Origin: a virus
Taxonomy: Duplodnaviria; Caudoviricetes
Direction: 5' to 3' (one strand)
IMG/VR virus record: IMGVR_UViG_3300034071_000801
Coordinates: 1-64,000 of that record
Length of the DNA stretch: 64,000 nt
Shown here: in pieces, positions 1-64,000 of the stretch
Layout of the letters: each line of letters opens with the position of its first letter
Numbering within the stretch: position 1 is the stretch's first letter
The notes under the pieces: model-generated
What the model was told of the DNA's origin: nothing
Seen by the model: only the letters and a program-made list of their open reading frames with translations
Databases searched by the model: none
Translations under genes and position numbers: made by a program

Positions 1-3000
1 GCTAAACTTGCAACGCTATCTGAACAAGATAGAAAGTTTGTAAAAGATCTTGATATAATTCTTCCTCATAACACTATGGATGTTGGTGGTAGACAATATG
101 TTTCTTTATCTGGAACTAGAACAGCTGATGGTAAACAACTTATTTCAAATAGACTATCTGGATATGCTACAGCATTTGTGGATATTGCTAACAATCCATT
201 TATTACTAAGGTTGTAAAAAGTGATGTTGTGGTGTCTACATTTATGTTTTTAGAATCTATTGGTGCAGGAAACACAGGAGTGATCTTTTTAAATCAACCT
301 ATTATAGAAAAGTATTTAGAATACTTAGATAACACAGGTTCTAAAAGTGTAACTAATAAAGGTAATATAGGATATATTAAAAGTTTATTTCCTACAACAG
401 GGAAAGCATTAGAAGATGTTGAGATATCTGTAGAGCAACTTCTTGACAATATAGAAAACTATGGTAAAACTGGTATGTTTGATGCTCTTAAAAATGCTGA
501 ACAACATTTAATATTAGATGAGTTTATCAAATATAAATTATTAGCAGATCAATTGTTTAGCTATACACAAGCTACAAACTATGACACAACAAGATTTGGT
601 AGTTCAGATGCTCTTCTTAAAAAAGAATGGGGAACATTCAATGCTAGTAATTTTAATCTAATATCTAATGTAAATGATGTATTAGGTAATACATTTATTG
701 GTGAACAAGCTGAACTTTTATCAAAATCATTTGGATCTTTTGGTGCAATTATGAAATCAGAACTTCCTGAAATCAAAGCATACACATTATCTACATTGAA
801 AAGATATGCTACAAGAAAATATATGTCTGCTGATGACTATGAGAAGATAGCTAACTTAATCAAAAATTCTTTCATAGATTATGTTATACAGAATAACACA
901 GTTATGACAGATATGATTAAACCTTTACTTGTAGATTCTGAAACAGCAGTGGTTGATCAATTAGAGAAAGCTAAACAAAAATATCCTTCTATACAAATAC
1001 TACAAGATCTTAGTCCTGTACTAGGAAATAGAGATGGATCTGCTAAATCTATAGAATTAAAAGCAAATGTGAAAGATGCATATAGTGAAAACTTATATGT
1101 AGGTATGATGAGAGAGTTAAGAGATGCTAGTCCAGAACTTAATGATCTTTATAATAACATTGTTAATGTAGCTATTCTACAAGGAACAACACAATCTGCT
1201 ATATCTATAAGAAACATTATTCCTGTAGAAGATTATGCAGCTAAGATAGCTCCTATTATAAATCAACTTAAAGCTAACAGTAGTCTTAAAGCTTTTGAGA
1301 ATGGAATATTTGAAAGAAACAATTTTGCAAACAAAGATGTATTCACTGAGTTTAGACCATATGTACACACTCCTCAACCTAATCCTGATACAGGAGAGTA
1401 TAATGAGAAGAGTGTTAGAATGAATCCTAATACAGGAGAAGATGAATTAATTTACTTCTTACCAAGTTTCAAAGCAATGAGAGGTGTTACACAAACATCA
1501 AGAAAATTAATTGTATTAAATGATGAGTTTAATTCATTTCAGTTATCTTCTGATTTCTTAAAGATCCCTAAAGTGGTAACTAATAAAGAGGGATTAAAAA
1601 TTAATATTACAACTGGTCTTGAGGTAACTAAAAAAGATTATGCATTGATGAAACAAAAAGGTTCACAAGATCTTTATAATGCATACTATTATAAAAAAGT
1701 GTACACTAATGAAGTGGATGAATTTAATAATCCTATTCCATTAAAAACATATAATCAAAAAATTAAAGCTTACGAATACTATTATAAACAAATCAATGTA
1801 TATGGTGATGGTAATAGAGCTGTTGAAATAAACAAAGATTTCAAACCTTCTGTTATTGATAATGGAGGTATGCCAATTCAAGAAGAATTGAAAGATGCTG
1901 ATATTGTTAATGCATTTTCTGCACAGGGTCAAGAAGAAGTTGCTCCTACATCTTTACCAACAGAAACACCTATAGAAGTTGTAACTACTCCTACACAAAA
2001 ATTGAGTGGAGAAAAAATAAATATCTACGCAGGTACAGGAGAGAATGCTGAATTAAGTAATTTTGCTGTTAGACCTTTTAAAGCTACAGATGATACACAA
2101 ATAGGTGGAGCTTATATAGATGCTACAGGTAAAGACATTACTTTCAAAACTGTTGAAGGATATTATCAAGCTAGTAAACTTATATATTCAACTTCTTCTG
2201 AGTATTGGACAGAAAAAATGGATTTAACAAATAAAGGAATAAAACTCATAGAACAATTTGCAAATGCTACTGGAGCACAAGCTAAATCTTTAGGTAGAAC
2301 TGTAAAAGGTTTAGACATTAAAGATTGGGATGATATTTCTTCTGCTGTAATGTATGATGGTTTAAAAGATTCTTTTGAACAAAATCCAGAAGCTCTTAAA
2401 AAACTTCTTAATACAGGTAATGCAGAATTAACACATACACAAGATAAAGGTAAATGGGGTAAAGAGTTTCCAAGAAGACTTATGGAAGTAAGAGAAGAAC
2501 TTAGACCTACACAAATTGCAACTAAAGAAGTGAGACCTAGATTTGAAGTGTATGGAAATGAAGTTCAATATACTGAAGATGGTTCAACTGCTCAAGAATA
2601 TAATAGTCCTGAAGAAGCTCAAGAAGGATTGAAAGAATGGTTAGCGTTAGATAATCAATCTATAACTGAAGAAGTTTCTGTAGAAGAACAAACTAATAAG
2701 CCTTCTATATTTGATTTAAGAAATGTACAAATTGGTTATACATCAGGACAAACAAAAGCATTAGAAGAAATATCTAAGTTAATTGATAGAAAAGCTGATG
2801 GTCATTATTTACTAGCTGGATATGCTGGTACAGGAAAAACAACAATAGCTGAGAACATAGCAAAATATGCTAAACAAGCAGGGAAAGCTATACTAGTTAT
2901 TGCTCCTACAAACAAAGCAGCTAAGGTGTTAAATGATAAACTAAAATCTACTGGTGTTGGATCTGTAGCTTCTACTATACATAAGACAATATATGGTGAA

Positions 3001-4236
3001 CCTAATGATCAAGGAGAGTGGGAGAAAAGTAGTGACATTAAAAACTCTGTAATCATAATAGATGAATCTTCTATGATTGAGAAATCATTAATGGCAGATT
3101 TACTAGACTCAACTAAGAATAAAAACAATGTGCTCATCTTTATGGGAGATAGTTATCAGTTACAACCTGTAGGTGAAGACTCTGGTTTATTCCAAGGTAA
3201 AGTGCAAGAAGTTAAAAATGACCAAACAGAGTTAACAGAAGTTAAACGTCAGTCTTTAGATAGTAGTATTTTAAAAGTGGCTACAGTTATTAGAAATGAT
3301 AAAAAATCATATGTTCCTACAGAATCTACAGAAGATTTTAAAGTGACAAAATCTAAAAATGAATTTGTTAGTAACTTTAAAGAAGCTGTAAAAGCTAATG
3401 AAGATGTAGCAATGATTGTTGCTACAAATAATGAAAGACTGTTGATGAATAAATTAGCAAGAAATGCTAAGTTTGGTGAAGCTTCTGAAAATGTATTAAA
3501 CCCAGGTGAAACAATTATCTCTATAGCTAACTCTTCTGATTATTCAAATTCTGAAGTGTTTAATGCAAAAGATGTAAGAGGTGAACCAACTAAATTTGAT
3601 ATAACATTTACAGATAACTTTGGAAAATCTAGTAAGTATGATGTATATTTAGCATTTGTAGTTAACAATGAAGGAGTAGAAGTACCTACACTATTCTTAC
3701 CTAATGTAGATAAACCAAGTATATATCATGCACAAATATTAAAAGCTGCTAGAGAGAGTAGTCCAGGACTATATAATGCTTTAAATAACTGGATAATGAA
3801 TACTAAGAAAGGACCAAAACTAAGTCCAGCTATATCAATTGCTACTTATGGATATGCTATTACAGCACATAAGTCACAAGGATCACAATGGAAAAAAGTA
3901 TTTGTTAATCAAAACTATGTAGCTGATTCATGGGATGCTGCAAGATGGTTCTATACAGCTATAACAAGAGCAAGTGATGAAGTGGAAGTTTTACCATCAT
4001 CATCTAATGTGCAGATATCTAATGCTGAAATAGACTCTAAATTAAATGCAATTGTACAAGAAGGTGTTGAAACATTTGATACAATAAAAGATTTTTCAAA
4101 TGATCAGAAGCAACAAATTTTAACTAACTTTGCTGCTAAACATAAAATGACAACTGCTCAAGCTAAATTATATATTGATAATGCTTTAGCTGAGAATAAA
4201 GAAGAAGTAATTAATAAACTAAAAGACTGTTACTAA
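1..4236 (+). CDS. Giant virion protein, 5'-partial; probably the C-terminal part of a crAss-like virion RNA polymerase, with NADAR and Dda/RecD-like SF1B helicase modules
   Basis: Frame is open from base 1. ISNRLSGYATAFVDIANNP resembles a crAss RNAP segment. NADAR motifs LSNF..TVEGYYQASK..AKSLGR..FEQNP..LLNTG..LMEVRE lie at ~2014-2503. Helicase motifs GYAGTGKTT, IIDESSM, GDSYQLQPV and YAITAHKSQGSQW lie at ~2740-3990. Confidence 0.65.
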   Translation, partial: AKLATLSEQDRKFVKDLDIILPHNTMDVGGRQYVSLSGTRTADGKQLISNRLSGYATAFVDIANNPFITKVVKSDVVVSTFMFLESIGAGNTGVIFLNQPIIEKYLEYLDNTGSKSVTNKGNIGYIKSLFPTTGKALEDVEISVEQLLDNIENYGKTGMFDALKNAEQHLILDEFIKYKLLADQLFSYTQATNYDTTRFGSSDALLKKEWGTFNASNFNLISNVNDVLGNTFIGEQAELLSKSFGSFGAIMKSELPEIKAYTLSTLKRYATRKYMSADDYEKIANLIKNSFIDYVIQNNTVMTDMIKPLLVDSETAVVDQLEKAKQKYPSIQILQDLSPVLGNRDGSAKSIELKANVKDAYSENLYVGMMRELRDASPELNDLYNNIVNVAILQGTTQSAISIRNIIPVEDYAAKIAPIINQLKANSSLKAFENGIFERNNFANKDVFTEFRPYVHTPQPNPDTGEYNEKSVRMNPNTGEDELIYFLPSFKAMRGVTQTSRKLIVLNDEFNSFQLSSDFLKIPKVVTNKEGLKINITTGLEVTKKDYALMKQKGSQDLYNAYYYKKVYTNEVDEFNNPIPLKTYNQKIKAYEYYYKQINVYGDGNRAVEINKDFKPSVIDNGGMPIQEELKDADIVNAFSAQGQEEVAPTSLPTETPIEVVTTPTQKLSGEKINIYAGTGENAELSNFAVRPFKATDDTQIGGAYIDATGKDITFKTVEGYYQASKLIYSTSSEYWTEKMDLTNKGIKLIEQFANATGAQAKSLGRTVKGLDIKDWDDISSAVMYDGLKDSFEQNPEALKKLLNTGNAELTHTQDKGKWGKEFPRRLMEVREELRPTQIATKEVRPRFEVYGNEVQYTEDGSTAQEYNSPEEAQEGLKEWLALDNQSITEEVSVEEQTNKPSIFDLRNVQIGYTSGQTKALEEISKLIDRKADGHYLLAGYAGTGKTTIAENIAKYAKQAGKAILVIAPTNKAAKVLNDKLKSTGVGSVASTIHKTIYGEPNDQGEWEKSSDIKNSVIIIDESSMIEKSLMADLLDSTKNKNNVLIFMGDSYQLQPVGEDSGLFQGKVQEVKNDQTELTEVKRQSLDSSILKVATVIRNDKKSYVPTESTEDFKVTKSKNEFVSNFKEAVKANEDVAMIVATNNERLLMNKLARNAKFGEASENVLNPGETIISIANSSDYSNSEVFNAKDVRGEPTKFDITFTDNFGKSSKYDVYLAFVVNNEGVEVPTLFLPNVDKPSIYHAQILKAARESSPGLYNALNNWIMNTKKGPKLSPAISIATYGYAITAHKSQGSQWKKVFVNQNYVADSWDAARWFYTAITRASDEVEVLPSSSNVQISNAEIDSKLNAIVQEGVETFDTIKDFSNDQKQQILTNFAAKHKMTTAQAKLYIDNALAENKEEVINKLKDCY

Positions 4237-7200
4237 TGGCTTGTATAAATCCAAATGATCCAATTTATAAAGAAATTTTAGCTAGAGTGGGTAATCCTAT
4301 TCTAGCTGAGATTGAATATGATAAACAAATTGCTAAAGAAACTGCTGATCAAAAAGCTTCTCCAAAACTAGTTAGTCTAATGAAAGAATTCATTAAACAA
4401 ATTGGTGTTGATTACAAAATTGTTAGCAGTGTAGTTGTTGATGGTAAAAAAGTAGATGCTAATGGTGTTGCTTTAATCATGCAAAAACTTATTCAAGTGG
4501 TAGAAGGACAAGAGGATGTTGCTCTTCCTGAAGAAGCTATGCACTTTGCTGTTGCTATCATTAAGCAAACTAATCCAGCTCTGTATCAGCAATTGTTAAA
4601 AGAAATAAATGGTAATCCTATATTAGATGAAGTGGTTGCTACATATGGTAATGATCCAGCATATCAGAAAGATGGTAAGCGTGATTATCTAAAACTTAAA
4701 GAAGAAGCAATTGCTAAAGTTTTAGTTAATAGATTAGAAAATACTATTGCTAAAAATTGGTGGGATAAGATTGTTGATTATCTTAAAGGATTATTTTTTA
4801 CTAAAAGTGGATTTGATCAAGCTTCTATGGATGTCTTATCTGGAAAGATGGCTACTGTAGAAGATATAGATGTATCTAAAGAAAGTGCATATTTCCAATT
4901 ATCTAGTGGAGAAAAAGTATTTAATGATTTGCTAAATACCTCTAATGAAATTACATTAGATGAAGGTGTTTATCAATTAGGTGATGTTAAAGCTGTACGA
5001 AGAGTATCTGATTATGTAAAAGACTTTTATGATTCAGTATTTAAAAATCCTGCTGATACAGAATTTCAAAAAACTTTAAATGAACTTAAAGGAGAAAAAG
5101 GAACTGATGGTCATGCTGATATTGAACATGCACAACTTGTATTTGTAGATCCTACTACAGGATTGCTTAGAGAAGAAAAATTAGATGATTCTAGTTATGT
5201 ATCTAAGTTAAATCCAAAGGATGCAAGAATGTACAACATGCTTAAAGATAATCTAGAAGAAAGACTTAATTCATTCCCTGAAGGAACTAGATTTATGTCT
5301 GAGGTGAGAATCTTTGATAAGAAAAGAAAAATTGCAGGTACTGTAGATTTTCTAGCTATTGAAAAAGATGGTAATGTAAATATTCTTGACTGGAAGTTCA
5401 TGGATCTTGATGCAGATAAATATGAAGATGTTCCTTGGTATAAAGTGAGAGCTTGGGATATTCAAATGAAGAAATATAAAGACATTATATCAACTAATTA
5501 TAATGTTAAGAATGAAAACTTTAAACAGACTAGAATGATTCCTATTCTAGCTAAGTATTCAAAAGCTGATTATGAAAAAGAAATTCTTCCAAGACTTATA
5601 GATGTAAAAATAGGAGATGTTGTAGTGGAGAATATTGAGGAAGACTTTCTACTTCCTGTTGGTATTACAGAAGAGAAGACAGGAAATAAAAAGATTGATT
5701 CATTAATACAAAAACTTAATTCTGTTTATAAAAAACTTTCAGAAGAAAGTGTTAGTGAGTCTGAGAAATCTACTAAAGCTGAACAATTAAATGCTTTATA
5801 CAAAGCTATTAGACATTTACAGATTAAAGGAAATGTTGTTCCATTAATCAATCAAGCTAAGATATTGAACAAACAAGTGTCAATGTTATTAAATAGATAT
5901 GCTACTGAATTTGAAGGTAAGGATCCATCAGAAGTAGACCAAGATAAAGTGAATGCTTTTGCAGGAATGATTAGAATTCATTTAGAATCATTGGCACCTT
6001 ATTTAGATCTTAAACAACTTAGATTTTTATTGAATGAAGATACAGAAGAAAACAATAAACTTAAAGATGAATTAAGAAAAACAGTAGAGAAGGTGGAAGA
6101 TTATATTTCTGATCTAGAAGATTTAGATGAAACCTTCGGAGAAAAGTTTAATAGTACTAGCTCAACACCTGAAAAAGTGGTGAAAGGAATTACTAAATGG
6201 TTTTCTAGTGTTGCTACAATCCAAGTGGCAAATATTCAATCTTTATATAAATTAGCAAACAAAGCATTCTTTTTATCCAATCAAGAAAATTTAGAAGAAG
6301 TAAAAAAATTAAACACTTTAAAAGATAACTATGATAAATGGGCAGCTTCTAAAGGATTAAGTAAACGTGATTATTTTAATATTCTTACAAAGAAAGATAA
6401 GAATGAATTAATAGATGAGTTTGATAAAAAATTCTTCGATGATTTAAAATCTAAAATTGCTAAAAAAGATTTCAATTGGATATATGATAACATCAATAAA
6501 GATGCATATAGACAATATGTAGAAAATAAAATTGAAGAAGAGACAGATAGAATACTATCAAGACCAAGAGTTGGAACAGAAGAAGAAGTTAAAGCTAGTA
6601 TAAAAAGAGATTTAGCTAAAGTGTATAATAGATATAACCTTGAAAATAAAAATTCAAATGGTTGGTTATTATATGATGATGTTAAGAAGTTTCCAAAAAG
6701 AGATATTTGGGAATCTGCAGAATGGAAAGAACTTAATAAAACTGAGAATGCTCCAGCTAAAGCTTTTTATAATTACATTGTAGAAAGAAATGTATATTAT
6801 CAAAAAATAGAATATCTAAATGGAAAAGCTGCAAGAAAGTTTCTTCCTTGGATGAGACAAGGATTTGTAGAAGGACTTGTATTTGATGGTAAATCTAGAG
6901 GCGTAGGAGAAGCTTTTCTTAGAAATATATCTATGGATGAATCTGAAGCAGGATTTGGACAAACAGATCCTGTTACAGGAGAATTAATTAACACTATTCC
7001 TAAGTATTTTACAAAAGATCTTGGAGAAGGATATTCAACAGATCTTTTTAAAACAATGGCAATGTACAATGAGTATGCTATTAAGTTTAAAAATCTAAAA
7101 GATATTGAGGAAAGAGCTTTACAGTTATTAAGAGCTGAAAGAAATAAGAAATCTATAATGAGTTCTACATTTGGTAAATTGATTAAAGAGAATGGAGAAT

Positions 7201-8867
7201 TAAAGTTGAATCAAAAGAATGATGAGAACTCTAAACTTCTTGAGGATATGATTAAAGGAATCATTTATCAACAAAAGTTTGTAGAAAGTGAAGTGTTTGA
7301 TGCAGCTCTTGGTAAAATATCTGGATTTGGAAAAACTATTAATTCTAAATTAGGAATGAAAATATTTCCAGAAAATTTAGATGGTAGACAATTATCTCTT
7401 AATAAAGCAATTAATACATTGAACACTACGTTTCAATTAAATACATTAGGACTTAACTCTTTATCTGCTATTTCCAATTATTTTGGAGGTACCGCAAATG
7501 GTCTTATTAATGCAGGTGTATATTTTACAAAAACAGATTTTCTTAAAACACAAATGTGGTTTTTGACTAATAAAATGAAAGGAAAAGTGTTTGGAAAAGA
7601 TTCACTTGGAGAAACTCCTCAAAAAGCAATAGCTGCTCTTGATTACTTCTTACCTTTTTTAGAAAATTATAATAGAGATGCTGCTAAAAAACTTTCATTA
7701 AATAAATTAGATGAACAAGCTGTTCAAGATTTTCTAATGATTATGATGAGATCTGGAGAAGAAGCTATACAGACAGTAAACTTTTTTACATTTCTTAAAA
7801 ATGCAATAGTTGTAGATAATAAAATTGTTAATGTTAGAGAGTATTTAAAAACTACAGATGAATATAAAGCTTTTTATGCAGGAACACAAGAAGAAAGAAA
7901 AGCTAGACATGAAAAATTTGAAAAAGATGTAGAAGCATTACTTGATGAAAAAGGTGTATTACAAGTTGGTGAGATTGTAAATGGAGAATTCACTATTCCT
8001 GGTATAGATAAAAAGTCTGATTCAGTAATGGAATTTAGAAGACTTGTTCAAAGTTTCACAACTGATGCTCTTGGATCAATGAGTGAAGAGAATAGAAGAC
8101 TTGTGAATATGAATGTTTATACAGCATCTGCTATGGTGTTTAAAAACTGGATACCAAGACTTGTAGATGTACGTATTGGTAATATAAAATACAATGCTGC
8201 TTCTGATGCATACGAATGGGGAAGAATGAGAATGGTATTTGGAATGATTACAACAGATATATTAAAATCTATTAACAGTTTAAAATCTGCAATAGGTGGA
8301 GATAGTGATGTATGGTTAGGTCAAGTTAGAGAGCTATATGAAAAAAAGAAACAAGACTATTATGATAATACAGGAAAAGAGTTAGAAATGACTGAAGATG
8401 AATTCATTGCTCTTGTAAATCAAAATATGAAAAATCAAGCTGTAGATTTAATTATTTTATTATCATTAATGTCTTTATTGGCAGGATTGAAAGCATTAGC
8501 TCCAGATGATGATGAAGATCCAGTTGTAAGAAATCAATATAAGTATTTACTAAAAGCTACAGATAAATTAACAGATGAGCTTTCATATTTTTATGATCCA
8601 TCATCTCCATTCAATCTTATATCTAAAGGAGCATTTCCTTCATTGTCACTTTTAGAAAACTACTCTAAGTTTATTACAAATTTTACAAAAGAGAATTTTG
8701 GAATAATTACAGGTGATGAAGAAATGCAAGATGATGCTAAGCCAATTAAGTATTTAATGAAATCATTTCCTATATCTAGTCAAGCTTCAGGGATTCTTCC
8801 AATGTTCTATCCTGATATTGCAAAGGATCTTGGTATCAAAATGCAATCACAATATGGAATGAGATAA
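4236..8867 (+). CDS. Giant virion cargo/ejection protein with a zincin-like motif and a PD-(D/E)xK nuclease domain
   Basis: 1543 aa, coupled to the upstream gene by TAATG. EEAMHF motif; GTDGH..E..IAGTVDFL..ILDWK..Q...Y is a RecB/Cas4-like signature. Confidence 0.6.
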   Translation: MACINPNDPIYKEILARVGNPILAEIEYDKQIAKETADQKASPKLVSLMKEFIKQIGVDYKIVSSVVVDGKKVDANGVALIMQKLIQVVEGQEDVALPEEAMHFAVAIIKQTNPALYQQLLKEINGNPILDEVVATYGNDPAYQKDGKRDYLKLKEEAIAKVLVNRLENTIAKNWWDKIVDYLKGLFFTKSGFDQASMDVLSGKMATVEDIDVSKESAYFQLSSGEKVFNDLLNTSNEITLDEGVYQLGDVKAVRRVSDYVKDFYDSVFKNPADTEFQKTLNELKGEKGTDGHADIEHAQLVFVDPTTGLLREEKLDDSSYVSKLNPKDARMYNMLKDNLEERLNSFPEGTRFMSEVRIFDKKRKIAGTVDFLAIEKDGNVNILDWKFMDLDADKYEDVPWYKVRAWDIQMKKYKDIISTNYNVKNENFKQTRMIPILAKYSKADYEKEILPRLIDVKIGDVVVENIEEDFLLPVGITEEKTGNKKIDSLIQKLNSVYKKLSEESVSESEKSTKAEQLNALYKAIRHLQIKGNVVPLINQAKILNKQVSMLLNRYATEFEGKDPSEVDQDKVNAFAGMIRIHLESLAPYLDLKQLRFLLNEDTEENNKLKDELRKTVEKVEDYISDLEDLDETFGEKFNSTSSTPEKVVKGITKWFSSVATIQVANIQSLYKLANKAFFLSNQENLEEVKKLNTLKDNYDKWAASKGLSKRDYFNILTKKDKNELIDEFDKKFFDDLKSKIAKKDFNWIYDNINKDAYRQYVENKIEEETDRILSRPRVGTEEEVKASIKRDLAKVYNRYNLENKNSNGWLLYDDVKKFPKRDIWESAEWKELNKTENAPAKAFYNYIVERNVYYQKIEYLNGKAARKFLPWMRQGFVEGLVFDGKSRGVGEAFLRNISMDESEAGFGQTDPVTGELINTIPKYFTKDLGEGYSTDLFKTMAMYNEYAIKFKNLKDIEERALQLLRAERNKKSIMSSTFGKLIKENGELKLNQKNDENSKLLEDMIKGIIYQQKFVESEVFDAALGKISGFGKTINSKLGMKIFPENLDGRQLSLNKAINTLNTTFQLNTLGLNSLSAISNYFGGTANGLINAGVYFTKTDFLKTQMWFLTNKMKGKVFGKDSLGETPQKAIAALDYFLPFLENYNRDAAKKLSLNKLDEQAVQDFLMIMMRSGEEAIQTVNFFTFLKNAIVVDNKIVNVREYLKTTDEYKAFYAGTQEERKARHEKFEKDVEALLDEKGVLQVGEIVNGEFTIPGIDKKSDSVMEFRRLVQSFTTDALGSMSEENRRLVNMNVYTASAMVFKNWIPRLVDVRIGNIKYNAASDAYEWGRMRMVFGMITTDILKSINSLKSAIGGDSDVWLGQVRELYEKKKQDYYDNTGKELEMTEDEFIALVNQNMKNQAVDLIILLSLMSLLAGLKALAPDDDEDPVVRNQYKYLLKATDKLTDELSYFYDPSSPFNLISKGAFPSLSLLENYSKFITNFTKENFGIITGDEEMQDDAKPIKYLMKSFPISSQASGILPMFYPDIAKDLGIKMQSQYGMR

Positions 8868-8928
8868 TCAATAGCTATATTATACCAGATATTTAATACA
8901 CAAGCTTTTATACTAAATAATTAATAAT

Positions 8929-8936
8929 TAACTTTG
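8929..8936 (+). promoter_or_regulatory. Bacteroidota-type -7 promoter element TAACTTTG
   Basis: Matches TAnnTTTG; intergenic, about 40 nt upstream of the 8978 start. Confidence 0.5.
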
Positions 8937-8977
8937 CTTACATTAGCTAAGCTAATTCACTAAAAAACATAAACATT

Positions 8978-10582
8978 ATGCCTACATTTATTAAACCAGG
9001 ATTCTGGGAAAAAAGACAAAAAGGATATGACCATTGGTTAAACCTTGACGAATTAATTACATCATTGAGTCCAGGAGGTTCTGGTCCACTAGAATATAAT
9101 ATTAATGGTACAGGTATACAACCTGTAGTAGGTGGTAATGATGCAAGTGGTACAAACGCTACAATTGGTGGTGGTCAATGTAATACTGCCTCTTGTTATA
9201 ATTCAACAATTGGTGGTGGTAGATTGAATACTGCTTCTGGTGTTTATTCAATAATTGGTGGTGGATTTCAAAATACTGCTTCTGCTTATGATTCAACAAT
9301 TAGTGGTGGTGTTGGAAATACTGCTTCTGGTATTTATGCAACAATTGGTGGGGGTCGATACAATACTGCTTCTGCTTATGATTCAACAATTGGCGGTGGA
9401 TTTGGTGGTTATGCAAGTGGTTGTTTATCAACAATTGGAGGTGGTAGAGCCAATACTTCTTCTGGTTGTCGTTCAACAATTAGTGGCGGAGGATATAATA
9501 TTGCTTCTGGAGATGCTACATTTATTGGAGGAGGTTCTTACAATACTGCAACTTGTTCTTTTGCAACAATATCTGGAGGTGGTTTAAATACTGCTTGTAG
9601 AAATGCTTTTGTAGGAGGTGGTAGATATAATTGTGCTTCTGGATATAATTCTGTTATAGCTGGTGGTGGAGGTCAATATCTTTCAGAAGGTAACATTGCT
9701 TCTGGTAGTCGTTCAGCAATAGTAGGAGGTTCTTCCAATATTGCTTGTGGCGATGGTTCTTTTATTGGTGGTGGTCAATGTAATAGTAGTTCTAATAATT
9801 GGTCAACAATAAGTGGTGGTAAATATAATACTGCTTCTGGTTTTCGATCAACAGTTGGAGGTGGATATTTAAACCACGCTACTTATATTACTTCTACAAT
9901 TGCTGGTGGCGAAAGAAATACTGCTTCTGGTCAAGCATCTTTTATTGGCGGTGGTTATAGTCATATTGCATCTGCTGCTTTTACAACAATTAGTGGTGGA
10001 TATAATAATAATGCTTTTGGTAATTATTCCACAGTTGGAGGTGGTAAAGGCAATACTGCTTCAAATACAAATTCTACAATTGGTGGTGGTAAAGGCAATT
10101 CAACTTCTGGTTATAGTTCTACAATTGGTGGTGGTTGTAGTAATACTTCTTCTGGTATTTATTCATCAATTGGTGGTGGTTGTAGTAATACTTCTTCTGC
10201 TTATGCAACAATTGTTGCTGGTGGAAAATTAAATACTGCTTCTGGTTATGGTTCAACAGTAAGTGGTGGTTATGCCAATACTGCTTCTGCTTATGCTTCA
10301 TTTATTGGAGGTGGTCGATGTAATACTGCTTCTAATAATTACTCAATAATAGTTGGTGGTTATAATAATTTGGTTTCTGGTTATAATTCAGTAATTATAG
10401 GAGGACAATCAAGTTTAAATACTTATGATTGTGCTTTTATTGTAGGAACTGGTATAACTTCAAATAGAAGTTTTACAACATTTGTAAATAACTTATCTAT
10501 AATGAACATACCAACAAGTGGAGCTGGTCTACCTAGTGGAGCTGTTTATCTAAATGGAACGTATTTAAGTATAATACCTTAA
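8978..10582 (+). CDS. Fibre/decoration protein with 15-aa (I/V)GGGxxNxAS repeats (beta-roll/solenoid)
   Basis: Long tandem 15-residue repeat. N-terminus is shared with the 16007 gene; repeat body and C-terminus are shared with the 16993 gene. Confidence 0.7.
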   Translation: MPTFIKPGFWEKRQKGYDHWLNLDELITSLSPGGSGPLEYNINGTGIQPVVGGNDASGTNATIGGGQCNTASCYNSTIGGGRLNTASGVYSIIGGGFQNTASAYDSTISGGVGNTASGIYATIGGGRYNTASAYDSTIGGGFGGYASGCLSTIGGGRANTSSGCRSTISGGGYNIASGDATFIGGGSYNTATCSFATISGGGLNTACRNAFVGGGRYNCASGYNSVIAGGGGQYLSEGNIASGSRSAIVGGSSNIACGDGSFIGGGQCNSSSNNWSTISGGKYNTASGFRSTVGGGYLNHATYITSTIAGGERNTASGQASFIGGGYSHIASAAFTTISGGYNNNAFGNYSTVGGGKGNTASNTNSTIGGGKGNSTSGYSSTIGGGCSNTSSGIYSSIGGGCSNTSSAYATIVAGGKLNTASGYGSTVSGGYANTASAYASFIGGGRCNTASNNYSIIVGGYNNLVSGYNSVIIGGQSSLNTYDCAFIVGTGITSNRSFTTFVNNLSIMNIPTSGAGLPSGAVYLNGTYLSIIP

Positions 10583-10621
10583 TAATAATTTTTTTTTTAA
10601 CTTCAATAAATATTTATAACA

Positions 10622-10945
10622 ATGGAAAATTTTACAATTCATATCTTTGGATATGGCGAAACCCAAATTAACTCAAAAGAGTTATCAATCAAAGTATCTA
10701 CAGATACATTAACTACTGTCACTCCTTTAGTAGAGGCAATCTTTGCTAAAAAACCTGCAGAAAATCCTGCATTAATTTCTCCTTTTCATGCTATTAACCT
10801 TTTTGGTTATAAAGATGTAAGATGGGTAAATAAAGATTCGTTCACTGTAAAAGATGATGAAGATTTAAAACCTTTTATCGATGCTTTGATTGCTGAGTTA
10901 CAAGTAGCTAAAGACACAACTACTACTACTACTACATTGGTATAG
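10622..10945 (+). CDS. Hypothetical protein with C-terminal Thr7 tract
   Basis: 107-aa ORF directly after the fibre gene, ending DTTTTTTTLV. Confidence 0.7.
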   Translation: MENFTIHIFGYGETQINSKELSIKVSTDTLTTVTPLVEAIFAKKPAENPALISPFHAINLFGYKDVRWVNKDSFTVKDDEDLKPFIDALIAELQVAKDTTTTTTTLV

Positions 10946-10964
10946 TCTTTTTAGAATCATTAAG

Positions 10965-10999
10965 AAAAGGTAAGATTTTTATTAGTCTTACCTTTTTTT
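10965..10999 (+). terminator. Intrinsic terminator
   Basis: Stem AAAAGGTAAGAT/GTCTTACCTTTT followed by a T run. Confidence 0.75.
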
Positions 11000-11002
11000 G
11001 TT

Positions 11003-11010
11003 TATCTTTG
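11003..11010 (+). promoter_or_regulatory. -7 promoter element TATCTTTG for the sulfation operon
   Basis: TAnnTTTG immediately after the terminator and about 20 nt before the ATG. Confidence 0.6.
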
Positions 11011-11029
11011 TAACTAAAATCAATTAATT

Positions 11030-11851
11030 ATGAAGAAAAGAATATTTTTTAACTCCTCTCTTCCTAGAGCAGGATCTACTCTTCTGCAAAACATTGTAGC
11101 AGATAATCCAGATTTCCATTGTACACCTACATCAGGTTTCTTAGATTTACTTCTAGGAGCAAAAGCAAATTATAATCACTCATCAGAAGTTAAGGCACAA
11201 GATGCTGAACTAATGAAGAATGCATTTATAGGATTTTGTCATAATGCAATGCATGGATATTTTAATGCTCTTACAGACAAACCTTATGTCTTAGATAAGA
11301 ATAGAGGATGGGGAATACATTTTAATCTTGCTAGTGAATTTATGGTGGCTCCTAAAGTGGTATGTATGATTAGAGATGTACGTGCTGTTTATGCTTCTAT
11401 GGAAAAGAACTTTCGTAAGAATCCTACACAAGCAAATCATATTCAAGATCCTAATCAATTAATAGGCACCACTCTTCAAAAGAGAATCAACCTATGGGCT
11501 GATGGACCACCAGTTGGAATATCTATGGATAGACTAAAAGATTTATTTGATCAAGGATTAGATAAAAAAGTGTTGTTTATTCGTTATGAAGACTTAATGG
11601 ATTTCCCTGAACAAGAAATGAGACGTTTTTATGAGTATATGGAACTTCCATATTATGAAGGTCATACATTTGAAACTGTTACACAGCATACACATGAGAA
11701 TGATGCTATACATGGTATCTATGGAGATCATAAACTACGACCAAAGTTTGAAAGAAAGCCTGATGATTTTGAAGAAGTGTTAGGATATGAAATTTGTCAA
11801 TCAATTAAAAACACCTATCCTTGGTTCTTTACCAAATTTGGATACGTATAA
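11030..11851 (+). CDS. PAPS-dependent sulfotransferase
   Basis: 5'-PSB loop SLPRAGSTLL, 3'-PB motif IRDVRAVYAS, and RYEDL. Confidence 0.9.
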   Translation: MKKRIFFNSSLPRAGSTLLQNIVADNPDFHCTPTSGFLDLLLGAKANYNHSSEVKAQDAELMKNAFIGFCHNAMHGYFNALTDKPYVLDKNRGWGIHFNLASEFMVAPKVVCMIRDVRAVYASMEKNFRKNPTQANHIQDPNQLIGTTLQKRINLWADGPPVGISMDRLKDLFDQGLDKKVLFIRYEDLMDFPEQEMRRFYEYMELPYYEGHTFETVTQHTHENDAIHGIYGDHKLRPKFERKPDDFEEVLGYEICQSIKNTYPWFFTKFGYV

Positions 11852-11861
11852 ATCAATAACT

Positions 11862-12731
11862 ATGAATATAATATTTGATATATCAGGAGGCCTAGGTAAG
11901 AATGTCTTATCTACAGCTGTATTAAAAGCTATTAGAACTGAACACCCTAAAGCAAATATAATTGTTCTTACATCTTACCCAGATGTATTTATTGGTAATC
12001 CAAATGTAAATAAGGTGATAGTTCATGGAACTACACTAGGCTTATATAAAGATTATATAGGAGGTAAAGATGCAAAGGTGTTTATTACAGATCCTTATAC
12101 AACATCTGATTACTTAACAGAATCAAAACATTTGATCGAGATATGGTGTAAGTTATGTGAGGTGCCATATAATAATGAGCTACCTGAATTGTTCATCTCT
12201 AAAGCAGAAGTGGAATACTTTGCTCCATTCTACCAATTAGAAAAACCTATTATGACTATACAACCTAATGGTGGTCCAGCAGATCAACCATTGAAATATA
12301 GTTGGGTAAGAGATATTCCAGGAGTGGTAATCAATGATGTGATTCAACATTACAAGAAAAATTATACAATTGTACACATTAAACGTGAGGATCAACCAAT
12401 GTATGCAGATACAATAGGTGCTCTTGATTCATTCAGAAGTATAGCTGTTTTATTATCTTTATCCTCTAGAAGACTTCTTATTGATTCATCTGCTATGCAC
12501 ATTGCTGCAGCTCTAGGATTACCAAGTCTTGTATGTTGGATAGGAACAAACCCAAAGATATTTGGTTATGATATGCATGCTAATCTAGAAGCTAATGCTC
12601 CAGATAAAGAATTAAACTTTGATAATGCATATCTGCAGAAGCTTCCATTGTTTGAAGATATCTCTAGATGTCCATATACAGAGTTGGGAAGTATATTTAA
12701 TAGTGAGGACATAATTAAAGCATTGAAATAA
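11862..12731 (+). CDS. GT-B glycosyltransferase (GT9/heptosyltransferase-like)
   Basis: N-terminal GGLG loop and C-terminal IDSSAMHIAAALGLPSLVCW. Start moved to ATG 11862 (MNIIFD). Confidence 0.8.
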   Translation: MNIIFDISGGLGKNVLSTAVLKAIRTEHPKANIIVLTSYPDVFIGNPNVNKVIVHGTTLGLYKDYIGGKDAKVFITDPYTTSDYLTESKHLIEIWCKLCEVPYNNELPELFISKAEVEYFAPFYQLEKPIMTIQPNGGPADQPLKYSWVRDIPGVVINDVIQHYKKNYTIVHIKREDQPMYADTIGALDSFRSIAVLLSLSSRRLLIDSSAMHIAAALGLPSLVCWIGTNPKIFGYDMHANLEANAPDKELNFDNAYLQKLPLFEDISRCPYTELGSIFNSEDIIKALK

Positions 12732-13174
12732 TGGCAGTATATTGGTTTACAGGACAACCTTCACATGGTAAGACAGTGTTGGCTAAGTTACTAAAAGAGG
12801 AACTAGAAAAATATGGCAAAGTGTTCCATATAGATGGGGATGATCTAAGAGCACTTACATTAAATGTAGATTTCTCTGAACAAGGAAGAAAAGATAATGT
12901 CAAAGGTGCACAGAAGATAGCACACTATCTATATAACCAAGATTATACAGTGGTAGTTTCTGTCATTGCTCCATATAGATTACAGAGAGAAGAACTTAAA
13001 TCTCTGCTTGGTGCTAATCTTGTAGAATTATATGTTCATACAGACTCACCTAGAGAAAGAGATCATTTCAGAGTGGCAAATTATGAAGCTCCATTAGAGA
13101 ATTTCATTGATGTAGATACTACAGATGATACACCAGAAGAATCAATTACTAAAATTTTAAAACAAATAAAATGA
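12731..13174 (+). CDS. cysC: Adenylyl-sulfate (APS) kinase, compact
   Basis: WFTGQPSHGKT P-loop, IDGDDLR, DFSEQGRKDN, IAPY and YEAP motifs. Confidence 0.85.
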   Translation: MAVYWFTGQPSHGKTVLAKLLKEELEKYGKVFHIDGDDLRALTLNVDFSEQGRKDNVKGAQKIAHYLYNQDYTVVVSVIAPYRLQREELKSLLGANLVELYVHTDSPRERDHFRVANYEAPLENFIDVDTTDDTPEESITKILKQIK

Positions 13175-13572
13175 GTTGGACACAAAAAACCTATGTAACA
13201 TCTTCAATGGAACCAAGGAATAATCAATATGCAATGTTTGTGGGAAGATGGCAACCTTTACATAAAGGACATCAAGAATTGTTTCAACAAGCTTTAGATG
13301 AAGGTAAAAATGTATTAATATGTATTAGAGATATTGAACCAGATGATAGAAATCCTTTTACAGCTAAACAAGTAAAAGATACAATTGAAAATCATTATGC
13401 AATTCTTGTAGAACAAAATATAGTTAAAGTGATGATTATTCCAGATATATGTTCTATTGAATTTGGAAGAGGTGTTGGATATGATATTATAGAACATATC
13501 CCTCCTATAGAGATAGGTGATATATCAGGTACAAAAGTTAGAGAGCAATTGCGTAAGGATGGGAAATTATGA
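13171..13572 (+). CDS. HxGH nucleotidyltransferase; candidate minimal ATP sulfurylase
   Basis: GRWQPLHKGH and C-terminal ISGTKVR; overlaps cysC. Confidence 0.7.
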   Translation: MSWTQKTYVTSSMEPRNNQYAMFVGRWQPLHKGHQELFQQALDEGKNVLICIRDIEPDDRNPFTAKQVKDTIENHYAILVEQNIVKVMIIPDICSIEFGRGVGYDIIEHIPPIEIGDISGTKVREQLRKDGKL

Positions 13573-13775
13573 ATGTTGAAAAGAAAAGACACGTAGCAAA
13601 AACAATTAGTTATAGACTTTTAAGTACACTAATTGGCTTTACCATAATGCTGGTTATAACAGGATCTGTTAAGATAGGAGCAGCATTTGGTGTAGCAGAA
13701 TTACTTTACAAACCTATACAATACTACATCCATGAAAGAGTTTGGTATAGGTGGATTAAATATGGATTAAAATAG
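13569..13775 (+). CDS. DUF2061-like small membrane protein
   Basis: RHVAKTISYR...YYIHERVW signature. Confidence 0.75.
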   Translation: MNVEKKRHVAKTISYRLLSTLIGFTIMLVITGSVKIGAAFGVAELLYKPIQYYIHERVWYRWIKYGLK

Positions 13776-13780
13776 TTTTA

Positions 13781-13824
13781 GGTTATGCTATATTATGCAG
13801 AATATATAGCATAACCATTTTATT
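13781..13824 (+). terminator. Terminator-like hairpin
   Basis: 13-bp perfect stem GGTTATGCTATAT/ATATAGCATAACC followed by ATTTTATT. Confidence 0.6.
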
Positions 13825-13841
13825 ATATGAGAATTAAGATT

Positions 13842-13849
13842 TATATTTG
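13842..13849 (+). promoter_or_regulatory. -7 promoter element TATATTTG upstream of the lysis cassette
   Basis: TAnnTTTG in intergenic DNA. Confidence 0.45.
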
Positions 13850-13938
13850 TTGTGTATAAATTGGTATAATGATTGCATCATTTACAATTATCTCTTTAAA
13901 TTGTATATATGTTATAACAACACCCACTCACTCCCCTT

Positions 13939-14259
13939 ATGGAAAACGCATTTGAAAAACAAGTAGAAAAAGAATTGAAAAGCATGGATCAACGATTATA
14001 TGATCTAGAGGAGAAGATGACTTCTATAGACACTAAATTAACACAAGTTGTAGACGCTATATTAGGTAATGCATTAACAAAAACTGGGGGATTTGTTGCT
14101 GACTTAACTGAACTTAAAGGCAAAATAAAAGACTTAGAAGATAAGATACAGAAGCAAGAAGAGTTTAAGAAACGCTTCACATGGACTGTAGGTATAATTA
14201 TAGCTGCTGGTGCCATATTGCAATACCTATCTACGTTATACAGAAACTTAAAATCATGA
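13939..14259 (+). CDS. Coiled-coil protein with C-terminal TM helix (holin/antiholin-like)
   Basis: Heptad pattern plus WTVGIIIAAGAILQYL; first gene of the lysis cassette. Confidence 0.55.
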   Translation: MENAFEKQVEKELKSMDQRLYDLEEKMTSIDTKLTQVVDAILGNALTKTGGFVADLTELKGKIKDLEDKIQKQEEFKKRFTWTVGIIIAAGAILQYLSTLYRNLKS

Positions 14260-14462
14260 GTACAAGAGAGAAGGTTGATATTTTTTTAAACAAATGGGTG
14301 AGCAGAAAGCTTACAGTGTTTGTTGTAGGTTCTGTTGGTCTTTTCTCTGGAAAATTAACATCATCTGATTGGGTGATAATTGCAGCAACATATATTGCTA
14401 TTGAAGGAGCAACAACTATTGTAGAAAAATTAATGAAAGCTAAAGCAAACCAACCATTATGA
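14256..14462 (+). CDS. Putative holin
   Basis: Two short TM segments and an SRKL motif. Start moved to ATG 14256 (ATGA overlap). Confidence 0.6.
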   Translation: MSTREKVDIFLNKWVSRKLTVFVVGSVGLFSGKLTSSDWVIIAATYIAIEGATTIVEKLMKAKANQPL

Positions 14463-14854
14463 TCTTAGAATTAAAGAGAAAGATTTTTACAGATGATTCC
14501 ACAATAGGAGAACTTTCCATTGATGGAACTTTTGTTTGTTACACACTAGAGGATAAAGTGAGAGATAAGAAGATTCAAAATGTTACAGCTATTCCTTATG
14601 GAAAATATGAGGTGGCAGTTACATTCTCTAATCGGTTTAAACAATATATGCCTCTATTACTTAATGTTCCTGGATTTGAAGGAGTGAGAATTCACTCAGG
14701 TAATAAATCAATTGAAACAGAAGGATGTATTCTTGTAGGTGGTACTAGATCATTAAACTTCATTGGTAAATCTAGAGTGACATATAAAGCTTTATTTGAT
14801 AAGATAAAAGCTGTAAGAAAGACAGAGAAGATATTTATAAACATCACTGAGTAA
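14459..14854 (+). CDS. DUF5675-like protein, putative endolysin
   Basis: STIGEL..CYTLED..TAIPYGKY..GVRIHSGN..TEGCILVG; sits between holin-like and spanin-like genes. Confidence 0.75.
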   Translation: MILELKRKIFTDDSTIGELSIDGTFVCYTLEDKVRDKKIQNVTAIPYGKYEVAVTFSNRFKQYMPLLLNVPGFEGVRIHSGNKSIETEGCILVGGTRSLNFIGKSRVTYKALFDKIKAVRKTEKIFINITE

Positions 14855-15168
14855 TGTTACAGTATTTAAAAGATCAGTACTTAGCGGTGATTATTATAGT
14901 TGTTTTGGTATTCTTTACATTATCAGAACAAAATAAGAATAATCTTCTAATAGAACAAACAAAGATATTAGAAAGTAAGATTCTTATTCTTGAACAAAAA
15001 GATCATGAGTCTAGTAAAACAATAGATAGCTTATCTAAAGTGGATACAGTGATCGTTAATAGGATCAAAATAATCAAACAAAAAGAATATGTACAAATTA
15101 GGATTATTGATAGTTTGCCTGTTAGTGGGCTTCAAAGGTACTTCACAGATCGTTACTCAGAAAAATGA
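14854..15168 (+). CDS. Inner-membrane spanin-like protein
   Basis: N-terminal TM helix plus coiled coil, directly after the endolysin. Confidence 0.5.
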   Translation: MLQYLKDQYLAVIIIVVLVFFTLSEQNKNNLLIEQTKILESKILILEQKDHESSKTIDSLSKVDTVIVNRIKIIKQKEYVQIRIIDSLPVSGLQRYFTDRYSEK

Positions 15169-15565
15169 TTCTGTCGTCACCCTTAGTGAAACTATTTCTA
15201 GGAAGGTTGTTTCTGATCTTGTACGTTATGATTTTGCTAAGAATGTTATCAAAGAGCAAGAGATAAGGATCAAAAACTATCAGAGGAAAGAAGTTGAATT
15301 CAATAACAAACTAGATATAAAGGATTCAATCATATTTCATCAGAAAAGTTTAATAGGTATACAAAAAGATATAATTAAAACTAAACATCCATTAGAAATA
15401 CATGGATATGCAGGTATACAATCTATAAAGCTACAACAGATTCTTCCTTCATTGTATGGAAATATAATGGTTGAGTATAAGAACTGGTCAACAGGAGTTA
15501 ATTATACAATACAAACACATCTACCTCCTACATGGGGAATAGTAATAGAACATAAAGTTTTTTAA
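15089..15565 (+). CDS. Secreted/outer-membrane spanin-like protein
   Basis: Signal peptide, coiled coil and C-terminal beta strands ending in Phe; overlaps the previous gene. Confidence 0.45.
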   Translation: MYKLGLLIVCLLVGFKGTSQIVTQKNDSVVTLSETISRKVVSDLVRYDFAKNVIKEQEIRIKNYQRKEVEFNNKLDIKDSIIFHQKSLIGIQKDIIKTKHPLEIHGYAGIQSIKLQQILPSLYGNIMVEYKNWSTGVNYTIQTHLPPTWGIVIEHKVF

Positions 15566-15567
15566 TA

Positions 15568-15702
15568 ATGGCAAAAGCAACCAACACATCAGAAAAAGCA
15601 GTGAAGATTAAAGTGAGTAGACCAGGTGTACACGCTAAATCTCAAACATCTAAACTTAAATCTTCTAAAAATTACAAGAAGATTTATAATGGACAAGGAT
15701 AA
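15568..15702 (+). CDS. Small basic protein (44 aa), not in the ORF track
   Basis: MAKATNTSEKAVKIKVSRPGVHAKSQTSKLKSSKNYKKIYNGQG fills the gap exactly and is coupled to the next gene by TAATG. Confidence 0.7.
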   Translation: MAKATNTSEKAVKIKVSRPGVHAKSQTSKLKSSKNYKKIYNGQG

Positions 15703-15926
15703 TGAAAATACCTTTGATACCATTAGATAAAGCAAACCATTTTATATATGGATTTGTGATATTCATTATTAGTCAATGTTTTCTAAATGATTTATATAGT
15801 ATAGGAATTGTATTTCTAGTTGCTTTAGGTAAAGAAATTAAAGACCAAATAGACTATAAAGGATTTGATTATAAAGATATAATAGCAACAATAACTCCTT
15901 CAATTATTTTACATTATGTAAGATAA
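15702..15926 (+). CDS. Small membrane protein (VanZ-like DKxxH motif)
   Basis: DKANHFIYGF..KEIKD..FDYKDIIAT. Confidence 0.6.
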   Translation: MKIPLIPLDKANHFIYGFVIFIISQCFLNDLYSIGIVFLVALGKEIKDQIDYKGFDYKDIIATITPSIILHYVR

Positions 15927-15958
15927 TTTTTTTAGTTATTTTAATTTAACAACAGTCA

Positions 15959-15988
15959 TTGTATGTAAGTATAAAACTTATACCTTTG
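15959..15988 (+). promoter_or_regulatory. Promoter TTG-N19-TACCTTTG
   Basis: Both Bacteroidota/Flavobacterium elements at correct spacing; supports a start at 16007. Confidence 0.6.
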
Positions 15989-16006
15989 ATACTTACAACA
16001 TTAATC

Positions 16007-16972
16007 ATGGCAACATTTATTAAAGCAGGATTTTGGGAGCAATTATGTAAACCCTGTACAGGATACAAAGGATGGCTCAATCTTGATAAACTTATCAAAG
16101 ATATTGCTGGAGAAGGAACAGTTGGTCCTCAAGGTCCACAAGGTCCACAAGGAGTAGAAGGTCCACAGGGTATTCAAGGAGACACAGGTCCTCAAGGAAC
16201 TGCTGGTAACTCTGTAACTATATTAGGAAGCTACGCAGATTATGCAGCTTTCTTAGCTGGTGCAGGAAGTATGCCTGGAGCTAATGTTGGTGATGCATGG
16301 ATTCTCTTATCTGATGGATCACTAATGAGTTGGAATGGAACAAACTGGTTTGATGCTGGAGATATAAAAGGACCTCCTGGTGATCAAGGACCACAAGGAA
16401 TACAAGGACCTCAAGGTGAGCAGGGTATTCAGGGAATCCAAGGAGTACCAGGAACATCAGGATCAAATGGTTTATTTGCTCAAACAGCATTAGGAACTAT
16501 AATTACACCAATCTTAGGAGAAACAAGTTTAATTGGTACAGGTGTTGGTTCATTAAGTGTTCCAGCTAATGCCTTTCAAGTGGGTGATTCATTTACAGCT
16601 AAAATATGTGGATATTTAAGTTGTGCAAATAATGAAGATATTCATATAAGAGTGAAGTCAGATGGTAATGTAATAGCTGATGCTGGAGTGTTTAGATTAA
16701 ACATTGCAACAAATAAGTATTTTGAAATTGCACTTGATTTTACAATCACAAAAATTGGTGGGTTGGGTGTTGCTGAATTATTTACAAATGGTCAGTTTAG
16801 CTACAATAAAAATGCAAATAGCAATATTGATGGTACTAATTTTGCACTAGTAGATAGTACAGCTTTTGATACAACCATATTAAACACATTATCTGTTACA
16901 GCAGAATGGATAACATCAAATGTTGCTAATAAAATACAATCACAAAATTCTGTACTTACAAGAGTTTATTAA
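16007..16972 (+). CDS. Collagen-like fibre protein
   Basis: Two GPQ/GIQ triplet tracts; N-terminus MATFIKAGFWE is paralogous to that of the 8978 gene. Confidence 0.8.
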   Translation: MATFIKAGFWEQLCKPCTGYKGWLNLDKLIKDIAGEGTVGPQGPQGPQGVEGPQGIQGDTGPQGTAGNSVTILGSYADYAAFLAGAGSMPGANVGDAWILLSDGSLMSWNGTNWFDAGDIKGPPGDQGPQGIQGPQGEQGIQGIQGVPGTSGSNGLFAQTALGTIITPILGETSLIGTGVGSLSVPANAFQVGDSFTAKICGYLSCANNEDIHIRVKSDGNVIADAGVFRLNIATNKYFEIALDFTITKIGGLGVAELFTNGQFSYNKNANSNIDGTNFALVDSTAFDTTILNTLSVTAEWITSNVANKIQSQNSVLTRVY

Positions 16973-16992
16973 TAAAATAAAATATATATATA

Positions 16993-18369
16993 ATGGCTAT
17001 ACCAAGTAAACAAATAGGTTGGGGAACAGAATCAAACCTATTATGGCAAATCGCTAAACAATTACAATATCTAACACAAGTGACAGCATCTTCTGGTGGT
17101 GGTTCAACTAGTCCATTTGAATATAACGCAAATGCAACTGGTATTCAGCCAGTATTAGGAACTAATGTTGCAAGTGGTTTAAATGCTACAATTGGTGGAG
17201 GTACTAATAATACTGCTTCTGGTTTTATCTCAACAGTTAGTGGTGGATTGCTAAATACTGCTTCTTGTAATTATTCAACAGTTGGTGGTGGTTGTGGAAA
17301 TACTGCTTCTAGTTATTATTCAACAGTTAGTGGAGGTTTATCTAATATTGCTTCTGGTTATAATTCAACAATTAGTGGTGGTATTAATAATGTTTCCTCT
17401 GGTTGTTCTTCAAAAATTGGTGGCGGTAGAGGTAATATTAATTCTGGTCTTTATTCAACAATTGGGGGCGGTTTTCAAAACATTATTTCTAATTCTTATT
17501 CAACAGTTGGTGGTGGTAGATATAATACTGCTTCTAATCAATTCGCAGCAATAGGCGGTGGTTATAGTAATGTTGCTTCTGGAGATGGTTCTTTTGTTGG
17601 TAGTGGTAGATATAATAACGCAGTTGCTTATAATTCGACAATTAGTGGTGGTAGAGATAATAGTACTTGTGGAAGTTATTCAGTAATTGGTGGTGGTTAT
17701 AAAAATACTGCTTCTGGAAATTTTGCTTTTATTGGAGGTGGTTCTTATAATACTGCTTCTTATAGTTTTGGAACAATTGGTGGAGGTCAATTTAATGTGG
17801 CATCTGGGTATTCCTCAACAATAGGTGGTGGAGAAAGAAATATTGCTCCTTGTCAACGTTCAACAATTGGTGGAGGAGAATATAATGTTGCTTCAAATGT
17901 ATATTCAACAGTAGGCGGTGGAAGGTGCAATACTGCATCTGGTCTAAATTCATTTATTGGTGGGGGGTATGGCAACATTGCTTGTGAAACAAATACAGTA
18001 ATTTCTGGTGGTAAATGTAATTTTGTTTCTCAATATAATTCAGTAATAATAGGAGGTTATTGCAATAATGTAGGTGGTCAAAGTTCTATAATTGGAAATG
18101 GCTCTTATAACATTGCATCATCTAGTTGGTCATCTGTTTTTACTGGCTATAGAAATACTGCTTCTGGTTCATATTCGTTTATTGCTTCTGGACAATACAA
18201 CAATACAAATAATTGTAGTTGTGCTATGATTATAGGAAGTAATATTACTGCTGATAGAGTTTGTGCTACGTTTGTAAATAATCTTTCTATCAAAAACATT
18301 CCAACATCTGCTGCTGGTTTACCAACTGGTGCTGTATGGAAAAATGGAAGTGTATTAACAATAGTTTAA
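16993..18369 (+). CDS. Second 15-aa GGG-repeat fibre/decoration protein
   Basis: Same repeat and C-terminal FVNNLSI.NIPTS.AGLP.GAV as 8978; N-terminus shared with 18382. Confidence 0.7.
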   Translation: MAIPSKQIGWGTESNLLWQIAKQLQYLTQVTASSGGGSTSPFEYNANATGIQPVLGTNVASGLNATIGGGTNNTASGFISTVSGGLLNTASCNYSTVGGGCGNTASSYYSTVSGGLSNIASGYNSTISGGINNVSSGCSSKIGGGRGNINSGLYSTIGGGFQNIISNSYSTVGGGRYNTASNQFAAIGGGYSNVASGDGSFVGSGRYNNAVAYNSTISGGRDNSTCGSYSVIGGGYKNTASGNFAFIGGGSYNTASYSFGTIGGGQFNVASGYSSTIGGGERNIAPCQRSTIGGGEYNVASNVYSTVGGGRCNTASGLNSFIGGGYGNIACETNTVISGGKCNFVSQYNSVIIGGYCNNVGGQSSIIGNGSYNIASSSWSSVFTGYRNTASGSYSFIASGQYNNTNNCSCAMIIGSNITADRVCATFVNNLSIKNIPTSAAGLPTGAVWKNGSVLTIV

Positions 18370-18381
18370 TAAAAATATAAA

Positions 18382-19164
18382 ATGGCAATACCATCAAGAC
18401 AAATAGGTTGGAGTACACAAAGTAACCTCCTATGGGAAATATCAAAGGAATTAGAAAGATTGACATGTGTAATGGCTGGTGGTTGTACAACTACCACTAC
18501 ATCAACAACAACAATGGCTCCTGGTAATATAGAAATTGCTCCTAGTGCAGATTTTGATATCTCAGGAGATTTCACTATTGAGTTTTTTATGAATATGGCT
18601 AATCCAGATGGATTCCCAAGAGTTTATAGCTTTGGTGCATATCCTGCACCTAATGCTATTTCAATTGAAGGTGGTGGATCTATTATATATTTCTGGGGTA
18701 ATGGTGCTCCAGCAATTTCTGGAACTCCTGGTAGTTATGGAATTGATTTAGTAGGAAGTTGGCATCATATTGCTATTGTAGGTAATGGTCCTTTATTATA
18801 TATGTATGTTGATGGTTTTGAATTAGCTACATCATCATGGAGTGGTTCTATATCTAGTGGTGGATTACCATTTACAATAGGATTTGGTAATGAGCCTAGT
18901 TCTTATTTTAATGGATACTTAAGTAACTTTAGATGGACACAATCTGCTGTTTATACAGCTCCTTTTAATGGAAGCTTACCAACATCTCCTCTACATAATT
19001 TATCTGGTACAATATTAAATACATTCCAAGGAGATTCATTACCTTTGGAACTTACAGATCTTAGTGCATCAGCACACGTTATTACAAATGCTGGAGCTAA
19101 TTATAGTTCTAATAATCCATTCTCTCCTACATATAATGGAAGTTTACAAGTAGGATCAGTATAA
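18382..19164 (+). CDS. LamG/concanavalin-A-like domain protein with Thr-rich linker
   Basis: GDFTIEFF..WHHIAIV..YVDG..FNGYLSNFR; linker TTTTTSTTT. Confidence 0.75.
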   Translation: MAIPSRQIGWSTQSNLLWEISKELERLTCVMAGGCTTTTTSTTTMAPGNIEIAPSADFDISGDFTIEFFMNMANPDGFPRVYSFGAYPAPNAISIEGGGSIIYFWGNGAPAISGTPGSYGIDLVGSWHHIAIVGNGPLLYMYVDGFELATSSWSGSISSGGLPFTIGFGNEPSSYFNGYLSNFRWTQSAVYTAPFNGSLPTSPLHNLSGTILNTFQGDSLPLELTDLSASAHVITNAGANYSSNNPFSPTYNGSLQVGSV

Positions 19165-19191
19165 AGAATAAAAACAAAAACCAACTACATT

Positions 19192-20208
19192 ATGAAAGAT
19201 TTAAAATTTATCCAGGCTTGTCCTAGTGATATTTATTACACGTGGCAAGTAAACCTGTGGCTAGAGAGTCTAAAAGAAATAGGACACTCTGATAAAGCAA
19301 TATCTGTTATCTTTACACCTAAAGGAAGAGAGAACAGAGATAAATGGAAACAGATAGAAGACTTGTATCCAGAAGCAGAGTTTCATTACTATACAGATGA
19401 AGATAATCTAAATCAGTTATTAGGAATATACATTCCTGTACTAAGACCATATGTTCTTTGGAAACATTTTAAAAAACATCCAGAACTAAATAAAAAAGCT
19501 ATCTTCTATTGTGATAGTGATATTCTATTTATGAAGGATTTCAATCTAGATAAGTTCTTAGAGGATGACATTAACTACTTATCAGATACAAATAGTTACA
19601 TAAACGCTAGTTATTTTGATAGTAAGATACACCAGGTGATTCCAGAGAAGCTAGAAGAATACAAGAGTAGAGATATTCTTGGAGAACTTGCTAGTATCAT
19701 AGGAATAAGCAGAGAAATCTGTGAAGCTAATAATGATCATTCAGGAGGAGCACAATATCTATTAAAGAACATAGATGCAAACTTCTGGAGTAAGGTGATG
19801 AATGATTGTATTCTTATAAGAACATATTTACAAAAAATAAATAGAGAGTTCTTTAAAGATGAGAATTCTGGATACCAAAGTTGGTGTGCTGATATGTGGG
19901 CTGTTCTTTGGAACATTTGGTTCAGAGATGGAGAAACTAAAGTGGTGCCTGAATTAGCATTTGCATGGGCTACAGATCCTATTATCAAATTAGATACACA
20001 CACAATCTTTCATAATGCAGGAATAGTTTCTGAGACAGGAAATGGTTACCCAGCTTTTTACAAAGGTAAATATCATATGGGCCTAGATCCTACAAAAGAT
20101 CCTAATTTAGATGTTATTCTTAATGATGAGAAAACACAAAAGTATTGTACGTGGTTTTATGCCACTAAATTGAATGAAATAAAAAACAAATATAACCTAA
20201 ACTATTAA
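19192..20208 (+). CDS. GT-A glycosyltransferase resembling peptidyl O-glycosyltransferases (HPAT GT95 / SERGT GT96-like)
   Basis: YYTWQ, LRPY, a DxD motif (YCDSDIL) and WCADMWA occur in the order seen in HPAT/SERGT enzymes. Confidence 0.6.
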   Translation: MKDLKFIQACPSDIYYTWQVNLWLESLKEIGHSDKAISVIFTPKGRENRDKWKQIEDLYPEAEFHYYTDEDNLNQLLGIYIPVLRPYVLWKHFKKHPELNKKAIFYCDSDILFMKDFNLDKFLEDDINYLSDTNSYINASYFDSKIHQVIPEKLEEYKSRDILGELASIIGISREICEANNDHSGGAQYLLKNIDANFWSKVMNDCILIRTYLQKINREFFKDENSGYQSWCADMWAVLWNIWFRDGETKVVPELAFAWATDPIIKLDTHTIFHNAGIVSETGNGYPAFYKGKYHMGLDPTKDPNLDVILNDEKTQKYCTWFYATKLNEIKNKYNLNY

Positions 20209-20225
20209 CCCTAAATTTAAAATAA

Positions 20226-20411
20226 ATGGGAAGCATTGATTCAAGACCTTTAAAGGCTTTTGTCAGATTCGATGGATCTGGCAGAATAGTTGCAGGAAGC
20301 TTAGTCCTTAGAAAAAATAAGCCAAAGGTTGGTAAATGGCGTGAAATTCTAGCATATGAATGCTGTAATTACGTTCCTACTACTACAACAACAACCACAT
20401 TACCTGTATAA
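20226..20411 (+). CDS. Small protein: shared N-terminal domain plus Thr7 tail
   Basis: LKAFVRFDGSGRIV..KPKVGKW.EI...ECCNY followed by PTTTTTTTLPV. Confidence 0.75.
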   Translation: MGSIDSRPLKAFVRFDGSGRIVAGSLVLRKNKPKVGKWREILAYECCNYVPTTTTTTTLPV

Positions 20412-20413
20412 TC

Positions 20414-20866
20414 ATGGCTAGAAGTAACAATAATAATAAGCTTAAAGCTTATGTACGTTTTGATGGTTCAGGACGTGTAGTATCAAGTAGTTTAATTGTA
20501 CAAGCATTTAAACCGAAGGTAGGTAAATGGAAAGAAATAGATGCTAAAGAGTGTTGTAATTATAGTACCACAACTACTACTACTACAACATTAGAGTTTT
20601 TAACACTTTACTGGATAGAGACAGCTGGTCATAGTTTTCCAGGTGATGCATGTGCAGGTATAGAATTTGCAGAAGTTACAGCAGTTTATGCAAGTTCAAA
20701 CACATTAGGTATTACAACATTCTATCTTGATGCTGAAGGAACTATACCATTTGTTGGAGATGGAATGATATTTTATGCATTTTATAAAAATTTAGAAGAA
20801 GCTACAACATACTATTGTGACTTAGATGCAATTTCAGGTGAAGTATTTAATATAACTCCTTGTTAA
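20414..20866 (+). CDS. Paralogue of 20226 with a Ser-Thr8 linker and an extra C-terminal domain
   Basis: LKAYVRFDGSGRVV..KPKVGKWKEI..ECCNY followed by poly-Thr. Confidence 0.75.
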   Translation: MARSNNNNKLKAYVRFDGSGRVVSSSLIVQAFKPKVGKWKEIDAKECCNYSTTTTTTTTLEFLTLYWIETAGHSFPGDACAGIEFAEVTAVYASSNTLGITTFYLDAEGTIPFVGDGMIFYAFYKNLEEATTYYCDLDAISGEVFNITPC

Positions 20867-20888
20867 TAATAAATAAAAACTAAATAAT

Positions 20889-21314
20889 ATGGCACTAAAA
20901 TCCCTATTTCCAGATGAAATGATGGAATCGAAAGGAAGTTCTAGTTTAACACTAGAAACAATAGCTGGTAAACTTTCATACTTCCATGAAGAACTACACT
21001 TATTACATTTTCAAACTACATCATTTGCTGAACATTCAGCTTTAGGAACCATTTATGATAAAGTGGCAGACTTACAAGATGAAATTGTAGAGAAAATTAT
21101 GGGATATACAGGAAAAAGAGTTAAAGCATACAAAATTGATGCTTTAAAAGATTACACTTCTGGTATGCCTAATCAAGTGGTAAGAGAGTTAGTAACATTT
21201 GCTAAACAATTACAAGAGTTTGGTGAAGCTAACAATATGCCAGACATTGAGAATATTGCTCAATCTTTAAGTGGTGAAGCAGCTCAAACATTATACAGAT
21301 TAACATTGTCATAA
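20889..21314 (+). CDS. Ferritin/Dps-like protein (DUF5856-like)
   Basis: HLLHFQTTSFAEHSALG..YD..DEIVE..G and C-terminal LYRLTL. Confidence 0.75.
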   Translation: MALKSLFPDEMMESKGSSSLTLETIAGKLSYFHEELHLLHFQTTSFAEHSALGTIYDKVADLQDEIVEKIMGYTGKRVKAYKIDALKDYTSGMPNQVVRELVTFAKQLQEFGEANNMPDIENIAQSLSGEAAQTLYRLTLS

Positions 21315-21601
21315 TGGAAATAAATAGAAAACACTTTCCTAAATTGATGCAAGATAATGATGAAACATTTCTTGCACATTTGGAGGGTGTAATTTCTTCT
21401 GTAGATGAATTATGTAGCTTAGAGATAACAAAGAGTTTAGAATCATATAGATTCAGAATAGCTTGTAGTCTTCCTAAGTATAACAATATGGTTATAGAAG
21501 AAATACTTAAGTTTTGTAATATGTTCAAAATAAGAGTGGATATGAGTAAGAGTATCAAAACATCTAGTGTAATTACATTTGAAATAGATTTGGATGTGTA
21601 A
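21314..21601 (+). CDS. Hypothetical protein
   Basis: 95-aa ORF, translationally coupled to the previous gene. Confidence 0.7.
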   Translation: MEINRKHFPKLMQDNDETFLAHLEGVISSVDELCSLEITKSLESYRFRIACSLPKYNNMVIEEILKFCNMFKIRVDMSKSIKTSSVITFEIDLDV

Positions 21602-21620
21602 CATATTTATTATACATTTG
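21589..21620 (+). promoter_or_regulatory. Promoter TTTG-N20-TACATTTG
   Basis: Full match to the Bacteroidota sigma-A consensus. Confidence 0.7.
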
Positions 21621-21649
21621 TTACATAAATCAATTAAATAATTTACATT

Positions 21650-21892
21650 ATGGCACAGTATGATCCTGCTAAAAGGTACACATGGACTCCTGAAGACACA
21701 TTTGAAATTTCAGGACAAGATTTCGGTCTAATTCTTAACACAGTTAGAGCTTATTTATCATCTGAAGAAGCAGCACGCTTTCAATTGATGATGAAAGCTA
21801 ATGAAGTGATTGAGAAATTAATGATAGCTGGTGTTGAAGCTGATATCATCAAAGAAGTAGAAGCTCCAGTAGAAGCTACGATAATAGAATAA
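21650..21892 (+). CDS. Hypothetical protein
   Basis: 80-aa ORF after the promoter. Confidence 0.7.
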   Translation: MAQYDPAKRYTWTPEDTFEISGQDFGLILNTVRAYLSSEEAARFQLMMKANEVIEKLMIAGVEADIIKEVEAPVEATIIE

Positions 21893-21948
21893 TTAACATA
21901 CCTGTTGGGTGACGAAAAACAGGTGTTCTCGAACAAAAGCACTTCTCT

Positions 21949-22152
21949 ATGAGAATATACGAACCAAAGAATAGAATAGATGTTATAACGCCAAAGGGAG
22001 ATGGCTCAATCATGTTTATTACCGATTATGGTCATGAGACAGACACCATCTATACAATAATAATTAATGAAACTGGAGAATTATGGCAATATACCCATAA
22101 GGATCTTATTATTAAACCTAATATAACATTTAAACGCTATGGCAAAGATTAA
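21949..22152 (+). CDS. Hypothetical protein
   Basis: 67-aa ORF in the operon. Confidence 0.6.
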   Translation: MRIYEPKNRIDVITPKGDGSIMFITDYGHETDTIYTIIINETGELWQYTHKDLIIKPNITFKRYGKD

Positions 22153-22678
22153 AAAAGCACAGAACGGTAAGAAAACTGATGCAAACACTACAATTCAAAA
22201 AGGTAAATTAGACGCTAAGTATAATAAAATTTATCGTACTATGCAAAATGATTCAATAAAAGAATCTAACGAAGTTGTTGTACCTGCTGTATACAATAAG
22301 TTTAGAAGAGACACTGGTAAATCTCCTAGTGCAGAAAATTTACGTTCTGAGACAAATAGAATTAATAAACTTGTAGTTAAAGATTCAAAAGCAAATAAAG
22401 GAAATACCAAGTTAGATGCTAGAGGAAGAACTGAGAATGCAATGAATAGATATAAAAAAGGTGGTCCTGTTAAAAAGACTATGAGAAATGGTGGAAGTCT
22501 AACTGGACTTAAAGCATCAAACAAAAGAGTTGGTCCTGTAGATCCTAATGGAGCATTCACAAAGGTACAAAAGAAAACATTAGCTGGTGCTAAAGGAAAA
22601 GCTTCTCTTACCAAAGATAAACAACTTGGAGCTACAAAGATGACAGCTAAGTGTGGAGCTAAAATGTCTAAGAAATAA
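22139..22678 (+). CDS. Lys-rich protein with AQxG/xxGG motifs
   Basis: KKAQNG, YKKGG, MRNGG, AKCGA. Confidence 0.75.
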   Translation: MAKIKKAQNGKKTDANTTIQKGKLDAKYNKIYRTMQNDSIKESNEVVVPAVYNKFRRDTGKSPSAENLRSETNRINKLVVKDSKANKGNTKLDARGRTENAMNRYKKGGPVKKTMRNGGSLTGLKASNKRVGPVDPNGAFTKVQKKTLAGAKGKASLTKDKQLGATKMTAKCGAKMSKK

Positions 22679-23145
22679 TGGCTACTATCAAGAAACCTAT
22701 CAAGAAAGCTCAAGTAGGTGTAAAAGTAGATAAAACTTCTGTTGCAAAACCTAAAGTTAGAGGTACTATTAAAAATGAACCTACTTATAATAGAATGTTA
22801 AGTTCTAATACTACTAAAAAAGATAGTATAGATTATAAAAAAGGATATGATTTTGGTAAAAAACAGCCTAAAAACAATCTTCAAGATTTAGTAGAAAGTC
22901 CTACATGGTCAGCAGGTAATGCTGAAGGTGCTACAGATAAACGTCCTACTAAGAAAATTTCAATGAAAACTGGAGGAACTGTAAAAGCTAAAGATGGTAA
23001 ATGGATGCAGAAAGTCTCTGCTTCTATCAAACGTAGAGGAACTGAAGGTAAATGTACACCAATCACTAAACCTGGTTGTACTGGTAAAGCTAAAGCTCTT
23101 GCTAAAACATTCAAGAAGATTGCTAAATCTAATAAGAAGAAATAA
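22678..23145 (+). CDS. Lys-rich protein with AQxG/xxGG motifs
   Basis: KKAQVG, MKTGG, AKDG; TAATG coupling. Confidence 0.75.
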   Translation: MATIKKPIKKAQVGVKVDKTSVAKPKVRGTIKNEPTYNRMLSSNTTKKDSIDYKKGYDFGKKQPKNNLQDLVESPTWSAGNAEGATDKRPTKKISMKTGGTVKAKDGKWMQKVSASIKRRGTEGKCTPITKPGCTGKAKALAKTFKKIAKSNKKK

Positions 23146-23714
23146 TGTCTAAGTTAAATCCTCAGAACGCTACAGCTTATGTAGGCCCTGGTGTATTACG
23201 TAAAGGTGGTAAGATAACACCTGTTCCTAATGGTCCTTTAATTAAGAAGAAAGGCCCCTTTAAAGGCAGCACATTGAAAGCTGGTGGTGTTATTAAAAAA
23301 GCCCAAATTGGTATTAAACTTACTCCTCAAGAAAAAAGAGCTAAGTTAGATTCTATCACTGCAATTAAACGTGCAGATATAACTAGAAAAAAAGATTCTA
23401 TACTTGATAGAAATGCAGCTGCTAGAGGGTTGACAAGAGAAGGTGTTAGATCTTTACAATCTAAACAAAAGAAAATGCCTGATCAAGGTCCTGGTGGTGG
23501 TGATAATTATTCTGGTTCTGGTGCTAAATCTCCTTGTAAAGGAGGATTTTGTACAGGATTGAATAAGTCTAAGAATGGATCAATGCTTAAACGTGCTGAT
23601 GGTAGTACATCTAAACGTGGATTATGGGATAACATAAGAGCTAATAAAGGATCTGGTAAGAAACCTACAGCAGCTATGTTAAAACAAGAACGTAAAATTA
23701 AAGCTAAGAAATAA
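23145..23714 (+). CDS. Lys-rich protein with AQxG/xxGG motifs
   Basis: LRKGG, LKAGG, KKAQIG; C-terminal RGLWDNIRA module. Confidence 0.75.
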   Translation: MSKLNPQNATAYVGPGVLRKGGKITPVPNGPLIKKKGPFKGSTLKAGGVIKKAQIGIKLTPQEKRAKLDSITAIKRADITRKKDSILDRNAAARGLTREGVRSLQSKQKKMPDQGPGGGDNYSGSGAKSPCKGGFCTGLNKSKNGSMLKRADGSTSKRGLWDNIRANKGSGKKPTAAMLKQERKIKAKK

Positions 23715-23983
23715 TGGCAACAGCAGCTTGGACTCGTAAAGAAGGAAAAGATCCAAAAGGAGGTCTTAATAGAAAAGGTGTAGCTTCATATAGAAAAGCT
23801 AATCCTGGAAGTAAATTAAAAATGGCTGTAACTACTAAACCTTCTAAGTTAAAACCTGGAAGTAAATCAGCTAATAGAAGAAAATCATTTTGTGCTAGAA
23901 TGTCAGGAGTGAAAGGTCCTGCTAAGAAACCAAATGGTGAACCTACAAGAAAAACTCTTGCTCTTCGCAAGTGGAACTGTTAA
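23714..23983 (+). CDS. Basic phage protein (DUF6321-like)
   Basis: AWTRKEGKDPKGGLNRKG..RRKSFCARM..LRKWNC. Confidence 0.7.
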   Translation: MATAAWTRKEGKDPKGGLNRKGVASYRKANPGSKLKMAVTTKPSKLKPGSKSANRRKSFCARMSGVKGPAKKPNGEPTRKTLALRKWNC

Positions 23984-24002
23984 CAACTAAAAATAATATA
24001 TA

Positions 24003-24359
24003 ATGGCAACAATAAAAAAAGCTCAAGCAGGAATCACTGCTAAAAAGCCTGTAGTTAAAGTGGTGGAAAAGAAAACCACTGTAAAAGTAACTCCTAAAAA
24101 AACATTCAAAACTAATCCAGATTCTGGAGGAGTTGCTCCTTTTGATAAAAACTCTCCAGTGTTACCACTTCCAGGAAGAGCTGCTAAAAACATGCCTAAA
24201 CAAAAGAATGGTGGTCCTGTAAAGAAAGCTAAAACTGGTGGCTCATTCCCTGATCTTAATAAAGATGGAAAGATTACTAAAGCTGACATCCTTAAAGGAC
24301 GTGGTGTAATAGCTAAGAAAGGTGCTAAAATAGCTAAGTGTAAGTATGGCTGCAAGTAA
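24003..24359 (+). CDS. Lys-rich protein with xxGG motifs and an EF-hand-like loop
   Basis: KKAQAG, QKNGG, AKTGG; DLNKDGKITKAD. Confidence 0.75.
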   Translation: MATIKKAQAGITAKKPVVKVVEKKTTVKVTPKKTFKTNPDSGGVAPFDKNSPVLPLPGRAAKNMPKQKNGGPVKKAKTGGSFPDLNKDGKITKADILKGRGVIAKKGAKIAKCKYGCK

Positions 24360-24522
24360 ATCTATGACAGCTGGTAAAGCTAAGAAATCTGGAGCACCAA
24401 GAAAAGCTCCAAAGGTGGCTCCTCCTAAACCCATCAATGGGAATTATATGAAGGAAGCTGATGTTATTAGAAACAGAAAAAGTGCTCAGCAACCAATGAA
24501 AGCTAAAAGATTAGCAAAATAA
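24346..24522 (+). CDS. Small basic protein (58 aa), not in the ORF track
   Basis: MAASKSMTAGKAKKSGAPRKAPKVAPPKP...KAKRLAK, ending at the terminator. Confidence 0.65.
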   Translation: MAASKSMTAGKAKKSGAPRKAPKVAPPKPINGNYMKEADVIRNRKSAQQPMKAKRLAK

Positions 24523-24550
24523 AAAAAGCCCTTGAAATAAGGGCTTTTTT
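24521..24550. terminator. Bidirectional intrinsic terminator at the convergence of the two gene blocks
   Basis: AAAAAAGCCCTT-GAAAT-AAGGGCTTTTTT. Confidence 0.85.
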
Positions 24551-24607
24551 ATTGTAACAATATTAACCAAACATTTATTTGTTTTTCACATTGCAAATAT
24601 ACAATAT

Positions 24608-25285
24608 TTATTTGATTTGACTATAATAATCATGTTTAAAATGTGGATGGAGAATAATTTCTCCTTTTGTATTATCTAACACTTTATCTGCATGATCTAA
24701 TATAACTTGATTAGGTTGTATCCCTAGTCCTGATATATGGAATGTTCCCATTCCCCATCTATATATCATTGTGTGTTTAAGCTTTGATTCATATATTGTA
24801 CCACCATGGTGGAATGTAATATCTGCATCTTCATCTCCACTCTTATCAGGAAACTTTATCCTACCTAAATAAGCTTTGGTATATATGTTTCCATTGTTTA
24901 TATTAGAGCTCTCTTTCTCGAATTTATTATTCATAAAGAAATACATTCCTTCACTTCTATAAATTTCAAATCCAGGATTAGCTAATATATCTACCTTTGC
25001 GTTATTAAGAGCCCAAGGTGTTAACAGATCATCATCATCTAATCTATAGATGTAATCATATTTACATTGTCTATATCCCCATTCAAGCTTAGCTGCTATA
25101 GATGGAAATCTTTCTTTATGATTAATAATTCTAACCCTGGGGTGATCATATATATAATCTACATCAGGGTTATCATTAATAATTACCATTTCACCTTCTG
25201 AAAGAAAAGATTGATTCAAAAATGATTGAATAGCTTCTTCTAGAAGGTGATGTCTTTTGTAAGTTATGGTAAGAACTGATATCAT
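24608..25285 (-). CDS. Family 2 glycosyltransferase
   Basis: ISVLTITYKRHHLLEEAIQSFLNQ..IIND..RLDDDD. Confidence 0.85.
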   Translation of the reverse strand: MISVLTITYKRHHLLEEAIQSFLNQSFLSEGEMVIINDNPDVDYIYDHPRVRIINHKERFPSIAAKLEWGYRQCKYDYIYRLDDDDLLTPWALNNAKVDILANPGFEIYRSEGMYFFMNNKFEKESSNINNGNIYTKAYLGRIKFPDKSGDEDADITFHHGGTIYESKLKHTMIYRWGMGTFHISGLGIQPNQVILDHADKVLDNTKGEIILHPHFKHDYYSQIK

Positions 25286-25576
25286 CTACCAGACTTGAAT
25301 AATGTCAAATGGAGAAACTAACAATACATCTTCTACATCTGATAAAGGAATGATTAGAGTTTTATCTCTAAGTGCAGATGGATCCACCAACACTTCAGCT
25401 CCTACTACTAAGTTAGGATTCATTATTGCATCTCCTACAGAGTGAATTTTTAATCTACTCATCTTTTTAAGTAGTTCTTTTTGTAAAGCTTCTTTTGTGT
25501 TATCATCTACTACAAGTTTGCTTTCTTCTTTCTTGGGCATTTCTAAATAAACGCGATTTCCTAATAATGTTGCCAT
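25286..25576 (-). CDS. GroES-like co-chaperonin
   Basis: LLGNRVYLE..SVGD..VGAEVLV..DIIQVW. Confidence 0.65.
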   Translation of the reverse strand: MATLLGNRVYLEMPKKEESKLVVDDNTKEALQKELLKKMSRLKIHSVGDAIMNPNLVVGAEVLVDPSALRDKTLIIPLSDVEDVLLVSPFDIIQVW

Positions 25577-25580
25577 GGTT

Positions 25581-25856
25581 TTATTTGTATTCTGTTAAGT
25601 TAAAAAATCTTGCTGCGTCTTCTACATTCAATAGAATTTCTGATTGAACTGTTTCTCTTACACTTTTGTATCCCTTCATCTTGTTAGTCTTGATGTCGAT
25701 ATCTGGTTGTTGTGTTACTCTCTCATTGAAATCATCTAGGATGACAATTAGAGATCCATCTTCATTAGTCAAGGTTCTGATAACCTTGTTAACATTTAAA
25801 GAAGCTTTAAACTCCTTGTCAGCTATTGTAGCTGTGTAAATAAATTGATTGTTCAT
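25581..25856 (-). CDS. Hypothetical protein
   Basis: 91-aa ORF in the operon. Confidence 0.7.
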   Translation of the reverse strand: MNNQFIYTATIADKEFKASLNVNKVIRTLTNEDGSLIVILDDFNERVTQQPDIDIKTNKMKGYKSVRETVQSEILLNVEDAARFFNLTEYK

Positions 25857-25874
25857 ATTGGTTGTTTTTAATTA

Positions 25875-26135
25875 TTAAATTTCTTTTGAGAATTTTAGAT
25901 CATTCAAGATATCTTCATACATCTTCAATGGCATATTACCAGATTGTCTATGTACTTCTTTACCATCTTTTAGAAACACCATTGTAGGAACACTTCTTAT
26001 TCCATACTTTCTAGCTGTTTCTTGATCTTTCTCTATGTCAATGTTTGTTATTCCATCAACATCTTTTAGTGTTTGAGCTAACACTCTACAAGGCCCACAC
26101 CATGTGGCACTAAATTTTAATACTTCTACGTTCAT
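25875..26135 (-). CDS. Thioredoxin
   Basis: FSATWCGPC and IRSVPT. Confidence 0.95.
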   Translation of the reverse strand: MNVEVLKFSATWCGPCRVLAQTLKDVDGITNIDIEKDQETARKYGIRSVPTMVFLKDGKEVHRQSGNMPLKMYEDILNDLKFSKEI

Positions 26136-26240
26136 TTTTTAAATTTAAAATATTTACTATGTTCTTTTTTTCTGGATTTGTATTTTATTACATTTCCTTT
26201 ACTATCTTTTGTAAATTGATCTATCACTTTATTGAGACCA

Positions 26241-26660
26241 TCAAAGTATAGAATACTTATTTTTGAGACTATCACGTCTTTTATTAACTTCATCATATCT
26301 ATACATATCATTTTCTACGTTAGAATGCTCTTCAAGTGTCAAAAGTATAATATTTTCTTCATCTAAACAAGCTTCAGGATATTTTTCTTTAGCTAGTATA
26401 TGGTGAAAATATGTACTCATAGGTTCAGATCCTAAATAGGTTCCACTCACTTCTGAATGGTGCTTTCTTTTCTTCCATATGTTAAGAAACATCTCTCTTT
26501 GTATGATATGTCCGTCATTATGGACATTTTTAGCCTTATTGCATGAAATACCAGACATTCTACTAGTTAAACCCCTACCAGATGATGGTAAGGGTTTTCT
26601 AGATTTATGTTGGAAACAATAATCGCTATCAGAGTTTTTTCCGCATTTTTTGCATTTCAT
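26241..26660 (-). CDS. HNH-like nuclease
   Basis: N-terminal CxxC..CxxH and FHHIL..YP....ENIILL..EEH. Confidence 0.55.
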   Translation of the reverse strand: MKCKKCGKNSDSDYCFQHKSRKPLPSSGRGLTSRMSGISCNKAKNVHNDGHIIQREMFLNIWKKRKHHSEVSGTYLGSEPMSTYFHHILAKEKYPEACLDEENIILLTLEEHSNVENDMYRYDEVNKRRDSLKNKYSIL

Positions 26661-26823
26661 CTAAAATTATTTTTTGTATTTTAGTAAATTCAGGATTTGA
26701 AATCTCTGTACAATGACAAAGTTTCACTGTAGCTGATGTATTAGAATTGTAAGGGGCAAATCTATACCCCCCACATTTCTTGCATATATCATTTATCGAT
26801 GTAAAGAATAGTTTATTTTCCAT
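26629..26823 (-). CDS. Small Cys-rich protein
   Basis: CKKC..LCHC; overlaps both neighbours. Confidence 0.5.
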   Translation of the reverse strand: MENKLFFTSINDICKKCGGYRFAPYNSNTSATVKLCHCTEISNPEFTKIQKIILDEMQKMRKKL

Positions 26824-27124
26824 CTTTTATAAATTGACCATCCACCATCTTACCTGTACGCTTAGAGATTACATTGTAAGCACTATTCAAACACTCTGTC
26901 AAGCTTAATCCTTGCATCTCTGCTTGTATAATGATTGTAACTAGTATATCACCCAGAGCATCAATTATCTCTTCTCTATCATCATTTTCGATAGCTTGGA
27001 TTAATTCATCTGTTTCTTCCCAAGTCTTCATTGATTGTGCTTTAGGAGTTCCATTCTGTAGAATACCTTTCTGTGTTGCCCATGCTATAACAAGAGCTTC
27101 TAATTCATAATAACCTTTTTTCAT
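26813..27124 (-). CDS. MazG-like NTP pyrophosphohydrolase
   Basis: EETDEL..DALGDILVT..AYNVISKRTGKMVDGQFIKD. Confidence 0.85.
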   Translation of the reverse strand: MKKGYYELEALVIAWATQKGILQNGTPKAQSMKTWEETDELIQAIENDDREEIIDALGDILVTIIIQAEMQGLSLTECLNSAYNVISKRTGKMVDGQFIKDGK

Positions 27125-27125
27125 A

Positions 27126-27551
27126 TTATATTATTTTTTGTTCTATTAATAATTGTTCTACTTTTTCCCAATCTACAAAAGGTCTATGTGATATACTTGT
27201 ATCATATTTTAATGGACACCCAAGAGCTGAATCATCTATCATTAAATCTGCATAACTTTTAGGACTTTCTGTCCAGTTATGTTGATCAGGATTAGATTGT
27301 ACTCCATGTAAAGGAATATCATTGTCTATGAACCATTGTATAGCATCATTTAGAAATGTGCCTTTTGTATCTGGTGTAATATGTTCTCCTATACTTTTAA
27401 AAGTAATTCTGTTACTTCTCATTGTAAAAAGAATTAAATGATGTCCAGCATGAACTAATTTCTTCAACACTGGTACAGCACCAATGCTCTTACCTATTTG
27501 TGGAAAATTATGTGTTACACAAGTTCCATCAAAATCTATGTTTATTGTCAT
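27126..27551 (-). CDS. HAD-family hydrolase
   Basis: IDFDGT, LFTMR and K.YADLMIDD. Confidence 0.8.
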   Translation of the reverse strand: MTINIDFDGTCVTHNFPQIGKSIGAVPVLKKLVHAGHHLILFTMRSNRITFKSIGEHITPDTKGTFLNDAIQWFIDNDIPLHGVQSNPDQHNWTESPKSYADLMIDDSALGCPLKYDTSISHRPFVDWEKVEQLLIEQKII

Positions 27552-27862
27552 AATCTGTCTTTTAAACTTGCTTCACATAGAATCAAATAGTTAATTAAAT
27601 CTCCTATTTTTTCATTAATGTGTTCTTCTTTAGGGATAAGTCCTTTTTCTACATCATTTAGTATATCCATGAAGGATACATAATGTTTAAGAGCAAATCC
27701 CCATAAAGCTTTTTCTCTAGTAGTGTTACCTAATGTAGCTGCTACATTGAAGTTATGAAGAGGATCACCACCTCTTCTATACTCCTTACCTTTTTCAATT
27801 AATGTTTGCTGTATCTTCTGCACACGCTGTTGCACTAAGATGTCGAAATCTTGTTCTGTCAT
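27548..27862 (-). CDS. All-alpha nucleotide pyrophosphatase-like (DUF1599-type) protein
   Basis: KGKEY..DPLHNF..KH..EKIGDLINYLIL. Confidence 0.6.
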   Translation of the reverse strand: MTEQDFDILVQQRVQKIQQTLIEKGKEYRRGGDPLHNFNVAATLGNTTREKALWGFALKHYVSFMDILNDVEKGLIPKEEHINEKIGDLINYLILCEASLKDRL

Positions 27863-27863
27863 T

Positions 27864-28940
27864 TTATAATTCTGTATTAAATAAGTTAACTTCTTCTTCT
27901 GAAACTACATCTTCTTCCACTTCTACTTCCTCTATAGGAAGATCAGTTTGATTGATTGCAGCTATAATCTTTTCTCTTAGCTCATCATAGAACTCTGGAT
28001 TATCTACTACTAACTGTTTGAATTCTTCTAAGTCATACTTAGTTCCATCTACAGTCATAGTTTTACCATACTTACGTCCTAGTTCAAACTCATTAAGAAG
28101 AGCCATCATCTCATCAAGTTTATCTATACCTTTACCATACACAATCTCAAATTCAGATTTTCTATATGGAGGAGACATTTTATTCTTGATAGCTTTTAGC
28201 TTGGTAATATTACCATAAGTTACATCACCTTCTTTAGCTAAGCTTCTAGACACTTCTATTCTTACATCACTGTAGAATTTAAGAGCATGACCACCTTGTG
28301 TAGTAGTAGGGTTACCAAACATAACACCAATCTTCTCTCTGTACTGACTAATCACTATTACACATACATTATGTTGTGATAGAGCACCTTTAAGCTTCGG
28401 ATAAGCATTACTATTCAATAAAGCTTTTCTACCGATTGTAGAGTCTCCTACATCACCATCAAGCATCTTCTTAGGTATAAGTGAGCTATCACTATCTATG
28501 ATGACAAGATCAATCTCTCCAGTGTTGATCATTTCCATTGCAATGTTGAATCCTTCCTCACCACAAGATGGTTGAGAGATTAACATCTTAGTTGTGTCTA
28601 CACCTAATTTCTTGAAATAGCTCTTATCAACAGCATGCTCACCATCGATATATAGAACAGTTCCACCTTTCTTCTGGCATTCAGCTGCAGCATGTCCACA
28701 TATTGTAGATTTACCTGTGCCCTCCCAGCCCATAAGTTCATAGAGTTTCCCCTTTACAAATCCTCCTACACCAAGAGTGATGTGATCAAAACCAATACTA
28801 CCTGTACTGATTACATCATAATCTCCTCCTGCTTTAGAATCTAACGCTAAAATTGAACCAACTCCATATTTTTTATTAAGGTTGTCCATTGCTTCTTGAA
28901 ACTTGTTATTAGTTTCTTTACTAACTGCTTTCTTTGCCAT
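27864..28940 (-). CDS. recA: RecA recombinase
   Basis: GWEGTGKST, YIDGEH, GGHALKFYSDVRIEV and KNKMSPPY. Confidence 0.95.
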   Translation of the reverse strand: MAKKAVSKETNNKFQEAMDNLNKKYGVGSILALDSKAGGDYDVISTGSIGFDHITLGVGGFVKGKLYELMGWEGTGKSTICGHAAAECQKKGGTVLYIDGEHAVDKSYFKKLGVDTTKMLISQPSCGEEGFNIAMEMINTGEIDLVIIDSDSSLIPKKMLDGDVGDSTIGRKALLNSNAYPKLKGALSQHNVCVIVISQYREKIGVMFGNPTTTQGGHALKFYSDVRIEVSRSLAKEGDVTYGNITKLKAIKNKMSPPYRKSEFEIVYGKGIDKLDEMMALLNEFELGRKYGKTMTVDGTKYDLEEFKQLVVDNPEFYDELREKIIAAINQTDLPIEEVEVEEDVVSEEEVNLFNTEL

Positions 28941-29125
28941 TATTTAATTGTTTTAATTGTTTAAAGTTAATGATTTTTTGTGTTTTTTCCAAGTAAAATG
29001 TCAGGTTTCTTCCATCATTTACCTGACTAATATGTTAGCTAATTGTATCATATATAACACATTATAGGTATTCTTGGTGAAAAATAGGTATTTCTAATCT
29101 GTTTTTGTGAAAAATGAGTTTAGTC

Positions 29126-29156
29126 AAAAAAACCCTATATTGCTATAGGGCTCTTT
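29126..29156 (-). terminator. Intrinsic terminator
   Basis: Minus strand reads CCCTATA-GCAA-TATAGGG-TTTTTTT. Confidence 0.75.
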
Positions 29157-29186
29157 CTTCACAATTAAAAAACAGAACAGAACTTT

Positions 29187-29360
29187 TTATTCACTTGTTC
29201 TAAGTGATGTATTTCCTTTTTCACTTTTATCATAAGGACAATGTCTACATGCATTACCACAACATTGTTTCTTAGTCTTTAATAGATACTCTTTAGTAAA
29301 ATGAATTCTTCCATCCTCTAAGTAATAATCTACTCCTTGAATAAATTCTTTTTCATTCAT
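29187..29360 (-). CDS. Small Cys-rich protein (DUF5522-like), not in the ORF track
   Basis: MNEKEFIQGVDYYLEDGRIHFTKEYLLKTKKQCCGNACRHCPY. Confidence 0.7.
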   Translation of the reverse strand: MNEKEFIQGVDYYLEDGRIHFTKEYLLKTKKQCCGNACRHCPYDKSEKGNTSLRTSE

Positions 29361-29625
29361 CTCTATTCATTTTAGATTCATATATGTAATAAGTGATTAT
29401 TACTGGCTCTTCATTATAATTATGTAATAGATCAGGAATTTGTCTATTTCCACATATCACATCAAATTGTTCTTTTGTGTAAAGAGCATTTCCTTGTGGT
29501 CCAATAGTTCTATGTTTCCTAAGACCTAATTTTGATATTTTATTTCTTGTAGATTTATCACTTGTACCTAACTTAATTGACATTTCTTCAATGGTGTAGT
29601 ATATATTCTTATTTGCTATTTCCAT
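29353..29625 (-). CDS. Small HTH DNA-binding protein
   Basis: YYTIEEMSIKLGTSDKSTRNKI..LYT. Confidence 0.55.
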   Translation of the reverse strand: MEIANKNIYYTIEEMSIKLGTSDKSTRNKISKLGLRKHRTIGPQGNALYTKEQFDVICGNRQIPDLLHNYNEEPVIITYYIYESKMNRDE

Positions 29626-29851
29626 TTACAGATTGTTTTACAAGTTCTCTTTCATCTTCAAAGACATATCTATACTTAGTATCTTTATACTCTTCCATGA
29701 TGTATGGATTTTGTAGCTTTCTCCAGAAGTTCTTATCATCTTTAGTTTCTACAGCTAAGATGATGTGAGCATCATTGTATCCACAAACATATCCTTTATA
29801 TTTTGGATGTACAATTAACATGTTCTTATACTGGTTGAATAGTCTTTCCAT
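29609..29851 (-). CDS. Hypothetical protein
   Basis: ORF overlapping its neighbours in the operon. Confidence 0.6.
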   Translation of the reverse strand: MERLFNQYKNMLIVHPKYKGYVCGYNDAHIILAVETKDDKNFWRKLQNPYIMEEYKDTKYRYVFEDERELVKQSVNGNSK

Positions 29852-30164
29852 CTTTGTCTAGGTTTAAACTTTTTAATCTATTCTCTATTTCATATTCCAC
29901 TTTAAGAATAAAATTGATTTTCTCTTCAAGTTCTTGGTTTATGATTCTACCTACGAATGGAAGAAGTTCTTCAAGATTTGTATACACTTTAGCCAGTCCA
30001 TACTTAGTTTTGATTTGCTCATATTTAAATCCTGGTATATGTTTAAGATCATTAAATATTTGATCTACATACATAATTACAGAAGGCTCACTGATGTCCA
30101 ATCCATAATGTCCTTCTTCTAAATAATAATCATATTTACTATTGAATTCTTTTGTTGTTCTCAT
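29826..30164 (-). CDS. Hypothetical phage protein (QIKxKxG motif)
   Basis: EQIKTKYG; preceded by a TAnnTTTG element. Confidence 0.65.
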   Translation of the reverse strand: MRTTKEFNSKYDYYLEEGHYGLDISEPSVIMYVDQIFNDLKHIPGFKYEQIKTKYGLAKVYTNLEELLPFVGRIINQELEEKINFILKVEYEIENRLKSLNLDKDGKTIQPV

Positions 30165-30177
30165 GTTTTTTAAATTA

Positions 30178-30204
30178 AGGGAGACAAATATACATTATCT
30201 CCCT
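30178..30204 (-). promoter_or_regulatory. -7 element TATATTTG inside an inverted repeat
   Basis: Minus strand reads AGGGAGA-taatgTATATTTG-TCTCCCT. Confidence 0.5.
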
Positions 30205-30212
30205 GGTTATTC

Positions 30213-30599
30213 CTAATTATTCTCTTCTATTTTTGGAGATAGTTTATTCTCTAAGATTTCAAATGCAGATCCTATAGAAGCTAATTCTGCTTCTTTTCTA
30301 CTGTTAAATATTCTAGGATCTAAAAATTTATTTGGAGCTAATGACCACATAAATATATTTTCAATTCTAGATATGTTTAAATAGATTTCATTCTCATCAA
30401 ATACATCAAATAACATTCTAGGATTAACATCTATTAATATACCTATCTTATCATCTTCTATTCCTTGTTCAAGTATGAATTCTTTAAACTCATCAGGCAC
30501 TGTATCATCTTTAAATGATTCAAGCATTGATTTGAAAAACCATTCTTTTACTATCTTTCCTGCTGTAGGATACGTTTGTATCAATTCTAATCCTTTCAT
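30213..30599 (-). CDS. Hypothetical protein
   Basis: 128-aa ORF. Confidence 0.7.
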   Translation of the reverse strand: MKGLELIQTYPTAGKIVKEWFFKSMLESFKDDTVPDEFKEFILEQGIEDDKIGILIDVNPRMLFDVFDENEIYLNISRIENIFMWSLAPNKFLDPRIFNSRKEAELASIGSAFEILENKLSPKIEENN

Positions 30600-30600
30600 A

Positions 30601-30804
30601 TTAGTCTATTATTAATTGTTTATTTAATGCTACTCCTGCGTCTAACCACCACACTCTCTCAAAATCATATTCTGTTAGTGGATCTTTACTTTTTGATGCT
30701 TGATATTTAATATCATACATCAAGCTGGCTAAATGACAAAACTCTGCAGCTTTATCACTTCCTACTTCTTCTATAATCGCTTCTAAGATATCTCTGTTAC
30801 ACAT
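30601..30804 (-). CDS. Hypothetical protein
   Basis: 67-aa ORF. Confidence 0.6.
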   Translation of the reverse strand: MCNRDILEAIIEEVGSDKAAEFCHLASLMYDIKYQASKSKDPLTEYDFERVWWLDAGVALNKQLIID

Positions 30805-31349
30805 AATTCTTTTATTTTATCAAGTTCTAAAATTTCTTTTGATTCATCGAATCCTTCCCACACTTCATACTCATCTTCAAATGTAATACCAAGCTTCTCT
30901 TCCCAAAATTCTATAAGATCTTTACTCTTTGCAAACACTCTGCTTTGTAAGCTTAGTTCATCTTTACTAAGTCCTGATTTTATAATCTTTACAGATTTTG
31001 GAAATTCATTTTGAAATGCTTTTGATGTCTTAGAATATTTACCATCTCTAACAAGTGCATAATCTTTCTTGAATTTCTCATTAAGCTGATACACCACTAC
31101 GACATAACCATCTTCATAATCATAATCTTCTATTATGTTTTTGGTTCTTTCATATTCATTATCTAGAAACTCTCTAAACTTATCTAGATCATCTGGTTTG
31201 AATAGAATATACACAGCATTTTCATACTGTGCATCTTTTCTATCATCTTTTATATATCCATTAATAAATCCATTACTCTTTAGAGCATCTTTAGGAAATT
31301 TTAATGTTGGCACCATAAAGATGCTGGTTATTGTTTTCTTTACTGTCAT
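30783..31349 (-). CDS. Conserved hypothetical protein next to the exonuclease
   Basis: 188 aa with a GKYSK motif. Confidence 0.65.
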   Translation of the reverse strand: MTVKKTITSIFMVPTLKFPKDALKSNGFINGYIKDDRKDAQYENAVYILFKPDDLDKFREFLDNEYERTKNIIEDYDYEDGYVVVVYQLNEKFKKDYALVRDGKYSKTSKAFQNEFPKSVKIIKSGLSKDELSLQSRVFAKSKDLIEFWEEKLGITFEDEYEVWEGFDESKEILELDKIKELCVTEIS

Positions 31350-31352
31350 TTT

Positions 31353-32405
31353 TTATCCCTTGATGTTTACAATTCCGTTAGATAAATAGTTTTTGTGGCT
31401 TATGTTCCATGTATTTGTTTCTCTACACCATTTCAATGCTGCAATCAAACCTCCTACACCAGGATAAGTTCTTCCTTTGTGTGTAAATCCGTGATAAGCA
31501 TCTTCCATATCATCAATATCTAATGTGTAGATCAATGGTTGATAGTAATTAGTGCTATCACATACAATAAATTGTAAATAGTTCACTTGATATCCATAAT
31601 AAGGACTATCTGGATTATCTGCTAGATGTATCATTGCGTGAAAATACAAATAAGCTTGTATGTACGCTCTTCTGTACAAGTAATATTCTTCATAAAAGTT
31701 CTCTACACTCCATGTACATTTCAAATCATACGGTTGGATAGTCTTCTCTTTGTGATCAATCACCACTTTATCAAGCATACTCTTGAACAAATGTCCATCA
31801 ATTGTGTATCCTTCTACTTGCATTTGATCTATCACCTCATATCTAGAACTATTAAATAGATTTACAATTGGTGCTGTTGCACTATTGATTCTAAGCTGTT
31901 CTACAATCTTCTCAGCAATAGATATCTCCATAGTGTTTACAACAGTTAGATTCTTAGTTCTCACCTTTCTAATCTCATTATAATAGATTTCTGCATCACT
32001 TCCATAAAACTTACCTATTACAGCTTCGTATTTAATCTTGAATCCTGATAAGTTATAAGCATCTAATAGAATATCTGTAAATTCTCTACTAATTATACCA
32101 GCTTCATCTGTAGCATCTCTTGTTACACGATATAATGCTTCAACAAAATCTAACATAAGTCCTGTTGGTGTAGATATACAAGATGACATATAGAACTTAT
32201 CATCAAATAGATGTGGTTCCATAAGTAGGGTTTCAACTATTCTACCCATATTAGCTGCAGAGCTATCTTTATCTTCTACTTTCTCTCCAAGGAAATATTT
32301 CTTGTAATACTTCTTTCTGTCTTGAGAGAAATCTTTTAGGCTACTGGATGAATCCATAAGCACTGCTCTATATTGAGCTTCTGTTTTTGCTGTTCCTTTT
32401 ATCAT
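31353..32405 (-). CDS. PD-(D/E)xK exonuclease (ExoVIII/DUF3799-like)
   Basis: SSSSLKDF..MGRIVETLLMEP..KSMLD..YDLK..Y..QAYLY. Confidence 0.8.
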   Translation of the reverse strand: MIKGTAKTEAQYRAVLMDSSSSLKDFSQDRKKYYKKYFLGEKVEDKDSSAANMGRIVETLLMEPHLFDDKFYMSSCISTPTGLMLDFVEALYRVTRDATDEAGIISREFTDILLDAYNLSGFKIKYEAVIGKFYGSDAEIYYNEIRKVRTKNLTVVNTMEISIAEKIVEQLRINSATAPIVNLFNSSRYEVIDQMQVEGYTIDGHLFKSMLDKVVIDHKEKTIQPYDLKCTWSVENFYEEYYLYRRAYIQAYLYFHAMIHLADNPDSPYYGYQVNYLQFIVCDSTNYYQPLIYTLDIDDMEDAYHGFTHKGRTYPGVGGLIAALKWCRETNTWNISHKNYLSNGIVNIKG

Positions 32406-32409
32406 AATG

Positions 32410-32631
32410 TTATTTAATTATTGTTACTTCTCCTTGTGTCTCAATCCAAACATGTGCTCCACAACTTAATGGTTTGTCTGGACTATATACCACCTTACTA
32501 GGACCTAGCACCTCAACTTCATGAGCATATCTATTATCTTTGTAAGTCTTAACAGTTAGAACAGGATCTTCTACACCATTCTTTCTGTTGCTCTTAATCA
32601 CATGCTGGTTAACATGTATTATAGTCTTCAT
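32410..32631 (-). CDS. Conserved phage hypothetical protein
   Basis: IHVNQHVI..YSPDKPLSCGAHVWIET. Confidence 0.7.
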   Translation of the reverse strand: MKTIIHVNQHVIKSNRKNGVEDPVLTVKTYKDNRYAHEVEVLGPSKVVYSPDKPLSCGAHVWIETQGEVTIIK

Positions 32632-32793
32632 ATTATTTATAGATTAATATTGCACTATATTTGTAAATCTCTTTTGGATGAGGTACATGCACTAAAGACA
32701 TTGATACAACTGTCTTTACTATCTTCTTATCTATTAGTTGCTGTAACTCTTTATTTATATTGAAGAGTTTTTCATCTTCCCATGTCCATGTAT

Positions 32794-33024
32794 TCATAAT
32801 GTTTGTTTAAATGCTTCTATAATTTGTGGATACAAAGCTCGTATCTCCCTTGGTACTCTAGCAAAGAACCATCTAACCTCTAGTTCATATTCTTCTCCTC
32901 CATTATCTAATCCTTGAGGATGTATTAACCAGAAGTAATGATATTTACCTTCATGCTCTATGTGTCCTTCATGCCACACCTCATTAAATGCAGGTGTCTT
33001 GTTAATTGTAATTGCGTTAGTCAT
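32794..33024 (-). CDS. Hypothetical protein
   Basis: 76-aa ORF. Confidence 0.6.
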   Translation of the reverse strand: MTNAITINKTPAFNEVWHEGHIEHEGKYHYFWLIHPQGLDNGGEEYELEVRWFFARVPREIRALYPQIIEAFKQTL

Positions 33025-33424
33025 CTATTGTTATTTTATTTGTGTAACGATATTCTAGTTCTTCATCCATAATTCTTTCCATCCATGGAGCAATTTTTCC
33101 TCTCATATCTAAAAGAATATTAAGTATATGCTCATTTGACATATCAGCTATAGATTTATATGATAGAGGATCTCTACCATCTTTACCTCTATTACCCCAA
33201 TGTGCAGCACTTCTATTCATCATGTGATCATCTGATAGATATATTGTAGAACTACTATCTACTAATGAAAGATCTTTTCCTCCATAGCGTTGATAATCTG
33301 TACCACCATCTATCATTGTTTCATTCTCACATCCACATGTTTTATAATCATGTCTGTTGTATGATGTAAGTACATCTCCACAGCCTTTACACTGAATCCT
33401 GTTCAGTATTATTTGTATTTCCAT
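33017..33424 (-). CDS. Zn-ribbon protein
   Basis: NRIQCKGCGD..RHDYKTCGC..IDGG. Confidence 0.7.
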   Translation of the reverse strand: MEIQIILNRIQCKGCGDVLTSYNRHDYKTCGCENETMIDGGTDYQRYGGKDLSLVDSSSTIYLSDDHMMNRSAAHWGNRGKDGRDPLSYKSIADMSNEHILNILLDMRGKIAPWMERIMDEELEYRYTNKITIDD

Positions 33425-33699
33425 TGATCATTCTTTTTAAATGTTTATACATTCTATTTCCTAAACACCATGGACATGGTCCATTGTTTCTGCAACTATG
33501 GCTAACAGCTTTAGCTCCAGTTTTCTTTTTCTTGATAGTTCTGCTCATTTAACTCTCATTCTGTATCCCCATCTTGATTCTGCTAAGAATATTTGGAAAT
33601 AATAATCTTGATAATAACTAAGTCTTCTACCACTGATTAAGTCATATGTAGATGCTCTATCTGTTTTCACCATAGTGAGTCTACTTATAAATTCTTTTA

Positions 33700-34089
33700 T
33701 CATAATGTTTTCTTTTTAGCTTGTTTCTCTTTTAAGGTTTTCTTATCATGACATGTAGTACAAAGCACCTGTAGATTATCTTGTTCACAGAATAATCTCT
33801 CCACAAATCCTGGAAGATCTTCTGCACAGTTTAAACTCCCTGCAGGCTTTATATGATCTACATTAATATTCTTTTCAGTAGTCCAAGTCTTGCACTTCTT
33901 ACATTGGTATTCGTATTTTTGTCTTTTACTAGTTCCTTTGTAATCTCTACGTGCATTTAATTTACATACTGATATAGGTTTCCACCATCTGCTCTTCTGT
34001 CTCAAAGCACTTCTTATGAAGCTCCAGAATGCAGCTTCACTCATGGTACCTGCACATCTTGTCTTTGGGACTAACACTCTCTTTGCCAT
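33700..34089 (-). CDS. HNH endonuclease
   Basis: CKKC..VDHI..NLQVLCTTCH. Start moved to MAKRVL at 34089, downstream of a TAnnTTTG element. Confidence 0.85.
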   Translation of the reverse strand: MAKRVLVPKTRCAGTMSEAAFWSFIRSALRQKSRWWKPISVCKLNARRDYKGTSKRQKYEYQCKKCKTWTTEKNINVDHIKPAGSLNCAEDLPGFVERLFCEQDNLQVLCTTCHDKKTLKEKQAKKKTL

Positions 34090-34108
34090 ACGTTTATAAT
34101 TAAGTTTC

Positions 34109-34135
34109 GTCCCAAAGATATAATAAATTTGGGAC
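34109..34135 (-). promoter_or_regulatory. -7 element TATCTTTG inside an 8-bp inverted repeat
   Basis: GTCCCAAA...TTTGGGAC; element at 34113-34120. Confidence 0.5.
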
Positions 34136-34150
34136 AAAACTATAATTAAA

Positions 34151-35683
34151 TTAATTAATCGTAATCACACGATTAGTTATTTTGGCTTTCATTTCACTAA
34201 GACTGTTAACAATATTGTTAATCTCTGAAGCTGATATACCTGGCATGTTGAATTCATACTTTCTAGACTCAGCTGCAAATCCTTCTTTAGCTTTCTCTGC
34301 AAGAGATTCTAATTCACGGATAGCATATTGCTCATCTAATTGTAAGAAATCAAAACTTCTATCATTCATGATTTGATCTGCTTCAGCAACAGTGGTTAAC
34401 ATGAATGGAAGATATTCCCAACATCTACCTTTCTCTGTACCAATACCAACCACCTTCATAGGATTATGAAGAGTCATAACTGTAGTATCACCACAAAGAA
34501 CATAAGGAGCTGTGTAACCAGCAAAGTGAAGACCTGCTGTAGCACAATCTTGTGTACTCCAGTTACATTCTTCTTTAGGCATAGAGACCACTTGTCCTAT
34601 ACGAATATCAAATGTTCTGGTCCAGTTATCAGTGAATCTATTTTCTTCTCTATTAGGAAGATCTAAATACAATGCTGTTAACCCACCAATTTTAGTTCCA
34701 TGATCTACAGGAACATCTACAGAATATGTATAAGGTTCAACTTCTCCTTCACCATTACATTCTTCACAATTGTAATATTCATCTTCATCTTCAATGTAAT
34801 CAGGATCATAAAATTGACCATCACCATTACATTCTTGACAAGTTGTAGATGTGTGAGTTTCAGTTGTTGTAAGAGCAGAATCATGTACAAGTTTGTACTC
34901 TCCATCTTGTAAGAAAATAGTGTAATTATCTGGATTCTTCTTCCATACAGCTTTCACCTTATTGTAAGCATTACTTACGAAGTGAACTAGTTCTGGAGAT
35001 CCATGAACAGTTACAACATTTCTTAAAGCTACAAAGAATCCTTGTTTAGTGATTTTGAAACTATTCTCTGTTAAGAATCTATATAGTTCATTAGCCACTT
35101 CAGCTCTTGGATTTAAACAACACCACATGAAGAAGTTCTTGTGTGCTAGATAATCATCATCATCGTTAAGAGCTTCTTCAAAAGTTCTAGTATCCATAGG
35201 TTGGTCTCCCACTCTATCAACTATCTCAATGAATTTCTCTACAAGCAATTGAGGCATACTTCTAGATGTACCTGCAAGATAAACTGAATTACCTTCTACA
35301 GTGAAATCATCAAGTTTTGCAAGTAGTTTCACTCCTTGTTGAAGAGCTTGTATTCTTGCTGCTTCAGCTTTCATATCTTCTACATCTTGCTTCACTTCTT
35401 GAGAACTTACAACAGCATGTATCTCATATATATCTCTTGCTGCTTGAACAGCATGATAATCATGTTCAGTTGCACCAGGCTTACTGATAATAGTTCCATC
35501 TGCTAACACTACAGTGAGTGTATCATTTACTAATTTAATAGCGAAATATGGTTTTTCATAGATCTTCTCCTGTTTAGGAGATGGTTCTTCCATTAAACTC
35601 TCTAACTTGTTAGCCACCACTTTAGTAATTGCAGATTCTGCTGTTTGCTTGAACCAGTCAAGACTTAAAAATTTGTGTTCCAT
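34151..35683 (-). CDS. rIIB: rIIB-like protein with an inserted CxxCxGxG zinc finger
   Basis: LNP..ELYRFL..IT..GFFVA.R..GQVVSMP..C..GLH; directly downstream of rIIA. Confidence 0.75.
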   Translation of the reverse strand: MEHKFLSLDWFKQTAESAITKVVANKLESLMEEPSPKQEKIYEKPYFAIKLVNDTLTVVLADGTIISKPGATEHDYHAVQAARDIYEIHAVVSSQEVKQDVEDMKAEAARIQALQQGVKLLAKLDDFTVEGNSVYLAGTSRSMPQLLVEKFIEIVDRVGDQPMDTRTFEEALNDDDDYLAHKNFFMWCCLNPRAEVANELYRFLTENSFKITKQGFFVALRNVVTVHGSPELVHFVSNAYNKVKAVWKKNPDNYTIFLQDGEYKLVHDSALTTTETHTSTTCQECNGDGQFYDPDYIEDEDEYYNCEECNGEGEVEPYTYSVDVPVDHGTKIGGLTALYLDLPNREENRFTDNWTRTFDIRIGQVVSMPKEECNWSTQDCATAGLHFAGYTAPYVLCGDTTVMTLHNPMKVVGIGTEKGRCWEYLPFMLTTVAEADQIMNDRSFDFLQLDEQYAIRELESLAEKAKEGFAAESRKYEFNMPGISASEINNIVNSLSEMKAKITNRVITIN

Positions 35684-35715
35684 TTTAATTTGATTTAATT
35701 GTTAATTGTTAAAGA

Positions 35716-35737
35716 GAGGGACACGAATGTCCCTCTG
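35716..35737 (-). terminator. UUCG hairpin between rIIA and rIIB
   Basis: Minus strand reads AGAGGGACA-TTCG-TGTCCCTCT. Confidence 0.6.
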
Positions 35738-35741
35738 TTAA

Positions 35742-38700
35742 TTATGTTAATTGATCTATTGTTTCTTCTGTAAGCACTTCATCATTGATTTTGATATTAT
35801 AGTGCTTTAAATCGACTCTATGCTTGTAATACTTGAACAAATCAGTCATTACTGGGATCATTGGATCATCTTCACGAGTGTAACCTAATCTTGCACATAC
35901 AGGATTCAAGAATGTAAGCTTCTCAAATATGTCTAACATCTCTAAATACTCTGTATAGATTTGTGGATCAAACAATTTATGTTCTGTTGCCACTTCTAAC
36001 ATAGCTTTTCTCAATGTATCATTTGTTTCTACATAATTATCTTTTCTATATTTAGATAGTCTATCTAATTTATTAAATAAGTCAGTAGATACATATTTCA
36101 AAGCATCTGCATGATCAAATGTACTTCTATAAGTACTTATCATCTCATGAATCAATATTGATGTAATGATTCTTTTGAATGGTGCTGTTTTACCTTCCAT
36201 AAACTTCTCGTAAGATATTAAATTGTGTATGTTTAGTTGTTCTACAATCTTTAGTTCTCTACTAGAGAATGTAATCACTTCCATCTTTTGTTTTCCCATC
36301 ATTCCATATAAAGGATCAAGTTTCAAGAAGTCCTCATGATGAGTATACACCTTTAATCCTTTACCCTTATGGAGACTTTCTAACTTATAGATTTGAGAAT
36401 CAAACTTACACTTTCTTCCATCATTCCATCTCATCAAGTCAACACCTTTCTTACAAACTATCTCTCCCTGCAGCTTCAGTCTTTTAGTACTAGCTAAGCC
36501 AGCTTTACTAATCTTTGCTTTTTTCTTGCTATCAATGAAATCTTGAGGAACTTCTAACTCATCAAGGTCTGTAAAGTTTTCTTCAATCATAGACATAATG
36601 TGTTGATACTCTTTAATAGCATCTCTCCATTGTTCTTTTGGAAATCTATCAAGTTTCAATAAATGATAATAAGTTTTAAGATCAAACTTAGCAGGAATTC
36701 CTAATTTCATAGGTGTACCTCTCTTAACAAGAAAATTACTTTGAGTTTCTTTACATGTAGCTCTTAGGAAGTCTTTCTTGATTTGAGGAATTCTATCAGT
36801 GTATACCCAAACATTACATTCTCCATTACATACACTTTCTAAGTTATATCCCCATACATAACCTTTATCTGCATCAGACATTCTTTTATATTTCAATGCA
36901 TATCTAACAGGAAATGGATCTACAAGAATGTTTTGCTTATAGGTTTTGTACAAAGAAGGAAAGTTTAATAACTTCACTCCTTCTAATTCTGGAACAATAG
37001 GTTTTACAGTGGAGAATTTAATGAACTCATCAATCTTAGATTTAGTACCATTACCCATTTCAACATAATGTCCATTCTTCTCAAGATGATTCACCACAGA
37101 TTTAATGTCACTTCCATCAGTGATAGCTTCGTTATATTTAGTAACAAAATAATCTCCCACTTGACCAAGTTTATCCATAATAATCTGCTTAGCTTCTTGT
37201 GTATATCTCAAAGATTCTCTATTTGGTGTAGGATAAATTCCATCACTCAATGAAAATCTAAGACCTATAGGAAATTGAATTCTATCAATACCAAGCTTCT
37301 CAAAGTCTAAAGGATAATACACATTGTCTAAACATATGTGTAAGTTTTGATCTGTAGACATTTCAGAGAATTGGAAATGTGGATGTCTAGAGATTACAAA
37401 ATCATTAGTAATCTTAGAATCTTCTGGTACATCAAAATATACACTTTCGAAATAACATAATTGTTCCTTAATCTTTTTGTGAAACTGCCATCTATCAGCA
37501 TACTTAACAGGAATAATGATTTTTACACCATTAGCTTCTGTTGTTTCTTTTTCATATAAAAGATCAATAGTGTTAGCATCTTCTCCTTCATACATCATAT
37601 ACTTACGTTCCATCCCATCTTTTCTACATACAAAATAGAAACTAGAGCTATAAGCTAGAGGAGCCTTGAAACCTAGCGGTTCTGTTAATCTCTGGTTTCC
37701 CAGAGTGTCGGACTATATCATCACCCTATAAATAGGGGTTGGACGCTTTTTCATATGGTTACTAACCCATACTACTTCCTGTTATTAAGCAGACTTTACT
37801 GCTCAGGTAGTCTCTAAACGTTCTGAAGATGTATCTTCAGCTTCGCTTTTGATTGTCATGTTAAATTCTACTACTTTATCATACTTTCTTTTAAGAAAAT
37901 AAGTAGCATCACTATACAAATAATTTACACTATCTAAAACTTCTTGTTTGTTTTCTATCCACAAAATATAATTAACCTGTGTTCTAACTTTTTCAGTTAT
38001 ATAAGGTTTACTTATATTTAGACATTTTGCTATTTCTAATAAAAATTCTTTATCAGTGGAGCAAAAAGCTAATTTAAGTTTATACTGTTGTTTATGTGGT
38101 TTAAAAATACTATGATTAGTTTTCCTAATGTATTTATATTGTAACTTTTTCAATATTACACTTCCATCACCATCTAAAAATCCTCTAATGAAATGAGGTA
38201 TTAAATGTTTTTCTAGTTTAGGAAAAGTCATTCCTAATTTACTTTTATTGATGATGCATCCTAAATCAATTAGATTGTTACCTATTTGATTTGATACTAT
38301 ATTGACACAGTGTTGAGGTTTATAACCTTTTTTAATACTTGAAGGAGTGTTGACAATATTCTTTTGTCCTCCTGCAGCTTCTTTAGATAATTCATCAAGA
38401 ATGTAACCATCCTCTTCTTGAACTCCTATTCTAAAGTTAAGTTTCCTATTACCTGAAGGTTGTGATATACATCCATCAGCATATATAAAACCTAAAATAT
38501 AAGCTTTGTATTCTGTGTCAATTAAATTGAAATAATTGTGATTAACTTTGTACTTGTATCCCATGGTGTGTTATGTTTAGGTTACAAAGATAATAATTTA
38601 ATTTAGATTTCCAAAAATTCATCCAATATTTTTTACACAAATTACTTTGTGCTGGGCCTAGTTTTGTTGACCCATCATACCTAATTCTGTTGTAGAATTT

Positions 38701-39032
38701 CTCTTGGTAGATTTACCATATTTACTAATGATGTTTCTTACATCATCAGCATCTAAGCCTATACCAAAATCTTCTACACAAAACTCATAGTTGTTAGCTG
38801 TAGATGCTTTAAATGAAACAATTATAGGAGTGTCCACTCCAGCTCTTCTATGGCTATCTAATGCATTACTTGCACATTCTCTGATAGCAGAGCCTATATC
38901 ATCAGAATATAAATTCTTACTTAACATCTGCATCAATATCTGAGCAGAATCTAAGTCTAGGGACATTCCAATTGATTCTTGTGATTGTCCTTCTTCTAGG
39001 ACATTTGCTTCTTTTTGTTTTTCTAATATCAT
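35742..39032 (-). CDS. rIIA: rIIA-like GHKL ATPase, spliced: exon 1 39032-38670, exon 2 37676-35742 (765 aa)
   Basis: LYSD..AIRE..SNALDSH, VEDFGIGL and YGKSTKR. Splicing restores GMMG|LGFKAPLAY in frame; PTPNRESL lies in exon 2. Confidence 0.9.
37803..38564 (-). CDS. Intron-encoded double-motif LAGLIDADG homing endonuclease
   Basis: AYILGFIYADGCI and HFIRGFLDGDGSV. Confidence 0.92.
   Translation of the reverse strand: MGYKYKVNHNYFNLIDTEYKAYILGFIYADGCISQPSGNRKLNFRIGVQEEDGYILDELSKEAAGGQKNIVNTPSSIKKGYKPQHCVNIVSNQIGNNLIDLGCIINKSKLGMTFPKLEKHLIPHFIRGFLDGDGSVILKKLQYKYIRKTNHSIFKPHKQQYKLKLAFCSTDKEFLLEIAKCLNISKPYITEKVRTQVNYILWIENKQEVLDSVNYLYSDATYFLKRKYDKVVEFNMTIKSEAEDTSSERLETT
38585..38615 (-). promoter_or_regulatory. 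Intron-internal promoter TTTG-N19-TATCTTTG for the endonuclease
   Basis: Full consensus about 20 nt upstream of the endonuclease ATG. Confidence 0.7.
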
Positions 39033-39043
39033 TTTTTATAATT

Positions 39044-39301
39044 TTAAATTGCTGTTCTTTTTATCAACCAAAGACCTCTATAATTAAGATCTAGGTATAT
39101 TGTTCTTATCACTGAATTGTCATTTAAATCATGTGCATTTAGGACTTCCACTTTAGTACTACTGTAGTGTCCACCCCAACTTCTAGTTTTAGCTGCTACA
39201 AGAGGTCTTATGATTCTTATTCTTCTAAGATCACTACCACATCCATAAATAACTTCATCACCTACAAGTAGGTTGTCAACTTTAATAATTTGATTTTCCA
39301 T
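39044..39301 (-). CDS. Hypothetical protein
   Basis: 85-aa ORF. Confidence 0.65.
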   Translation of the reverse strand: MENQIIKVDNLLVGDEVIYGCGSDLRRIRIIRPLVAAKTRSWGGHYSSTKVEVLNAHDLNDNSVIRTIYLDLNYRGLWLIKRTAI

Positions 39302-39313
39302 AATTTTAATTGT

Positions 39314-40033
39314 TTAAAAGGGCATATCTACAGGCAACCATTGCACTGTGAACCCATTGTTTTCTTCTAATAATATATCCACTTTACTGAACACTCCTTC
39401 TGTATCCCATTCACTTCCTTTATAAGCTGCAGATGCTGGATGACTAAGCTCAAACACATGTGCAAATATGCCTGTGTATTTCTTATACTTAGCTGCATCT
39501 TTACCTAGGAATATAATAGGAACTCCTAAATGATTAATCACTTCTTCAAACAGATATTTAATAAATGGTTCCCATATCTTTAGGTGACTTCCTGCTTTAT
39601 TAATCTCTGTTGTAAGAGCTGCGTTTAACATAAGAACGCCTTGGTTTGCTAGATAGTGTACTTCTGGATCTGGTACATAGTTTAAGTTTAATCCATCGTA
39701 GAATTCTTTCTCTAGACCTGTATAGAATTGTTCTAATGTAGGTTGTAATTTACCTGTAATAGAACATCCCATAAGTAATCCATCTGCTACAGGAGCATCA
39801 TCTCTAAGTGTATGATATGGACATAGGCCCACCATCACCACTTTTAAATTGTCTAATGGTGTCTCAAAGAAACATCTCCAAACATGCATAGAGAGAGGAG
39901 CAACTCTTTTGCCTCTCTTACTCTCTGATTTTAGATATGCATATATCTTATCACACTCTTCACTCTCAATAAATGGTCTAAGTTTGGAATACCAACTTGG
40001 ATGCATTTGATGTTTAAAATTCTGAAAATTCAT
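39314..40033 (-). CDS. ung: Uracil-DNA glycosylase (family 1-like)
   Basis: KVVMVGLCPYH (variant of GQDPYH), QGVLMLNAALT and SHPAS. Confidence 0.85.
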   Translation of the reverse strand: MNFQNFKHQMHPSWYSKLRPFIESEECDKIYAYLKSESKRGKRVAPLSMHVWRCFFETPLDNLKVVMVGLCPYHTLRDDAPVADGLLMGCSITGKLQPTLEQFYTGLEKEFYDGLNLNYVPDPEVHYLANQGVLMLNAALTTEINKAGSHLKIWEPFIKYLFEEVINHLGVPIIFLGKDAAKYKKYTGIFAHVFELSHPASAAYKGSEWDTEGVFSKVDILLEENNGFTVQWLPVDMPF

Positions 40034-40248
40034 AATGATAATGATATTTTTCTGTGAAAGAATCTTGTAAGAATACCTTCTAAGTTTTCTACACTAATAC
40101 ATTCTACATCGTTTCTTCCAGCCATTAACCACTCAATATTCTCTTTAATCTCTTCTTCGAGCATCTCTAGCTCATTGTCTGAACATCTCATATTATATTT
40201 TTTAGATAAGGTTTGTTTACGTAATTCACATTCATCTTCTCCTATCAT
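40030..40248 (-). CDS. Hypothetical protein
   Basis: 72-aa ORF with overlapping stop/start. Confidence 0.6.
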   Translation of the reverse strand: MIGEDECELRKQTLSKKYNMRCSDNELEMLEEEIKENIEWLMAGRNDVECISVENLEGILTRFFHRKISLSL

Positions 40249-40424
40249 AATCCTTTTTCTTTTTTATAGGTTTTTAATAATTCTTCTAAAGGCAATTCTG
40301 CTTGGGTTATCCATTCTGCAAAACCAATAGCATAATCGTCTGCTATAATTTCTAATGGAACTTCTCTGATTTGTTCTCTTGGATCACTATCTAACCATTG
40401 TTTAAATCTTTCTCTTAATGTCAT
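40245..40424 (-). CDS. Small hypothetical protein (59 aa), not in the ORF track
   Basis: MTLRERFKQW..IADDYAIGFAEW..ELLKTYKKEKGL fills the gap. Confidence 0.6.
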   Translation of the reverse strand: MTLRERFKQWLDSDPREQIREVPLEIIADDYAIGFAEWITQAELPLEELLKTYKKEKGL

Positions 40425-40426
40425 GA

Positions 40427-40825
40427 TTAATAATTTAAAATTCCTGAATCATTTATTGCCTGATAAAGTTCTTCTTTCTGTGTTGGGAACAATGCTGTTA
40501 TTTCTATCATCTCTTTCAAATATTTCTTTCTGGTTGATATATCTAATATATGTTCAGCTTTAAGAGATCTTTCTATTCTATTTGATAGTTCTGTTATCAC
40601 TGTAGCTCCTTTCTTGAAATGCTCTGCTTCATCTTCATGTCTCACAGCAATCAATTTACTTACATAAGCTTCGATGTGTGGAAGAGTTTGTCTTAAAGAT
40701 TGTTTAGCTCTCATTGTAAACAAACCATTCTGGTCCATTGTTTCAAATCTCTCTAGTAGTGTAACAGATAATGCTAAGCTTTCTATCACTACATCACTTA
40801 ATTGTTCTGATGTTAATTTATTCAT
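40427..40825 (-). CDS. Hypothetical protein
   Basis: 132-aa ORF. Confidence 0.65.
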   Translation of the reverse strand: MNKLTSEQLSDVVIESLALSVTLLERFETMDQNGLFTMRAKQSLRQTLPHIEAYVSKLIAVRHEDEAEHFKKGATVITELSNRIERSLKAEHILDISTRKKYLKEMIEITALFPTQKEELYQAINDSGILNY

Positions 40826-41199
40826 TTTCTTTTCTTTTTTTTAGGAGTTAAATGTTTCATTAGATTTCTTTTTTTATAGTCTGGATTATCAACTTCAAAC
40901 TCTTCACCATTACTTCCTGTTTTCATTATTTTCTTGGGTGGTTTCATATTATTCTTTTTTATTTATGTATTGTAAAAACAATTCTATTAAAATAACTCCA
41001 ACTACTCCTCCAACTATTACTCCAATAATAAAATTTATCATATTTTAATATTATTTATTTAAAGTTGTTACATTAACTACGTTTACTTCTTTCTTCTTTC
41101 TAATCTTATCAAATGCTTTCCAATCAACACTGAATGTTCTTCCATATTTATCAGTTAATTGACCATTCTTCATTTGAATATTAGATGGGTTTCTTACTC

Positions 41200-42231
41200 T
41201 CATATAATTTCTCTTTGTGTTAAATATTCTTCTATAACTTTTAATCCATGTATTCTGGCAAGATCAGCCCAATCTTTTATTCCTTCTCCTAGGTAGAGCT
41301 TTGGTACATTACAATACTCAAAATCAAACTTATCAGTTATCAATTGAGAATTCTTTACACCAGTCTCATCACTATCGAAGCTTAAGATTTGTCTATCAGA
41401 ATTATCTTTTAGGTATTCTACATTCTCTTCTGAGAAACATCCCATACCTTCATTCTGTACTGCACAGCAACATGGGTAAATCTTTTTCATCACCATGTAA
41501 TCCTTCTTACTCTTATTGATGAATGCTACATCACAATCTTTGATGTCTTCTAATCCATCCATCATAGTAATAGGCACATTATTTGGCATCCACTTATTCT
41601 TCTTGTCTGCAAATGGTCTATAAATCTTCCAATGTCCTTCATATAGATAACCAAATCTCAATTCTGAATCCAATATAGGAAACTTCTTTTTATTTAGATA
41701 TACAGTGTCTATTGAATACACATTATTAGCTCTAAGATCATCTATGTCTTGATAATACATATTCCAATATGCTAGTTCTTCATGTGTGAACTTTCTTGTC
41801 TTCACTTGAATGAAGAATTCACGTTTAGATGTAGCTGTTGGTTGTGCATAATCAGAAACAATCCTCTCATAATTCCTTGTAGAGGATGCATTAACAATCC
41901 CTAAATCAAAATCTCTATCAAGCATCAATAATGCTTCACGCAATGATATATTGAATAGCATCATTATGAAATCAAAGCATCCACCTTTCTTGCTGGAATC
42001 TCCAAAATCAACATATCTCAATGCTCCTCCTCTATATCCTATAATGAATGATGGATTCTTTTCATTTCTAAAGGGAGAATAAGTAACAACATTAATCTTC
42101 CAGTTCTGATGTGGCATATACATCTTATAGATATCATATTCAGATATCTTTTCCAGTATGCTATCAGGACTTAAGCTTATTCTTTTTCTTCCTTGTATAC
42201 TCATAGCTTTAAAATAAAAAACCTCTATCAT
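41200..42231 (-). CDS. DNA primase (crAss-type); true start probably MSIQGR
   Basis: SPFRNEKNPSF..DFG..GGCFDF, KIYRP, KSKKD, SFDSDETG and KDWAD. Confidence 0.85.
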   Translation of the reverse strand: MIEVFYFKAMSIQGRKRISLSPDSILEKISEYDIYKMYMPHQNWKINVVTYSPFRNEKNPSFIIGYRGGALRYVDFGDSSKKGGCFDFIMMLFNISLREALLMLDRDFDLGIVNASSTRNYERIVSDYAQPTATSKREFFIQVKTRKFTHEELAYWNMYYQDIDDLRANNVYSIDTVYLNKKKFPILDSELRFGYLYEGHWKIYRPFADKKNKWMPNNVPITMMDGLEDIKDCDVAFINKSKKDYMVMKKIYPCCCAVQNEGMGCFSEENVEYLKDNSDRQILSFDSDETGVKNSQLITDKFDFEYCNVPKLYLGEGIKDWADLARIHGLKVIEEYLTQREII

Positions 42232-42248
42232 TTCTGATAGAGGCTTTC
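42215..42248 (-). terminator. Intrinsic terminator
   Basis: Minus strand reads CCTCTATCA-GAAA-TGATAGAGG-TTTTTATTTT. Confidence 0.7.
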
Positions 42249-42265
42249 ATTAACAATCAATTGAA

Positions 42266-43138
42266 TTAATAATCGTCACCATCTTCAGAAATATATGCAT
42301 CAGAAGCAACTAAGTTGTCATCTGCATTATAGTCCTGTAGGTCCTTTAGTGTATAATAGTCTTTACAACCATATTCACCTATAACATTCACTACGAATTT
42401 CTCGTGTGCTTTCAAATCTTTAGGTTTCTTGTTCTTAAGACCCTCTTGTACTCTTCTGTCTCCATAATCAACAAGTCTAAATTGTTTCAATGCATATCCA
42501 CCTAAGAAGGCTTTATTATAGATACCTTGATACTCTTTAGAATCTCCATCTCTTTCTTTAACAATAACAGTAGCAAGAGCAATAATAGATTTAGCCCATT
42601 CTCCACCAATTTGGTCTTTAATGTCTTTTATATTACCTCTCATCAACTTCTTCCATTCTAATTGTAGAACAGTTTCTGCATCACGATAATCAAGATCAGC
42701 TAACCATGTTCTCATGAAGTTGTAAAGATCTTCTTCTCCTGTATACGCCACTCTGAAATCTCTTCCTTTAGTGAACCATTCAGCTAGATCATTTTCATCT
42801 CCTGCCCAAGAACACATACCAATAGAATTGATATATTGTTTCTTAGTTCCATCTTTGTTCTCACGTTCTTTATCTTCTAAGAAAAAGCTAACTTTATAAT
42901 TGTCTGTAGTATTAACTTTCTGTAACCAAAAATCTAAACGAACATAACTGTTCCCATCTTTAGTCTCACCTAAATACTCAGCAGCTTTGCTGTCTTCTTT
43001 AAGCTCAATACCAAGCTTGTCTTTATATTCTTCAATTGTTGGATTGATAGCAATAATGTTTGCTTCGAATAATCCTACTTTCTTTACTGAATCACCACTT
43101 CCTGTGTTCTCTCTTTTCTTTCCTCCGATACTACTCAT
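42266..43138 (-). CDS. Putative single-stranded DNA-binding protein
   Basis: AINPT..RLDFWL..KQYIN..GEEDL; acidic C-terminal tail ending in an aromatic residue; lies between the AAA ATPase and primase. Confidence 0.55.
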   Translation of the reverse strand: MSSIGGKKRENTGSGDSVKKVGLFEANIIAINPTIEEYKDKLGIELKEDSKAAEYLGETKDGNSYVRLDFWLQKVNTTDNYKVSFFLEDKERENKDGTKKQYINSIGMCSWAGDENDLAEWFTKGRDFRVAYTGEEDLYNFMRTWLADLDYRDAETVLQLEWKKLMRGNIKDIKDQIGGEWAKSIIALATVIVKERDGDSKEYQGIYNKAFLGGYALKQFRLVDYGDRRVQEGLKNKKPKDLKAHEKFVVNVIGEYGCKDYYTLKDLQDYNADDNLVASDAYISEDGDDY

Positions 43139-43160
43139 CTTAATTTATTTATTTAGTTAT

Positions 43161-43439
43161 TTATAATTCTTCTTCTTTTGAAAATCTTTCTTCCCATATC
43201 TTTGTAACTTCATATGGATTAGCAATATAATCATTTAATGCTTTCATTCCATCTTTAATTGTTGCAAAAGGAACTGATTTACATCCCACTTTAATTACAC
43301 ATCCTATTGATAAGAATTCAATATTAATTTGATGATATCTAAGAAGTTCTGTTCTAGATGGTCTGTATTCTGATTTTACACAATCATCTTGAACTCTTCT
43401 TCCTGTTCCTAATTCTGGCATTACTGCTTCTTCTTCCAT
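43161..43439 (-). CDS. Hypothetical protein
   Basis: 92-aa ORF with a GCVIKVGCK motif. Confidence 0.65.
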   Translation of the reverse strand: MEEEAVMPELGTGRRVQDDCVKSEYRPSRTELLRYHQINIEFLSIGCVIKVGCKSVPFATIKDGMKALNDYIANPYEVTKIWEERFSKEEEL

Positions 43440-43449
43440 TTTAATTTAA

Positions 43450-44124
43450 TTAAGCGTTATAATAATCTGTTAAACTTTCTGCTACTATTTGCAGGTTATT
43501 TGGTATTTTTAATTCTTGGAACATTCCATCAGGACTTTTAGCTGGATACTTTCTATAACGATTAGTTACAAATTGATAATTAGCTGTTCCATCTTTGTTC
43601 TCTTCTACAAGAGTGTAGAGACATACAGTTAGTAATCCTTCTAATAACACTTGGTTATCAATAAGCTTGCCTGCAGTTTTGATCTTGTATCCTATTACAT
43701 CTTGACCATCCATCACTTCTTCTGGATGTGTAAGATAGAATACAGTGATGTCTTCTCTCAATTGTCTAGCAGTTCTAAATAGATCCACCATGTCTTTAGC
43801 CATAACACTAAATTTGGTAAATCCTACTTCTGTAGCTTTGTTCACCATATTGAATCCCATAATGTAATTAGAGTCTTCAATGATGATGTTCTTAATGTGA
43901 GGAGCTTTCTCTGAAATAGTTCTTAGTAAACGAGAGATCTCATTTGCATCTTCTACTTCCTTGTAATTTTTGTTTTCAGTGTTGTAAAGCTTCTCACTTC
44001 CCTTGAAAGGAAGCTCTTTCTTTGCAACATTGATAATGTACGTTTCTTCTGGATTTAGGTGCTTAATTGCTGTACTCTTTCCAGTACCAGTTGCACCAAC
44101 AATCCCAACTAATTTACTTGCCAT
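43450..44124 (-). CDS. AAA_24/Sak4-like ATPase
   Basis: GATGTGKST, IIIED, KTAGKLID and AKSPDGMF. Confidence 0.8.
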   Translation of the reverse strand: MASKLVGIVGATGTGKSTAIKHLNPEETYIINVAKKELPFKGSEKLYNTENKNYKEVEDANEISRLLRTISEKAPHIKNIIIEDSNYIMGFNMVNKATEVGFTKFSVMAKDMVDLFRTARQLREDITVFYLTHPEEVMDGQDVIGYKIKTAGKLIDNQVLLEGLLTVCLYTLVEENKDGTANYQFVTNRYRKYPAKSPDGMFQELKIPNNLQIVAESLTDYYNA

Positions 44125-44188
44125 TGTTTTAATTTATTTAGTTAATTTATTCTATAAATATACGATATATTCTTAATAAAATCAAGTG

Positions 44189-45262
44189 TTATATGTATTT
44201 TATTTTGGTTTTATCGAAGAATTCTAAAGCTTTCTGTAACCATTTCAATTCTACAGGTTCATTAGAACTCACTATGTATATGTGGGCTTTCTTATCTGGT
44301 GTAGCATACTCCATAGCCATACATCTATTAATCTTTTGAGCTAAATTCTCTGCATTACTATCGAAATAGTTAATAATCACTTTATCTAAAGGCTTATATG
44401 TAACACCTGTATTACCAATCTTTACAACAGCTAGATGATTACCTTCTCCTTCAGCAAAATCTTCGAACACTTGTTTCTCAGTAGATTTACTATGATAGGA
44501 AGGAATACCAAGACTGCTTGCCACTTTTACAGTGCCACAGAATACTAACACTCTCTCATCTTTATGTTTAGCTAATAGCTTTTTCGTAGCATTAGTTTTA
44601 GCTAAAGATGATTGAATAAGTCTCATTCTTGCAAGACGCATGAACATAGTGTCTGATCCACTATTCTGAAGTTTATTGATTACCCAAGATAATCCATCAT
44701 AGTGTTTCTTCTCTGTTTTAAGTTTTCCTTTATAATCATTTTGTACAAGATTGTCAAGGGGCACTTTAATAACATGTATCTCATAATCTACAATAACTCC
44801 TTCTTCAATTGCTTTTTCAATTGGATAGTGAGCTACAACATGTAAATCAAGTTCCTCTTCGAGAGTTCTTTCTGTATCACTGGCTAATGTACCAGTGAGA
44901 CCTAGTATACAAGCATTGTTACTAAATAGATCTTGACATGCTTCTATCTGAGCTTCACTCAATAGATGTATCTCATCTATAATAATAATATCATACTCAT
45001 TGTCTACTAACTTCTTTAATGATAAATGTGTTGTGTATGTGACATTGCTATCATCATATCCAAGATCATCAAAATCAGATTGCCAAGATTCTTTAATCTT
45101 ATTGTCTGGATACGCAATAAGAACAGATTTTGGTCTTAGTTGTTCTAAAACCAAAATACTAGTTCTTATCTTACCAAACCTTGGACATAGATTGAGTATA
45201 CCATGCTTTTCTTTTAACCATACATCAGCAAACTCTTTCTGTCTGAGGTCTCTTATACTCAT
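44189..45262 (-). CDS. Superfamily 2 (DExH) helicase
   Basis: PRFGK, IIDEIH, LGLTGT and QKINR. Confidence 0.8.
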   Translation of the reverse strand: MSIRDLRQKEFADVWLKEKHGILNLCPRFGKIRTSILVLEQLRPKSVLIAYPDNKIKESWQSDFDDLGYDDSNVTYTTHLSLKKLVDNEYDIIIIDEIHLLSEAQIEACQDLFSNNACILGLTGTLASDTERTLEEELDLHVVAHYPIEKAIEEGVIVDYEIHVIKVPLDNLVQNDYKGKLKTEKKHYDGLSWVINKLQNSGSDTMFMRLARMRLIQSSLAKTNATKKLLAKHKDERVLVFCGTVKVASSLGIPSYHSKSTEKQVFEDFAEGEGNHLAVVKIGNTGVTYKPLDKVIINYFDSNAENLAQKINRCMAMEYATPDKKAHIYIVSSNEPVELKWLQKALEFFDKTKIKYI

Positions 45263-45264
45263 AT

Positions 45265-45948
45265 TTATCTACTTAATTTCACTTTGTAATCACCTCTTTT
45301 ACCTTTATTGATAATGTTTTCAAAGGCTATAACAAAGTCAGTTGTATTAGATAAAGCTGGAACAACGATCAATCTTGATCTTAATTTTATCAATTGAGGT
45401 CTTGTTAGCTTATCATACACTGCTGCAATTGCTCTAACAAACTTTTGATCTTTGTTGTAAGATATTGTACTACAGTTTAAAACATATTCTGCCATTCGGT
45501 CTGCATTAGGATTTTGTTTAAGAACTTCTCCTTTTCTAATATCAGAAGTTTTTACACCTGAACCAAATAAAAGAACGATTGAGCAAGAAAGATTTAATTC
45601 ATATTTCTCTTTAAATTTCAAAAGCTTTCTGTAGCAATCAACATTCTGTTGTGCATATGAATTTACGTAATCTTCTAAAGTCCAATTTGACTGTGTAGAA
45701 TTTAAAAGAATCATTTTGTCAATGTAATTTCCTTCTACAATTTCAAACTCTACTGAGATACCAAGTTCTTTAGCTGCTAAGAATCTGTGTTGACCATCAA
45801 TGATCACCCATTCTTTTGTAATTAATACTGGTCTACCTGGAATAAATCCAAATTTAGACATTGAGTCTTTAATTGCTAAGACTGTTTTTGTTTTAATCTC
45901 TCTGTTTTCTTTAGAGAATAGGAATTTTGAATAATTTGTTGTTTTCAT
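45265..45948 (-). CDS. ParB/Srx-like N-terminal domain protein
   Basis: ENREI..PVLI..IIDGQHRFLAAKELG. Confidence 0.75.
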   Translation of the reverse strand: MKTTNYSKFLFSKENREIKTKTVLAIKDSMSKFGFIPGRPVLITKEWVIIDGQHRFLAAKELGISVEFEIVEGNYIDKMILLNSTQSNWTLEDYVNSYAQQNVDCYRKLLKFKEKYELNLSCSIVLLFGSGVKTSDIRKGEVLKQNPNADRMAEYVLNCSTISYNKDQKFVRAIAAVYDKLTRPQLIKLRSRLIVVPALSNTTDFVIAFENIINKGKRGDYKVKLSR

Positions 45949-45977
45949 TTTTAATTGATTTAATTGATTTTAATTGT

Positions 45978-47042
45978 TTATCTAAGAAAGAAACTCTTAT
46001 TTGTAATATTTTGGTAATCTGAGTCTGTGATATCTTTCTTTCTAGGTAACTCCTTGAATAAACCAAGTTCACCTAGGAATGCTAGTCCAATTCTCACATC
46101 ATCTTCACCGTATGAATTCTTGATTAGTCTTACACTTCTGAAATACTTAGCACCAAATTGATCTTTTAATTTATCTAGGTCATATCCAGAAGGATCTGCC
46201 ACTTTATATCTCATAGGATCAAATAAGGCCATAACTACATCAGCATCATTCTGTGTGCTTGAGCTATCTGCAAAATCTTCTAACTGAGGTTCTACATCAC
46301 CATTCTTTATCCTAGATGGATTAGAAATGCTTCTGTTGAACTGACTTACCACTACAGGACTGTAGCCATAGAAATCTCTAGCATATCTGAGTTCATCAGA
46401 CATCTTATCAATAGCATCCTTTTTAGTTGGTTGAGCTGCTGTAGTCTTAAGAAGACCAATGTGATCTACTACAACCATGGTAATTTGTGTTGGGTCATTA
46501 GGAACATATATTTTATTCCATTTGTCCAATTGTTGTATCTCACCATTCTCTTCAGCATAAGTTTTGAGTTCTTTTGCTATACCTACAGGATTCTCTGGAC
46601 CATCTATGATGGTGACTATCTCACTGAGCTGATCTACATAATCTTTATAATAAAGAAACAAATCATGCTCATCTTTAGTCATCTTCTCATTCCAGCCCAA
46701 GATTTTACCTACAGGAATAATTATACCCTGGTCTAGAAATATTTTACGAGATACCCATTTGGCCATCTTATAAGTTCTACTTCTCTCCATGGACCTATAC
46801 CACACCTTCACCTTAATACCTGAAGCAATTCCTTCTTTGGACATAGCCCAATCAACAGGATTAAGAACAAATGCATCATCAATAAAAGATGTCTTACCTG
46901 ATCCTGTGTTACCACCTATCAAATAATACATTCCCTTACGAATACCTACATATCTAGTAAGCCTATCAAAACCCATTGGTATACCTCTATTGAAATCACC
47001 TAGGCCTTTGTTAACTTCTGCATTTAATAATTCAAAACTCAT
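45978..47042 (-). CDS. dnaB: Replicative DnaB-like helicase
   Basis: GNTGSGKT, SME, VVDHIGL, VSQFNR and DADVV. Confidence 0.9.
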   Translation of the reverse strand: MSFELLNAEVNKGLGDFNRGIPMGFDRLTRYVGIRKGMYYLIGGNTGSGKTSFIDDAFVLNPVDWAMSKEGIASGIKVKVWYRSMERSRTYKMAKWVSRKIFLDQGIIIPVGKILGWNEKMTKDEHDLFLYYKDYVDQLSEIVTIIDGPENPVGIAKELKTYAEENGEIQQLDKWNKIYVPNDPTQITMVVVDHIGLLKTTAAQPTKKDAIDKMSDELRYARDFYGYSPVVVSQFNRSISNPSRIKNGDVEPQLEDFADSSSTQNDADVVMALFDPMRYKVADPSGYDLDKLKDQFGAKYFRSVRLIKNSYGEDDVRIGLAFLGELGLFKELPRKKDITDSDYQNITNKSFFLR

Positions 47043-47235
47043 AGTTTTCTATTTGATGTTTAACATCATACCAAAATTTAGCACGTGTTTCTTCAATCAT
47101 CTTATTAACTAAGATTAATGCAAATTTTTTAGCAATTGAAGTACAAAGAATTTCATTACCACATTCAGTATCTTCATTCATTAAAATGATACGATATTCG
47201 TTTACTAAATCTTCTGCTTGTTTTTCTGGTGTCAT
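47032..47235 (-). CDS. Hypothetical protein
   Basis: MTPEKQAEDLV..FWYDVKHQIE. Confidence 0.65.
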   Translation of the reverse strand: MTPEKQAEDLVNEYRIILMNEDTECGNEILCTSIAKKFALILVNKMIEETRAKFWYDVKHQIENYEF

Positions 47236-47423
47236 AATCCTGTATGTTTTAAAAATTGTAATAAAGTAAATCCTTCATATCTTTTTTCTAACATCTTTTC
47301 TAGAGTAGACTTACCAAGAGATTCTATATATCCTTTTGTTAAAGAATTCATAGGCATTTCAAGAGCTTTTTCTCTTTTTGATCTTAATTCAAAATCTTCT
47401 TTTATTAAATCTTTTGATGTCAT
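47232..47423 (-). CDS. Hypothetical protein
   Basis: 63-aa coupled ORF. Confidence 0.55.
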   Translation of the reverse strand: MTSKDLIKEDFELRSKREKALEMPMNSLTKGYIESLGKSTLEKMLEKRYEGFTLLQFLKHTGL

Positions 47424-48049
47424 ATGTCAGTTCCTCCTTGTGGTTTTTGTGGTGCTACATTCACTGCAGCTCCATCATTAATTAATTCAATATAAGCTTC
47501 GAAAGCTCTTTGGTTTAGATAGGTGACACTATTTTGCATGAATGTCATTCTATTACTATTGGTATCAATAGAACTTTCTTTCTTCTGTAAGAGTTCATAA
47601 TTAAGAGCACCTATCAGCTGTGCAGCTGTATATTCTCCTTCTAATAATATCTTATCAAATTTAAGTCTACATTCATCTTTACCCTTCCTAATAGATCTAG
47701 TACCTGTAAACTTCTTATTCTTATACTCAAATGAATCAGTACCTGGATAAGTCTTCCACCATTCTTCAAAGTCTGTTGTAGCAGGCTTTCTTCTTATTAT
47801 CTTTGCAGTGCTCTTAGCATCTACAAATTCTAATAAATCTTTGCCTATTAATGTGAGCTTTTCATCATCTTTTGTTATAAGCCCTTTTCTTACTAAAGAT
47901 TGATAGACAGAATCAATCTTCATACTTCCCTCACATAATGGAGAAATATCATATTGTTCGTCTATCAACTTTAATAAGAATATAACATCTAGATTATAAC
48001 CTCTCTTGATGAGCTCCTCGAATTGTTGAGGTTCTATGTTTATTTTCAT
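47420..48049 (-). CDS. Replication initiator/helicase loader-like protein
   Basis: FEEWWKTYP..K...C..KF..MQNSVTYLNQRAFE; upstream of DnaB. Confidence 0.55.
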   Translation of the reverse strand: MKINIEPQQFEELIKRGYNLDVIFLLKLIDEQYDISPLCEGSMKIDSVYQSLVRKGLITKDDEKLTLIGKDLLEFVDAKSTAKIIRRKPATTDFEEWWKTYPGTDSFEYKNKKFTGTRSIRKGKDECRLKFDKILLEGEYTAAQLIGALNYELLQKKESSIDTNSNRMTFMQNSVTYLNQRAFEAYIELINDGAAVNVAPQKPQGGTDI

Positions 48050-48200
48050 CTTTTGGTTTTATCACTTTAATTATTGCAGGCTTTCTACTCTTGGCTTTAT
48101 GTTCTGCTTCCCATTTATGCCATGAATCAACTATATCTCTTTCTCTTTCAAAAGCATATATGTGATCATTGGGATACTCATAATCCTCAAACCAATTCAT
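47994..48200 (-). CDS. Hypothetical protein
   Basis: 68-aa ORF. Confidence 0.5.
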   Translation of the reverse strand: MNWFEDYEYPNDHIYAFERERDIVDSWHKWEAEHKAKSRKPAIIKVIKPKDENKHRTSTIRGAHQERL

Positions 48201-48463
48201 TATTCAACAGTTTTTCTTGGTCTTCCAACAGGTCTTTTAGCAACAGGTGTTGCAGATTCTGCAAGAGTTGATTTCTTCTTCTTGTTGTAATACTTCTTCT
48301 TCTTCTTAGGTTTCTCCACTTCAGTAACAACAAATGTCACTTTTCTAGGTTGAAATAAAGGCGTATCCTCTTCTTCTTTAATTTCTGGTGCATTCTTGTA
48401 TGCAAAATACAATGATAATATTGCTATAACAGCAATTGCTCCAATGATAATAGATAATTCCAT
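48200..48463 (-). CDS. Membrane-anchored basic protein with an AT-hook-like RPVGRPRK
   Basis: N-terminal TM helix and Lys tract. Confidence 0.6.
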   Translation of the reverse strand: MELSIIIGAIAVIAILSLYFAYKNAPEIKEEEDTPLFQPRKVTFVVTEVEKPKKKKKYYNKKKKSTLAESATPVAKRPVGRPRKTVE

Positions 48464-48468
48464 AATTG

Positions 48469-48726
48469 TTAAGATTTAATTCGCAATCCAAACTGAAGTG
48501 TGAACCACCCAAATGTTTGTTCTGCTTTTGATTTGTTAAATTTAAAGATTTTTTTCATTAAAGGAATAGCATATGCTTTGAATTCCTCATGCTCAGCTGG
48601 AGTCATTGTCCAGTTAAAGAACCACATATCATCAGATAGTGTATCCTCTAGGGTCTTACCAACCATATTTAGTTGGTATTCAACTAAATGTTTAGAGATG
48701 TTCTCACGATTGATTTTAGCTTTCAT
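48469..48726 (-). CDS. Hypothetical protein
   Basis: 85-aa coupled ORF. Confidence 0.65.
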   Translation of the reverse strand: MKAKINRENISKHLVEYQLNMVGKTLEDTLSDDMWFFNWTMTPAEHEEFKAYAIPLMKKIFKFNKSKAEQTFGWFTLQFGLRIKS

Positions 48727-50690
48727 TAGAATAAATTTAATTGATTAGGTATAAATACCGTTTTTACTCTTCTGCCTTCAGTTTTAATCTTTAAGACTAA
48801 TCTGTTAGCTTTTTCAATGTAGTAATCATAATTGACATTATCAACTTTACTACCTTTTGGTAAGAAATTACAAACTTTACATACCCACTCACCAGCTTCT
48901 ACTTGACTTATTGCAGCAGCTCTGGTTTGACACTCTGGATTCTTAATCTTAAAGATCTTATCTCCTTCATTGGATACATAATAGCGTATGAGTTTATCAT
49001 ACACTGTCTTCTCACCAGTTGACCTATTGGTCCCTTCATAGTGAAAACTCCTACTAGCTTTCTGTCTTAAGCAAAAATCATAAAGATTAGTGTGAGCACG
49101 AATTGTATGCTCAACAGGAGTACCATGTACAAAATAACTTTCAAGAGCAATAGGTATGATCCTAGCTGATTTGTTTTTATGTAATTCAAAATCAGTAAGG
49201 AAATCACCTTTTTTCTTAATCTCTCCATTGGTCATAATTGCTAAATAGTCATTCACTGTACTAAAGATAATCTTGGAATAGTCTGTTCTCTCCAACTCAT
49301 ATTGAGTGATGTCACACCACCATGCATTGATTTCATGCATCAAAGGAATCATGTCTTTCTTAATCTTGATGGTTACACCATCCGTATTAGCAGAGATCAC
49401 ATGTATGCCATTGGTTTCATATTTTTCAATAAGCATCATCAAGCTAAGCTCACCAGTAATTGTGGTGAACATAGTTAACTGCCTATCATATATCCAATTC
49501 TGCATATCAGATGACTTACCATATACAGAGTTAACTGCAAGTTTAAGTGCTCCAACAATTCCTTTAATCTTCTTATCCTTCTTTGCAAAGGGTTTAAGCT
49601 CCAATCTTTTATCAAACATCTGTTTGTATCCCCGAAGGAATTCCTTACCTAAATGGGCAGGAAACTTACCATTGTTGATAATGATAGCAGGATAATAACT
49701 AGACACATCCCAATCAATTATCTCATAGTCTTCATCAGCTTCGAAGATCTTAGGACCATTCTCTGTGTGAAGACCACCTTTCATAAAAGAATACACATTT
49801 CCGTGGAAATCTATATGCTCTTTGAAATCATCTTGCAGACCAAGCTGCATTTTATTAATCTTCTTTAAGAAGTCTTTTAGTTGTGGAGTTTCAAACTTTA
49901 CATACTTAGCAATGCAATTCTTTACATCAATGCTTTTTCTGAAATATCCTTTCTTAGGAAGTTCTCTGTATGTAATTCCTTTCTCTGAACAATAATACTT
50001 CTTAATCATTTCATCCCCTATCTTAGAGTCTGAATAGTTCATACAAGGGATACCAAATTCAGCTTCAATATCTTGTCTCAGCTCTATTTGATTATTCCCT
50101 TTATACAGTGGATGATCTGTATCACCCATAGTTATCTTGTAGAATTCATAAGTTGCATCTACATCATTATAACAATAGTCAATGGTCATCTCCACTTCTT
50201 CTTTTGTCATATTAATTTTGGTATGATGTATAGGCATTTCTTCTATATTCTCAAGATCCATCTCAAACTCTAGTCTTTTAAGACTCACCATTCGATTCTT
50301 ATTATCATAGTGGTGTATCTTGAACAGATCTAATTGTTTGAGGCTTAATTCATGCTCTCTGTACTCAGGGAACACATCATAGTTAGCATCATGAATAACA
50401 TCAGCAGCTTTCTGTGCTATTCTTGCACATATTTCTAAATTGCTTAACTCATGCCACTTATCGTAGTTTCTCAAGATCCATTCAACAACTTGACTGTCAA
50501 AGCGTAGATTATTATATCCTACCCAATAAGCATCAGCATGTTCTTCTGTATATCTAACGAATTTATCTAATTGATTCTTCCATTTAGACACTTGAAAGCT
50601 CTTACCAGCTTTACCAGGCACCATACATACAACTAAGAATAGTTCTTGCATGGTCTCTATGTCATAAATTATTACGTCTTTGTTGTTCAT
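48726..50690 (-). CDS. Family B DNA polymerase
   Basis: Exonuclease motifs YDIET, GYNNLRFD and YCYNDV; polymerase motifs DVSSYYP, KLAVNSVYGK and NTDG. Confidence 0.92.
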   Translation of the reverse strand: MNNKDVIIYDIETMQELFLVVCMVPGKAGKSFQVSKWKNQLDKFVRYTEEHADAYWVGYNNLRFDSQVVEWILRNYDKWHELSNLEICARIAQKAADVIHDANYDVFPEYREHELSLKQLDLFKIHHYDNKNRMVSLKRLEFEMDLENIEEMPIHHTKINMTKEEVEMTIDYCYNDVDATYEFYKITMGDTDHPLYKGNNQIELRQDIEAEFGIPCMNYSDSKIGDEMIKKYYCSEKGITYRELPKKGYFRKSIDVKNCIAKYVKFETPQLKDFLKKINKMQLGLQDDFKEHIDFHGNVYSFMKGGLHTENGPKIFEADEDYEIIDWDVSSYYPAIIINNGKFPAHLGKEFLRGYKQMFDKRLELKPFAKKDKKIKGIVGALKLAVNSVYGKSSDMQNWIYDRQLTMFTTITGELSLMMLIEKYETNGIHVISANTDGVTIKIKKDMIPLMHEINAWWCDITQYELERTDYSKIIFSTVNDYLAIMTNGEIKKKGDFLTDFELHKNKSARIIPIALESYFVHGTPVEHTIRAHTNLYDFCLRQKASRSFHYEGTNRSTGEKTVYDKLIRYYVSNEGDKIFKIKNPECQTRAAAISQVEAGEWVCKVCNFLPKGSKVDNVNYDYYIEKANRLVLKIKTEGRRVKTVFIPNQLNLF

Positions 50691-50718
50691 GTAATCTTAT
50701 TTTAATTTAAAAATTAAT

Positions 50719-51138
50719 TTATATTTTTTTAATTAAATTATTTACCAATTGCCATTCATGTTTGGTTGCTGATAATTTTTTACATAATGAATGTAAAGCA
50801 TTTAAAGCATCGTCAACCCTTTGTTTTTTTGTATTGGAATTAGTTGTTGGTGTAATTGGTAATTTATCTGTTAAATCCCATTCTATTACAAGTCTGTCAG
50901 TAACCCTACATTTTCTTTCTGATTTTTCGTAAACTACTCCTAAATCTCTTAATTGAGATAGTAATTTCCAAGCGTGTTTGACTTGAATTTGATTTTGGTC
51001 AATGTAGCTTTGTAGTTCTCCAGCAGTACAAGGCGAAGAATAAAGCATAGCATCTAATGTTCTTAATCTTAATTTTGAAAGTAATCCTTCTGCTTTAATT
51101 TGATTGTAACAGTTAATGGAAGTTGTTCTTGTTCCCAT
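50719..51138 (-). CDS. Winged-helix-like DNA-binding protein
   Basis: CTAGEL..LSQLRDLGVV..RKCRVT. Confidence 0.5.
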   Translation of the reverse strand: MGTRTTSINCYNQIKAEGLLSKLRLRTLDAMLYSSPCTAGELQSYIDQNQIQVKHAWKLLSQLRDLGVVYEKSERKCRVTDRLVIEWDLTDKLPITPTTNSNTKKQRVDDALNALHSLCKKLSATKHEWQLVNNLIKKI

Positions 51139-51169
51139 AATCTTATTTGTTTTTAAATTATTTCTTCTT

Positions 51170-51367
51170 TCATTCTCTCGTTGTGTTTTTATGATCTCTC
51201 CAATCTAACCAAAATCCTATTCCTACAATGATGTTCATACCAAATGAGGCAAGAATTTCTGTTATGTCTTCATAGATGTTAATAGATAGGTGGATATGTC
51301 CTACCATCCAAAAAGGCATAGCAAGATTATTCGATATCCACCTAACTAAATAATTTATAAATTTCAT
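51170..51367 (-). CDS. Small membrane protein
   Basis: Two hydrophobic segments; TATCTTTG lies at 51381-51374 just upstream. Confidence 0.55.
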   Translation of the reverse strand: MKFINYLVRWISNNLAMPFWMVGHIHLSINIYEDITEILASFGMNIIVGIGFWLDWRDHKNTTRE

Positions 51368-51665
51368 AGCCTACAAAGATAATTAAAAATGTTATATTAT
51401 TCTAACAATTTTAATTAGACTGGTTTTAATTTACGATTGATAAATTCTCTTACTACCATTCTTGTGATATGTGGTATTCTTTTTGCTTCCAATTCATAAT
51501 TGATAATGTTCTCATACTCAGTCTTACTGATTGAATACATTATACCATTTTTACTACTTGGATTCTCTGATTTAAGAATGACAGATTGTGATTTCACTTT
51601 CTTAATTATAAAATCTGCCACCTTTCTCTCGTGTGTGTGTTTATTTGCTACTGATAATTCCATAT

Positions 51666-52145
51666 TTAAATTTCTTCTAATCCATCGTTTAATGTTACAT
51701 CCCAATCTTCTAGATCATCATCTTCTTGAAGAAAAGATAATATAACTTTATCTTCAATTAATGTTGGTTCTAATCCTTCTTCTTCATCATCTATATCAAT
51801 AGATAAGAATCCTTGTTCTTCTCTTAATACAAAATTAATATCATCTAATGTAATGTCTCTTAATTCATCAGTATCAGGACCATCATCCCACCAACCAATT
51901 TGATCTTGATTTATTACTACTACTTCTGGATGATATTTTGTATAACTATCAATGATGATGATTAGTTCTACTGGTGCACCATTCTTGCTCATGAACTCAT
52001 CCATGTCTTCAGGAACTTCTTCAAGCTCCCATAGTTCAACATATGGTTCAATTACACCTACAGATATTCTGTTGACAAAGAGCATACCCTCCTCTAATTC
52101 AAGAGGAAGATAGCTTTTTAATGCAATTTCTGCTGTATACCACAT
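51666..52145 (-). CDS. Acidic hypothetical protein
   Basis: 159-aa ORF. Confidence 0.65.
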   Translation of the reverse strand: MWYTAEIALKSYLPLELEEGMLFVNRISVGVIEPYVELWELEEVPEDMDEFMSKNGAPVELIIIIDSYTKYHPEVVVINQDQIGWWDDGPDTDELRDITLDDINFVLREEQGFLSIDIDDEEEGLEPTLIEDKVILSFLQEDDDLEDWDVTLNDGLEEI

Positions 52146-55100
52146 TAGAACTCTCTCTTAGGTGCTGGTTCTGTAATTTGATATACACCATGTGAACTAG
52201 ATAGTCTTAAAAGAATATGAAGCTGTTCAGCTTCTAAATAGTTTATCTCTTTCTTTGAGTTAATACCAATTAGCTCTATACCATTACCTGTGTCTACTAG
52301 CTGCATAGCAACTGTTTTTCTTACATTCTCAGCCCATTCAATATAATCACTAAAATATAGTGTATGAACTGTAGCTTGTGGTGTAGCATCTAGTTTATGA
52401 TAATCATATTCATGTTTACCATTGATATAGATTTCTTCTCTGTATAACACATCACTTGTGTTATCAATTACATCTTGTATTTCTTTCTTTAATGTTGCCA
52501 TGTTATTGTTTGTTTACTAAGTTTAACGCTATTTGATGTCCTTCAAGAGCATCTTCATAAGATGTATATCTATCTTGATATTGGTCATGTTCTCCTCCAA
52601 ATATCATAGTTTCCCATAATACAGGAATATCACTATCCCAAGCATGATCAAGACCAAGAAACACTGTTGATATAAATATATCACCAATATGTTCTTGTTT
52701 TACTGCTTTTCTCTCTGGATTCTTCTCTAACCATTCTGCTGCTTCCATAATTGAAACAGATTTTACAGGTTTATTGTTCTCGTCTAATATATACCAAGCC
52801 ATAACTATTGAAATAAAGCTGTAGGTGCTCCTACGTTATACATTAACATTACATAAAATCTTATACAATGAATATTGATATCATCTGCTCTACCAAATGC
52901 TTCAGCAAGATCATTATTAACCACTGCTTGAGCAAAACTACCACCTGGATAACCTACACTCCATTTAGTACATAATATACTTGTACCAATATCAATAATG
53001 TGATCTTTTTGTGAAATTTTTAGAAATAAAGCTAAATACTTATCTGCATATTTGTCAAAATAGTCAGAAACCACTGCTCTGACTATTTCTTGTTGTTGTT
53101 CTGGATTCATAATTCTGATGTTAATTTTTTAATGTTATTAAGGATTTGTTCAATTGTTAATTCTTCTTCTACTACTAGATGTTTAAGTGATTCAGGATAT
53201 GGATAATTATAACTTCTACCATCAGGAAATCTTATTTGAGTTACATTATGATCTTGAAATGTTATTTTTCCAACAACACCTTCATATGGTTGCATATGAG
53301 GCATATAAGTTGGATAACCACTAAACTTAAAGCCTTTCATTTCTTTTCCTATAAGTGAATCTTTATCTTCCATGATTTATATTTTTGACGTTAGCATCTT
53401 CATAGTGTTTAGAAGATCATCAATTGTTAAATTCTCAAGCTCTTTTGCTTCTAATTGCTCAATGATACCTGCTACAGGATAATGTGATGTCTCTTTTTTA
53501 CCAATTGGTAAAGTGATTTCTACAAGAGCAAATTGTGGATAAGAAGAATTTATATTTAGAACAATAGCATTTTTACCACATAATTGTTTATGAGTATTTG
53601 AGTATGATAGTAAGTTTTCACTTTTAAACTCAAAACATTCTATCTCTTTACCGATTATATCTTTAGCTTCCATAATTAATATCCTGCTAATTTAGATATG
53701 GCACCTTCATTACTCAATACATAAGCAAGATCGTCTTCTTGTTTAGGTGTAAGAGTTTTGATTGTAGAGATCAAATTGATTCTACTGTAGGTGATGTCTT
53801 CACCATATAAGTTTACAAGATTGCTTCCAATCTCTTTTATCTTATTGTAATTAAATACTGTTACAGGTTCACCTTGGTCATCCTGCCATTTTCCGTTGAT
53901 TATACGCATAATTTCTATTTTATATTTGTTAAGGGATAAGAGTTTAAGATGGAATCTTTATCAATTACTTTTTTTACAAGCATTGATGAATCATTTCCTC
54001 TATATGTTTTTTTAGTTTTAGCTTTTTCAACAGCTTCTTTCAAAGCTGCTTCTACATGTAGTTTTGCAAATTCAATCAACGCTAAGTGATGATTAACAGG
54101 ACTATGTGTATGTTTGAATTTCATAAAAAATTCTTCTGCTGTTGGTATCATAACTTTTAGTCTTTTTGATTTTCTATAACTTTCTCTATAATTTCATCAT
54201 ATATGGCATCACTAATCAAATCAATGATCTCACTGCCATCTACTTGTACTGATTCTAATTCAAACTCAGCATCGTATCCTGGATAACCTTCCATATTACC
54301 ATCATACATTTCTCTTGGTTCTTCTGGATGATATGTTCCACTCACTGTTACATATACACCACCTACGGTGATACCTATTTCTATTTCTTTACTCATTTGT
54401 TTTTTAAATTATACCATTTTTGATTCTCTTTTTGTATCTCATAACGTTTAACATATTCCATTTTAACATTTGTTTCAACAGATACATCACGTATAACAGC
54501 TCTTAATAGTTTCTTGATGTTGTCTACACCTCCAAATCTTTCTATTTCATTTGGAGATACTTTTATATCAAGTTGTCTTGATTTTACATCTGAAGGTTTC
54601 ATCTTATTTCTTTTTAAATTGTTCAAACCATTGGTTAAAATCTTCATTACTTAATGTTTCATATTTAGAAAGTATTCTAACTACATCTAATTGACTATAA
54701 CTTCTTTCTTGTTGCTTATTATGTCCATATTTCTCAATAAGTCTTATTGCTGAAGCATCTGATTTTGCAAGTAATAAAAATTTTATATCTTCCAACAACG
54801 CTTCTTCAAGAGTGGTTTCTTGTTTAGGTTTCTTTTCTAGTGATTCCATTAGTTTAAGTTTACATTTTTGACATTGTAATGCATCTATAAATCCTGTAGA
54901 GATAATAGTTCTACATGTATGACAGAGAGTTGCCCCTCTGCCATTATTAAACTTGTGTATAGGTTTCATATTATTTGTGAAATTCAATTAAATATCCTTC
55001 GAATATAATAAGTCTAAGACATGTATCATCATCAAATAGTTGTAATGTAATACTCACACCATCTGTATCAACACATTCAATCATTTGAAATCCATCTCCA

Positions 55101-55649
55101 TTTACTGTTTTACCATCTTTGGCACCAGTAATTTGATGTAGCCTTTTAATCTTACCACTGGTGTAGTAGATTACAATGTCTTTCACATTATCAGCATTGA
55201 ATACAACAGTGATTTCTGATTGTACCCATGGTTGTAATACACCTTTCTCTTTAGTAATATAAGAGGTGTATTTCTTAACAAATGTATCTTGTGCAGATAC
55301 TGTTATGCTCAATGTTAGTAGAGCTCCTAATAATAGTTTTTTCATAATCTATTTATTTACAGATTTAGGTGTACACACATGTCCATCACTCCATTTGATT
55401 CCTGGAGGTGGTGTTGTTTCTGATGAGCTGTATTTTGTACCACACTCACTACATTCAAATTTATTCATCTGATGCTAAAAATAATGTTATTATAAAAGAT
55501 ATAAACATATAACCTCTAACTACTCCCCATTCAATATTCACTGGAAGAATGCTCCATGTTATAAAACATGCTATTAGATATATAAATAAACAAATAGCCA
55601 ATGGTAGTGTTATAAAAAATCCTAAATAAATACTACAAAACTTTTTCAT
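52145..55649 (-). other. Array of small early-type hypothetical genes (52145-52501, 52503-52802, 52805-53110, 53107-53373, 53377-53673, 53676-53909, 53915-54151, 54157-54396, 54393-~54602, 54604-~54969, 54971-~55327, 55461-55649)
   Basis: Tightly packed, co-oriented ORFs of 60-130 aa. 53107 and 53377 are paralogues; 54971 has a signal peptide. Confidence 0.7.
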
Positions 55650-55714
55650 AATTTCTTTTGTTAATGATTAAACAATTAGGCTCCTGCTATTACACAAGAG
55701 CCCTTTTGCCCTCC

Positions 55715-55861
55715 TTAATAACCCAACTGATGAAGTTGGTTTATATTGGCTTCTACAATATACACACCCTGTGATATTGTACATGCAAACGCTATACTCA
55801 TTGCGAATGCTAATTGTCTGAACTGATAAAACTCAGTTGGTTTCATTTGAATTGTTTTCAT
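55715..55861 (-). CDS. Small protein (48 aa), not in the ORF track
   Basis: MKTIQMKPTEFYQFRQLAFAMSIAFACTISQGVYIVEANINQLHQLGY, preceded by the TCCTTAATAA leader motif. Confidence 0.55.
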   Translation of the reverse strand: MKTIQMKPTEFYQFRQLAFAMSIAFACTISQGVYIVEANINQLHQLGY

Positions 55862-55891
55862 TGTTATTTATTATTAAGGATTAATACATAA

Positions 55892-55922
55892 TAAGAAAAG
55901 CCCCTATGTTAATAGAGGCTTT
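55892..55922 (-). terminator. Terminator closing the RNA operon
   Basis: Minus strand reads AAGCCTCTAT-TAAC-ATAGGGGCTT-TTCTT. Confidence 0.7.
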
Positions 55923-55925
55923 AAT

Positions 55926-56078
55926 AGGACCTTCTCCCTTGGGAGATGTCAATTGTTGAGATTAGGAACATTTCTTCCCTATAAGTACTCAACTCCTTCT
56001 CTGCGTGGAAAGGACTTAACATTCGTGATGTGCAAACTATCCAATGTCTGTTACTGTGCTATTTGCGTCAAGTAACTG
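55926..56078 (-). ncRNA. Candidate ~150-nt structured RNA
   Basis: No ORF; several consecutive stems between the tRNA-like element and the terminator. Confidence 0.4.
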
Positions 56079-56081
56079 CTG

Positions 56082-56150
56082 TGATTGAGACAGGATTCGA
56101 ACCTGTGTGTAAGGATATATGTCCATCGCATACCATTCTGCCACTCAATC
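56082..56150 (-). tRNA. Degenerate tRNA with undetermined anticodon
   Basis: Acceptor stem GATTGAG/CTCAATC, T arm ACAGG-TTCGAAT-CCTGT, D loop with GG; the anticodon loop is only 6 nt (CATATA). Confidence 0.75.
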
Positions 56151-56171
56151 TAGTGGAGGTGGGGAGATTCG

Positions 56172-56873
56172 CATTTTGTTAATAACTTGTTGTCACATTA
56201 TTTGCATATGTCTAGGACATGTTGTAGATTTACACCATATCTTAAATTCTTTATCATGACACTACAATACCTTTCTGGATTCTTTGATGCTGATGGTTCA
56301 ATATCAATGAGTAAAAGTTCTAAAAACGATACTTACAAATGTATCAAAATAGATTTTACTAATACTTACATAACAATTCTTGAAGAGATTCAAAAATACT
56401 TGTTAAATGAGCATGGTATTAAAACACATATATCAAAAAAAGCAATTAGAAAAGAAAACCATAATATTGGTTATTCTTTATCTTGTAATAGTAATCAAAC
56501 TTGTTTGAAACTTTGTAAACTTATAGATTCTCATCATCCTAAGAAGTTACATCGTATAAATACAATTTTGAAATATCATGATGCAGTTACCATAAGAAAT
56601 GGTAAATACACAGATAAACAAGCTACAAGAAGATTAGCCTACGAGAGACTATTCTTTCTTCCTACATTTCTGTAGGGATCGGACTATATCATCATCTGTT
56701 CTAGATGTTGCTTACTGTGGGCTCACCGTAGTGTCCCTAGTCTCTGAACCTTCTCACTTCTTCCAGTGAGCTTGGCTGCTGATTGGCATATTACCCTCGC
56801 AGGTGTAACTTAGCGTTCCAGCAATTCAAGCAATTTTTAATTATACATCCCTGTATAATGAGTCCAATTTCCA
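56172..56873 (-). mobile_element. Group I intron (702 nt) in the tmRNA T-loop
   Basis: P1 GAGUU/GACUC with U.G at the splice site; terminal G at 56172. P AATTGCTGGAA (56826-56816), Q AATCAGCAGC (56784-56775), R GTTCAGAGACTAG (56749-56737), S GATATAGTCC (56690-56681). Confidence 0.93.
56256..56675 (+). CDS. Single-motif LAGLIDADG homing endonuclease, antisense to its host intron
   Basis: QYLSGFFDADGSI. Start moved to ATG 56256; lies in the post-S (P9) region of the intron. Confidence 0.88.
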   Translation: MTLQYLSGFFDADGSISMSKSSKNDTYKCIKIDFTNTYITILEEIQKYLLNEHGIKTHISKKAIRKENHNIGYSLSCNSNQTCLKLCKLIDSHHPKKLHRINTILKYHDAVTIRNGKYTDKQATRRLAYERLFFLPTFL

Positions 56874-57186
56874 AACTCCCGTGTTGCTTACTTCAAAAAT
56901 ACAATTTTATACAGCTTATTTAGGGTCAAGCTAGGCTTAACGTTCCCACCACTCTATTTAATCTAATAGAGAAATCTTGAGGTAATTTAGGCTGCTAAAC
57001 CAACGATTACATCCTCATTCAATAATGAGAATACTTTGTTCATGTTAGCTTCGATTTGTGCGTTTGCTCCTAGAGCCACTACACGACTTGTGTTTTTGCC
57101 ATTTAAAATAATTCACCTTAGTTTACAGTTATCTCTCTGGCTGAATTGTATAATCTATAATAACCAGTCAATTCCAGTCACCCCCA

Positions 57187-57775
57187 TTTCCCTCGTGTGA
57201 GGGCATGTATCAATTGTTGTGTTGTTGACCAATGATCAACTTGTATTAGCACCCATCATTATAGCCTTGCAAGTTAGCCCTCGCTGCTTACTTAATGATT
57301 AGGGTCACGTAGTTAATAATACAGTTTGCAGACTGTTAAAGTATAAAATTACAAAAATTACACTTATTAACTACTTGCTTGGAACTCATTTGTGTTGTGA
57401 CAAAGTGGCTTAAAAGCTTAGTCCAATCTCTTTCCTTTCTCAAGGGAACAACACATCTACCATTACTGATAGTATCTTTATGTAATGTTTAGTATTTACA
57501 CTGTATTTAAGCACAGGATTATTTCATTACAAAGGTATTCAATGTTTAGCCTGTTTGAGAGTTTATTCATTGCAACTCACAAGTGTTCCCTAACATCAGA
57601 GACCAATCCTACAAGTTTAATGTGTGTGGATGTAGGACCACATTCTTTTGTATCACTCTAGTGAGTTTAAAACTCATAATATGCATAATATAGGTAAGTT
57701 CAATGATACGCAGCACATACATTGACTATTTAAACTGCTATGTGGCGTTTATAGTCCCCAGTGATTATACAATAT
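57187..57775 (-). ncRNA. Candidate large (~590 nt) structured non-coding RNA
   Basis: No ORF of 60 aa or more on either strand; more than ten stems, GNRA tetraloops on the minus strand, its own promoter, and it abuts the tmRNA 5' end. Confidence 0.65.
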
Positions 57776-57780
57776 CCCTG

Positions 57781-57812
57781 CAAATATAATCTACAGGGAG
57801 TAACAAAACAAA
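57781..57812 (-). promoter_or_regulatory. Promoter TTTG-N20-TATATTTG driving the RNA operon
   Basis: Full Bacteroidota consensus; the -7 element sits inside the CCCTG..CAGGG inverted repeat. Confidence 0.7.
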
Positions 57813-57824
57813 TAATTAATCAAA

Positions 57825-59216
57825 TTATAATTTAATTTGTTGTTCACCTACACCTTTAGCATAGCTGAACACTTCCAATTCTTCTGTCACCTTAATCTGT
57901 TTACCATCTGTCTCAAGACAAAGATCTCTCAACTCATCACTAAATTGCATTAATGATATGGCATTCACTTTATAAGGAAACTTCTCTGTGTTGATATCAT
58001 CTTGACCATCATTGATGATTAAGATCTCTGGCTTCTCTTCTGATAAATCAATATCAAGATTGTGAAGCTTACGATCAGCTATCTCTTTAGCTACATAATT
58101 AACCATATCACCAATTTCTGTTCCTCCACCATTAGGATCATTAGAGAATGTTTGCCAAAATGCAATTACATCTTCTCTATCCTTTATGTGTTTGAACTCT
58201 AAGTCTTCTGGATTATGTACAAAATAACTAAAGAACACTTCAGCTTCACCTCTCATAACATACTTGAATCTGTCTATTAATATAGCATTTACCCAAATCT
58301 GTTTCTCTTCTTCATTCATACTACCAGAATAATCTAATAGAATGATAATCTTCTGAATCTGCTCTTTTCTATCAACAGGAACATTCACTGTTAAGTCTTT
58401 AGTTAAGAATTTAGTTCTGAAATTAGGAAACATCTTCTGATATAATGGCATCATGTGTATTTGAGCATAATCTCTCATAATCATTGTTGCATATTGATCA
58501 GAATTAGCCACTATCTTCTCAGATATCTCTTTCTCCACCTTAAACTCATTACCAAACTTACCAACAAGAGATATATGATTCATAATCTCCATCTTCTTAT
58601 CCTTGCTTAGTTCATTTAGATCTAATTGTTCATTGATATCTGGATCAGAATAAAGACTTCTATCAAAATCAAATGTTTTTGTTGGATCCACTTCATCATC
58701 TTCATCATTATCATCTTTTTCTTTACCAGATGATTCTTTAAGCTTCAGATAGATAGCAATAGCTTGTTCAAGAGGTGTAAATCCTGGAACATATTGTTCA
58801 TATACAGCATCAAGCAAAGGTTTCTTCTTTAGATATTCTCCTTTGTCTTCATCAGATAAATTATCTACATCTTTATACTTATCAGCTATATATTCTGTTT
58901 CATCAATCATCTTGAAATAGCACACACGTGCTAACTCTTTGATCAAATCAATAGATGCTTGCTTCTTAACACCTCTCACCTTAGCTTTGATGTCTTTAGC
59001 ACTTGGTGTTAGATAATTGACTGGATCTTTAACAAATAGATCTTCATCATTATCTTCATATGATACAACAAATGAGAAATTAGACCAAGAACTCTTGGAC
59101 CATCCACTACCACCATATTTACTTTTCCAGCCTCCACTACTCTTCTTAGGAGTATAGGAAGGGGCATAATAATCACCGTAGTAATCATCATACCCATTAT
59201 CCCATAAACTTGCCAT
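57825..59216 (-). CDS. VWA (MIDAS) domain protein, partner of the MoxR ATPase
   Basis: LLDYSGSM, GGGTEI and LIINDGQD. Confidence 0.85.
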   Translation of the reverse strand: MASLWDNGYDDYYGDYYAPSYTPKKSSGGWKSKYGGSGWSKSSWSNFSFVVSYEDNDEDLFVKDPVNYLTPSAKDIKAKVRGVKKQASIDLIKELARVCYFKMIDETEYIADKYKDVDNLSDEDKGEYLKKKPLLDAVYEQYVPGFTPLEQAIAIYLKLKESSGKEKDDNDEDDEVDPTKTFDFDRSLYSDPDINEQLDLNELSKDKKMEIMNHISLVGKFGNEFKVEKEISEKIVANSDQYATMIMRDYAQIHMMPLYQKMFPNFRTKFLTKDLTVNVPVDRKEQIQKIIILLDYSGSMNEEEKQIWVNAILIDRFKYVMRGEAEVFFSYFVHNPEDLEFKHIKDREDVIAFWQTFSNDPNGGGTEIGDMVNYVAKEIADRKLHNLDIDLSEEKPEILIINDGQDDINTEKFPYKVNAISLMQFSDELRDLCLETDGKQIKVTEELEVFSYAKGVGEQQIKL

Positions 59217-60556
59217 TATATGAATGAAGCAATTTGAAGGTTCTTAGCAAACTTATCCATAGCTTGTGTAGCAGCTTTCACTAATTGTGAATGTATTTGT
59301 GCAATATCATCACTCACTGCTAATCCTTTGATGTCTGTCAATTGTTTAGTAAGATCACCAAGAGCATCTCTGTACATCTTCTCATCATCTCTAGATACCA
59401 ATGGTAAATGAGTTAGAGTTTCAATACTGAATGTAAGAGATGCAGATAAATCTCTGAACTTAATTGTAGCCTCAAACTTCTTAATAGCTTCAGCTATCAA
59501 TGATGGTTTCTTAGAGAACTCAGCAATAAAGCTTAATGATTCTGGTCCACATTGGTCATACACTTGATATGCTGTTACAGCTACACGTGGACTAATTGTA
59601 ATACCATTCTTTGCATACTCTTGTAACAAATAAGGAATCACTGGATCCACATTGTCTACACCAAACTTACTTTCTAGTAATTTGTTGTAGCTGATCTCTG
59701 TGTAATTATCCCAGATAACATTCAATTCAAGAGGAAATCTTTCCATCAATGCTTTCAATGACATATTCTTTGAGAATTCATCACGAGTTCTATTAGTACA
59801 ACAGATGATGAATTTAGTCTCAATAGGAAATATCTGTGTACCATTTCTAAATGTACCACTTGATAATATATCCTTTAATTGCTCTAAGATGAAATCAGGA
59901 GCATCAAACATCTCTTCGAATATAACAAAAGGATGATTCATAAATGAATTCTCTACAAGATATTCTATTTTACCTGTCTTCTCAAACATAGGTATATCAA
60001 GACCACCAAACAATCTATCTGTTGTCATACCTGTACCCATTGTAATAACATAAGGTTCAATACCTTTTGATTTTAGAAAATCAAGTGTCATTTCTGATTT
60101 ACCATGTCCTCCTGGACCATATAAAACTACATTTTTACCTGTTTGAAACCCTACATTAAGGACATTTACTGTTTTGTCCATAAATACGAACTTCTCTGCT
60201 ACTGGATTTGCTTTTGCTGATTTCTTTACTTGTGTTGCCATTGTTTTTTCTTTTGTTATTAAGGAATTGTTTAATTTAATTTGTTCTAATACTTCTTCTA
60301 TGTTTACTTCTTCTATTTCTTTGATGATACAATTGTTTGATCGGAACACCCAACCATTTATTTCAAATGTATCATCTCTCTCAATGTATTTAATGAATTT
60401 ATCAGGAACCTCTTGTTCCATATAATCATTCATATCACCACCTTCAGCCCATTCATCTGGTATATCATATTCATCATTCCAAAGACCATCATCTTTAAAC
60501 TCTTGTTCACTTTTAAATCTATATTTACTCATAGCTTTGATATAAAAGAGAGCCAT
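59216..60556 (-). CDS. MoxR/RavA-like AAA+ ATPase with an N-terminal extension (probable internal start at 60241)
   Basis: LYGPGGHGKS, IFEEMFDA, CTN and ALMERFP. Confidence 0.85.
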   Translation of the reverse strand: MALFYIKAMSKYRFKSEQEFKDDGLWNDEYDIPDEWAEGGDMNDYMEQEVPDKFIKYIERDDTFEINGWVFRSNNCIIKEIEEVNIEEVLEQIKLNNSLITKEKTMATQVKKSAKANPVAEKFVFMDKTVNVLNVGFQTGKNVVLYGPGGHGKSEMTLDFLKSKGIEPYVITMGTGMTTDRLFGGLDIPMFEKTGKIEYLVENSFMNHPFVIFEEMFDAPDFILEQLKDILSSGTFRNGTQIFPIETKFIICCTNRTRDEFSKNMSLKALMERFPLELNVIWDNYTEISYNKLLESKFGVDNVDPVIPYLLQEYAKNGITISPRVAVTAYQVYDQCGPESLSFIAEFSKKPSLIAEAIKKFEATIKFRDLSASLTFSIETLTHLPLVSRDDEKMYRDALGDLTKQLTDIKGLAVSDDIAQIHSQLVKAATQAMDKFAKNLQIASFI

Positions 60557-60573
60557 TACAGCTCTCTTGTTAG

Positions 60574-63110
60574 TTATTCATTAATGATGTCAATTGGATA
60601 ATCTTCATCATCATTTTCTTCTTCAGATCCACTAATGATATCAAACATATCACCTATGTCTCTCAACTTTTCACCTAAATGTTTAGCAAGATTCTTGAGA
60701 GCTTCTGTAGTTAGACTATCTAACCATTCTTGTTGCTTCTCTTGTGTACAATCTTCAAACACTGTAGGTTGTCTTCTCTTATCACCTGGAAGTGTATCAA
60801 ATATATACACACCAGATAGATTTCTTCTTGTTGGACTAGTCATCATCACCATCTCCTTCTTCTTCTTGCTGTTTTCTAGCTAAGTCTTTAAGGAAATTAC
60901 CAAGTTCTGGTGGTAATGAATCACCATCAATTGGATCACCTGCACTACGACCTTCTGTAAGTTGATCAAGCATCTCTTTGATGTGAGGTGGAAGATCATC
61001 ACCATCTAATTTAATAGATTTAACTGAATCTTTCATACGCTCAAATTTATCTTTTAAACTATCTGCAAATCCATCTAGTTTATCTTGTAAATAGAATGAT
61101 GACATCACAACTAATTGAGAATAGCTAAATTCATTAGCACATGTCTCTACCAATAAACTTGGTGACATATCATCTTTTACTTCTTTGTTCTCATCAAAGA
61201 CGAACTCTTTTAATGTACTTGCAATTTGATCTTGTAGATCAGTCATGTAAGCATCTGTTACACCAATTGCATTGTTAAGCTTTTTTTGACCATGGTCAAA
61301 GGTGAAAATACTTGTTTGTGTACTCATGTTATTAAGGATTTAATTGATTACTGGTTTATTGTTTGTCTAATGTCTATTGTTCTTTCTCTTATAATTCCAT
61401 TTCTGAAATTATATATCACTTCTACGATTAATCTCTTAGCTTTAATTGCTTTAAATCTATCTGTTGATGCTACTAATGTACCTTTGTTCACTCTAGGTCT
61501 CATAAAACAAGTTTTAATATTGATGTTATTAGATTAAATGCTACTAATGAATAGAAACATATCTTAAGAACTCTATTCTCTTTCTTATAGAGAGTGATTA
61601 ATCTATCAGCTATGCGTAGCCTTTCATCTTTAAGCTTAATCAGCTCATCAGCTGTTTGTAATGCTTGTTGTTGCATATCTATCAATTCATTCATTGATTG
61701 TAATGCATCTTCTAAATTTCTTTCTTTAATTGCCATTGTTATTTGATTTAATTGATTATTTATTTGAGATCATCATACCAATAAGAATTGGTAATGTAAA
61801 AGGACTTAATAAAAATATTACCCATTCTTTTGATGTAATTGTATCAACTGATTCATTTGCTTGAATCATCATACCTAGCATAACTAGGTATGATATAATA
61901 ATATATGTTGTCATCATAATCCAATAAGATTATCAAAACAACTCTCTAACAAGAATGTTAGTTGTTGTCTTTCATGAAACAATATGTCTTGTTGCTCTTC
62001 AATCACATGTATGTTTGTATCATCATGTGCATCTCTTAGACTATCTAATGCATGTATTTCATTCTTGATAGTCTGTAACCTTTGTTCAATGATTTCTGTT
62101 CTCATATTTAATAGTTGTTAAGTTTTTCTTCAAGATCACATCCTACAATAACACTTGGTATCCAACCAAATATCATCATACATATTAATGTTCCAACATT
62201 TGTGTAACATTCTTTTAATGACATATCAGATAATAAATATCCAATAAGACTCATAAGAGTCCATGTAGCAATAAGCGTAGCTATTATAGCTAACATAATT
62301 TTTGTTGATTTCATTTTATTTGTTATTAAGGAGTTTGTATTGTAAAATCATTTGTAGTTATTCATAGCGAAAATGACCCCTCATTTGTTGTTTGAAGGTA
62401 TATATGTACTACATCCTACTGTTCTAGGACTGTAAATGATTTAGAATTTCCAATGTTCTTCAAAATCTGGTGTATAACCAGTCTTATCTACTAATGGTCT
62501 AGACTTATCTATTAACCATCTCACTTTATATCTACCAAGCTTATCTTGTTTGATTGTCTGTAAACATCTATCACCAAGAACAGCTTTAAAGCCTTCAGCA
62601 CTCTTTAGACTGTTGAAGACTCGTGTAGCATATCTTTGTTCTTTATTCTTCATAATATAATGGTGACATATCTAGTTTAAATATTCTTCTCTGCCATATT
62701 ATTCTAAATGCTTCTATTTCATCAGATGTAAACCACATACTGTCTGTATGTAATACATTTTTACCAATCCACCAAGAGAAATGATAATGCTTGTTATACA
62801 TATCACTAATTTCTTCGTGTTTATACATAGCAAGTTCACTATGATAATCTTCTAATGGATCATAATAGAACTCATCATCATTATCACTATCATCATAATA
62901 ATCATCATCGTAATCATTATATTCAACTATTATTGGACTATATTGATCAAAGACTTCTTCTTCTAATATATAATAATGATCTATACCATCATAGTTTATA
63001 AGATCATCTAAATATCTATCTGCATCTTCTCTATGAAGAAACATCTTTCTATTGTGTGGAGCATAATAGTCATCATTATAATGCTTCCAATGTGCTGTAA
63101 ATATATTCAT
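60574..63110 (-). other. Array of small early hypothetical genes (60574-~60843, 60836-61327, 61500-61736, 61914-62105, 62108-62314, 62441-62653, 62643-63110)
   Basis: Co-oriented small ORFs, several preceded by TCCTTAATAA. Confidence 0.65.
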
Positions 63111-63471
63111 ATTATTAAGGAGTTTTAAAATTATATAAACAATCAATTATAGCAAACTTCCTATTGCTCTTCTATTATTGTACCACAGTATTGGTAATTG
63201 ATTGTTATTTAAAAAGGCCCGTAGAAGAGCCTATAATTATTATTCTATATAAGAAGAAAGTTTATCTCTAAGTAATAACATATCTTCTGATTCATTACCT
63301 GATTCAAACATATATACTCTTATTGTATATAATAACTCTTGTATCTCTTCCTTGGTTAGTTCTACTACCATAATGCTATATTTATTGGTTATGTTCGTTG
63401 ATTATTATGTTTATTATTTATGCTCTATTATTGTGTCTATGTCTCCACTGCTATGTTTTTATTGTCACATA

Positions 63472-63616
63472 AAACTTTTTACGAGGGAGAAATAAACTTT
63501 TTACTCCTATATATATAGGTGTAGTCTATTTCTTTAGGTTTCCCACCCAAATGTTCTATGAACCCACCCTTATATATATAATGTATAAACTTTTTACTAC
63601 GGAGAAATAAACTTTT
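63472..63616. repeat. Two 30-bp direct repeats AAACTTTTTAC-nnn-GGAGAAATAAACTTTT
   Basis: Copies at 63472-63501 and 63587-63616 (they differ only inside the nnn triplet), flanking two CCCACCC and (TA)n runs. Confidence 0.8.
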
Positions 63617-63662
63617 AATATAATAACAAGCCCAAATTAATGGGCTTGCTATTGCATTGCTA

Positions 63663-64000
63663 TTAAACAGCAATGAGGTCTTCGAAATTGATTGCTCTTT
63701 TAGCAACTTCTTTCTTAAGCATATCGTCTGTGATATTAGTTCTTGTGCTTGACATGTCTGTTGCACCTGTGAAACCAATAGAATAAAGAACCAATTGTTT
63801 TTCCTCTCCTGTTTCTTCGTCTATTACCATGTAAGGCTGACCAAAGTTTGCGTCATTCTCGTCTGTAATAGTTTGAGGAAGTTCAAGGATTGGTAATGTA
63901 GCAACATTCTCCAATCTTTCTTTCAACTCGCTTGCTGAAGATGATTCACGCAACCAATCTCCTACAGGTTTAGAACAATTAACGTATTCATAATCTCCTG
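63663..64000 (-). CDS. Hypothetical protein, 5'-partial
   Basis: Frame stays open to the window edge; hairpin CAAGCCCA/TGGGCTTG lies just downstream. Confidence 0.65.
   Translation of the reverse strand, partial: GDYEYVNCSKPVGDWLRESSSASELKERLENVATLPILELPQTITDENDANFGQPYMVIDEETGEEKQLVLYSIGFTGATDMSSTRTNITDDMLKKEVAKRAINFEDLIAV

Follow-up and report, generated by a model that had tools for sequence, protein, structure and literature searches.

An RNA-gene island of a lake-water phage comprises an intron-form tmRNA, a tRNA-like element and a large covarying RNA, putatively released from one precursor

Phage T4 carries a cluster of eight working tRNAs and two co-transcribed stable RNAs to which no function has been assigned, and host tRNA-processing enzymes cut the transcript. 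In the tRNA-miRNA units of murine gammaherpesvirus 68, a cut at the 3′ side of a non-decoding viral tRNA-like fold frees the small RNA located downstream. An intron-form tmRNA, with a group I intron in the T-psi-C loop, was reportedly described by Williams in 2002. The passages of PMC11915505 that deal with such tmRNAs report the T-loop intron site termed 'position 3' from the class Bacteroidia only, and a LAGLIDADG gene after P9 in 4 of the 23 gene-bearing introns. Plant mitochondrial t-elements, the ends of which match those of neighbouring transcripts, have been proposed or shown to direct RNase P and RNase Z (PMC1920247), and ROOL and GOLLD are large, elaborately folded phage RNAs that often lie near tRNA genes and can be very abundant (bioRxiv 10.1101/2024.12.08.627333; PMC12286853).

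The island described here occupies part of the minus strand in a lake-water phage record of 111 kb (IMGVR_UViG_3300034071_000801; "the window" denotes the whole stretch analysed, 64,000 nt, positions 1 to 64,000 of that record) and consists mostly of RNA genes. It is a stable-RNA island, and the host of the phage is probably some member of the Flavobacteriia. As in T4, it would be a phage operon made up purely of stable RNAs and processed by tRNA enzymes; unlike in T4, a tmRNA and a tRNA-like fold that does not decode serve as the anchors, and the accompanying RNA, a member of a widespread family, is far larger. The likeness to murine gammaherpesvirus 68 would lie in a viral tRNA-like fold from which a 3′ cut frees a downstream small RNA, but that is a virus of eukaryotes, dependent on RNA polymerase III and yielding miRNAs. 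The elements of the island are as follows.

57781..57812, minus strand: promoter-like site TTTG-N20-TATATTTG (pattern match; putative promoter)
57642..57775, minus strand: conserved leader, i.e. the transcribed part of module A, ~135 nt, with hairpins (11 unique near-full-length copies aligned)
57556..57641, minus strand: module B1, an 86-nt three-hairpin element (10 unique copies)
57242..57555, minus strand: large multi-helix ("ornate") RNA, ~314 nt, helices P1-P8 (alignment A2, 65 unique members)
57186..57241, minus strand: module C, the tmRNA 5′ leader, two hairpins (10 unique copies)
57185..56154, minus strand: tmRNA, two exons plus intron (ARAGORN on joined exons)
56874..57185, minus strand: tmRNA exon 1 with the acceptor 5′ strand GGGGGUG, tag frame 57067..56987, pseudoknot region and T-stem 5′ strand plus UU (ARAGORN)
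56172..56873, minus strand: group I intron, 702 nt (Rfam RF00028)
56256..56675, plus strand: LAGLIDADG homing-endonuclease ORF, 139 aa from ATG (Pfam)
56154..56171, minus strand: tmRNA exon 2 with T-loop CGAAU, T-stem 3′ strand, acceptor 3′ strand CACCUCC and discriminator A
56153..56151, minus strand: 3-nt spacer CTA (CUA) between the tmRNA and the tRNA-like element
56082..56150, minus strand: tRNA-like element, 69 nt (Rfam tRNA, 47.9 bits; cut-off 29)
55980..56081, minus strand: module R3a, a three-hairpin RNA of ~100 nt (13 unique copies)
55892..55979, minus strand: module R3b, a hairpin and an intrinsic terminator, stem 55922..55897 followed by a U tract (terminator scan)

All elements of the RNA series lie on one strand, with spacers of only 0-3 nt where they adjoin. 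A preliminary description of this DNA had seen no sense-strand protein gene there, which agrees with the ORF listing: the longest minus-strand ORF in 57812..55892 does not exceed 37 aa. The 3-nt spacer that it placed between the tmRNA and a degenerate tRNA is likewise present. Its count of four RNAs, however, was too low, since the conserved modules number at least six. What it took for one ~590-nt RNA (57812..57186) is a composite: in 22 related islands, the modules are present or absent, and shift between phages, independently of one another, and the sole large structured RNA in that interval is 57555..57242. Its ~150-nt structured RNA at the 3′ end really consists of the ~100-nt R3a, a hairpin and a terminator, 190 nt in total. 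Rfam, at the gathering threshold in the window and at E≤10 in 55400..58400 (4227 families), returned the intron, the tRNA and chance-level matches only; blastn of the whole island against 50,697 GenBank phage records matched tmRNA and intron pieces only.

On the raw window, ARAGORN made no call at all. When 57185..56874 was joined to 56171..56154, it called a tmRNA of 331 nt with the tag ANAQIEANMNKVFSLLNEDVIVGLAA, followed by a stop. The tag shows the traits of its class (resume codon, stop, hydrophobic residues and an Ala-Ala end) and is similar to the tags of relatives. The acceptor stem comprises 7 bp (GGGGGUG with CACCUCC, G3 opposite U), exon 2 encodes no CCA, and the T arm (GGGAG-UUCGAAU-CUCCC) is formed only by the joined exons. 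For exon 1, identity to the tmRNAs of relatives, as well as to those of Flavobacterium and Cellulophaga phages, is 76-99%. The Rfam tmRNA model had no match in the window because of the intron; intronless relatives scored 49.9-90.2 bits (cut-off 47). The catalytic core of the intron, P1-P9 (56883..56660, minus strand), matched RF00028 at model positions 1-253 with 94.8 bits (cut-off 50); the tmRNA intron model of PMC11915505 is not part of Rfam. The intron separates U2 from C3 of the T loop, and its removal restores a 7-nt loop. The preceding exon base, U, pairs with a G in P1, and the last intron base is G. An intronless allele (L015) is continuous over the junction (GGGAGTT directly followed by CGAATCTCCCC), the intronless tmRNA of L004 is identical to the spliced sequence at 318 of 331 positions, and two further relatives (L013 and L016) have the same intron. 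Thus, joined-exon ARAGORN calls, RF00028 and the two intronless alleles all bear out the tmRNA with intron recognized earlier, and it is of an already known kind. In the phage FpV4 (L002), ~1.4 kb without annotated genes lies 5′ of the tmRNA.

The endonuclease ORF is located after P9 within the intron and antisense to it. It matched LAGLIDADG_3 with 39.2 bits (cut-off 22.5) and LAGLIDADG_1 with 30.6 bits (cut-off 23.1), and its DNA is 89% identical in L013 and L016. With the intron-form tmRNAs in the passages of PMC11915505, the island's copy shares the T-loop intron with U before it and G as its last base, the P1 U-G pair, the restored UUCGAAU, the site between loop bases 2 and 3 ('position 3') and the LAGLIDADG gene after P9. 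It differs in being phage-borne, those passages being silent on phage copies among the 883, and in having the endonuclease on the opposite strand, for which they give no orientation. Because P1 pairs with GGAGUU of the T stem and loop in the Rfam alignment, one may speculate that the intron gates tmRNA maturation; the same would apply to every tmRNA with a T-loop intron.

How the RNAs of the island come apart is, in our view, best explained by one leftward precursor that host tRNA-maturation enzymes would cut into separate RNAs, a reading that we favor with moderate confidence; that there is a single transcript, which enzymes act on it and in what order, we infer from the sequence. Its synthesis would run from the promoter-like site (57812..57781) to the terminator (55922..55897). 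RNase P would generate 5′ ends at 57185 (tmRNA) and 56150 (tRNA-like element), and an RNase Z-type cut or 3′ trimming past the discriminators (56154 and 56082) would release the three-hairpin RNA that follows. Among the products would be the leader and B1 hairpins, the ~314-nt RNA, the 69-nt tRNA-like element and a ~190-nt 3′ RNA. What the sequences show is that the parts are real, that covariation attests to conserved structures, and that module edges match tRNA-like ends in relatives. R3a starts at the base after the tRNA-like discriminator (spacer 0 nt); among 13 unique relatives, 11 have R3a immediately behind the discriminator of a tRNA-like element or tmRNA. In 7 of 65 members (L032, L046, L075, L102, L105, L118 and L123), no more than ~5 nt separate the 5′ edge of the large RNA from a tRNA or tRNA-like 3′ end, and in 6 of 65 (L006, L032, L059, L063, L088 and L126), its 3′ edge directly meets a tmRNA or tRNA-like 5′ end. 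Co-transcription and punctuation by tRNA-like folds, as suggested in the preliminary description, are therefore plausible; against them, B1 adjoins a tRNA-like end in just 1 of 10 copies.

The smaller modules are conserved as well. Both sides are changed in 4 of the 27 predicted pairs of R3a (13 unique copies) and in 3 of the 21 of B1 (10 unique copies), and the terminator stem of R3b contains compensatory changes (5 unique copies). B1 is found 5′ of the large RNA here and 3′ of the tmRNA in L014, L019 and L024; module C lies immediately 5′ of a tmRNA in all 10 unique copies; and the leader is followed, in relatives, by either lipoprotein genes or RNA genes.

TTTG-N20-TATATTTG corresponds to the -33/-7 promoter type of Bacteroidetes. 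The site overlaps a hairpin (57799..57775) that comes after the VWA gene, and the block is kept at the start of nearly all related islands; in L108, the TATATTTGCAGGGAT block is the same as here and immediately 5′ of the large RNA. Within the window, the full motif class was observed 4 times against 2.64 expected, i.e. without enrichment, and TANNTTTG taken alone 113 times against 94.7; a scan for sigma-70-type promoters (14 sites against 20.3 expected) was uninformative. Thus, the motif behind the promoter assigned earlier does exist at 57812..57781, but because its class is not commoner in the window than by chance, the promoter stays putative. The terminator assigned at the other end is borne out by a terminator-like hairpin at 55922..55897. 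On the minus strand, terminator-like sites were found only where the island begins (57799..57775) and where it ends (55922..55897), the one full promoter-type motif lies at its start, and simple scans of the island in this window found no promoter-like or terminator-like site inside it, where the preliminary description had named such signals between the elements as evidence against a shared unit.

Metatranscriptome contigs from four runs cover most of the island. Bins left uncovered include much of the endonuclease region and the VWA gene and, since these are contigs only, are no sign of silence; the joints 56106/56171 and 57478/57681 come from relatives arranged otherwise. A 516-nt contig of a relative spans exon 1 and the intron. 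The sole contig end that resembles a junction differs in its acceptor stem and may derive from an intronless relative. Contigs containing the core of the large RNA have a depth of ~1,000-4,000 each, far above contigs on its neighbours, contig depth being a poor measure of expression; either higher stability of the large RNA or its separate transcription would fit.

Separate transcription is what one would expect if the island were merely a hot spot in which independent mobile RNA genes collect, each with its own start and stop, and if the tRNA-like folds released no neighbours. We consider this rather improbable. The distance from the VWA gene to a small downstream ORF varies from 80 nt in L009, where the whole island is missing and RNA genes are absent, to ~4.3 kb in relatives; modules are shuffled, and homing-endonuclease and lipoprotein genes are found inserted between them. 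Elsewhere, the large RNA stands by itself, flanked by promoter-like or terminator-like sites (with terminators of its own in L039, L091, L104 and L122), and in some other phages it runs on into a protein gene. All this, together with the deeper contigs on its core, is in line with independent units. Against them speaks that scans of the window revealed neither a promoter-type nor a terminator-type site inside the island, that the 0-3-nt spacers among the tmRNA, the tRNA-like element and R3a leave no room for such signals, and that R3a so regularly begins exactly after a discriminator.

The tRNA-like element combines a 7-bp acceptor stem with a D arm, a normal T arm and discriminator A. In place of the 7-nt anticodon loop that a decoding tRNA has on a 5-bp stem, it contains a 6-nt loop (CAUAUA) on a stem with a U-U mismatch. 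Together with the Rfam tRNA score, this confirms the degenerate tRNA seen earlier: the element cannot decode. Near-identical copies in L005 and L019 were labeled 'tRNA-??? (ta)' by ARAGORN. A family of 44 unique elements was located by D-arm and T-arm motifs, irrespective of the acceptor stem. The acceptor strands nevertheless form 7 of 7 pairs in 35 of them and 6 of 7 in 3; when 3′ strands were dealt at random, ~14.6 of 44 had at least 6 pairs, compared with 38 of 44 real ones. In this phage family, the tRNA "top half" is conserved whereas the middle is hypervariable, the island's element being the smallest (total length 69-183 nt; 34 of 44 longer than 92 nt; discriminator A in 40 of 44). That the element is the remnant of an attP site was considered and rejected, as both acceptor strands exist and covary. 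With its non-canonical fold, conserved T arm and paired acceptor stem, the element resembles t-elements, in which the T arm GGTTCRANYCC is conserved as well (PMC1920247). Those flank organelle mRNAs and have mapped RNA ends, whereas the island's neighbours are phage noncoding RNAs, the ends of which are deduced from conserved module edges.

The same properties could mean that the element is chiefly an active tRNA mimic rather than a cutting signal, i.e. a decoy that is charged or CCA-tagged, or a scaffold for a variable insert, for instance against tRNA-targeting host enzymes. Retention of acceptor stem, D arm, T arm and discriminator, the highly variable replacement of the anticodon arm, an identical middle part on two different acceptor stems (L104 and L027) and several copies per phage (L032 and L090) would all suit such a role. 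A decoy for anticodon nucleases, however, would need the anticodon loop that the element lacks, and a pure decoy would have no need to lie at module edges. A mimic as the chief role is unlikely in our estimate, but it is compatible with a single precursor.

The ~314-nt RNA stands for a phage family that is widespread and so far uncatalogued. Its exact 21-mer was found in 101 IMG/VR stretches, and the family comprises 65 unique full-length members there, 266-509 nt long. The blocks UAAACAUUGA, CUUGAGAAAG, AAUGAGUUCUCAGCAAGUAG, ACGUGACCC and GGGUGCUAA are invariant over these 65 diverse members (alignment A2). Both sides are changed in 26 of 41 pairs, a value that 0 of 500 shuffles equalled, and 93.7% of the cells are paired, compared with 32-47% in slid controls; the minimum-free-energy fold is not more stable than shuffles (z = -0.63). 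A candidate pseudoknot between the P1 loop (CAUU) and AAUG is unsupported: its two strands do not vary, and the UGAACAUCGA variant of L008 and L014 is not compensated. Model R1, a covariance model of the core rather than the full length, has one match in the genome (57365..57484, 118.3 bits) and none in FpV4 or Calle_1 (L001). The large RNA matches no family in Rfam 15 and, by blastn, nothing in 50,697 GenBank phage records; likeness to RNase P, T-box, 6S or SRP RNAs is supported by no Rfam match. In contigs of species-representative prokaryote genomes, the exact 21-mer occurs in only 3, all metagenome-assembled and probably phage. Literature searches yielded no earlier description, although the IMG/VR catalogue of 10,006 candidate RNAs (PMC10690425), which gives its motifs in supplements, may include the family or a piece of it unnamed.

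ARAGORN found a tmRNA at 15 and a tRNA at 22 of the 93 non-redundant loci of the large RNA (2.5 kb), and all tRNAs and tmRNAs within that distance are on its strand. A tRNA- or tmRNA-type element lies within 100 nt in 19 of 65 members; in the other 46 none was detected. Like ROOL and GOLLD, the large RNA is phage-borne, has tRNA-gene neighbours and gives deep contigs, depth again being a poor measure of expression. Unlike them, it is smaller; neither matched at E≤10 in 55400..58400 (4227 Rfam families), and ROOL (RF03087) had no match in the whole genome, as was also the case in control genomes. Because its context resembles that of phage ornate RNAs beside tRNA genes, our best guess is a role tied to translation or tRNA handling. 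That the island is a translation-control or anti-defence module, as the preliminary description thought possible, is speculation. In an extended form, which we put forward only tentatively and think doubtful, the ~314-nt RNA would represent a new abundant class of phage ornate RNAs, and the tRNA-like elements would serve as natural tRNA scaffolds, in which the constant top half would ensure processing and stability and a hypervariable insert would take the place of the anticodon arm; with the tmRNA, they would form an RNA-only toolkit acting on the host translation apparatus or on tRNA-directed defences. That the non-tmRNA parts are the functionless remains of a decayed tRNA array and lost genes is disfavoured and very improbable: despite the defective anticodon arm, an HNH gene located inside the large RNA of L004 and the missing island of L009, compensatory changes in the large RNA, R3a, B1 and acceptor stems, the invariant blocks of the large RNA and the occurrence of the parts in RNA-library contigs all argue against it.

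The large covarying RNA family is common in uncultured freshwater phages and new to Rfam 15 and to 50,697 deposited phage genomes, and it is a new target of the ROOL/GOLLD kind for RNA structural biology. A phage has the 'position 3' T-loop intron that the passages of PMC11915505 report so far from Bacteroidia only, which suggests that phages may carry tmRNA introns from host to host. And a tRNA look-alike family that joins a constant top half to a variable middle, and that lies at the borders of RNA genes, makes tRNA-style punctuation of phage RNA operons testable.

The stretch 57555..57242 on the minus strand is a real, large structured RNA. It and its neighbors are listed here.

Features of the RNA island and its flanks
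59216-60556, minus strand: MoxR-type AAA gene, upstream of the island (Pfam bpMoxR, E 4.9e-13)
57825-59216, minus strand: weakly VWA-like gene, upstream of the island (weak, sub-threshold VWA matches)
57812..57781, minus strand: promoter-like site TTTG-N20-TATATTTG (one site, conserved in most relatives)
57555..57242, minus strand: large structured RNA, between modules B1 and C
56883..56660, minus strand: group I intron match (Rfam, 94.8 bits, cut-off 50)
56256-56675, opposite strand to the intron, after P9: LAGLIDADG ORF, 139 aa
56150..56082, minus strand: tRNA-like element (Rfam tRNA, 47.9 bits, cut-off 29)
56081..55980, minus strand: R3a, first part of the 3′ RNA (three hairpins, 27 predicted pairs, 4 with compensatory changes)
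3′ of R3a, minus strand: R3b, second part of the 3′ RNA (one hairpin, plus a terminator stem of 11 bp with a U tract after it)
55715-55861: conserved 48-aa ORF, downstream of the island

An exact 21-mer of the large RNA was present in 101 IMG/VR stretches, and 65 unique full-length members (266–509 nt) were extracted, the alignment of which (A2) consists of invariant blocks with variable hairpins between them. In a nine-helix model comprising 41 pairs, 93.7% of the cells were paired, compared with 32–47% when the partners were slid. Both sides change in 26 of these pairs, and none of 500 shuffled controls reached any of five covariation measures. Folded as a single sequence, the RNA shows no unusual stability (z = −0.63); thus, the structural case rests on covariation. 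No Rfam family matches the RNA (the ROOL model was also run explicitly), nor was a match found in 50,697 GenBank phage records; among species-representative prokaryote genomes, the 21-mer occurred in three metagenome-assembled contigs only. A covariance model of the conserved core detected a single copy in this phage genome (118.3 bits) and divergent copies in L030, L010, and L020 (L-numbers denote loci of related or compared phages), and no match in FpV4 (L002) or Calle_1 (L001). In four metatranscriptome runs, short contigs with the most conserved 50 nt (57432-57485) had depths of ∼1,000–4,000 each, those of the flanking VWA gene ≤12; because contig depth adds up relatives and gauges expression poorly, these depths are read as no more than an indication of the family's abundant presence in RNA.

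Several members deviate from the common architecture. A sub-family (A2 columns 164-319; e.g., L088, L124, and L062) carries, in place of the small P3 hairpin, an expanded domain starting with UAAUCCUGAAUUGACAGGAU and ending with GGAGUAAUCCUAG. Two head-to-tail copies are found in L062, L079, and L121, the second starting ∼5 nt past the GGGUGCUAA block of the first, about 190 nt after the first copy. Directly 5′ of the RNA, 7 of the 65 members (L005, L006, L007, L033, L054, L057, and L082) share a conserved ∼50-nt module, AAUAGCUAAGCUGUGUAAAGCACCAGAUCUGAUAAACUGUGUGAAGCU. In L004, a 161-aa ORF (8824-9470), by eye an HNH-type homing endonuclease, lies inside the gene right after helix P3, and after it comes another P3-P4-P5 core, divergent from the first; the arrangement resembles an insertion driven by the endonuclease, with co-conversion, or perhaps an intron that escaped detection.

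The tmRNA with intron was borne out. ARAGORN made no call on the raw, unspliced window; after scripted joining of 57185..56874 and 56171..56154, it called a tmRNA of 331 nt with a 26-residue tag, ANAQIEANMNKVFSLLNEDVIVGLAA. The exon junction is set independently by intronless alleles: L015 reads ...CACGGGAGTT CGAATCTCCCCACCTCCA unbroken across it, and the L004 tmRNA matches the spliced one at 318 of 331 positions. Accordingly, the intron comprises 56873..56172 (702 nt); as judged from the Rfam alignment and these alleles, the base preceding it is a U paired with G in P1, and its last base is G. Insertion between T-loop bases 2 and 3 corresponds to "position 3" of the 2025 tmRNA database paper, the available text of which gives 883 intron-form tmRNAs and places this subsite only in class Bacteroidia (PMC11915505). 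The window tmRNA is therefore a new phage-borne case of a known form. L013 and L016 carry the same intron and LAGLIDADG ORF. Of 29 loci retrieved with the VWA protein, 14 have an intronless tmRNA called by ARAGORN. The proposed gating of maturation by the intron would follow from P1, which is predicted to sequester GGAGUU in the T stem and loop; such gating would be generic to T-loop intron tmRNAs. A 516-nt RNA-library contig that spans exon 1 into the intron comes from a relative; among the RNA-library contigs, neither a transcript end nor a splice junction of this phage itself turned up. In FpV4 (L002:1098-2505), ∼1.4 kb without annotated genes precede an unannotated tmRNA (Rfam 58.2 bits).

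The degenerate tRNA of the preliminary description matches the Rfam tRNA model, with full acceptor stem, D arm, canonical T arm, and discriminator A, but its anticodon arm is replaced by a 6-nt loop on a mismatched stem. Searching all collected loci with D-arm and T-arm motifs alone yielded 44 unique elements of 69 to 183 nt (34 longer than 92 nt), with acceptor stems paired at 7/7 positions in 35 and 6/7 in three, and A as the discriminator in 40. The acceptor stems are of at least six kinds, each with complementary strands; the window's element is not an isolated decayed tRNA. Several copies of 101–112 nt also score as tRNA in Rfam, and that of the window is the family's minimal form. Elsewhere in the phage genome, the tRNA model matches just once, outside the window (G000:C1:74949-75022, plus strand; 61.3 bits).

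Across 22 related phages, the island (bounded by the VWA gene and the 48-aa ORF) varies in length from 80 nt to ∼4.3 kb, and its pieces are present or absent independently, so the "∼590-nt RNA" claimed earlier as one unit is a composite of independently gained and lost modules. A conserved module of promoter and leader occupies positions 1-183 past the VWA stop codon and is followed by lipoprotein genes in L004, L015, L008, L021, L026, L030, and L031. B1, the 86 nt that come next, precedes the large RNA in the window, but L014, L019, and L024 have it downstream of their tmRNA. Module C, the final 56 nt, has the tmRNA directly 3′ in every case, and in L003 the leader is fused straight to it. 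L009 (7392-7473) has just the 80 nt and no RNA genes; hence, the whole island is dispensable. The end of the L004 leader (7574-7606), just before the lipoprotein genes, gives a borderline Rfam DUF805b match (36.7 bits, cut-off 35.6). The promoter-like motif is not rarer than chance in the window; in L108, the first bases of the large RNA follow the promoter-like block, TATATTTGCAGGGAT, without a gap. Terminator-like sites on the island's minus strand occur at its two ends only, the distal one being the R3b stem with its U tract.

The proposed layout, punctuated by tRNA-like folds, is reasonable and gains comparative support at the 3′ side; the suggested part in anti-defence or translation control is speculative. 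Of 13 unique R3a copies, 11 start at the base right after a discriminator A (eight flagged by script; L006, L114, and L003 added by eye from the same output), the upstream element being a tmRNA in L006, L114, L063, and L068 and otherwise a tRNA-like element. Among the 65 members of the large RNA family, seven, all from other phages, have their 5′ edge no more than ∼5 nt from the 3′ end of a tRNA or tRNA-like element, and in six, likewise from other phages, the 3′ block GGGUGCUAA runs within ∼12 nt into a tmRNA or tRNA-like 5′ end; all ARAGORN tRNA or tmRNA calls within 2.5 kb of the large RNA are on its strand (93 non-redundant loci). Against tRNA-like geometry marking RNA borders speak the 46 of 65 members without a detected tRNA-like neighbor within 100 nt (an undercount of such neighbors, as the window's own split tmRNA was missed), B1, which adjoins a tRNA-like end in 1 of 10 copies, and some large-RNA members, which have terminators of their own or run on into protein genes. 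Precedents for punctuation are the T4 tRNA cluster with stable RNAs and the tRNA-miRNA units of gammaherpesviruses. Plant mitochondrial t-elements are another (PMC1920247, available text).

The window makes up the first 64 kb of an IMG/VR virus record of 111,404 bases (completeness rating 97%), and the stretch is present in sequencing runs of lake, river, and other freshwater metagenomes. The search of deposited phages returned none covering at least 80% of the island. Its tmRNA part shares 76–80% identity with the tmRNAs in 29 records of Flavobacterium psychrophilum phages and nine of Cellulophaga phages; the host is therefore probably a member of Flavobacteriia. Many of the loci repeat the MoxR-type AAA and VWA-like gene pair upstream of their RNA island. 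In L019 and L021 (also L030), the VWA gene is broken after about residue 405 by a ∼1.1-kb insert, which contains a 64-nt stretch (L019:2985-3049, L021:7257-7321) with 86% identity to the group I intron core of the window. The insert probably represents a further group I intron, this one within a protein gene.

By context, the large RNA is nearest to ROOL and GOLLD, all being phage-borne, near tRNA genes, and abundant (bioRxiv 10.1101/2024.12.08.627333, available text), but it is a member of neither. It may be contained, unnamed, in a catalogue of 10,006 IMG/VR candidate RNAs (PMC10690425, available text). What is new is the large RNA family, together with a family of tRNA-like elements with a variable middle.

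What the first reader, a model, noticed from the sequence alone, without database searches (positions are those of the whole stretch)
57187..57775. Unannotated ~590-nt highly structured RNA with its own promoter, directly upstream of the tmRNA
Seen: a long stretch with no ORF of 60 aa or more, in an otherwise densely coding genome, starting right after a TTTG-N20-TATATTTG promoter and ending a few nt before tmRNA G1. Stems found by eye: 57309-57319/57364-57374 (11 bp perfect, enclosing a GCAA-capped stem), 57251-57261/57293-57305, 57391-57398/57448-57455, 57472-57487/57525-57538, 57607-57613/57631-57637, 57457-57472 (GUAA loop), 57432-57448 (GAGA loop), 57224-57240, 57190-57203, 57662-57676. 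There is also a long-range closure 57207-57212/57704-57709 and an alternative pairing GGGAACA/TGTTCCC (57590-57584 with 57450-57444). The GNRA loops read correctly on the minus strand. Known: large ornate phage RNAs (GOLLD, ROOL) lie next to tRNA genes and have no established function. Inference: this is a divergent member of such a class or a new class in Bacteroidota phages.
Basis: partly seen in the sequence, partly recalled or inferred. Interest (0 to 1): 0.8.

Follow-up and report, generated by a model that had tools for sequence, protein, structure and literature searches.

The report
New conserved phage RNA beside tmRNA
Inside the flagged stretch lies a folded RNA gene of about 310 bases that many phage genomes share, that matches no catalogued RNA family, and whose job is still unknown.

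Summary
The 589-nt stretch is real non-coding DNA between a Bacteroidota-type promoter and tmRNA G1 (57186, minus strand). It is not one RNA. It is a mosaic leader whose length in relatives runs from 112 to 2695 nt.

Its central 311 nt (57554-57244, minus strand) belong to a widespread phage RNA class. I found 127 distinct core copies in the IMG/VR loci fetched. Full-length copies are 238-506 nt.

Eight helices are separated by near-invariant loops and junctions. Covariation is strong: in the core, 17 of 17 nested pairs show compensatory changes, and 0 of 500 shuffles reach the observed score.

No Rfam 15 family matches, including GOLLD, ROOL, group I intron and RNase P.

A cultured member sits in Cellulophaga phage phi14:2, in one of two intergenic regions reported as abundant, persistent "long non-coding RNAs" of undetermined function.

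The MFE z-score is not significant.

The window copy has a private 2-nt change in the most conserved junction. Function is unknown.

Verdict: a new structured phage ncRNA family, shorter than claimed.

The parts
57781..57812 (-). Bacteroidota-type promoter of the tmRNA operon: TTTG (57812-57809), N20, TATATTTG (57788-57781). An inverted repeat CCCTG...CAGGG (57799-57775) encloses the -7 box.
   Evidence: The sequence is read. The first ~30 nt after the VWA gene stop are conserved in most relatives. The hairpin is listed. That this is the Bacteroidota consensus is recalled, not tested.
57644..57775 (-). Block A: promoter-proximal leader with a small hairpin (57676-57662). It is shared only with close relatives.
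   Evidence: BLAST and nhmmer place lead 1-157 in L002, L003, L014, L016, L010, L018, L023 and L006.
57555..57643 (-). Block B: a separate small module with two hairpins. In other phages it lies downstream of the tmRNA or tRNA, or upstream of the RNA.
   Evidence: Lead 158-247 matches L018 5172-5258, L023 1756-1839 and L013 8860-8971, all 3' of their tmRNA. The same motif precedes the RNA in L014, L040 and L048.
57244..57554 (-). The conserved structured RNA, 311 nt.
- P1 57552-57550/57535-57533, with invariant loop L1 UAAACAUUGA at 57548-57539.
- P2 57533-57525/57487-57476.
- P3 57472-57457 (GUAA loop).
- P4 57455-57449/57397-57391, enclosing P5 57448-57432 (loop UGAGAA at 57442-57437) and the variable P6.
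- Junction J 57390-57378.
- P7 57377-57364/57319-57306.
- P8 57305-57293/57261-57251.
- Tail GCUAA 57250-57246.
   Evidence: Alignments A1-A3; RNAalifold; pair counts; coordinates; nhmmer E = 2.5e-26, the only copy in the 111-kb genome.
57379..57384 (-). Private variant UUCCAA in place of the consensus UUCUCA inside junction J. It breaks 2 of 6 pairs of the proposed L5:J pseudoknot.
   Evidence: Only 1 of 97 distinct copies carries GTTCCAAGC; 85 of 97 carry GTTCTCAGCAAGTAG.
57187..57243 (-). Block D: conserved pre-tmRNA leader with hairpins 57240-57224 and 57203-57190. It ends 4 nt before tmRNA G1.
   Evidence: Lead 547-614 matches directly upstream of the tmRNA in L002, L009, L010, L012, L017, L018, L020 and L011.
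56153..57186 (-). Neighbouring tmRNA gene, which sets the 3' context. Exon 1 is 57186-56874. The group I intron is 56873-56172 (ribozyme core 56883-56660; antisense LAGLIDADG ORF 56187-56675 on the + strand). Exon 2 is 56171-56153.
   Evidence: Rfam RF00028 at 94.8 bits; Pfam LAGLIDADG_3 and LAGLIDADG_1; exon mapping against the intact L014 tmRNA.

Best explanation
The flagged stretch is the leader of the phage's tmRNA operon, and several independent modules have been inserted into it. The central 311 nt (57554 to 57244, minus strand) are one copy of a stand-alone, conserved, structured non-coding RNA gene that occurs in many phage genomes.

Shown:
- The class has eight helices, two GNRA-type hairpin loops and near-invariant single-stranded elements: loop L1 UAAACAUUGA, loop L5 UGAGAA, junction GUUCUCAGCAAGUAG and tail GCUAA.
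- The helices covary.
- When tmRNA or tRNA genes are near, they are always on the same strand.
- No terminator-like site lies between this RNA and the tmRNA in the window.
- The region holding the phi14:2 homologue is reported as abundantly and persistently transcribed on the RNA's strand.

Inferred:
- The RNA is made from the promoter at 57812-57781 as part of one precursor: leader, RNA, intron-bearing tmRNA, tRNA-like element.
- It is released by RNase P cleavage at tmRNA G1 plus trimming on its 3' side, and by an unknown endonuclease on its 5' side. In other phages the ends of flanking tRNAs, or a directly abutting promoter, would define the ends.
- It persists as a compact fold locked by an L5:J pseudoknot.

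Committed guess on function (about 35%): it is a stable trans-acting RNA that binds a conserved partner of the tRNA/tmRNA-translation sphere through the invariant L1 loop and the L5/J core. It is not a cis-regulator.

The window's copy is intact in every helix. It carries a private 2-nt change in the invariant junction, so it may be weakened, or it may be a variant that escapes the homing endonucleases that target this site in relatives.
For: Distribution:
- The 20-mer from junction J occurs in 104 IMG/VR stretches.
- After de-duplication there are 80 full-length copies of 238-506 nt and 127 distinct cores.
- The window's own 111-kb genome holds one copy.

Covariation:
- Core alignment A2 (86 sequences): 95.7% of cells are paired against 77.0% in shuffles; 291 cells show changes on both sides against 66.3; the score is 0.460 against 0.116; 0 of 500 shuffles reach it; slid controls give 0.034-0.134. 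P3 has 6 of 6, P4 7 of 7 and P5 4 of 4 pairs with compensatory changes.
- 3' domain A3 (75 sequences): 90.7% paired against 86.7%; score 0.125 against 0.074; 0 of 500 shuffles.
- G-U wobbles (for example UG 35 and GU 9 at one P3 pair) fix the strand.
- Pseudoknot: 98.8% of cells are paired, with one compensatory C-G to U-A change (L177) and three wobble-only pairs.

Context:
- Of 127 cores, 18 have a tmRNA and 12 a tRNA within 700 nt. All 30 are on the same strand, and none has a tRNA or tmRNA gene only on the opposite strand.
- A tRNA 3' end lies upstream of the RNA in 8 of 82 copies; in several (L031, L074, L119, L194) it abuts the 5' end. A -7 box lies 5-7 nt upstream in 3 of 82.
- Intrinsic terminators follow the RNA in several loci.
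- No terminator-like site lies on the minus strand between 57775 and 55900.

Expression:
- phi14:2 carries the RNA at about 2911-3361 and its tmRNA at 4031-4500.
- The preprint 10.1101/2020.03.07.982082 (passages only) reports the g004-g005 and g005-g006 junctions as transcribed rightward, above most genes, from the first time point and without a later drop.
- Short contigs matching the core (57432-57485) are present in RNA libraries X9 and X3. This shows presence only.
Against: - MFE z-scores are not significant.
- The RNA is dispensable in this phage family. Of 22 tmRNA-bearing relatives, 12 have a full core hit (E of 9e-10 or better), L003 has only a 22-nt partial hit (E = 9e-4), and 9 have none in the fetched stretch.
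- The link to tmRNA is not general. 97 of 127 cores have no ARAGORN tRNA or tmRNA within 700 nt (27 of these have short flanks). Only 1 of 5 large RNA-bearing records has a tmRNA above the Rfam cut-off.
- Many copies sit 20-45 nt upstream of an ORF start, often one with a signal-peptide-like N-terminus. That fits a 5'-UTR role.
- The pseudoknot rests on a single compensatory event, and 4 of 86 sequences mismatch at one of its pairs.
- The window copy deviates in the invariant junction.
- No transcript ends were mapped for any copy.
- That g005 equals 3590-3910 in the preprint's numbering is my inference.
- No partner or activity is known.
Confidence: 0.6

Rival explanations
1. The class is a cis-acting leader, such as a riboswitch-like or processing/stability element, that controls whatever lies downstream. 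In this window that would be maturation or yield of the tmRNA.
For: Many copies end 20-45 nt before an ORF start, or a few nt before a tRNA or tmRNA. In the window there is no terminator before the tmRNA.
Against: The downstream partners are heterogeneous: tmRNA, tRNA, unrelated ORFs, or an intrinsic terminator directly after the RNA, as in L037, L100, L123, L146 and L192. No neighbouring protein family recurs outside the window's own phage family. Nine of 22 relatives make the tmRNA without it. The preprint describes persistent high abundance of the two phi14:2 intergenic transcripts, which fits a stable RNA better.
Confidence: 0.12
2. The window's copy is a decaying remnant. The locus is a dump for mobile insertions, and this copy, mutated in its invariant junction, no longer functions.
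For: The locus is a hot spot. The gap ranges from 112 to 2695 nt. There are a group I intron with a LAGLIDADG ORF and an extra tRNA-like insert relative to L014, and a 1080-nt cassette in L003 and L014. GTTCCAAGC is seen in 1 of 97 copies and breaks 2 of 6 pseudoknot pairs.
Against: All eight helices and the other invariant elements (L1, L5, P7, tail) are intact in the window copy. There are only two substitutions and no indels. The P8 variant it carries is compensated and shared with L004, L005 and L043.
Confidence: 0.12
3. The RNA is itself a self-splicing or otherwise mobile ribozyme: an unrecognised group I-like intron or a transposon RNA.
For: It shows presence/absence polymorphism. It has GNRA loops. 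HNH_3/NUMOD4 ORFs are inserted in it in some loci. A true group I intron lies next door.
Against: RF00028 does not hit it. Flanks differ completely between loci, so there is no conserved exon context. No P3/P7-type pseudoknot was found. No transposase, reverse transcriptase, IscB or TnpB gene recurs beside it. The HNH insertions bring an alternative 5' core of the same topology rather than intron parts, and Rfam finds no intron in the ORF-less L193 insert.
Confidence: 0.07
4. It is a very divergent GOLLD or ROOL RNA.
For: It shares their lifestyle: phage-borne, near tRNA-type genes, ornate, function unknown.
Against: cmscan reports no match to either family at E up to 10 over 55000-58500 or over the phi14:2 copy. 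None reaches gathering score in 24 related loci. Its size of 238-506 nt compares with about 580 and 800 nt (those sizes are recalled).
Confidence: 0.03
5. It is a protein-coding gene read under a reassigned stop codon.
For: Phages of Bacteroidota can recode stop codons (recalled).
Against: TAG=Q and table 4 open only 51-88 aa frames, nearly all on the antisense strand. Conservation follows helices with compensatory changes, not codons.
Confidence: 0.01

Closest known systems
The two unnamed 'long non-coding RNAs' of Cellulophaga phage phi14:2 (g004-g005 and g005-g006 junctions; preprint 10.1101/2020.03.07.982082)
   Same: The g004-g005 junction holds a true homologue of the window's RNA, with L1, L5, J, P7, P8 and the tail all present at about 2911-3361. 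The other junction holds the tmRNA. It is on the same strand as reported for the transcripts.
   Different: In the passages I saw, the paper reports only transcript abundance. It gives no structure, family or boundaries. The phi14:2 copy is about 450 nt with extra hairpins, and about 670 nt separate it from the tmRNA. I could not see the supplementary tables.
GOLLD and ROOL (large ornate phage-associated RNAs; Rfam)
   Same: They are phage-borne, often beside tRNA-type genes, multi-helix with GNRA loops, and of unknown function. So this works like the same kind of element.
   Different: There is no covariance-model match. This RNA is shorter and has a different set of conserved elements. Multimerisation was not tested.
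T4 stable RNAs C and D (species 1 and 2) in the tRNA cluster (recalled from memory, not checked here)
   Same: They are phage stable RNAs of unknown function, co-transcribed and co-processed with tRNAs.
   Different: They are much smaller. No sequence relation was tested.
Group I introns (RF00028)
   Same: Similar size range, GNRA loops, tolerance of endonuclease ORFs, and residence in tRNA/tmRNA loci. A true one splits the adjacent tmRNA.
   Different: There is no model hit, no conserved exon context, and no P3/P7 pseudoknot.
HEARO / IscB omega RNA
   Same: A structured RNA sometimes found next to an HNH ORF.
   Different: The ORFs are 131-176 aa of HNH_3 with or without NUMOD4, the homing type, not IscB. 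There is no Rfam hit. Most copies have no ORF beside them.

Membership tests
New class defined here (L1-loop / GUUCUCAGCAAGUAG RNA) | P1 hairpin with the invariant loop UAAACAUUGA | tested here: met
   Window 57552-57533, loop at 57548-57539. The loop was found with at most 1 error in 103 of 113 copies. The stems covary (AGG/CCU, AGC/GCU, ACC/GGU, GUCG/CGAC, CUC/GAG and others), although my crude stem script gives only a weak control (1 of 500).
New class defined here | P3 GNRA hairpin, and P4 enclosing P5 with the loop UGAGAA | tested here: met
   Window 57472-57391 is identical to the consensus. 17 of 17 pairs have compensatory changes across 86 sequences.
New class defined here | Invariant junction GUUCUCAGCAAGUAG | tested here: not met
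   The window has GUUCCAAGCAAGUAG (two substitutions), unique among 97 distinct copies. Every other defining feature is met, so I file it as a variant member.
New class defined here | P7 (GUAGUUAA/UUAACUAC), then GU, then P8 (ACCC.../...GGGU), then the tail GCUAA | tested here: met
   Window 57377-57246; pair counts.
GOLLD (Rfam) / ROOL (Rfam) | Match to the family covariance model | tested here: not met
   Neither appears among matches at E up to 10 nor at gathering score in 24 loci.
Group I intron (RF00028) | Model match; conserved exon context with a U before the 5' splice site and a terminal G | tested here: not met
   The only RF00028 hit is 56660-56883, in the tmRNA. Flanks of the RNA are unrelated between loci.
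Group I intron (RF00028) | Self-splicing activity | not testable with these tools
   Needs in vitro transcription.
RNase P RNA, 6S RNA, SRP RNA, Y RNA, HEARO (all Rfam) | Match to the family covariance model | tested here: not met
   None is listed at E up to 10 over the window region or the phi14:2 copy.
tmRNA (RF00023), for the neighbouring gene only | Homology to model-validated tmRNAs; acceptor stem with G3-U | tested here: met
   97% identity over 314 nt, plus the 19-nt exon 2, to the L014 tmRNA (RF00023 at 56.6 bits). The acceptor pairing was read.

The most novel reading that the evidence does not exclude
The class is a new functional RNA machine of phages. It could be a ribozyme, or an RNA that docks onto tRNA or tmRNA. 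Its two invariant loops, UUGAA in L1 and UGAGA in L5, have the U-N-N-R-A pattern of T-loops. Interdigitated T-loops grip tRNA elbows in RNase P, T-boxes and the ribosomal L1 stalk (recalled). Phages would then use it to redirect host tRNA/tmRNA processing or ribosome rescue during infection. Its junction would be essential enough to have become a homing site for HNH endonucleases.
Probability: 0.15. Interest if true: 0.9.

Novelty: categorically new. Interest (0 to 1): 0.75.

Why it matters
Large, ornate bacterial and phage RNAs with strong covariation are rare. Each known class (GOLLD, ROOL, OLE, raiA) has become a structural-biology target while its biology remains open.

This class is widespread in uncultured phages. 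It has unusually invariant single-stranded elements and is invaded by homing endonucleases at its most conserved site. Most importantly, it has a member in a culturable model, phi14:2 on Cellulophaga baltica. There a published time course already reports abundant, persistent transcription of the region that holds it.

That makes the function directly testable by mapping ends, deletion, pull-down and cryo-EM.

It also corrects annotation. In phi14:2 GenBank record KC821624 the region carries small "hypothetical protein" CDSs (removed in RefSeq NC_021806), and in this window an intron-split tmRNA goes uncalled.

Tried and rejected
- Alternative genetic codes (TAG=Q, table 4) gave only short ORFs, nearly all antisense.
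- Searching INPHARED phages with the window's own 614 nt gave no match. The VWA neighbour protein gave none either. A consensus-like copy (L005) was needed to find phi14:2.
- MFE z-scores are uninformative for this AT-rich RNA.
- Neighbour-gene clustering around 116 loci found no recurrent enzyme. The top clusters are the window family's own VWA, MoxR, SPFH and an unannotated 256-aa protein.
- I tested whether the ORF-less insertion at junction J in L193 is a group I intron. Rfam gave no hit. I read it instead as an alternative 5' core.
- Host breadth from GTDB genomes: 3 of 5 exact 20-mer hits (Dehalococcoidia, Flavobacteriaceae, Bathyarchaeia) are chance matches inside coding sequence. I withdrew them as evidence.
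- Genome-level link to tmRNA: only 1 of 5 large records has a tmRNA above the cut-off.
- My P1 stem-finding script was too crude to be decisive (mean stem 5.35 against 5.01; 1 of 500).
- A full-length covariance model was not built. The alignments exceed 400 columns and the model would probably exceed the calibration limit. R-scape is not available.
- Sequencing runs: all 24 listed runs held small shares (0.05-0.14). After laying X1, X3, X4 and X9, no contig spans the stretch, and parts without cover prove nothing. Contig depths over the conserved core sum relatives and cannot rank expression.
- Literature searches found no description of this family. The 10,006 candidate RNAs of PMC10690425 are listed only in supplements that I could not open, so the motif or part of it may be catalogued there.

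Full report
**1. The observation**

All local genes run on the minus strand. Between the stop of a VWA-like gene (57825-59216) and 55862 no ORF of 60 aa or more exists on the minus (gene) strand under table 11; the only one on either strand is the + strand LAGLIDADG ORF at 56187-56675 (162 aa). Within 57187-57775 the longest ORFs are 58 and 54 aa on the + strand. Reading TAG as Q or using table 4 opens only 51-88 aa frames, nearly all antisense.

The promoter-like TTTG-N20-TATATTTG is at 57812-57781.

Bases 57186-56874 align at 97% over 314 nt to the intact tmRNA of relative L014, and 56171-56153 align to its last 19 nt. Rfam calls RF00023 in 11 of 12 related loci searched. The window's gene is split in the T-loop by a 702-nt group I intron (RF00028, 94.8 bits). 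The intron carries an antisense LAGLIDADG ORF.

The folding energy of the 589 nt is not better than shuffles: z = -1.23 on the minus strand and -0.46 on the plus strand.

**2. The stretch is a mosaic**

The neighbouring VWA protein brought in 29 related IMG/VR loci. In the 22 loci with a detectable tmRNA, the distance from the VWA stop to tmRNA G1 runs from 112 to 2695 nt. In the window it is 638 nt.

BLAST and nhmmer cut the stretch into four blocks:
- Block A (57775-57644) is shared with close relatives.
- Block B (57643-57555) lies downstream of the tmRNA in L018, L023 and L013.
- A central block is present in some relatives and absent from others, for example L002 (94% protein identity) and L010.
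- Block D (57243-57187) is the conserved leader just before tmRNA G1.

L003 and L014 carry a 1080-nt cassette at the A/B border. It holds a DUF805b RNA motif, a 60-aa ORF and an SPFH/Band_7 protein. Contigs of RNA libraries X3 and X4 join 57187 directly to 57774. These are relatives that lack the whole stretch.

**3. The central block is a conserved structured RNA**

Aligning the copies upstream of the tmRNA showed invariant segments separated by helices of variable length.

A 20-mer from the most conserved junction occurs in 104 IMG/VR stretches. It occurs in 5 contigs of 185,579 GTDB species genomes. Three of those five are chance matches in coding sequence. Two are true copies, on contigs binned as Clostridium sp. 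MAGs.

Anchor-based extraction gave 80 distinct full-length copies of 238-506 nt. The window's copy is 57554-57244, 311 nt. A second scan, not selected on that junction, raised the set to 97 distinct copies. An nhmmer profile found 127 distinct cores.

The architecture, 5' to 3', is:
- P1, with the invariant loop UAAACAUUGA
- P2, optional and variable
- P3, with a GNRA loop
- P4, enclosing P5 (loop UGAGAA) and the variable P6
- junction ...GUUCUCAGCAAGUAG
- P7, then P8, each with variable inserts
- tail GCUAA

RNAalifold on 36 copies predicts 25 pairs, 15 of them with compensatory changes.

On 86 core sequences:
- 95.7% of cells are paired, against 77.0% in shuffles.
- 291 cells show a change on both sides, against 66.3.
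- The score is 0.460 against 0.116, reached by 0 of 500 shuffles. Slid controls give at most 0.134.
- All 17 nested pairs show compensatory changes.

The 3' domain (75 sequences) is more conserved but still exceeds the controls: score 0.125 against 0.074, 0 of 500 shuffles. G-U wobbles fix the strand as the window's minus strand.

A pseudoknot between the L5 loop (UGAGAA) and the junction (UUCUCA) is plausible. Of its cells, 98.8% are paired. There is one compensatory C-G to U-A change in L177 and three wobble-only pairs. Four of 86 sequences mismatch at one pair.

The core's MFE fold recovers these helices even though its z-score is only -0.80.

**4. What it is not**

No Rfam 15 family reaches its gathering score over the RNA in the window or in 24 related loci. 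At E up to 10, nothing relevant is listed for 55000-58500 or for the phi14:2 copy. That excludes GOLLD, ROOL, group I intron, RNase P, 6S and HEARO as far as covariance models can see.

Flanks differ completely between loci. No transposase, reverse transcriptase or nuclease gene recurs beside it.

**5. Context**

Of 127 distinct cores, 18 have a tmRNA downstream and 12 a tRNA within 700 nt. All 30 are on the same strand. The other 97 have neither by ARAGORN, and 27 of those have short flanks. ARAGORN misses odd or interrupted tRNAs, which Rfam does find next to some copies.

A tRNA 3' end lies upstream of the RNA in 8 of 82 copies, abutting it in several. A -7 box lies 5-7 nt upstream in 3 of 82. 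One of those is L108, where the same promoter as the window's is followed by RNA, tRNA-Tyr and tmRNA.

Downstream one finds a tmRNA or tRNA within a few nt, an intrinsic terminator, or an ORF start 20-45 nt away.

Only 1 of 5 large RNA-bearing records has a tmRNA above the cut-off, so the RNA is not tied to the tmRNA.

In the window's family, 12 of 22 tmRNA-bearing relatives have a full core hit, L003 has only a 22-nt partial hit (E = 9e-4), and 9 have none. The window's genome has one copy. No terminator-like site separates the RNA from the tmRNA.

**6. Expression**

The consensus-like L005 copy matched two INPHARED records, both of the cultured crAss-like Cellulophaga phage phi14:2. There the RNA spans about 2911-3361 on the + strand. 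It starts 7 nt after g004, under small CDSs that RefSeq later removed. The tmRNA is at 4031-4500.

The preprint 10.1101/2020.03.07.982082 (passages only) states three things about two long intergenic regions, the g004-g005 and g005-g006 junctions. [quoted passage not shown] That the first junction is the region holding this RNA, and the second the tmRNA, is my inference from the coordinates.

In RNA libraries X9 (freshwater) and X3 (marine), short contigs match the conserved core 57432-57485. This shows that such sequences are present in those libraries, nothing more.

**7. The window's copy**

Every helix and every other invariant element is intact. The junction reads GUUCCAAGC instead of GUUCUCAGC. 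This is unique among 97 copies and breaks 2 of 6 pseudoknot pairs.

In L003, L145, L195, L148, L212 and (without an ORF) L193, this same junction is the insertion site of a cassette. The cassette holds an HNH_3 ORF (with NUMOD4 in L148) plus an alternative compact 5' core with the same P3-P4-P5 topology and a UGAGA loop.

The window's variant could therefore be decay, or escape from such endonucleases. I cannot tell which.

**8. Mechanism and verdict**

Shown:
- It is a conserved, covarying, strand-specific RNA gene.
- It is co-oriented with tmRNA and tRNA genes wherever these are near.
- The region holding its phi14:2 homologue is reported as abundantly and persistently transcribed.

Inferred:
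- It is co-transcribed from the tmRNA promoter.
- It is released by RNase P at tmRNA G1 and by other nucleases.
- It acts in trans.

Function is unknown. I put about 35% on a stable trans-acting RNA that engages a conserved partner of the tRNA/tmRNA-translation sphere.

Three literature searches found no description of the family. Part of it may sit among the 10,006 candidates of PMC10690425, whose supplements I could not read.

Noticed in passing
window 56153-57186 (minus): The tmRNA gene is split in its T-loop (between GGGAGUU and CGAAUCUCCC) by a 702-nt group I intron (56873-56172). The intron's LAGLIDADG ORF (56187-56675) is encoded on the opposite strand. ARAGORN does not call the gene. 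The close relative L014 has the uninterrupted gene.
   Followed up: yes
window 56082-56150 (minus): A tRNA-like element (Rfam tRNA, 47.9 bits) lies about 2 nt after the tmRNA 3' end. Its anticodon loop is irregular (6 nt, or 8 nt if the closing pair opens). ARAGORN does not call it. It is an insertion relative to L014. ARAGORN reports 'tRNA-???' in relatives such as L004.
   Followed up: partly
L003 8827-9532; L145, L195, L148, L212, L193 (upstream of their GTTCTCAGC): A cassette of an HNH_3 (with or without NUMOD4) homing-type ORF plus an alternative compact 5' core (P3 with a GUAA loop, a 5-bp P4 that covaries AAUGG/CCAUU with AAAGG/CCUUU and CAUAG/CUAUG, and a loop UGUAUGAGAUAU) is inserted exactly in the invariant junction. 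The original 5' half is left stranded upstream. It looks like intron-less homing into an RNA gene.
   Followed up: partly
window 57555-57643; L018 5172-5258; L023 1756-1839; L013 8860-8971: Block B is an independent two-hairpin module. It sits downstream of the tmRNA or tRNA in some phages and directly upstream of the RNA in others (L014, L040, L048). Its role is unknown.
   Followed up: partly
L004, L005, L032, L053, L056, L081, L089, L132, L175, L189, L196 (the ~50 nt before the RNA): Another recurrent ~48-nt hairpin module (AGCUAAGCUGUGUAAAGC...GAAGCU) directly precedes the RNA in 11 of 82 copies. It may be an optional 5' extension.
   Followed up: no
L003 7574-8651; L014 5786 onward: A DUF805b RNA motif (Rfam, 36.7-38.3 bits) is followed by a 60-aa membrane-like ORF and a 281-aa SPFH/Band_7 lipoprotein-like gene. 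This cassette is inserted at the block A/B border of the window's leader.
   Followed up: partly
window 57775-57799 (minus): A conserved inverted repeat CCCTG(N)CAGGG encloses the -7 box of the tmRNA promoter. It is present in relatives L005, L009, L029 and L108. It could be an operator or the terminator of the upstream VWA gene.
   Followed up: no
L149 1-190; L137 after 1485; L061 after 4364: Tandem or partial second copies of the RNA follow directly after a first copy.
   Followed up: no
L193 3631-3729; L031 6148-6257; L003 10129-10239: tRNA hits of 99-111 nt beside the RNA or tmRNA. The L193 alignment shows a ~36-nt insertion in the anticodon region. These may be intron-bearing tRNAs, which ARAGORN does not call in L193, L031 or L003.
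   Followed up: no
window 57825-60556 (minus): A MoxR-type AAA ATPase (bpMoxR, AAA_5) and a weakly VWA-like 463-aa protein form a pair directly upstream of the tmRNA operon. The arrangement is conserved in the 29 relatives.
   Followed up: partly
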